From Pelomyxa schiedti (lineage: Eukaryota > Protista > Evosea), in NCBI GenBank assembly GCA_020536535.1, contig JAHLWZ010000686.1, positions 1 through 34,128 of the forward strand: DNA of 34,128 bases. Direction: 5' to 3'. Shown here piece by piece: positions 1-34,128 of the stretch (position 1 is its first letter; each line of letters starts with the position of its first letter). Made by a program: the position numbers and the translations under genes. A model generated the notes under the pieces. That model was given only the letters and a program-made list of their open reading frames with translations, was not told the origin of the DNA and ran no database searches.

Positions 1-106
<106 letters not shown>

Positions 107-166
107 CTTGTTGTGTTGTGTTTGTTGTATTGGCTGTATTGTGACGACGTGACGGGGCACTGGCAG

Positions 167-2760
167 TTGTTGCAGTGGAGATAAGGGCAAGGCAGCTGGT
201 TGCGAGGCAGCGTGAACTGACAGAGCAATTGGCTCAGCTCACTGCCGAGAAGAACGCACATGTACGCGAGCAAATCTACCAGCAGCAACAACAGTTGGCA
301 GCTTCGCGACGTATTGGGAGCCTAGACCCTGTTCAGAAAGCGTGTGTACCGAGATGACTTGTTTTTTTTTTTTTCCCTTTTGGGAATATCACCATTCTGT
401 ACTCAATGTGTTGCAGGGATTTGGAAAAACGGCAGGCAGAGCTGCTTGGATATCGGAAAATGAATTCTGACTTGGCTGTATCTGTTCAGGGACTGGCGCA
501 GAAAAACAAAGATTCGGCGGACACCTTAGCACAGATAGAAAAAAAGTATTGAATCCTGTTCGCCCCATCTTTTACACCATGCCAGCATTGAGGAAATGAA
601 AATGCAGAAACTTGCAGAAACCCAGTTCCACTTTCTCGCCAAACAGGACCTTCAACTGGCTGAGGGGGAAGAAAAATTGTTAATTCAAGAGAGGGACAAT
701 ATGAGGGTATTGATTTCTTCTTTCCTAGCTTTGCTGACAAGATTCTGAAGGAAGAGAACTCTAGCCTCGAATCAACGATACTTTCTCTCTCAACGGAAAA
801 TGTTGCTGTAATGTTTTGTGCTTTGGTTACTGAATGTCTGAACAAATCTTAGATAAGACAACGCTTGCCTTCCCTTAAATCCAACCCACCAAATGGAATT
901 GCCACGCCACCAAGTTTACCTGTCAATAAACTCACAATACCAACATCCCAGAAAACATTGAACCAGTATGATCTTTTACTGATCAGCCAGCGGCTGGTAC
1001 CAACAGTTTCATTTTTACATCAATTAAAATTATTGATCAGGAATCGCTTCGGAAACTGCATTTAGAACCTACCATTCCAAAACTGCCATCCCCTGAATCT
1101 CATATTTCCACTGCTCCAAATGCGTCCGCTCCGAGTACCACTATTCAGACAACGGCACCAACTCTCAATCCTAATACACTTGGCAGTACAGCCACCTCAC
1201 CCGCAAGCATTTCAACTTCAACACCTAGTTCTAGCATGCCCCCCACAACACCAACTGTAAATACTCCAAATGCCGAACTGCAAAATCCACACAAAATAGA
1301 TGTGCATCCCCACATAAATGTAACAGTACCAGAGGCCCCCGCAAAACAAGTTGCACCAGTTCATCTTCTAAAGCCTGTATTGCACCAAGGCCGATTAGAA
1401 TTCTCTTCCAAAAGGTTGTTGTGTATTTCTTATTTGAAACTTAACGTTTAATTTTTTTCAGAGTAGCAGTTGCAGATGTCCCTTGCATTCCCAAAGTTCT
1501 ACTGGAAGGACACCTGGGGAATATTCGATCGCTTGTATATAGCCGAAATGGGGAATTCCTGGTATCAGGAAGTGTCGATAAAACTATCTCTCTGTGGCCA
1601 CTCAATAGTACTACTAAACTTTCTATTCGTCTTTGATAAGATAAAAATAGAGTACCCAAGCGGTGAAATTTCCCGCGTTAAGACTCTGACGGGAACACTT
1701 AATTCCATAAATGGAGTGGAAATATCTGCTGACAACACTCACGTACTTGGTTGCTCTAACGATAAGTCTGTCAGGTTGTGGTCTCTAACATCTGAAAAAA
1801 CCTCTCCTGCGGTAATAAAATTCTTTTTCCCTCTAGCGCCCTTATACAGTTCTAGGCTACATTTTGCGGGCACATGGGGAAAGTTTATCAGTCCATTTTC
1901 ACGCGAAACAGGAACATTTTTGTAAGTGGGGATAGCGAAGGTACCAGTAAAGTCTGGGATATTGAAACACGCCGCTGTATCTCCACAGCAATATGGAGTT
2001 CCGCTGTTATAGGACAATGTTGCATTCAGGAAGAACCAAGATTAATCCTTTCTGTGCATGAAGATAAGTGCTTGAGGCGGTGGGACATTTCCAACGGCAA
2101 ATGTATCTTTCCGTACTTAGTAATTAGAATATTTTCCTAAGAAAAAACGTAGGTGTCAATGAATCATTTCTCCCTGAAACTCCGCTCTCTGTCTGTGTTT
2201 CACCGAGTTATTCCTAAAATTAAGCTGCTAAATACTGATTCTTAATAGATGGAAACCACGCTCTCGCAGCGTGTCTCAATGATACTGTTCTAATGATAGA
2301 CCTGCAAAATTCTGAAAGCAAGCCCATAGCATTCAAGTATCTGCATTACGTAATGTATCTTCCGCTAACACCAGCAAGACACCCCGAACTACACCGCCCT
2401 CGATCCGTTTGCTGCAGGTATCCCTTTGTTAATAAAAATGCTCGAACCCTACTACATTACAACACACAGCCCGAGCGGGCAGTGTATCTGCACAATGTCC
2501 CAGAACGGTTCTTTATTTTTCTGGGACGTTGCCTCAGGCGAGTTTGTTGGATTGGCTCCCGTGGATCCTCCATTGTACCTCTCTCTGCCTCTCTTTTTGT
2601 TTCTTTTACCAACATCATTGTGATTTCCAGGACTCAAGCGGGTATTGTGAGCTGGAATCCCCACATCACCAACACCAACCACATGCCCCAGATAGCTTCC
2701 TCTTACAATAACGCAATCCTACTGTGGTCCCCTCAGCAACTACAAGTATCCTCAAATTAA
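167..2760 (+). CDS. ATG16: ATG16/TipD-like autophagy protein (coiled coil + Pro/Ser/Thr linker + WD40 propeller); multi-exon, 5' end lies outside the window
   Basis: Spliced translation gives an N-terminal coiled coil (RQRELTEQLAQL...LKEENSSLESTILSL), then WD40 repeats: EGHLGNIRSLVYSRNGEFLVSGSVDKTISLW, SADNTHVLGCSNDKSVRLW, GHMGKVYQSIF...GDSEGTSKVWDIETRRC, SVHEDKCLRRWD. This order matches ATG16L1. About 12 GT-AG introns; stop TAA at 2758-2760. Confidence 0.75.
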
Positions 2761-2863
2761 ATCCCCCACACCCAGCCAACCCAGACGCCCAGTCACCACC
2801 AGTTATGTAAAAAAACTAAAATAAACAATCATTTGCCAGGCACTTGGATTGATCATCGCAGCA

Positions 2864-3777
2864 ATGGGCAAGAAGAAGAGCAAGGGCACACTAGCCAGCG
2901 ACACACCCTCCTCGTCCAAAGCAAAAAAGAGCCACCAGCCGCAGCAGGGTGGGGGGCACGGGGAGGCAGCGACGGACGACGAGAGGGTGATCACGGGGCT
3001 GGGGTGCTACAACACGCCGCGGGTGGTGCAGGCCCTGGACGATCTGGTGCAGGACAGCCTGACTGGTGGGCCAGGGGCAGGAGGGGGGATGGGGTGGAGG
3101 GAGGACAACGGGGCGACCGACGCGTGCCTGGGGCTGGGCGCCGTGTCGGTGTTGCTGGCCGTGGCCAGCCACTACTACCCAGCAAAGTACCCCGACATAG
3201 TCCCTGCTCTCATATTCTTTGTGGCCGCGTGTGTCCCCTGCCTCAAGAAATTGATATTGCTGTAAACATTATCGTTATGTTGCTGGACATATGTGTATTG
3301 ATTTCTTTATTTATTTATTTATTATACAGAGACCTCCCCCATACAACTTGCCTTGTCTCATTGTTTTAGGTATCTTGTGTGCGTTGGGCTGGTGTACCTT
3401 ATATCGCGGTGTTACATAGGTGACGCTCTCCTTGTTTTCAAGGTATTGCTTCTATTTGGAACTGTGGATGGGTGAATTGATTGAATCTAACAACTTGCAG
3501 GGAGTAGGACCTCTGAAAAAGGTACCCTTGTAGTTACCGTACAGTTCATTCTCCCATTTAACATCACCAACAGGCAGCCGCTGTTTCTACTTCCATGTCA
3601 AACTATAGCCCCGATTACACAATAGAGTTCTATTACACAAGCCAACCGAAAAAACGATACGCACAAACGTGCAGCATCACAGACTGGGTCGATGAATCAG
3701 GCACCCTCCACAAAATCCCCTTCAAAAAATTCGTGCAGAAATGTGCTGCAGAATTCCTCGCGGAAAAAGAGAACTGA
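2864..3777 (+). CDS. SPCS2: Signal peptidase complex subunit 2 (SPC25 family); 4 exons
   Basis: VVQALDD motif, two hydrophobic segments (LGLGAVSVLLAVASHYYP; ALIFFVAAYLVCVGLVYLI), and a C-terminal YSPDYTIEF...SITDWVDESGTL region typical of SPC25. Three GT-AG introns keep the frame. Confidence 0.88.
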
Positions 3778-3828
3778 AAACTGATGTTCTTTTTTTTTTT
3801 TGCAAAGTTTTGGAGACAAAAGCATAGT

Positions 3829-5358
3829 TCAGGACTTTGATGTGGTTGTGGTCTTTGTGAGCCTACGGGGTCCCTTACCCGGGGCACTGGGTTTGGTGAA
3901 TGTGGCTTTTTTAGTAACTGGAGGTGGGTGCAGTTCATTAGCAATGACTTCGTCACTGAGCTCTGAGCCGGCGTTGACCTCAAGCTGCAAGAAAGGAGTT
4001 GAGTGGATTACATGCAGAGATAGAAAAACCAAACCTTGAGTGAGACCTTGACTCCGCAGGATTCCACAAGAGCCTCAGCACCTTGTTTGCTTGATGAATA
4101 AAGCATGCGCATTTTGACAGGAGCGGAGCGAGTTGAGCCGGAGCCATCTGGGCAGGAGTATACGTAGACTGTTTGTTGATTACGTTACTGTTAACTGAAT
4201 GCAGTGTTTTTGGGAAATACTTATGGAGTGGAACTGAGTATCTTCATGGGTGTGGTCCCACCTGAAAAAGTGGAAGGCCGGAACGTCGTTTGGTACACGT
4301 GAAGGAAGGTCCGAGAGAGTTATGTTCATTTTTTCCACCAGGATAATCAATTCTTTGTCCATGTCAATCGCCTGGTGAAATCAGTGGTTCAATGGGTGGT
4401 GAAATGTGTACCAGTCTGACGTAATTGACATCACCGCTATTGGAACATAGTTCGGAAACAGCTGACTGAGCTCCTGGATCAGCTTTAAAGGACACTCCAT
4501 GAACCATTGACGAGTTTGCACCGCCAGACATGCTGGCTTCAGTTGCACTCTGTGCAACCTAAAATTTTATTAGACGGTAATTACCGGCAATGGCGAGCAA
4601 GCAAACCTCGGCGTGCATGGCTTGCTCGGATTCTGTCAGAGGTGCTGCACTGAGCTTCATTCTAACGTAAGCTTCATATCCATTAAACGAAAAGTCACTC
4701 TAAATGCAATCCCTTAGGTGAATTCAGTTTAGGGGGTCTTTGAGTTCTTACCTTGACAGTTCCGAAAATTTCGTGCATGAACAGACCACCCCCAAGTCCC
4801 TGCTTCAGGTGCCCACGTGAGGAGGCGTATGTCATTTTATCTTTCACCTACAAACTTTCAAAAGGTTTGTATTTGCCTTAAAACGCAAACCTTTGATACA
4901 TCCGGTACATAGCACAGCATTAGCCATCGGTAACCATTCTCGTTCTTTTCGTCGTGCCTGAAAAGAATGACACAGGGATCCTTTGCGTCAAGGAAGTCCT
5001 CTACACGTACGAAATCTGTATTTGTTTTAACAATCACATAATGCAAGGCAACTACAGATAGTTTTGGAGACTAGGACTAGAGTCCAGTACCTTCCTCGAA
5101 AGCACCAACCGGGGCCATCGAATCCACGTCAATTAGTTCATCATTCTTGATTAGGACCTTGATGAGCCTCTTTGCCCCGGACGCGTGTGCCTCCCCAAAC
5201 GCGTGTCGTAGTTGCTCGCTAACTGCACGATACACACCCCACGTAAGTTATTGTTGCGTCAAAATTAGACCATCCATCACTTCACGCCACTAATATGACA
5301 TCACGACGGGGATCGCCGCGAGGGCTAAAGTACCTGGTATACCGCTGGCTGCGCTCAT
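3829..5358 (-). CDS. TWF: Twinfilin (two ADF-H domains + basic C-terminal tail); about 9 exons
   Basis: Starts MSAASGIPVSEQLRHAF. Contains WLMLCYVPDVSKVKDKMTYASSR, YVYSCPDGSG...APVKMRMLYSSSK, and the capping-protein-binding tail FTKPSAPGKGPRRL. Confidence 0.95.
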
Positions 5359-5450
5359 TCCCCTGCCTCCCTCAACACCCTTTCGGTCGTCTGGTTTTTG
5401 TTTTGTTTTGTTTTGTTTTTACAGAAAGGCGAAAAGTTGATCGTTGCGGC

Positions 5451-7796
5451 TCAGAAGCCCTCATCATCAGCGTGGGCAGATTCAGTGTGGAACATGACTG
5501 CGTCAGGGGATGGGAACGCCGCGTCGCACAGGGGGCACGTGTACACCACTCCCCGGCTCGTGCCCCCACCACTACTAGATGTTGTTGATGTTGATGATTT
5601 GGTGGCTGCTGCTGAAGGTGGTGGTGGGAGCCTGGTTGTGGATGACGATGAGGCACAGCTGCTGGTGTTGTTGGTTGTTGATGCTGATGATGATGATGGC
5701 GGGGGCCTGGACCCGCACGTGTCTATGTGGTGTTCTACTTCTGATATGTAGAGTATGCGGCCACAGAGGGGGCACTCCACCAGGTCTTGGTGCCCCCCCG
5801 CTTCCTCATCTTCTATTCCACTGAAGTCCCATTCTGGGGGTTGTTCTGCGTTATTGTTCCTGGGGTTACGGGGCATGTCATCCACACCGTCGAATATATC
5901 CCTGGTGCGGTTCCGGTTCCGCATGGAATCCGGGTCACATGTAAGGCCATGTGCTTGGTTGAAAGTGTCCATGTACCGCATGTGGTCCTGCAGCATTCTC
6001 ATGGTTGCCGTGGATTTTTTGGGGGGAGGGGGCGGCGTTGCCAATCCCTCAAGGCAACCACTTTCAATGTGCCATGGCATGTCTGTGTAGGATTAGAAAA
6101 AGCGGAGGGAGAATGTAATGGATTATGGAATACGTTGCAACAGCACTGACTGATGACAAAGTTCACAGTTGGTAGTTTTTGATCCACAGTACTTGGTGTG
6201 GTTTGGTAGATCTTTCACCAGAACCTTTTTTTTCAATGGTTATTCATACCATGGTTAATATTTGGTATTTACAGAGATATTGCAGAAAGGGCAAAGGTCA
6301 GGCCGCAGAGGACACTCGGTGGCTGAATGGGAACTTAGTTGGCAACTTTCTACTTGTTGACCGCACTTGCATGTAACCTAGGTGAAGCAGTTAACACAAG
6401 TTCCGCATATTCGGTATTACAGAATTGTGAGTTAGAGCGTGCGCAATCTCATCCACTTTCTTCACAATGGCACCACATTTCTCACATAGAGTGTTCAATC
6501 TCTCGCATCTCATTTTGTGCAATTCGAATTGCGGTTTTGGTACCGCAGAATGACTGGGTGATAGTAAATTCCAAATTAAATCTCACAATGGTTCTATTCA
6601 CACCAAAAAGGGCACGGTACTGCATCTTGTAGATCAGAAGCTTCCAACACTTGTTTATTTCCCTCTCCAATGAAGTCTTGATTAGAGGTAAGGTTCAGAA
6701 CAAGCCCAAATATTATTACTTGGGTGCATTTCTTCTTCTTTGGTGGTGGAGTCTTCGCAAGGCTGACTTATACTTGGAGTGGTATTTTCTAGTAACACAT
6801 TTAAGTCTGTGTCAACAACAACTACAGCCTTCGCTCCAGTTGGCTTCAATCCAACAACATTGAGCTCAAAAGGGTTGGATGAATCAGATGACTCACTGGT
6901 GCTTGTCGTATTGCATATACAAGTGATTGTTGTGCCAAGAGTGAGGGTTGTGAATGAACTTAGAATGTGCTCAAGTCTACCTAAATTTTAGAAAGACTCA
7001 CAACTTATGAAGAACGGCATACTCTGCTTTCACATTTCCTATTTTGGAAAAATTCTCATCCATTGGCCTGAAAGTAACTTCTGTGCCTGTTGGTAATACC
7101 TTGTGCCTGAATTCGACCATTTCCGATTCAGAGATGCAAAGAGTTTTCATCAACTGCATAGGTTGAGTAAGGCAGCAACACATTACAGGTACCCATGAAG
7201 GAAGAAGCACGTGGTCAGGGGGAGAAGTAAATTCAAGAACCCCACAATGCACAGAATGAGTTCGATCTATGCTGGTCATCTCAAACACATACGGGAACGC
7301 AATCCGATGGGAAGCTGTGGAAGTGGTCAACAAGCGAACAAAGCAGAAGTATGGCAAACCTAGCAGAGCGAGTATCTGCGGTGGCATTATCACTGCGTGA
7401 CACAGGACAAGTTATTCATTTTGCAACAACAAATTCCACAAACGGCAAACAGTAGCACACCCTTATCAGAATATTCAAATGCCACAGTGACTCCCGCGAA
7501 CCCATACGAGTTGGCCATGAGCTCGAAATCCAGTGGTCCCTCGTCCTCGTCGCTGCTCTCATCCTCGCCCCCCTCCCCTTATATTATCAGTAAGATAACC
7601 CCTCCACACATGTCAAGATATGAGATTGTGCACTCGGCACAGTGGCGCACGACAAGCCACGTAGCATACCACGCGCAGCCAACTCCCTGTCCAGCATTAT
7701 CGACTGTGCCATAAGTCTGTCCGCGTGTGCTCGCTCCGCGTCCAGCTTCGCCTCCCACTCCGCCGCTGTCATGCTCCACGACGAACGCCCCGCCAT
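5451..7796 (-). CDS. UFD1-domain protein with C-terminal TRAF-type and UBZ/C2H2 zinc fingers; about 11 exons
   Basis: UFD1 motifs SDKVIMPPQIL, HCGVLEFTSP, LLPSWLMKTL, LPTGTEVTFRP, LEHILSSFTTLTLG, VVDTDLNV. Followed by CPFC...HKMRC, CEKC...HALTH, CKCGQ...HSATECPLRPDLCPFC, HTKYCGSKTTNCELC, CPLC...HHIDTC and CPLC...HTESAH. This is a UFD1-like paralog architecture rather than canonical UFD1. Confidence 0.88.
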
Positions 7797-7858
7797 CGTG
7801 ACCTGACGCTGGGGTTTTCGTTTCAACCTTTCTCTGAACAGAAGATCAGAAAAACAGG

Positions 7859-9172
7859 ATGGGAGGGTTGAAGCCGTTGAAAACGACCGCGTCCACCAAC
7901 GGTACCACAACAACCAATACTAGTGCGAGTGGCACTACTTTGACTACTACGTCGTCTTCGCAACAGCAACCATTCGCGGCACCACCAGGGACCATCCCCC
8001 CACCGTCAGCTGCTGACCCCGGCACCTCCGCCAGAAACGTGGACATGCCCAAGTCCGTGGTGTGCGCGTCGTGTGGGCACCTCATCCTCCTCGGTGTCTC
8101 AATCGCATCCCCTGACGTGATCCTAATCGAGGGAATATCGTTCAGCATCCCTGTCGAGTGCCCCACGTGCGCCCGTGTCACAAGGGCATGTCACTTTGTT
8201 CTGCTCTATTGGCTCGTTGTATGCAAAGACTGACATATACACAGATCGAACACGTTGGGGTGAGCGACGTGAGGACAGCGCGCGTTGCGTATGACGCACC
8301 CAAGGTCAAAGTGTTCGAAGTTACTTCTCGTGTTGAGGCACACCCCAAAGCAGACCTATCGGTGACGGACCCTGGCTGGAAAGTAATCGGAGGGGCAGCC
8401 GCTGTATTTTTCTCCGCTTCACAGCCGGGTTCGCTGTTGACCAAGTCGGCTCCACTGCTTTCCGGGAACAGGTATGTGTACCGCTATCGGATACGAAGTT
8501 ACTTACTCTGAAACATACAAACTAGAGTCATTGGTTGGTCCGGGGCGGCCAAGGACCATGACTACAGCTGTCCACTTTCGATTACTGTGTATGCTTTTGC
8601 AATTCATGATCCCGACGATGTTTGGGACGTTATGTGTTGGAATTCTTCTTCTGCCAGAACAAGTCGCCCCTCCGCTACCGGTTTTTTCCCTTGACCAATC
8701 TTACTCTGACACTTCTGCAGTCTCTGTTGGGCCAGGGTACACTCTCACTGGCGGAGGTGCAGAGGTCCACTGGGAAATAGGCAACCTACTCACGAGTTGC
8801 TGTCCCTCTGGCGATGGTTCTTGGTCAGCATCAGCCAAAGACCACAATCACCATGACCCCTCAACCCTCACAGTGTATGCAATTGGTGTGGCACCAAAGC
8901 GAGGACAGCCGCCTCTCCGCATCAAAATTCAACAAGCCGAAGGCATGTGCGATGCTGCCAATCCAGGCAATAACGGGTGGAAGGCGGGCCGTGTTGTGCA
9001 AAGTGAAGGAGGAGTTGTCATTGGTGGTGGTGCTCAAGTTAATTACCAGGGACCCGGCTGCATGCTCTATTGCCTCAGGCCTATGCAGCATGGCTTTGAA
9101 GCTCGGGCCAAGGACCACGGTGTTGCTGATCACACCAGTGCCATCACTGTGTTTTGCATTTCTCTGCTCTGA
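7859..9172 (+). CDS. Uncharacterised protein, paralog A: Thr/Ser/Pro-rich N-terminus + CxxC-x(n)-CxxC zinc ribbon + three 'GGGA...KDH' repeats; 4 exons
   Basis: Introns at 8186-8244 (GC-AG), ~8472-8525 and ~8681-8720 give one continuous frame. Exon structure and sequence are conserved with the adjacent paralog, with synonymous-biased differences. Confidence 0.85.
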
Positions 9173-9241
9173 AACAAATAATCAATTCATCGTTCTGGTC
9201 TTTTTCCCAGTAAATTGGATTTGGCTTTTCAACAAACAAGG

Positions 9242-10613
9242 ATGGGGCGCCAGAAGCCGATAGCTCCTAGTGGTTCCGCGACCACAACGAACAGCACAAG
9301 CGCTGCATCAACTGCTTCTACTACTACTGCTTCGCCCCCGCAACAGCATCAGCAACCGTTCGCTGCGCCACCAGGGGCAATGCCACCAAACGGCGGCACC
9401 GCCAGCAACGTGGACATGCCCAAGGCCGTGGAGTGCGCGTCGTGTGGGCACCTCATCCGCCTCGGTGTCTCAATCGCATCCCCTGACAAGGTCCTGGTCG
9501 AGGGAATATCGTTCAGCGTCCCTGTCGAGTGTCCCACGTGCTCCCGCGTAACGAAGGTTCTCCCGCAAGTCACCGAGTCGCAAAAACCAAAGTTGGTAAT
9601 TGACTGTGCACACAGATTGAACACGTTGGAGTGAAGGACGTGAGGACAGCCCCCCGGGTTGCGCATGATGAGGCACCCAAGGTCAGAGTGTTTGAGGTTA
9701 CGTCGGGTGTGGAGGCACACCCGTCGGCTGACCTGCCAGTCACGGAGCCCGGCTGGAAAGTCATTGGCGGGGCAGCCGCTGTATTCTTTGCCCCACCACA
9801 ACCGGGTTCGTTGTTGACCAAGTCGGCTCCACTCCTTGAGGGTGACAGGTATATATATATCTCACATCCCAACACCAAGCAGCATACACTCACCCGCCAC
9901 AAAATACAAACAAGCACAACCAATTTATTTTCTCTGAAACAAACAAACAACAAACTAGAGTCATTGGTTGGTCCGGAGCGGCCAAGGACCATGACTACAG
10001 TTGCCCACTTTCAATTACTGTGTATGCTTTTGCAATTCATGATCCCGACGATATGTGGGATGTTATGTGTTGGGAAACCTCATCTGAAACATCGAACCGT
10101 CCCTCCGAATCCGGTATTTCCCCAACCACTCTTTCTATTCTCTACACTTACAATTCTGCAGTCTCTGTTGGGCCAGGGTACACTCTCACTGGCGGAGGTG
10201 CAGAGGTCCACTGGGAAATAGGCAACCTTCTCACGAGTTGTTACCCCTCTGGCGATGGTTCTTGGTCAGCATCATCCAAAGCTCACGTTCACCATGACCC
10301 CTCAACCCTCACAGTGTATGCGGTTGGTGTGGCACCAAAGCGAGGACAGCCACCTCTCCGCATCAAAATCCAGCAAGTTTCAAGCAACAGCGATGCTGCC
10401 AATCCCAGCTGCATCGGGTGGAAGGCAGCCCGCGCAATGCAATGTGAAGGGGGAGTTGTCATTGGTGGTGGTGCTCAAGTTAATTATTCAGGACCCGGCT
10501 GTATGTTGTACTGTCTCAGGCCACTCTCGAACGGCTTTGAAGGTCGTGCCAAGGATCATGGTGTTGTTGACTCCACCAGTTCCATCAATGTGTTTTGCAT
10601 TTCTATGCTCTGA
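9242..10613 (+). CDS. Uncharacterised protein, paralog B (tandem duplicate of 7859-9172); 4 exons
   Basis: Same architecture and intron positions (9557-9615, ~9849-9958, 10114-10161). Contains CASCGH...ECPTC and ends SSINVFCISML*. Confidence 0.85.
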
Positions 10614-10675
10614 AAGAATTTTGGATGGAAAAAATTATTTCTATTGCGTTTTCTCCGGAGGTATACATAGTTTCA

Positions 10676-11737
10676 TTATGACCTGCGTGTTGGGGAAGTG
10701 GTGTTGGTGGATGCTGAGGCAGAAGAAGTTGCAGGGGTTGCTGGTTGAGTTGGGGGATTTCTGGGCAGTTGTCTATTCACCATTGCCAGAGAGGCCTCTA
10801 CAGTCCGTCTCACACGGGCTGTGTATTCACCTCGATTGTATCTGTACAGTTTCTGGTTTTTGTAGTTAGATGTAGTTTAGCACTCTAAAATAATATATAT
10901 ATATATCAATTACCGCGGCATCTAAATTGGCAGGACTTTCTATATTTGGTTCTGTACTTGAAAGTGAATGAAAATTGAGGGTTGGTGAGAGACATGGCGC
11001 ACCTGAAAGCATAGAGATAACTGATACTAAAATCTTTTCGATAGATTGAACCGGTGTCCAGCGTTCCACACTCGATTCGTAGTGATTTGGGTCTTCCCCT
11101 GGTGGTGTGATAAGGGAGCAATACATGTTGGGTAAAGATATACCTGGAGGATGTAGTATTGATATACAAACTTCACCAGACGGGAATACTGCAAGGAAAA
11201 ACAAATTAACATTAGGTACTCCCGGCGTAAATAAGGATTACTATTTGGGTGGAACATTGGGCACTGAAACTTCCTAAATGGGATGAGCACATAGAATAGA
11301 AACAAGGGCCTATTACATTTTAGGCGGACTCAGTGGATAGTCAGAGGGAAACGTGAGTGTTGCAGTGAATGCCCCTCCACTGTAATCCGTGTCTGGCGGC
11401 CCACTAATCCGTTATTACATAGAATGATAAAGCGAAAGTGGAACAAGCAAAGTACATTATTACAGCCTGCCAAAGGAACATGTTGGAGTCGTTCACAGGA
11501 GCCGCTGCTGCCCCAGGAGGTGGGTCTGCAAGTATCCCTGTGTGCCACTATTATGGGAAAAATCTAAAGAAGGAACCCCACGTACTCTTGTATTCCACTT
11601 GTAGCCGTTTAATCGCCAACCTACAAGGAAACAAATAGAGAAACATGAGTGAGACTTCATAAACCCATAATACACTGCCACAAGCTCCACCAAGCCCAAA
11701 TTAGGTACGACACTCACGCAGCATCTCGTCGCATCAT
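10676..11737 (-). CDS. UBC7: Ubiquitin-conjugating enzyme E2 of the UBC7/UBE2G family; about 9 exons
   Basis: [33 protein letters not shown], active site [19 protein letters not shown] with the family-specific acidic loop [30 protein letters not shown], and [13 protein letters not shown]. Confidence 0.95.
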
Positions 11738-11797
11738 CACCCCAGCCTCGTTCTCGTTTTTTGAGTTTAATCAAAATTGTTTTTTTCGATAAACGCA

Positions 11798-14700
11798 ATG
11801 TCGGCTGGCGCCTCGTCCGACACCAACGAGGAGGAGGTGATACTCTCTTACATCGAGAGCAACCCCCCGCCTCCCCTCGACAATGGCCCCCAGGCACCAC
11901 CTGCCACGCCAACGGAAACAGCGAGGGACCCGGCTCACGATTATGGGTACGAGGNNNNNNNNNNNNNNNNNNNNNNNNNNNNNNNNNNNNNNNNNNNNNN
12001 NNNNNNNNNNNNNNNNNNNNNNNNNNNNNNNNNNNNNNNNNNNNNNNNNNNNNNGAGGTGATACTCTCTTACATCGAGAGCAACCCCCCGCCTCCCCTCG
12101 ACAATGGCCCCCAGGCACCACCTGCCACGCCAACGGAAACAGCGAGGGACCCGGCTCACGATTATGGGTACGAGGGGGAGCTAACCAACGACTACCGCGG
12201 AGGCATCACGGGGAGTGGCGATGACCCATACTACGGCTACACTGACAGCAGCATCCTCGAGTACGACCAGCAAGTGGTGCCGTCGAGTTTCGATGGCAGC
12301 TCTGATCACCAAAGCGAGGCCGTACCCGCTGCCATTGTGGGTTCCTCCTCGGCGACGGATAACCCTGACGGGCTTCATCAGGCTGCGACTACCTCGAATG
12401 GTCCTCATAAAAGTTCCAGTTGCGCACATGTATCACAGAATGGTGCACCACAATGTGGATCCCCTGCTACTCGTGCACTTCCACAACCACCGGTCAGCAA
12501 ATCCGGCAGCGAATGGCATCAAGCAGCGCATAGAGATGGCGCCCCGCGAGAGGGGGGGCGGGTCCAGGACCGGCTCCAATCTTTGCACGCAACGCAGCCG
12601 CAACAGCAACAGGGGCTGCGTGTTTCCGCCGTTGAAAGCGGTGCGAGACCCCTGCCCAGGCCGCCTATGCAAAGTACTAGTACGGTGCAGTGCTCTCAGC
12701 CAACTAGTGCGAAGCCTCGACCATTGCCAGTACCTAAAACTCTAACACAGTCAACACAGTCACAAGTCCAACCTACCATTAATCCCGGGCCCTTGCCAAA
12801 GCCAAAACTTGGAGCTGCGGAAGTGCTCAGCACCGTTCATTCAAAACCTGCCTCGACGCCAACGCCTGCTGCCAATATTTGCAGCACTTCATCTGTACGG
12901 CCGTCTCTAGTTCCTGTCCCCGCTGCCACCACTCAGAACAAAAAAATCTCTCTCTCGGTCTCTGCCCCTCTCAAAGTGCTCCCTCCAGAAAATCCAATAC
13001 CAAAAGCATACTCCTCACCAGATTCACCCTCGCGCCCGAATATAGAGGCATCACAACTTGCTCAATTGGCTCTTATTGCCAGATCTGCTGCTTCTAAAAA
13101 CGGGCAGTCAACGGAAGTACAAGGGCATTCGTTGCCTATTAAAGGGTCATCACCCCCACCTGCAGCCTCTGCAGAAGTGCCACCAGATAAAACAAGCCCA
13201 TCCACTGATGATCTTGATTCTAACCCGTCAGCACTGGTATTTTCATCTCTCCTTGCACAAGTTCGAGCTGCTTTATAGGTTTTTTCTAGTGTATTTAAGA
13301 AAGCATCCCTTCCCAGTTGGGAGGATCAAACTCGGCTTCTTCGACAACTGGCACACTATACAACAGATCAGGTTTGAAGACACAGAGTAGAAACATAAAT
13401 ACTCACAACTTCTCAAGGACGAATACAATAGAAAAGCGTCGGAAATACAAAAAATGGTGCAGTTGTATACTATAATATTAACCTTCACAATCAACTTTCA
13501 CTCATTCTCTCCAAAGGATGAGATGCGAAAAATGTTGGAAGACAAAGAACTTCTGTTTGCCGCTCGCAACATTGCTAAACTTGATGAAATAATCAAGTCG
13601 GCTAGCAGGGGACCCACCACAGTCTCCACTTCAGGGGCACCTCTTACATCACAAATCATCCCTGAGGGTCAGAAGTATCACACAGAAATTTCTTTTGATC
13701 AGCTGAAAGTCGGAGACTTAGTCGGACGGGGAGCTGCTGGCAAAGTTTACAAGTATAGTTGGTTCCACACAGTTTTTTTTTTTTTTTTGATTTCTGTTTG
13801 ACACTCTACAGGGGTGTTTATGAGGGCCAAGAAGTGGCAATTAAACACTATTCTGAAGATAATGTACAATTCAACCTGAAAGATTTTAGAAAGGAAATTG
13901 CCATTATGAGGTCATTTGTTGTGTATTTTTTTTGTTCTTACATTCCCACAGCGTTCTAGATCATGAGAATCTTATACGTTGTATCGGTGCTTGCACCGCG
14001 GATCCACAGCACCTATATATTGTCACACCTCTGTTAAAATTCAGGTTATTTCTAATCTCCAGTGTTAAAAGCCTAACTTTGCAAACAAGTCTCGCATCAT
14101 TTCTAGCACAAAGTAACCCACTCCTTCCCTCTTTTACAAGCAAAATTGGGGATTCACACTGTTAGATGAGATTGATTTGGTTACTTGCCTTGATATCGCT
14201 ATGGGTGTAACTTCTGGGATGTGTTTCTTGCATGCATACCACCTTATTCACCGGGATCTTAAAACGTAATATCTTTACTCGTTTTCATTTTACCCACATT
14301 GATGTTAGTCAAAATATTCTGGTTTGCTTTTCTTCCAATTCCATTTACTCTCTAATAAAGCCAAATCCTGAAAGCTTACAGATACGTTGCAAGTAAAGAT
14401 AATTGGTATTACAAATCTATTTAAAAACTGCGAGAATAACCTGCAACGCAATTTAGATTTTGGTACCTCCAGAATCATAGATACAGCGTCCATGATGACT
14501 ACAAATATTGGGACAGGTTTTCCCCTTTCTTATTTCCCTCTCTTACTTTGTCCTTAGTACAGTACATGGCCCCTGAACTTTTCGGTTTCCTACAACCACC
14601 TTTGAAGGTCTTTTACCTTTTCACACAGAAAATAAAGAGTATACTGAAAAAGCAGATGTGTACGCTTTTGGAATTGGTACGATGTACTATATGAAGTGTC

Positions 14701-16796
14701 CTCACTTTTTACAGTGCTGTGGGAGATTGCATCTGGAGAGCAACCGTACTCTGATAAACCATCTTGGGCCATTCCCGGTTTGTCTTTTTTTACCTTGGAT
14801 CTGGATTGATGTGAAACTAGTGGCAGTAAGTAAAGGAGAACGGCCAAATATATCAAAGACAATGAACTCGGAACTTGCCAAACTTATCAAGTTGAGATCT
14901 TACGTAGAATCAATCTCATACAATATGCAGGGCATGCTGGTCTCTTCTCCCAGCCAAGAGGCCATCATTTACGGATATACGTGCTTCATTGAGAAATATT
15001 TTGCAGGATGTTCGAGACCAACCTATGCTATTAATGGTACACTCTAACTTTCCTGGTAGTTCTTCATACTTACTTTCAATCACAGCCTGCATTTGGGAGA
15101 TGGGAAGTTACTGTATGTAGTATATGTCCTTCCGCCTGTAAACAATAAACAGCAAAGACCTATACAAGGAGACTTGGCCAAAAATTTGTCCAATTACGCA
15201 GCCAGTTCAGAGAAGTGGACGGTACACATTCTCTTGCATTAAAAATATTCCTAACTGCCACAGTTTTCCACTGAAGTCCTTTCTTTTGACTTCAGTAATT
15301 CTAGCACCAATCACCCTGAGACACAGCAATTTGACATCTTCAATAATACGAACTCATCCTTTAAGTACAAGATCGATAAATACACAGATTGTGATCTGAT
15401 TCTGGCCTTTACAAAGGGCTCGGGAACTATCAAACCAGTCAGCCCTCTTTCTCCTGTTTTCTTCTGACGTTTTGCAGCATACACGAAAGATTATTGATGT
15501 GAAAGTGACCGTAAAAATCAAAACCACCAAGTCACTTCGAATTCCAGTCTCCCTTGGAACATCAAAAGACTTCATTGATATTATTATTCGCTGTGATGCT
15601 GGTGTTTTTGGAGTTACGCCATCACTTCTCCCCCAAGGAAAAGAAGATGGTAATTCTGTCTTGTGTCTATGACTCTTCATTCCTCTTTGTATAGACTTGA
15701 AGGTCCCACAGATTTTGGTTGATTTGAAGGCCGCACTAATAAATAATCAAGGTTTACAGAAGGTACTGACCTCTCCAATTCGGGTTCTTCTTTATTTGAT
15801 GCAGGTAAACATTTTCCTGCAAGCTGGTGATGCTGCTGAATTAAAACGCCTCCAGGAGCTTGCCAACCGAGGGGAATTTTCCCCAAAGCTCCCACATAAT
15901 CCTCATGTGATTGCCAACTTGATCAAGGTAAAAAAAAAAACTAATCGAAAGGTTCCCACATACAACCAGGTCTGGTTCAGAACCTTACCACAAGGCTTGA
16001 TGAACAGCATCAGTCCTAATGCGCTTATGGACTCAGTTACAGTACTACAGTGTATGACCGCAATACAACAGTTGGGGCCATACAACATGGTTCTTTTTGA
16101 GTGGCTCCTTCGCTTACTAGTCCTGGTTTGCTCCAACCCCGCTAACAAAACAACCCCGAAGTCCATATGTATGAATCCCCATTCCCCCGCATTCAATTTA
16201 ACTACCGCTCACATAACAACAGCCATCACCATTGCTCCGAATTTATTCTTTGCTCATGACTTAGAGACCACCAAGCTTTCCGGCAAGTGTTCTGACATGA
16301 TTCAAACACTAATACAGGCCCGCATTGCNNNNNNNNNNNNNNNNNNNNNNNNNNNNNNNNNNNNNNNNNNNNNNNNNNNNNNNNNNNNNNNNNNNNNNNN
16401 NNNNNNNNNNNNNNNNNNNNNNNNNNNNCTCACATAACAACAGCCATCACCATTGCTCCGAATTTATTCTTTGCTCATGACTTAGAGACCACCAAGCTTT
16501 CCGGCAAGTGTTCTGACATGATTCAAACACTAATACAGGCCCGCATTGCTGCACCAGCAACCTCAAACAACCAATCCAGCACATCAACAAGCAGTAGCAC
16601 CGGGGCACCAACAAACACAACAACACCCTCAAGCAGCACAGGGGCACCCACATCCACAAGAACAAACAGCACTGGAGCTCCATCACCATCACCATCATCC
16701 ACCTGCCTCAGTACTGGTTCATCACCATCGCCATCGCCATCACCAAGGGTCATTTCTGCAAACAGTAGTGCCAGTACTAGTACTGGAAGTAACTAG
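11798..16796 (+). CDS. TKL-group protein kinase fused to an Ig-like (ASH/MSP-like) beta domain and a RhoGAP-like domain; long Pro-rich N-terminus; about 20 introns; spans two assembly gaps
   Basis: Kinase motifs are intact: VGRGAAGKVY, VAIK, HRDLKTQNIL, DFGTSR, GTVQYMAPE, DVYAFG, CW...KRP. The frame continues through FSTEVLSFDF...FDIFNNTNSSFKYKI into GVFGV...VPQILVDLK...NPHVIANLIKVWFRTLPQGL...NKTTPKSIAITIAPNLF. Confidence 0.88.
11955..12054. other. Scaffold gap (100 N) flanked by an identical 121-bp duplication
   Basis: 11834-11954 is repeated at 12055-12175. Confidence 0.95.
16329..16428. other. Scaffold gap (100 N) flanked by an identical 121-bp duplication
   Basis: 16208-16328 is repeated at 16429-16549. 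Confidence 0.95.
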
Positions 16797-16924
16797 CTTG
16801 TTGTTAATACTTAACCCTTTTTGTTTTGTTGTGTACAAGAGACAGTTTATTTTTTGGCCCTTGCCTTTTACAAGTGAGTAAGATGTGGGAGTGGTGGGTG
16901 AAGTGGTGCTCGTATTGTTGGTTT

Positions 16925-18212
16925 TTAGTGATGCTTCTTCTTGGAGGGTGGTGGTGGTTTTTTAGGAGGAGGGGTTGTTGGAGGAGGAAGAGACACAGGA
17001 GGTGATGGAGTCTTGGCCGGAGGAAATGAGAGAATAACAAGGTCTTCATGACAGAATTCGGCTGGAAGAAAAAATGAGTGAAGGTAAAATGATGCAATGA
17101 GAAGTTACCTTTGCAAAAGGGGCATTTTCCACGATACCGGTGTTGCTTCTTCATGAAATCGTTAGTGGTTGTCCACAGCACTATGGAAGTTAGGAAGAAC
17201 AAAAAGATGGCGGGACTGGAAAAAAACCATGTGCAAGGCACTTGGAACAACATGGGAAGACCTTCATTTTTTGTGGTCCTTTCTGTGCAGAATGTCAAGG
17301 ACTTTGGCAAGTTTGTGTACATAAAAAGGTAATCGCACCTGCACGTACTCGACATGACAACTGGGCTGCCTGCACATGCATGGGTGACCTTCGCACGGGT
17401 AAGGCGTGACACTGCACCCACGAGACAGGGACAGTACATCTATCTCCCCGCCACAAACTGTACACTCGTCCGTTTCACCCTCAGCAACGCTGCTGCTGCT
17501 GTGCGCTGCGGTGGCATCCGGCTTGGCGGTTGCACTACTAGTAGTAGTAGCAGTAGCAGTAGCAGTAGAGGCGCTCGTTGTATGAGAAGAAGATACAGAG
17601 TGTGTCGTAGTCCCTTCACTCGGCGTACTACACTTCGTTTTATAAGAGAATGTACACAACACCAACACATGTATAATTATAAGGTTTATGCATGAATAGG
17701 ATGGGTCACGAAGGGACGCACGGCGACGTGGCGTGGCACGACGGCGACGTCGGCAGTGGTGGCTCAGTCATTACAATGTGACGCGTCGACACCCCCATCA
17801 AGTGGTCATAGAACTCCTCGAAGGTCGCTGGCACCCCCCCGTCGTCCCCCCCTCCTCCCCCCCCTGTCCTAGTGGCACCCCCCGTAGTGCTGCTGCTACT
17901 AGTGGGCGTGGTGGTTGTGGCTGTGGTGGCCGACGACAGTGGCGGGTACGCCCCTCCCCCCCTGCTCCCCCCTCCTGTCGTTGCTGCTGTTGCTGTCGAC
18001 GCGGAGGGGGTCTTGGCTGATGGTGGCGACCGCGGGCGACCCCCCCCGCCGCTGCTACTGCGCGACAGCGACGACGATGTCGGGGATGGCGGGGTGGGTG
18101 ACCGCGGGAGGGCCGAGCCCGACGAAGAGAGCCGAGGCGGCGGTGACCGCCCACGCGTGCCCGACGATGATGACGATGCTATTACGTCGTCCCAGCAGTC
18201 TGCTCCCCACAT
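16925..18212 (-). CDS. Cys-rich RING-like zinc-finger protein with low-complexity N-terminus; about 5 exons
   Basis: Spliced product includes ECTVCGG...GCSVTPYPCEGHPCMCRQPSCH...FPCCSKCLAHVLW...GKCPFCKAEFCHEDL and ends in Pro-rich PPPSKKKHH*. The first intron boundary is uncertain. Confidence 0.7.
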
Positions 18213-18326
18213 TCGAGCGTGTTGGTGTGTTGATTGTGCGCTCTGTGTGACTTCGAAATCGACAGATTGTACTATTATCCTTTCTGGACATGGAACAGAA
18301 AAAAAGGCTCAGGGCTGCGTGTTGGG

Positions 18327-20669
18327 TCAGTCGGTGAAGAGGCAGACCGAGGCCAAGTGGCCGTTGGGGAGGACCTGGTGATATACATGAGTAAGAAGGA
18401 GAATGGTAGGAATGACCGAGGAGGTAGCCCACCTCAAAGATGATGTTCTTGTAGCCGTGGAAGAACGTGGGCCCAAAGGGATTCTCTGTTGAACCGCGGT
18501 TGTTTACTACGGGCTTCCCACATGGTCCGAATATCTGACTCACTTGATCCCACTTGGCGTAGCGGGGGGAACTCGAAGTTAGACAATGGGTGATTGGAAA
18601 TTTGTTGGTGTTACCTTTGTATCTGGTGTGATGGTAGTATATGAGTATGCTGTATTTTGGTAAACTGGAATGAATAGGAAATAAAATGGGATTTACCTGG
18701 TTCATCTTGATCGGTTGGTTCCGGTGCCGCATTAGAACTGCTGGCGTTTGTTTGTGTCCCTTGCGGTGTTTCTTTATTATCGGTCTGAACAGTTGCTTGG
18801 CTTGGTGCTTCTTGTTGGACTGCCTCGGTTTGCGTAGTGGTGGGAGTTTGCGATGTAGAATTTGGGGGAGCGGTGTCTGTTGTGTGTGTCTGTGCTTGCC
18901 GCTGTAGGAGGGTTTGCTTTTGCTGGGTTATTTGTTGCTGTAAGGTTGTTTGCTGCTGTTGCTGTTGCTGGATCATACTCTGTTGTTGCTGTGTAAATTG
19001 CTGAATCAATTGCTGTTGCTGTTGTTGGCTTGTGGCTGATTGCATCATTTGCATGTACTGTTGCTGGAGTTGCAATTGTTGCTGTTGTTGTGTTATCATG
19101 AGCTGTTGGAGGTCAGCCACAAGTTTATCGAGTCGTTGTTGCTCTGGAGTTGGAACTTGGATTGCGAAGTTGCATTTTGTATATCTGGGGACAAAAATTA
19201 ATGTCGCACGCAAAACAAGTGGCCAAAAACCTGTTGAATTCGTAGTGATTTGGAAAATTGCAATGAAGCACAAACTTTCTCACTGTGTGTGCCTGCCAAT
19301 CGAATAGTATGTCAAATCCATAGTCATAATAGTTGTAGAAATAGTCTCCACAGCCTGAGCGATGCGTTGCACCTTTGTAAACGCCACCAGCACCTCCAGA
19401 ACTGGATACATTGGATGAAGCAAGGGAAGGGTTGCTTGCAGAAGTGGAGGATGTGGTGGGCTGCGACTGTGCATTTGGTGAGGATGAAGGTGTTGCAGAT
19501 GGTCCAGATGGCTGGAGATCGCTGTTGTATTGCATTGGTGAGTGAATTTTCATTTTGTCTTCTTCCTTATAGAATATCTCAGAGGGCGCACCGAGATCAC
19601 TCAGAACATCCTGTACGTGTGAAATAAAACAAACGGGGAACTAAGCATACTTGCACAGAGGCAAAGAAGGGAATAACGCAATTCCGCTTCTGAAACCACA
19701 ATCCTTTGGTGATCTTAATTTGATGAATTTGTAGTTTGAGTTCCGTCATAACTTACTTGAACAATGACTTGCTCAAAGTAATGTGAGTCTGGGGGTAATG
19801 GTGGCAAGGTCGGAGAACTAGGGGTGCCATAGAAAAGAGAAATACGAGATGCACTGGGAGAAAATCTGTCTGGAAACTCACATGGGTGCTCTAATCAAAG
19901 TCACTGGTTGGACAACAAAGCTATTCTTAACCGTCTGGAGCATGCTTTGTCAGCAAATGCCGGTATTCGGGTGGTATGTCAAAAATAAAATACAAACCCT
20001 AAGTAGGGTTAGGGTACGTGATGGATGAACCATAAACGCCGACCGGATAGTACAGTGTATACTTTGAGAAGTCACTAGAATAATCCCCGGAATATGTGAG
20101 CCCAACATGCTCATAAATATGTACAAACTTTGGCGGGAACACTTGCGTTCCATCCGTTCTTCCCCTGTAGATATATAAATTACCTTAAGGTCGGAAAATG
20201 CGCGTACAAAGCAACAGATGCATCTTCACAAAACAGCACGCCGTATTTCAACATCACCTTGTGAACTTTATATATTTCCACGGTTTTGAGCCTCTAAATG
20301 ACGTGAGAAGACATGCCCACGTGGAAGCACCACACCACACCTGCGTATCAGGTGTAAATCTGAGTAGGATGCCATTATCAGTCAAGTCCATCAGTATGTC
20401 CTGTGACAGTGGTTCCTGTACAACAATAACATCTCATTTAAAAGTGCACAAAAATCAAAAAAAAAAAAAGTTATGGGATACCTTGTCATTGTACTTGACA
20501 CACACGCTCGTCATCAACCGCGACGATTCCACGATGGCTGACACCTCCTTGAACGATGCCCCTATGTCAGAAATCACTCCCCATCCCATAATAGCACTCA
20601 ACCAAGTGTGCTTCTACCTATCTTGAATGGCCCCGCGCTTACTCCTGGCGTCAGCTCCAACTCCAACAT
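18327..20669 (-). CDS. PHAF1: Phagophore assembly factor 1 (UPF0183/C16orf70 family) with a polyQ-rich insertion; about 12 exons
   Basis: MLELELTPGVSAGPFKIG, EPLSQDILMDL...GILLRF...QRLKTVEI, QDVLSDLGAPSEIFYKEEDKMKIHS, DYFYNYYDYGFDILFD...VRKFVLHCNFPNHYEFNRYTKCNF, NPFGPTFFHGYKNIIFEVLPNGHLASVCLF. Confidence 0.93.
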
Positions 20670-20866
20670 CCTTGCCGTGATGTTTTTTTTTTTTCGAATC
20701 ACTTGTTGGTGGCTCCTGAGGCTTGCTCCTGGATTTACTCTCTCTGAGAATTTATGTGCAAATATCCTCCCCCGTAGCACTCTGCCAGCACCGTTAGTGT
20801 ACTTCCAACTTGGTCCCAGCTTAGTTGAAGAGCAGAATTTTGCACGACGTGCCGATCGAGGAGGTG

Positions 20867-23488
20867 ATGGGCACCGGTGCACGAGTAAAGTTAATCGCAT
20901 CGCCAACGACAACAACAACGCTGTTGGTCTTTGTTGTTGTGGTGGCGCTGGTAGGGGCTGGTGGTTGTGCCTCGTCGTCATATGACATCAGCCACCACCT
21001 GGGCACCAAGACACCCTACCGCCACCCGTCATCACCATCGCCGCGCATACCAGAGGCCCATCTGCTGATGTTGCCCGAGGCAGCCGCCGCCGCCACCACC
21101 ACCACCGGAACCCCGATGCACGAAGAGGTGGTGGTGGGTGACGGCGGCCAGCCGGGGGCGCGCACTGGGGCTGGGGCTGGGGCTGGGGCTGGGGGCGCCG
21201 GTGCTGCTACTACCTCTACGGCGACGGCCCACACCCACCAGCCACGTACAGTACCAGATACAGAGGGAGGTGGGTCACGGTCAAGGGCAGAGGAAGAGGA
21301 AGAGGAAGAGGCTGTGGTTGTGGTACAAGAAGGGAAGGGGGGGAGTTGGTGGCGACCAGAGGATAACGATGGGACGGTGGAGTTGATTGGGGGCGGCAGG
21401 TGCACCCTCGTCAACATACAGACCATCGCACGCCACGGGTCCCGGTACCCCACTGGTCCAACTATCAAGGTACCTCCCTAACCCTAACCCTAATCTTCCC
21501 TGACCCTGCCTGCCTGCCTGCCTGTGATCTGTGATTGCTTCGCTATTTTGGGTGATTCATTGACTCATCTGCCAGCGGTTTTCTCTGTTGGAAGAGACTT
21601 TAATACCACTGCTGAAGGATTCCGCTTTGCCTGATTCCTTGAAGTGGATAAAGGTAATGATGTGATGGAAGAAGTGGAATGGGTATGTTCTGACAGCCAG
21701 ACGGAAGGATTGGACCTCACCTTACACAATGGCCCTTGCTGGTGCACTGAGCGGAATTGGGCAGAGGGAACTCTTCGCCGTTGGGCAGAGATTCTCGCAG
21801 CGGTTCCCGCTGCTTCGCGACTACAACCCAAACACTCATCCCATGCAGTGCACTCACGTATGAGACACCTCCTCTGTTATTACTACTAATCTTTTCCCCA
21901 GAAACCGAGAACATCCCAAAGTGCAACAGCTTTTGGTGCTGGACTGTTCCATACAGGGTGCGAGCCCTCTTCCGATTGTCAGTTTATCCCCTTCTCGATC
22001 TTAAGTGAGAGTGCTTCGCTCGATTATACTCTCAGATTTTTTTCTCTTTGTGATGCTTATCAGACTCAAGTTTGTTTGTTGCCAATCTATGTCTCTAAGT
22101 AACATCAGGTCCACAAAAACGCAAGTACATTTAACGAAGCCAATCTGTATGCTCAAAGCAATCTCCCTACCATCCAGGATAAGATTACACAAAAACTGGG
22201 CAAGTTTTCTTTCTTTTTTCTTCAGGATTTAACTGATCATGTAGGACTCGGCACAAGAATATCAGAGAAAGAGGTTGATACCATCTGGTTCAACAAAAGT
22301 CCCCTCCCTCTTTTTATTTACTTGAAATAGGAGTGCGTGCCAGTTCGATGTTGCTGTACAAGGTACCTCAGATAAGTGGTGCAGTTTATTTGATGAAGAG
22401 GATGTGACTATTCTGGAGTATATCGAAGACCTGGAAAGTTACTGGGAGAGAGTATATATTCTCCGAATTTTCTTTGTTTCGAAACCTCTTCCCCAGGGGT
22501 ACGGTCATAAGATCAACTACCACTGTGCGGCTCCCCTTCTCCAAGAAATTTACAAAATCATGGATGCAACTGTAAATCACGATGTGAACTCCAAGTATTA
22601 CTACACAGCGAAGTCCAGGTGCTTGAAATGTGAAAATATTTCTATAATAAGATATTTTAATCATCTATTCTAATCCCTTTCCTTCAGATTCGCGCATGCT
22701 GAGACTATGCTCCCTCTCTATGCTTTACTGGTGAGTGGTTTTGGCCCCGTTCTTTAGTTAATGCAATATTCAGGGACTATTCCAGGACCCTGAACCTCTC
22801 ACTGCCGCAACTGACCCAACAGCGATTAGGAACCGAAAGTGGAGAGATTCAATCATTGGAACTTTCTGCACTAATGTTGCATTCTTGTTATACAATTGCA
22901 CCACTCCCCCAGCCCACCAATCCGCCGTATCCAACTACTCCTTTGCTGTGAAACTCCTATTCAATGAAAAGGAAATAGCATTTCCAGGTCCAATAGCCTA
23001 TCTTCGCACTCCTTTAACTTTATCACAGGTTGTGAATATGAATTTGAAAGCACCGGGATGTGCCCTTTCACTAAATTCAAGCAAAACTACCTGGAAGCTC
23101 TCAGCATAGACTTTGATGAAATATGTAACCTCACCACATCCCAAATGGAGAGCCTTATATCAAGTGACACTGCAATTGCCGTTGAGGACCAAGGAGACCT
23201 TGCTGTTGACCTTGAAGGCTGGGGTGGTCAAGTAGTACCACCTCACGACGATAGAAACAAGGTTTCCCTTCATTCATCCATCCCTCATCGAAACAAACAA
23301 AATCGGATTGAAATGTCTATGTAACACCCACTGTGCAGGTTGAAATTGGGCAGGGACACCTTTTTGCACCCCAGCCCTCTGACAACACGGAAGAAGAGGA
23401 CAAGAAACGAGAAAAAAAGGAGAAGAAAAGACTCAAGAAGGAGAAAAAGGAGAAGAAGGCCAAGAAAAACAACAAAGAGAAGTTGTAG
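20867..23488 (+). CDS. MINPP1: Multiple inositol polyphosphate phosphatase-like histidine acid phosphatase (branch 2); about 12 exons
   Basis: Hydrophobic leader (LLVFVVVVALVGAGG), LGTKTPY, catalytic RHGSRYP, EYIEDLESYWERGYGHKIN, proton-donor motif RFAHAET, LGLFQD and VKLLFNE. Confidence 0.9.
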
Positions 23489-23549
23489 TCTTCTTCATAC
23501 TCTTGCCTTTTTTTTTTGGGTCTCTATCAAAATTCACAATCAAGCCTCA

Positions 23550-25117
23550 TTACAATGAGCTGCTGCTGTACTCATCCTGCAGAGACAACACCACACGCGG
23601 ATATTTGGTGGGTTTCTTTCCTGTGCCTCCTCTGTCATCCCTCGTGTCCCACTCAGAATCATCATCGCCATCGTCGTCGTCATCACCGGGGTCAGATATA
23701 TTCGGGTCCGCTGTGTTGTTATGAATGTGCGGCTTTGTGGTTTCCGGTGGTTTTGATACACGTTCAAGAAGGGGAGTTTCCTCACTCACTTGAAGTGCCG
23801 CTCCAACTGTGGGTGGAATGGAATGTTAGAACGCGGGAAAAAAAAGAGGCACTGCGCACTGAAGAAGAAGTAGGTGTCATGCCGTGTCATTCCATAAACA
23901 AACAGGAATGTAAGAAGCAATTCAGGAACAATCATGCCAAAAAGAACGAAGAGCCACATTACACAATAAATGTGTAATGCAATAGTCAACACCATGATTG
24001 AGCGAAGAAGAAAGCACAAACTGATACAAGCAGGGTAGAGAAGCACCCACAATCTGGTTCTGGTTGGCCATCTTCTTCCCCATAACTTGTATACAAGTCT
24101 GTAACTCAAGAAGAGAAAGACAGATCCAATAAGAAAGAGTAGTGCTCCATGCACCACAGACCCAACTCTAATAACAACGTGATCCATTTGTACAAAAGCG
24201 TAACATTGATCTGTACACTTGAGTTAGTAACGGAAGTACAATGTGAAAATTTACTTGCGAAGATCTCTTTTGTCTTCAAGAGTACACCCCTGGCCATCTC
24301 TTTAAAAGGGGCGCTCCATCTCCAGTCTTTCATAGGAGCCGTGAAAACAATCCAAACAACAATAACAACGTGAAGTGCAAAAGCGCCTAATACACATGCA
24401 TAAAAGAACAGCCTTTTTTGCCTTCCTAGCATTTCATAGTTGGCCACTAAGGGGGAAAAAAAAAAAGGTAAGATCATAAAAAGCAGATGGGAAACACAAC
24501 ATATTTTGTCACTGTAAAGGAGTGTGTCACCTAACTTGGAAAGGGCTCTGATAGTTCCGAACCTTGACAATATAGTTACTTACAACAATGGTGAGGAGGG
24601 CTACTCACCACCAGTAACAAATAGGAACATAGGTGGCAGCAAATAATCCAAGACACATTCTGTTCAAGCTAAAGGCGAGCAACCACCATGATGGGTCGCT
24701 GGATAAAGAAACGACGGTGTGCAAGACAAACAATCCGCACCTCACTTCCTGCAGTGTAAGATTCGACGATATCTAATATAAAAAATATATAAAACCCCCA
24801 GACTACTACATACGCGCCAAAAATACGTCTATCATTACGGCATATAACATCTTGAACTACACTCCCACGTTAGAATGATAATAGTGACCGCCACCAGCCA
24901 CCCACAATCAAGAACAGGGGCATATGGGCATATGGGCATACGGGCATACATTAGGGCCACGCCGCGGTGTGCCACTGCTGCTGCTAGTAGTACCCCCCTC
25001 GCGCCCTCGTCCTCGTCCGCACCCCACAACCGCCGTGGCGTACACGCACCCCACCAGCGCGCTCCCATAAGCCACTACCCCCGTCCACCCCAGCCCCGCT
25101 GTAATCGTAGTTGCCAT
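23550..25117 (-). CDS. Multi-pass (~7 TM) membrane protein, THH1/TOM1/GPR137-like; about 6-7 exons
   Basis: Serial hydrophobic segments in the spliced product (GVVAYGSALVGCVY; MLYAVMIDVFL; LLAFSLNRMCLGLFAATY; FFYACVLGAFALHVVIVVW; GALLFLIGSVFLFLSYRL; ACISLCFLLRSIM; FVLFGMIVPELLLTFLFVYGM). Acidic tail with EETPLL, a [DE]xxxLL-type sorting signal. The family assignment is tentative. Confidence 0.65.
24918..24949. repeat. 8-bp minisatellite (GGGCATAY x4) at the 5' end of an intron of the 7TM gene
   Basis: GGGCATAT GGGCATAT GGGCATAC GGGCATAC. Confidence 0.9.
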
Positions 25118-25437
25118 TGTTGTGTTGCCGCCCGCACGTGCGAACCACGACACTATTCAATGCGGTTCCATTTGTTCCTGCTCCCAACTTAGTCCTCCAC
25201 ATTTGTGATCATCGGCTCTCGAAGAGGTGGCACCTGGACGGGGTCAGTAGGAGCTCCCATGTCTCTCCACCCAGAGGTGCGAGCGGTCCTCCCTCTTTCC
25301 GGTAATGGAGCGTTGTGATTTGTTTGAAATCAAAACTTGGTGGGGAGCCGGGGTAGCTGTACACGTCACACCACCAAAACCCGCAACCCCAACCTCCAAT
25401 TTAATAGTAGCCGTTGATTGGTTGATTGACACCCATA

Positions 25438-28400
25438 ATGGCTGATGAGCGTGCGTTGTGTTCCCTCTCCGTGGTTTTTTGACTAGTTTTTTGGTTTGCC
25501 CACCCATTTCGCCCTGCTTGTTGTAGTTTGTGTTGTTGATGTGGGTTGGCCGACCCATAAATGCAGTATGTGCCGTGGAGCTTGCGTGCCTGAAAACGGA
25601 GAGGGACCGCAGCCGGGCCAAGTCATTTGGGGATAGAATAGGGGCGGCACTGCGTGCGTTTGACAAGGCAGCCGAGTGGGCCGACCTCATCAAATACCTC
25701 CAGGCTCTTCTATCTGTGAGTGTCCTTTTTCTTCCTTCTTAACACTAATTCACCTTTTCTTTTCCCCTGGGGAAACCATACCACATTGAATTTAGGTTCT
25801 GGAGAAGTACAGGAGCGTGCCTGTTGTGCCACTCAAGATGAGTATTTGCAGGCGTGTCAATCAGTGTCTTAATCACCTTCTCCCCGGTGGTGTGCATTCT
25901 AAAGCACTGGAAGTATATGAGCACATGTTTGCAAGAATACATGTATTCAGTGCCATTTTTCCCTCTTTCCTCCTATTTACAGTAAACAGCCAGAAGTTTT
26001 TGCACAAGAAATAGGAATGTACAGCGTAGGAATTTTTGCACTGTTTCCTCCAGCTACTATGACTGTTAAGGTTCGGTTGCAGAAACAATACACTAGCCGT
26101 ACTCATTGCCGTTCAGCCCAAGATCCTAAAGCTTATCGATCAATACTATCTACCTCAGAAGAAATTCCTTATTCCTTGCCTGAAAGGACTGGTGATGTCT
26201 CTTCTCTCTGGCATTGAAGAACAAAGCTCTGAATTTTACCCTCAGGCTACAATGGCCATTTTGTTTGACCCAATTGACTGCCACCTAGGTGCTGCAGATG
26301 CTTGATACCATCCGTCGGGACTCAGATGAAACTGAGTTCTTTCGTGCAGTATGGAAATCCCTGATGCAGGTATTTTCCCCTCCACCCTTTTCCCCTGCCA
26401 CTCAGACTACGTCTAGAATGGCAGCGTGAGGTTTGCTGCCCTGCATTATTTGAAGGAGAGGCTTCCTCCCATATCTGCAGGTAATCAAAACTTTTTTTTC
26501 CCTCAAGTTCTGAGTTCCTCTTCCAGATACAATGTCTTTAATTCCCGATAAGGACACTCTGGTGCTCCAAGCTTTGGTGCAATCTCTGCGGAGTGACAAG
26601 ATTCTGGTGCAGCGTGAGACTCTTGAGCTTATTTGCACTCATTTCAAACTGGATTCACAGTGAGATGATGAATACATTTTTCCCCCCAACCACTTCTTAG
26701 ATTGTTTGTGGAACCCACTTTGCATATCTTGATTGCAGCTGCTCTTCAACTAGTGATACGGCGTGAAGTCTCCCTTAACAGGCGTTTGTACAATTGGTTG
26801 CTTGGTATTGAGAAAGGAGCACAAAGCGACCCGGATTTCTTTGTTAAATATTCCAAAGCATCCACACTTATGGCAATCAAGGTGTCTCAGCCTTTCTTCC
26901 ACATCCTCCATTAAAAATATACCAGGAACTTTTCAATTCATCATTACAAAATCCTACTTCAGAAAGCCAATTGCTGCAACCAATCCGTGTGATTGAATGT
27001 TTGGTTGATAAAGATGAGGTTGGAGCGCACTTCATCAAGCTCTTTTTTAGTTATTGTAGATTGGTGTAGAAATCCTTGATGGAGTCTTGGAAGATGTCCT
27101 GCATTTAATCTTCAACTATCGTGATGCAAATCCTTTCTCACAACAGGTACAAACAAAATTGAGGCACCTTTCCCACCATTTGATAGGTGACAAAAGCAGT
27201 TAGTGCATTCCTGGAATCACTTGAACTGGCAAGACTCTGGAAGTTTTTGTGTCAGTACATACACAGTGACTTGAACAAAGCCGATTCGAAATTCGAGGTT
27301 TTAAGTTCAACTTACAGTTCCCTTGTTCACGGTTTAATTGGCAGAGCATTCCTATTCTTGATTCAATTCTTCAAATTTTATCAAGCAATTCCACTGAGGA
27401 TTTCGTCACGGTAGTCTCTGTTTGTCTTCCACAACTTCTTTTATCAATTTTGACTGGCTTGCCGGTATGATTCCTGCCCTTAGGTTTTTTTTTTTTTGCT
27501 CATACACAAAAAGAATCTACTACAGACAGGGAACTGGATACCACTTCAATCTGCTCTGCAACTGTCACTTAAAATTCTTGGCAAAATTCCTGCCAGAGAA
27601 ATCCAAGTTGAAGCTCCCTTCATTTTGACTCACACTGACTTTTGGTTAGACTGAACAAAATTCCCCTACTCCAAAAGTGAGTACCTCCCCAGGGAACTAC
27701 CCCCACGATATCATGTTCTCTTGTGCACGCGGTTTTGTTCAATTTTTTATTGCATTTTGCAAGCAAGTGGATATTACGCATGCCCATATAACATCACAGC
27801 ATGAAATGGTGTCGATATTTGCCCTATTCACCAATATTTTGCTTGAAATACACTCCCGGTCTTTGCTCCATGTGCGAAACTACTACTAGTTATTTGTGAC
27901 TTATCCAAAATGCGTTAGCACCCTCCCCCTGTGGCCGTTCCTGTAGAGAAGACAAATTCCGGATTAAGTTGCCTCATTCCAGCCCTGAGTCCATTATTGG
28001 AAGCAGATATTAAACAAGAGTTACACCACTTGGAAAGTCAAGATGTGCTTGTGCTTCCCGAAATTGACTCCTGGTTTCAATGTCTAAGTGAATGCTTCTA
28101 TGTACGTTTTAGAATTCTGCAACCACCAGGAAACTTAACATAAACATGCCAAAAAAATAAAATGTGGAAAGTGATAACGATAACATACAAATAGGCTGAA
28201 AGTGGATGTGTTGTTTGTATTGCGGTAAAGACTTTTATTCAGCTCCTCAAAGTTGAAGATTTGGGAGAACACACTTTTTGGAAATCGTTTGCCTCAAACA
28301 CAACTTTAAAAGAGATTGTAAAAAAGGTATCCTTAAAATATTGACACAACTAATTCTATCTTAGCTGTGGAGTTTACTTCATCACTCGTCATCTGAGGTG

Positions 28401-31400
28401 CACTATGAAGGTTTGTACCCATTTTCACTATAAAGGATACTAACGCAAGTTTAGTCGCCGAGATTTTTTTGTCCCTTGAGCTCATCTGTGATCAAGTATG
28501 TGCTTAAAGTTCGTAAGAAAGCGATCTAACAATGTTACTGCTAGCTCATATTTGACTCTTTTTCACAACAAATGTTGGAAGGCTCTATCCAGAGTCGTGT
28601 TGAGGCTTATCAAAGATTTGCTTTGTACATTCTCCCTCTAACGGAAACTGTAACTAACCTCTTCTCAGATTATGGAGACTGACTGGTGAAGTTGGTGCCA
28701 CCCAAGTCTGTGATCATTTTAGTCCAATTCTCTTCCATATGCTGGCCACACTGCATGATGATAACCCAGATATTGTTCTTACTGGAAAAACTTGGCTCGC
28801 TGATTCAATTAATAGAGCAGAAAGGTTTTTTCAAATCCACACACAGCCCCTCTGACACCGGTACAGAATTCTTGATCCTATCATGAGAGTATTGTTGGAT
28901 TTGAGGTAAAGGTGATAATTTGTAAATTGAAAGTGACTCAAGTCTAAAGTACCCTGAGAAAGGAAAATTGTCAGTATGAAGGTACTTACGATACTAAGCA
29001 GGTCCTTTATATGCTGAAACTTCTTAAGGTATAGAAATAATAATCTATGTGTATTTCTTAAAGTGTGCAGGTTATCATTGAATGTGATTTCCGGGTTTTT
29101 ATGGAACATGTTACCAATAAAACCCTAAGCAAAGACATAGCCATTTTGAATGTGAGTCATTCAACTCCAGGTGGTTCTGCTGGGGGGTCTGACTTCCTCT
29201 TCATTCCCACAAATAACTACATTGTATGCTCAAATGCACTAAAAGTTGACGTGCCACTCACCTTCTGTCAGGATTTGATCATTGTAGTCGCAGTCAGGTT
29301 TATTCAGGGAATTGTGCCAGACGAGTCCAACAAGGATTTCCTTGAAGCGAATGCCATCATTCAAACCACTGCCACAGATTTGATTCAATTTATCCTCCTC
29401 AAGGTTGGGTTTGCATCTTTTTAACAGTCCTAATTTGTACTCTAGCTTACAAATCCAGTTTTGGCTAAGAACTTTGCTAATCTACTACAAACCCCGGTTC
29501 TACAAGCTCTAGCACAAGCTGTCAGTGGTTCTAATCTTGTTTTACAAGTTACGTTTCCGTTTTCTTCTTGCTTGCTGATTTCAATGTAAGGTGCACCTAC
29601 TGCTATTGATGCGCACAATAGTTCAACTAGATGCCATGGATGTAACCAATCCTCAGCAGCAGCAAGTGCAGGAACCCGTCAGTGCCTCTCCAATGTTCAT
29701 GCAAACATTGATTGTTGGGCTATTACAACCATCTCACAAGAATGTGCGGTTCTACTGGCTTGAGTTTGTTACAACCTGCCTCCCATATTTATCAACAACA
29801 TCAACAATGATTGTTGGACCAGTGTTACAGTGTTTGTACGCTACTCAAAGGTAGATAAAGCTAACAACACAAACTTCAAGGTGTGACATAGTGTCATCCT
29901 TCAAAACATCAATCTTTGACAGCTTGGCTGTCAAGGATATCTTGATGCTTCTCAAGGCCATTGATACAATCCTGAAATACTCCACGGACAGAATAACAGA
30001 GTCCAATAAAAGGTAGTTCTAGTTCTTATTACAGTTCATTGTAAATGACATGTGCATTTAGTGAAGCTGAGGCCAAAGGTGCCTCACAAGGACTTGGGCC
30101 ATTGGGCTTAGGATTTGGTGCGGCTGTGTTTGGATTCTTTAAAGATGCTGTAAATGTCAGCAGTTCTTTATTTTTTGTGTGCTTCCAATTCCCATAAGAT
30201 TTACAATTTTTAATTTGTTTCAGGGTAGCGAGGCCAAAGTTCGAGTTGCTGTTGGGGCAATGCGTGATATTGTTTTTTCTCTTCTGCCCCTCGTCATGCA
30301 GGCCTTATTTGACATTTATGCAACAACAGAAGTGAAACAAACACAGTTGTTACTGAAGGTACCAAACACTTTATTCCGGTATAACCTCAAACTATTATAG
30401 AGCCCAATTGCTTCTGACCGAGTCCAGAATAAGTATACCATCCAAGACCAAGTAAAACAAAATAAGAGAAAAATACTATGGCATTAATCAGCATTACAGG
30501 TGGAACGAATTATGGAACCTTTATTACAGCAGTATCCAAATGAAGTTGCATCTGCTATACTGTCTCTTCTTGAAAAAGTATCCTCCCTGAATTGTTTGCC
30601 GGCTCACCCTTTTCAGGACTCAAGCCTGAATTCCGTCGTTATAGGGCTACTTAATAGTCTTTCTTTCCCTGTTGATGCCACTGTGACTGCCTTTGGAGCC
30701 GTGGTTATCGGTCTTGCCTCCTCCCGTGCAGCTAAAAAGACCCAAAGTTCCTTGTACATGAGGTTCGTATTTTACTCCTCCCTTAATGATCAATAAGGCG
30801 AGAGGAAATAGCTCTTGCATTCATGAGCCAATACCTGGAGCAGGCTCAACCTGTTGAACAAGTCCTAACATCTTGGCCTCAGGTTCAACCCCATAAGCAT
30901 TGTGCTATCTTATAAAATTACAGGTGGCAACCTTGGTGAGGCAATGTGCTAATCTCTGGTCAATGGAGACCGTCTTACCTCTCATTAAGTAAGTATATTT
31001 CATGGGTTACTTGTCCTTGATAGAATATCATCCAGCCTTGCTCATGTCTTTTTCAATCGGACTGTTGCAACAGAAGATAAGAAGCATGTTCATCCCTCTT
31101 ATAACTCTAGGCGAGAGCGGCAAGACTTGATTCAACGTCTATTTGATGTGGCAATCTCCGCACTTGCAAGCTCTGATCCCCACTTGCTCGCTGAATCCCA
31201 ACAACCAGTCATTACTGGTTTCCCTGGTTTGGGCGTTTTTATGCCCCCTTCAACCGTTGCTTCCATATCTGCTGCTACAAGTAATACAGGCCCCGCTAAC
31301 AGCTCACCAGTAGTAACCCCACGCGGGGGCGAAGCTAAGCCACTGGAAAAAGTTTCAACAGAAGATGGTAGCTCAGACATATCCACTCTACCACAACCTA

Positions 31401-33486
31401 ACTGTACCTCAGTGAAGGATCCCCAGCACTACCAGATATCTGTAGGCATCTTCAAGGCCTTGACTGTCCAACTTTTACCTTTGATGGATTCTTTGTTTGA
31501 TGACAAAGAAAAAGAAAAAGATCCAAAAATCCCTGCCATAATGAACACGCTTCTCCCACCAATAACTGCTCTTGTACACTACAAAGGGTATGTTGCGTCT
31601 TCATTGGGAAGTAAGGTAACATGGTCTAAAGACCTGGAAGCCCTCCCAATGTTGAGGCGGCAGTCAAATTTGTATCAAGTATCTGCCAATACAACTGGGC
31701 AGCAAGGCATTGGAAAAATCTTGTGAATGAGGTCTTCAATGACAATGACTTTTTTGCAGTGGAACCACAGCATCTTTTGCACTGGATGATCCCTGTCAAT
31801 ACACTTGTCGCCCCTGTTTTTACAGAGTTTCTCAGTTATTTTCCCGTCACTTCTTCATTGTTTCCTCACTTGTACACAGAATCACTGATGAAAGTGTTGC
31901 AACCCCCAACTCTACTTACAGCAAGAGAACAGGATATGATCAATAAATCCCGTTGGCTACGGCGGCTTGCATTTGTGCTATTGTCTGCCCCACTTGATCA
32001 TTATTCCAAATATAAAAATCAGATCCGGGAGCAACTTGTTTCTGTTTTAAGGGTAAGCCGGACTTACTTTCACTCTTCTAACACTTATATAGATTCCAAA
32101 TTACACCATGGTTCATTGTCAGGTAACTTATCTGGTTCGGCAGTAACAGTAAACCTTTCCAAGGTGTTCCACTGCCTGCGGGTGATGTTTATCAAATTCT
32201 CTGGAACTCAAGTACAGTACATGTGGCCATTAGCATTGTCGGAGTTAATTGGGACTTTGAGTCGCCAATCCGCTGTGGACGTTGATGCAGAACTAACATT
32301 GGCGGCTTGTAAATTACTTGATTTACTTTTAGTTATGCCAGATTCTGTTTTCATGCAGTATGTACTTACTTTTAGTCTATTTTCTAAACATACGTTTGTA
32401 GACATGAATGGGTTTTCTTGTATGACTGTTTGCACAGTAAGCTCCCTCGTGGAGCCTTTGTACCTCTCATAGAGAGGATGTATACTTATATGCCTGAGAC
32501 CCAAAAGGTGAGAATAGATTTCCGCGTTATATTTTGCCAACTCTGCACAGTCTCCGGTACTGAATTTCGCTCAGCTCGCTGGAACTCGACAGCCTCTACT
32601 TTCATCAGTAACCACACCATTGAATCCACATCCCCTCCCACCCACAACTCAAAACATAGCCAACACACGCCTCCTGCTCCATGACTTCTCTCATGCGGCC
32701 AAGATGAATCAACTTTTCTGCTTCCCCCTTGATGCAGAATATGTGAGCAGATCACTCACAACTGAGCTCTCAACCCTGGAGCAACCAGGTGCCAGCATGT
32801 CTGTTAGCGTACCCGGCCAAGGCAAAATAGGGCAACCACTACAACCAAGCCCTAGTGCTACAACTTGTGCCACCGCAACACCTGTACCATCATCATCCAC
32901 CCCATCCCTCACACCCCCAGTATCACATCCCACAATCGCTGTTCCAAGGACACCCCCACCACCTCACACCGACACAAGTTGCTCACCTCCACCATCTCCA
33001 GCCAAAGTACCTTCCCCAAATCCAATTGTAAGCACAAGCACAAGCACAACAACCATATGTACTACAACTACAGCACCAGTATCACCTCCACCTTCATCAC
33101 CATCACCATCCCCTTCACTGTCACCATCACTTTCACCCACACTACAACCAAGTTCGGCAGTTGATATCACATGCCTTCCAGAGCCGGACTTCTCATCTCT
33201 TGTTCTGCAGGACCCACCCTCACCACCACACAGCCCATCCCCACTAAACACAGATGAGGAAGCCATAATTCCCACACCTCTGAGAGAAGCACCCACCCTC
33301 ACAGAGGAACCAACAACCACAGAACAGCCAAACACCAGGCAAACAACAGAAACACCTGCACATACCACTGATGAGCCACACCCTGATCCTGCAACAACAC
33401 AACCAACAATGGCTGGCACAACGGCTGCTGTAACCATAGTGGCAGCAGCAGAAACCCAACACCCCGATAACAATGACGTGGTATAG
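25438..33486 (+). CDS. DOP1: Dopey/DOP1 family endosome-Golgi trafficking protein; more than 35 introns; Pro/Thr-rich C-terminal extension
   Basis: Dopey_N motifs FDKAAEWADLIKYL, RRVNQCLNHLLPGGVHSKALEVY, ILVQRETLELI and RREVSLNRRLYNWLLG. C-terminal motifs WLRRLAFVLLS, QYMWPLALSEL and AACKLLDLLL. The start MADELCAVE is inferred from ATG 25438 plus an intron. Confidence 0.95.
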
Positions 33487-33591
33487 GACACACCAGCAAC
33501 AATAAACCTGTTCTTCCTGTTGGTAACACCAAATACATTTACAATGCCACAACAAAGGAACAAACGAAAAAAGAGAAAGAGAAAGAGGTAA

Positions 33592-33628
33592 CCACCGAAA
33601 CAGGGGCACCTGTCCCCTGTTTCGGTGG
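33592..33628. repeat. Perfect 15-bp inverted repeat (hairpin) at the head of the tandem array
   Basis: CCACCGAAACAGGGG (33592-33606), a 7-nt loop, then CCCCTGTTTCGGTGG (33614-33628). Confidence 0.9.
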
Positions 33629-34128
33629 AGCAGTTTATTGATTTTGGGATAAAATAAGGGATTTTGTGATAAAATAGGGGCATATTTCCAAAAAAATATG
33701 GAACTTGGTGGACTGGAACCTGAGGCATTCTGTGTCGGGAACGGGGTGCTGAGCGAGTATGCAAATTGGCTTGGGAAGGTCACTCGAAAAAAAAATTGCG
33801 CAAACATGAAGTGACCACAGCGTTTTGCACCTTTTTTTTAAAATTTTTCACAGAATGTGGTTTTTGTGTTTTGCAATGCGCATTTTCTGTGACACACAAC
33901 TCTGGGTAGGGTAGGGACACATAATAGCACACAGCACACAGGGGGCACAGGTGCCCGGTTTCGGTGGAGCAGTTTATCGATTTTGGGATACAATAAGGGA
34001 TTTTGTAATAAAATAGGGGCATATTTCCAAAAAAATATGGAACTTGGTGGACTGGAACCTGAGGCATTCTGTGTCGGGAACGGGGTGCTGAGCGAGTATG
34101 CAAATTGGCTTGGGAAGGTCACTCGAAA
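33601..34128. repeat. 339-bp tandem repeat (about 1.5 units visible, runs off the window end)
   Basis: GTTTCGGTGGAGCAG starts at 33619 and again at 33958. The following ~170 bp are near-identical, with only a few substitutions. Confidence 0.93.

Follow-up and report, generated by a model that had tools for sequence, protein, structure and literature searches.

A tandem gene pair of Pelomyxa schiedti carries an undescribed, mostly bacterial three-repeat family with the predicted fold of the PCSK9 C-terminal domain

A contig of the amoeba Pelomyxa schiedti (JAHLWZ010000686.1, assembly GCA_020536535.1), analysed over a stretch of 34,128 nucleotides (the window), carries two adjacent genes, A and B. 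The locus raises the question of what their products are, where the repeated domain came from and what it may bind. A preliminary description, made from the DNA alone, had proposed a tandem pair of spliced genes encoding a Thr/Ser leader, a QQPFAAPPG motif, a zinc ribbon and three repeats; all of these elements are present in both genes (Table 1). The genes are arranged head to tail on the plus strand, with 69 bases between them, and the spliced models are identical to GenBank proteins Pelo_8740 and Pelo_8741. The full-domain alignment, folding and regional search were run on the GenBank records, whereas searches with the newly spliced models used single exons; joined models served for translation, comparison of the paralogs, local profile scoring and the first tree.

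Table 1. Features of genes A and B; positions are counted from the first base of the window.
Feature	Positions	Strand	Details
Gene A (Pelo_8740)	7859..9172	+	4 exons: 7859-8185, 8245-8471, 8526-8680, 8721-9172; 386 aa
A, introns	8186-8244, 8472-8525, 8681-8720	+	first intron GC-AG
A, leader	7859..8032	+	aa 1-58; Thr/Ser/Pro-rich, low complexity
A, QQPFAAPPG motif	7964..7990	+	same in both paralogs
A, putative zinc ribbon	8063..8170	+	CxxC-x27-CxxC
A, repeat 1	8302..8607	+	aa 129-212; intron 2 inside; His142 and KDH complete; KDH at 8551
A, repeat 2	8623..8890	+	aa 218-293; intron 3 inside; upstream His replaced by Arg; KDH retained, at 8837
A, repeat 3	8921..9169	+	aa 304-386; upstream His replaced by Asn; six-residue insertion; KDH retained, at 9110
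Gene B (Pelo_8741, KAH3759442.1)	9242..10613	+	4 exons: 9242-9556, 9616-9848, 9959-10113, 10162-10613; 384 aa
B, introns	9557-9615, 9849-9958, 10114-10161	+	
B, QQPFAAPPG motif	9350..9376	+	
B, putative zinc ribbon	9434..9541	+	CxxC-x27-CxxC
B, repeat 1	9679..10040	+	His140 and KDH complete; KDH at 9984
B, repeat 2	10056..10331	+	upstream His replaced by Arg; KDH replaced by KAH, at 10278; both coupled residues gone
B, repeat 3	10362..10610	+	upstream His replaced by Asn; KDH retained, at 10551

The expected spliced transcripts exist. RNA contigs confirm five of the six introns, namely all three of A (intron 1 being the GC-AG one) and introns 1 and 2 of B; the contigs derive from four runs of one single-cell sample, and intron 3 and exon 4 of B are outside their coverage. 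Introns of the GC-AG class make up 1.59% of those in P. schiedti (PMC8887013). The paralogs share 82% identity past the leader, with a dS of 0.38. Their dN/dS is 0.28 overall and falls to 0.11 in repeat 1, the most constrained part; the gene pair evolves under purifying selection. Profile searches of the 52-Mb P. schiedti assembly found no further copies of the family, and the pair is not mentioned in the supplements of the genome paper (PMC8887013).

No signal peptide is detected by hydropathy, and the sole hydrophobic stretch in A (aa 75-93, KD19 1.94) lies between the two CxxC pairs. Because they lack such a leader, both Pelomyxa proteins are expected to work in the cytosol, the location that had been thought probable at the outset. 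For the proline motif QQPFAAPPG no relative was found outside the gene pair; a genome-wide scan with the corresponding DNA pattern matches these two sites only, the reversed control also giving two. All four cysteines of the putative zinc ribbon are present in both A and B, and the Pfam model Zn_ribbon_4 matches at E 0.04, under the cut-off. Searches with the ribbon returned the two paralogs only, together with weak look-alikes in the ESM Atlas, and it is absent from every family relative inspected. A single-sequence fold of full-length A is unreliable for this region (pLDDT 30).

The repeats belong to a large family. Among 50%-identity representatives, an exon 4 query retrieves 847 proteins at E ≤ 0.001 and 416 at 1e-10, and a single-motif scan of bacterial genomes yields 47 loci in nine phyla, many of them in Lysobacterales and Myxococcales; these results support the kinship with uncharacterised bacterial proteins that the preliminary description had suggested. 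The family is mostly bacterial as judged from its labelled members and the Atlas, the majority of the Logan, JGI and ENA relatives having no taxon label. Its repeat is about 80 aa long and is present in three copies, with the consensus S-x4-HP-x3-VxVPxGY-x2-GGGA-x-V-x-W-x-G-x-GNLLTASYP-x5-W-x-A-x2-KDH-x4-P-x2-IT-x-YAIG. The elements GGGA, GxLL, P, W/F and KDH are in register in the Pelomyxa pair, which the family profile recovers across the full 260 aa at E 1e-80 and 4e-79, the profile giving the value of 1e-80 for A having been built from an alignment that contains gene B; similarity of this order is well outside what chance would produce. Pfam, NCBIfam and PHROG contain no model for the three-repeat family, in agreement with the earlier failure to assign a named one. 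The Pfam family VacA2, reached by 6 of 126 relatives at E ≤ 0.01 with the Pelomyxa protein not among them, was rejected, the matches being to short Gly/Asn-rich strands. Family copies occur on four plasmids; phage records and viral contigs contain no relatives, viral structure matches are weak and no close relative was found in metagenome contigs.

The module is a mobile accessory domain, used by bacteria alone or joined to pore-formers, proteases and signalling domains. The 292 full-domain relatives divide into 109 stand-alone proteins that lack a leader, 46 with a short one and 137 fusions; the leaderless form seen in Pelomyxa is, accordingly, normal in the family. In a second count, the module is C-terminal in 123 of 144 fusions. 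The pore-forming partners comprise MACPF (a cluster of 19), thiol cytolysin and Cry Endotoxin_N, the proteases comprise M4, S8 and trypsin, and TIR, FHA, kinase, PASTA, SH3, VWD, RHS and HEAT domains are also found. An unannotated N-terminal partner domain of 215 aa is common to 33 proteins and has no Pfam or PDB match. Inspection of 19 bacterial loci showed no conserved gene neighbourhood and no recurring partner.

The repeat domain of the Pelomyxa proteins is predicted to have the fold of the PCSK9 C-terminal domain. The AlphaFold2 model, calculated with 126 sequences, has a pLDDT of 93.6, a pTM of 0.91 and 18 strands, six per repeat. Compared with 48,161 representative PDB chains, it resembles the PCSK9 C-terminal domain most closely (Z 22.2), the next fold being the apicomplexan APC-beta domain (Z 6.3). 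The best PCSK9 entry reaches Z 22.6 with an rmsd of 2.6 Å over 199 residues and covers the whole CHRD, residues 453-680; Foldseek also finds the PCSK9 domain (E 9e-6). The pseudo-trimeric β domain of the PCSK9 or resistin type, first surmised from the repeats, is in this way supported by structure prediction. In the ESM Atlas, bacterial clusters have the same shape (TM 0.85-0.90), one of them with 374 members, 95% of them bacterial, at TM 0.90; other look-alikes there are choice-of-anchor A proteins, mollusc GH10 enzymes with PCSK9_C1 and CBM4_9, and PCSK9.

At the level of sequence, the PCSK9 domain comes out on top, in register, when 177,635 PDB sequences are compared with a single-repeat profile, but the match falls short of significance (E 0.7); neither exon 4 nor the three-repeat profile found any match among PDB sequences. 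The Pelomyxa proteins have no match above the gathering score to Pfam PCSK9_C1, C2 or C3, and one of 126 relatives reaches E 0.003. Common ancestry with the PCSK9 C-terminal domain is likely, judging from the strong match of the modelled fold and the matching architecture, with a sequence signal of E 0.7 only. According to the literature, each module of the PCSK9 CHRD has six cysteines forming three disulfides (PMC9113161). Since the six cysteines per module are missing, the Pelomyxa proteins are not members of the Pfam PCSK9_C families. Three proteins of Lysobacterales (L047, L055 and L056) combine an I9 prodomain, an S8 protease of the aqualysin/proteinase K type and the module, which is the domain order of PCSK9; however, M4 and trypsin are further partners of the module in this clade, which leaves convergence as a possible origin of the S8 fusion.

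The conserved residues appear to be gathered in one place. In 929 repeats (effective number 568), Lys60 is conserved in 92%, Asp61 in 82%, His62 in 93% and the upstream His15 in 66%. The couplings of Ala14 and His15 opposite Asp61 rank 8 and 10, the His15-Asp61 pair being tenth of 2775, and the couplings 21-54, 19-54 and 17-58 fit the antiparallel pairing of strands 2 and 5. Further couplings link Leu43 with His62, Asn42 with Pro67/Ala68, Pro16 with Asn42 and Trp37 with Asp66. From the strand order and coevolution, we infer that each module has, at one of its ends, a conserved polar and aromatic patch of His-Pro, Trp, Asn and KDH carried by three loops. Joint loss of His and Asp has an odds ratio of 12 within a repeat against 3.0-3.6 between repeats, values uncorrected for relatedness. 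The full set of His and KDH is present in 59% of weighted repeats, and all three repeats are complete in 37 of 125 relatives, so that partial sets are frequent in the family.

In the Pelomyxa proteins the patch is altered. KDH does recur in all three repeats of A, as the preliminary description stated; its proposal of three equivalent sites is not supported, since the upstream His is kept in repeat 1 only, with Arg or Asn elsewhere, and repeat 2 of B has also lost the Asp, which makes the three sites unequal. The Arg of repeat 2 is the commonest replacement of the upstream His in the family. Repeat 1 has His and KDH and has lost the Trp and Asn of the patch. The Pelomyxa repeat domain contains eight cysteines against a family median of two per whole domain.

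Transfer of the module from bacteria, as proposed at the beginning, is fairly probable and the better guess on account of the patchy distribution and differing architectures of the family. The proposal stands as plausible; an origin within a particular bacterial group does not emerge from the trees, which place Pelomyxa, on a long branch, inside no bacterial clade, and the module is carried by other eukaryotes as well. The homologues are found in Planoprotostelium fungivorum (stand-alone, with two introns), Pigoraptor chileana (fused to TIR) and the ostracod Darwinula stevensoni (intron-bearing). They favour vertical inheritance from an early amoebozoan or eukaryotic ancestor with widespread loss and no bacterial transfer, an alternative that is possible and rather unlikely. 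The related modules in animals (PCSK9 and the mollusc proteins) point the same way, as do quick trees that weakly group Pelomyxa with Planoprotostelium (SH-aLRT 82-84). AU tests reject neither this amoebozoan clade (p 0.41) nor a clade of five eukaryotic rows with four unlabelled neighbours (p-AU 0.32). However, the eukaryotes are apart in a careful tree, whose bootstrap had not settled, Pelomyxa and Planoprotostelium have no intron position in common, and the domain architecture differs in every eukaryote. The family is, moreover, very patchy in eukaryotes, and is diverse in bacteria and present on plasmids. If transfer is accepted, the module would most likely have entered the Pelomyxa lineage from bacteria, subsequently acquiring introns and the N-terminus before tandem duplication.

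As to function, each Pelomyxa protein may be a cytosolic surface-binding, probably glycan-binding, adaptor, a reading to which even chances are given. Lectin and membrane-binding domains occupy, on pore-formers and secreted proteases, the same position as the module. This correspondence suggests that the module is a targeting domain, and its patch is typical of sugar sites. The partner domains and the residue make-up together make binding of a glycan or glycolipid head group through the patch an evenly balanced proposition. The family has no member whose ligand is known, H-type lectins match at Z 2.0-2.6 only, and a His/Asp/His set suits a metal equally well; these observations weigh against a glycan.

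The last of them leads to a different account, in which His...Asp-His forms a transition-metal site of two His and one carboxylate in each module. The Pelomyxa protein would then bind metal, or sense metal or pH, with a single intact site, that of repeat 1, in addition to the Cys4 ribbon. The covariation of the upstream His with Asp within a repeat, the 93% conservation of the KDH His and the coincidence of His loss with KAH, as in repeat 2 of B, agree with such a site. Yet many repeats without the upstream His still have KDH, as the 59% share of the full set indicates, no coupling is seen between the two His (rank 319), and a location on toxins and proteases is more easily explained by targeting than by metal handling. 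A sugar site could itself include a metal, and metal binding as the function of the protein is considered improbable.

The same degree of improbability is attached to a protein-binding scaffold of the PCSK9 kind, in which the Pelomyxa proteins would be intracellular adaptors with no part in microbe sensing. The CHRD is the closest solved fold and binds proteins, MHC-I and CAP1 (PMC9113161) as well as annexin A2, which also speaks against the glycan reading. The presence of TIR, FHA, kinase and HEAT domains among the fusion partners suits a scaffold, as do the alteration of two of the three patches in Pelomyxa and the gain of cysteines in its repeat domain. Nevertheless, a K-D-H that is near-invariant over nine phyla and among unrelated partners suggests a small common ligand rather than varied proteins, and repeat 1 is the part under the strongest constraint.

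In the prediction, the C-terminal part of about 260 residues forms a single-chain pseudo-trimer of six-stranded β-sandwich modules. Under the glycan-binding reading, the patch of His-Pro, Trp, Asn and Lys-Asp-His would most likely bind the head group of a glycan or glycolipid on a surface. After such binding, host proteins would probably, at a guess, be recruited by the zinc ribbon and the proline motif. The obvious targets would be bacteria, endosymbionts among them, that are accessible in the cytosol or within damaged vacuoles. A wider reading takes the family for a disulfide-free prokaryotic stem of the PCSK9-CTD/resistin fold, serving bacterial pore-formers and proteases as a mobile glycan- or membrane-targeting module and joined to I9+S8 subtilases in Lysobacterales already, as it is in PCSK9. 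The Pelomyxa version would on this view be a cytosolic sensor, linked to a zinc ribbon, for the surfaces of bacteria, which might include the amoeba's own endosymbionts; taken as a whole, the reading is speculative and unlikely.

Bacterial contamination or a mis-assembled duplicate, conceivable in an assembly derived from single cells of a host that harbours prokaryotic endosymbionts and has prokaryotes in its cytosol (PMC8887013), is refuted by spliceosomal introns spliced out in RNA, the divergence of two paralogs that are both transcribed and the flanking UFD1 and E2 ubiquitin-conjugating genes (both on the minus strand), eukaryotic neighbours that mark the locus as nuclear DNA.

The pair is real and expressed, and it carries an undescribed family of known fold. 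The strongest result is the bacterial family with its link to PCSK9, for which no precedent was found in the literature searched; neither a bacterial PCSK9-CTD family nor the GH10 link appears there, most subscription journals being outside that search. In the reviews of the PCSK9 C-terminal domain that were consulted, resistin is the one named structural relative, and the working partner of the domain is still debated. A mostly bacterial family of the same predicted fold, with a conserved surface patch, little dependence on disulfides and, in some Lysobacterales, the domain order of PCSK9, offers simple proteins for testing the ancestral ligand. At the same time, many bacterial proteins of the MACPF, cytolysin, Cry-like and protease kinds gain an annotation for their C-terminal domain, which previously had none. 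The Pelomyxa pair represents a lineage-specific reuse of that module, and its significance would be greater if it recognises bacteria inside an amoeba whose cytosol houses prokaryotes.

Several known systems may be compared with the module. The β-tripod of GNIP1Aa (Vps62-like) is likewise a three-fold β domain, and it is responsible for targeting in a bacterial MACPF toxin; identity with it was rejected, with Z 2.9, no profile match and the D-x-G-S/T-G-x3-D signature not in the family consensus. H-type lectins are trimers of a six-stranded β-sandwich. Discoidin I/II and SLL-2, members of this group, reach Z 2.0-2.6 only and no Pfam match links them to the Pelomyxa proteins. In Dictyostelium, discoidins act in the cytosol as lectins for glycolipids of bacteria once vacuoles are damaged (bioRxiv 10.64898/2026.06.18.733164); they set a precedent for the role proposed here and are at most a functional analogue. 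Resistin is a homotrimer of a single module (PMC9113161), and the resistin/RELM module superposes on one repeat (Z 3.7-3.8, rmsd 2.8-2.9 Å); unlike the Pelomyxa proteins, resistin/RELM is secreted, disulfide-bonded and assembled from separate chains, and it has no sequence match to them.

The APC-beta domain of apicomplexan perforins (TgPLP1, PvPLP1) is a three-repeat β domain of similar size, located C-terminally on MACPF (Z 5.2-6.3), and bacterial members of the KDH family are likewise fused to MACPF. However, the rmsd is about 6 Å, the packing differs and there is no sequence similarity. PCSK9 differs from the Pelomyxa proteins in its disulfide pattern, which their eight cysteines do not follow, and in possessing a protease domain (I9, S8) and a signal peptide; the Pelomyxa proteins, in turn, have the GGGA, GNLLT and KDH motifs and the zinc ribbon, and identity is 11-12%. 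What the two have in common, according to the predicted model, is the architecture: three tandem six-stranded β modules in a single chain, packed with pseudo-three-fold symmetry.

The module, the C-terminal three-repeat domain of the Pelomyxa pair, occurs elsewhere with several partners. The commonest is an unannotated N-terminal domain of about 215 aa, present in proteins P0013 and P0005, at locus L019 and in 30 more relatives (alignment A3); it contains two invariant cysteines, and searches of Pfam and PDB gave no match to it. MACPF, thiol-cytolysin and Cry Endotoxin_N domains each carry a fused module (P0046, P0078, P0094, P0141), located where receptor-binding domains usually sit on such toxins.

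Among the eukaryotic members, P0144 of the filasterean Pigoraptor chileana is a TIR–module fusion, and a second TIR fusion is found in P0026, a relative without a taxon label; this is a receptor-like sensor architecture. An animal member with introns is encoded by Darwinula stevensoni (CAG0886551.1, L018:3001-6451); its closest grouping, a clade with good support, joins it to P0048, P0093 and P0109, all Logan proteins without a taxon label.

Within the pair, the zinc ribbon and repeat 2 (gene A coordinates 8033-8290 and 8623-8890) have a dS of about 0.2 between the paralogs, and repeats 1 and 3 a higher one of 0.5–0.6, all from small counts. This unevenness may reflect partial gene conversion. 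RNA contigs of two runs have A>G at window position 8147, changing Ile97 of gene A to Val, the residue at the matching position of paralog B; at 9318, RNA contigs show a 3-base deletion shortening the Thr-rich leader of gene B. Both differences are probably allelic.

The placement of UFD1 and E2 genes on either side of the pair is probably coincidental. A Pro/Ser-rich frame of 505 codons (11761-13278), which contains the first of two N gaps, gave no Pfam match.

Features of the window and of related loci
Feature	Position	Strand	Remark
WD40 gene	1470-1925		ordinary eukaryotic
Signal peptidase SPC25 gene	2849-3265		ordinary eukaryotic
C2H2-like zinc-finger protein gene	5451-6080		ordinary eukaryotic
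UFD1 gene	6998-7393	-	flanks the pair
E2 ubiquitin-conjugating gene	10866-11204	-	spliced; flanks the pair
N gap, 100 bases	11955-12054		inside Pro/Ser-rich frame
N gap, 100 bases	16329-16428		after RhoGAP domain
Gene with DOP1 C-terminal domain	31723-32472		ordinary eukaryotic
Lysobacterales secreted subtilase	L047:1546-3783		I9 + S8 + three-repeat module
Lysobacterales secreted subtilase	L055:570-2591		I9 + S8 + three-repeat module
Lysobacterales secreted subtilase	L056:1588-3717		I9 + S8 + three-repeat module

The domain order of the three Lysobacterales subtilases is identical to that of PCSK9.
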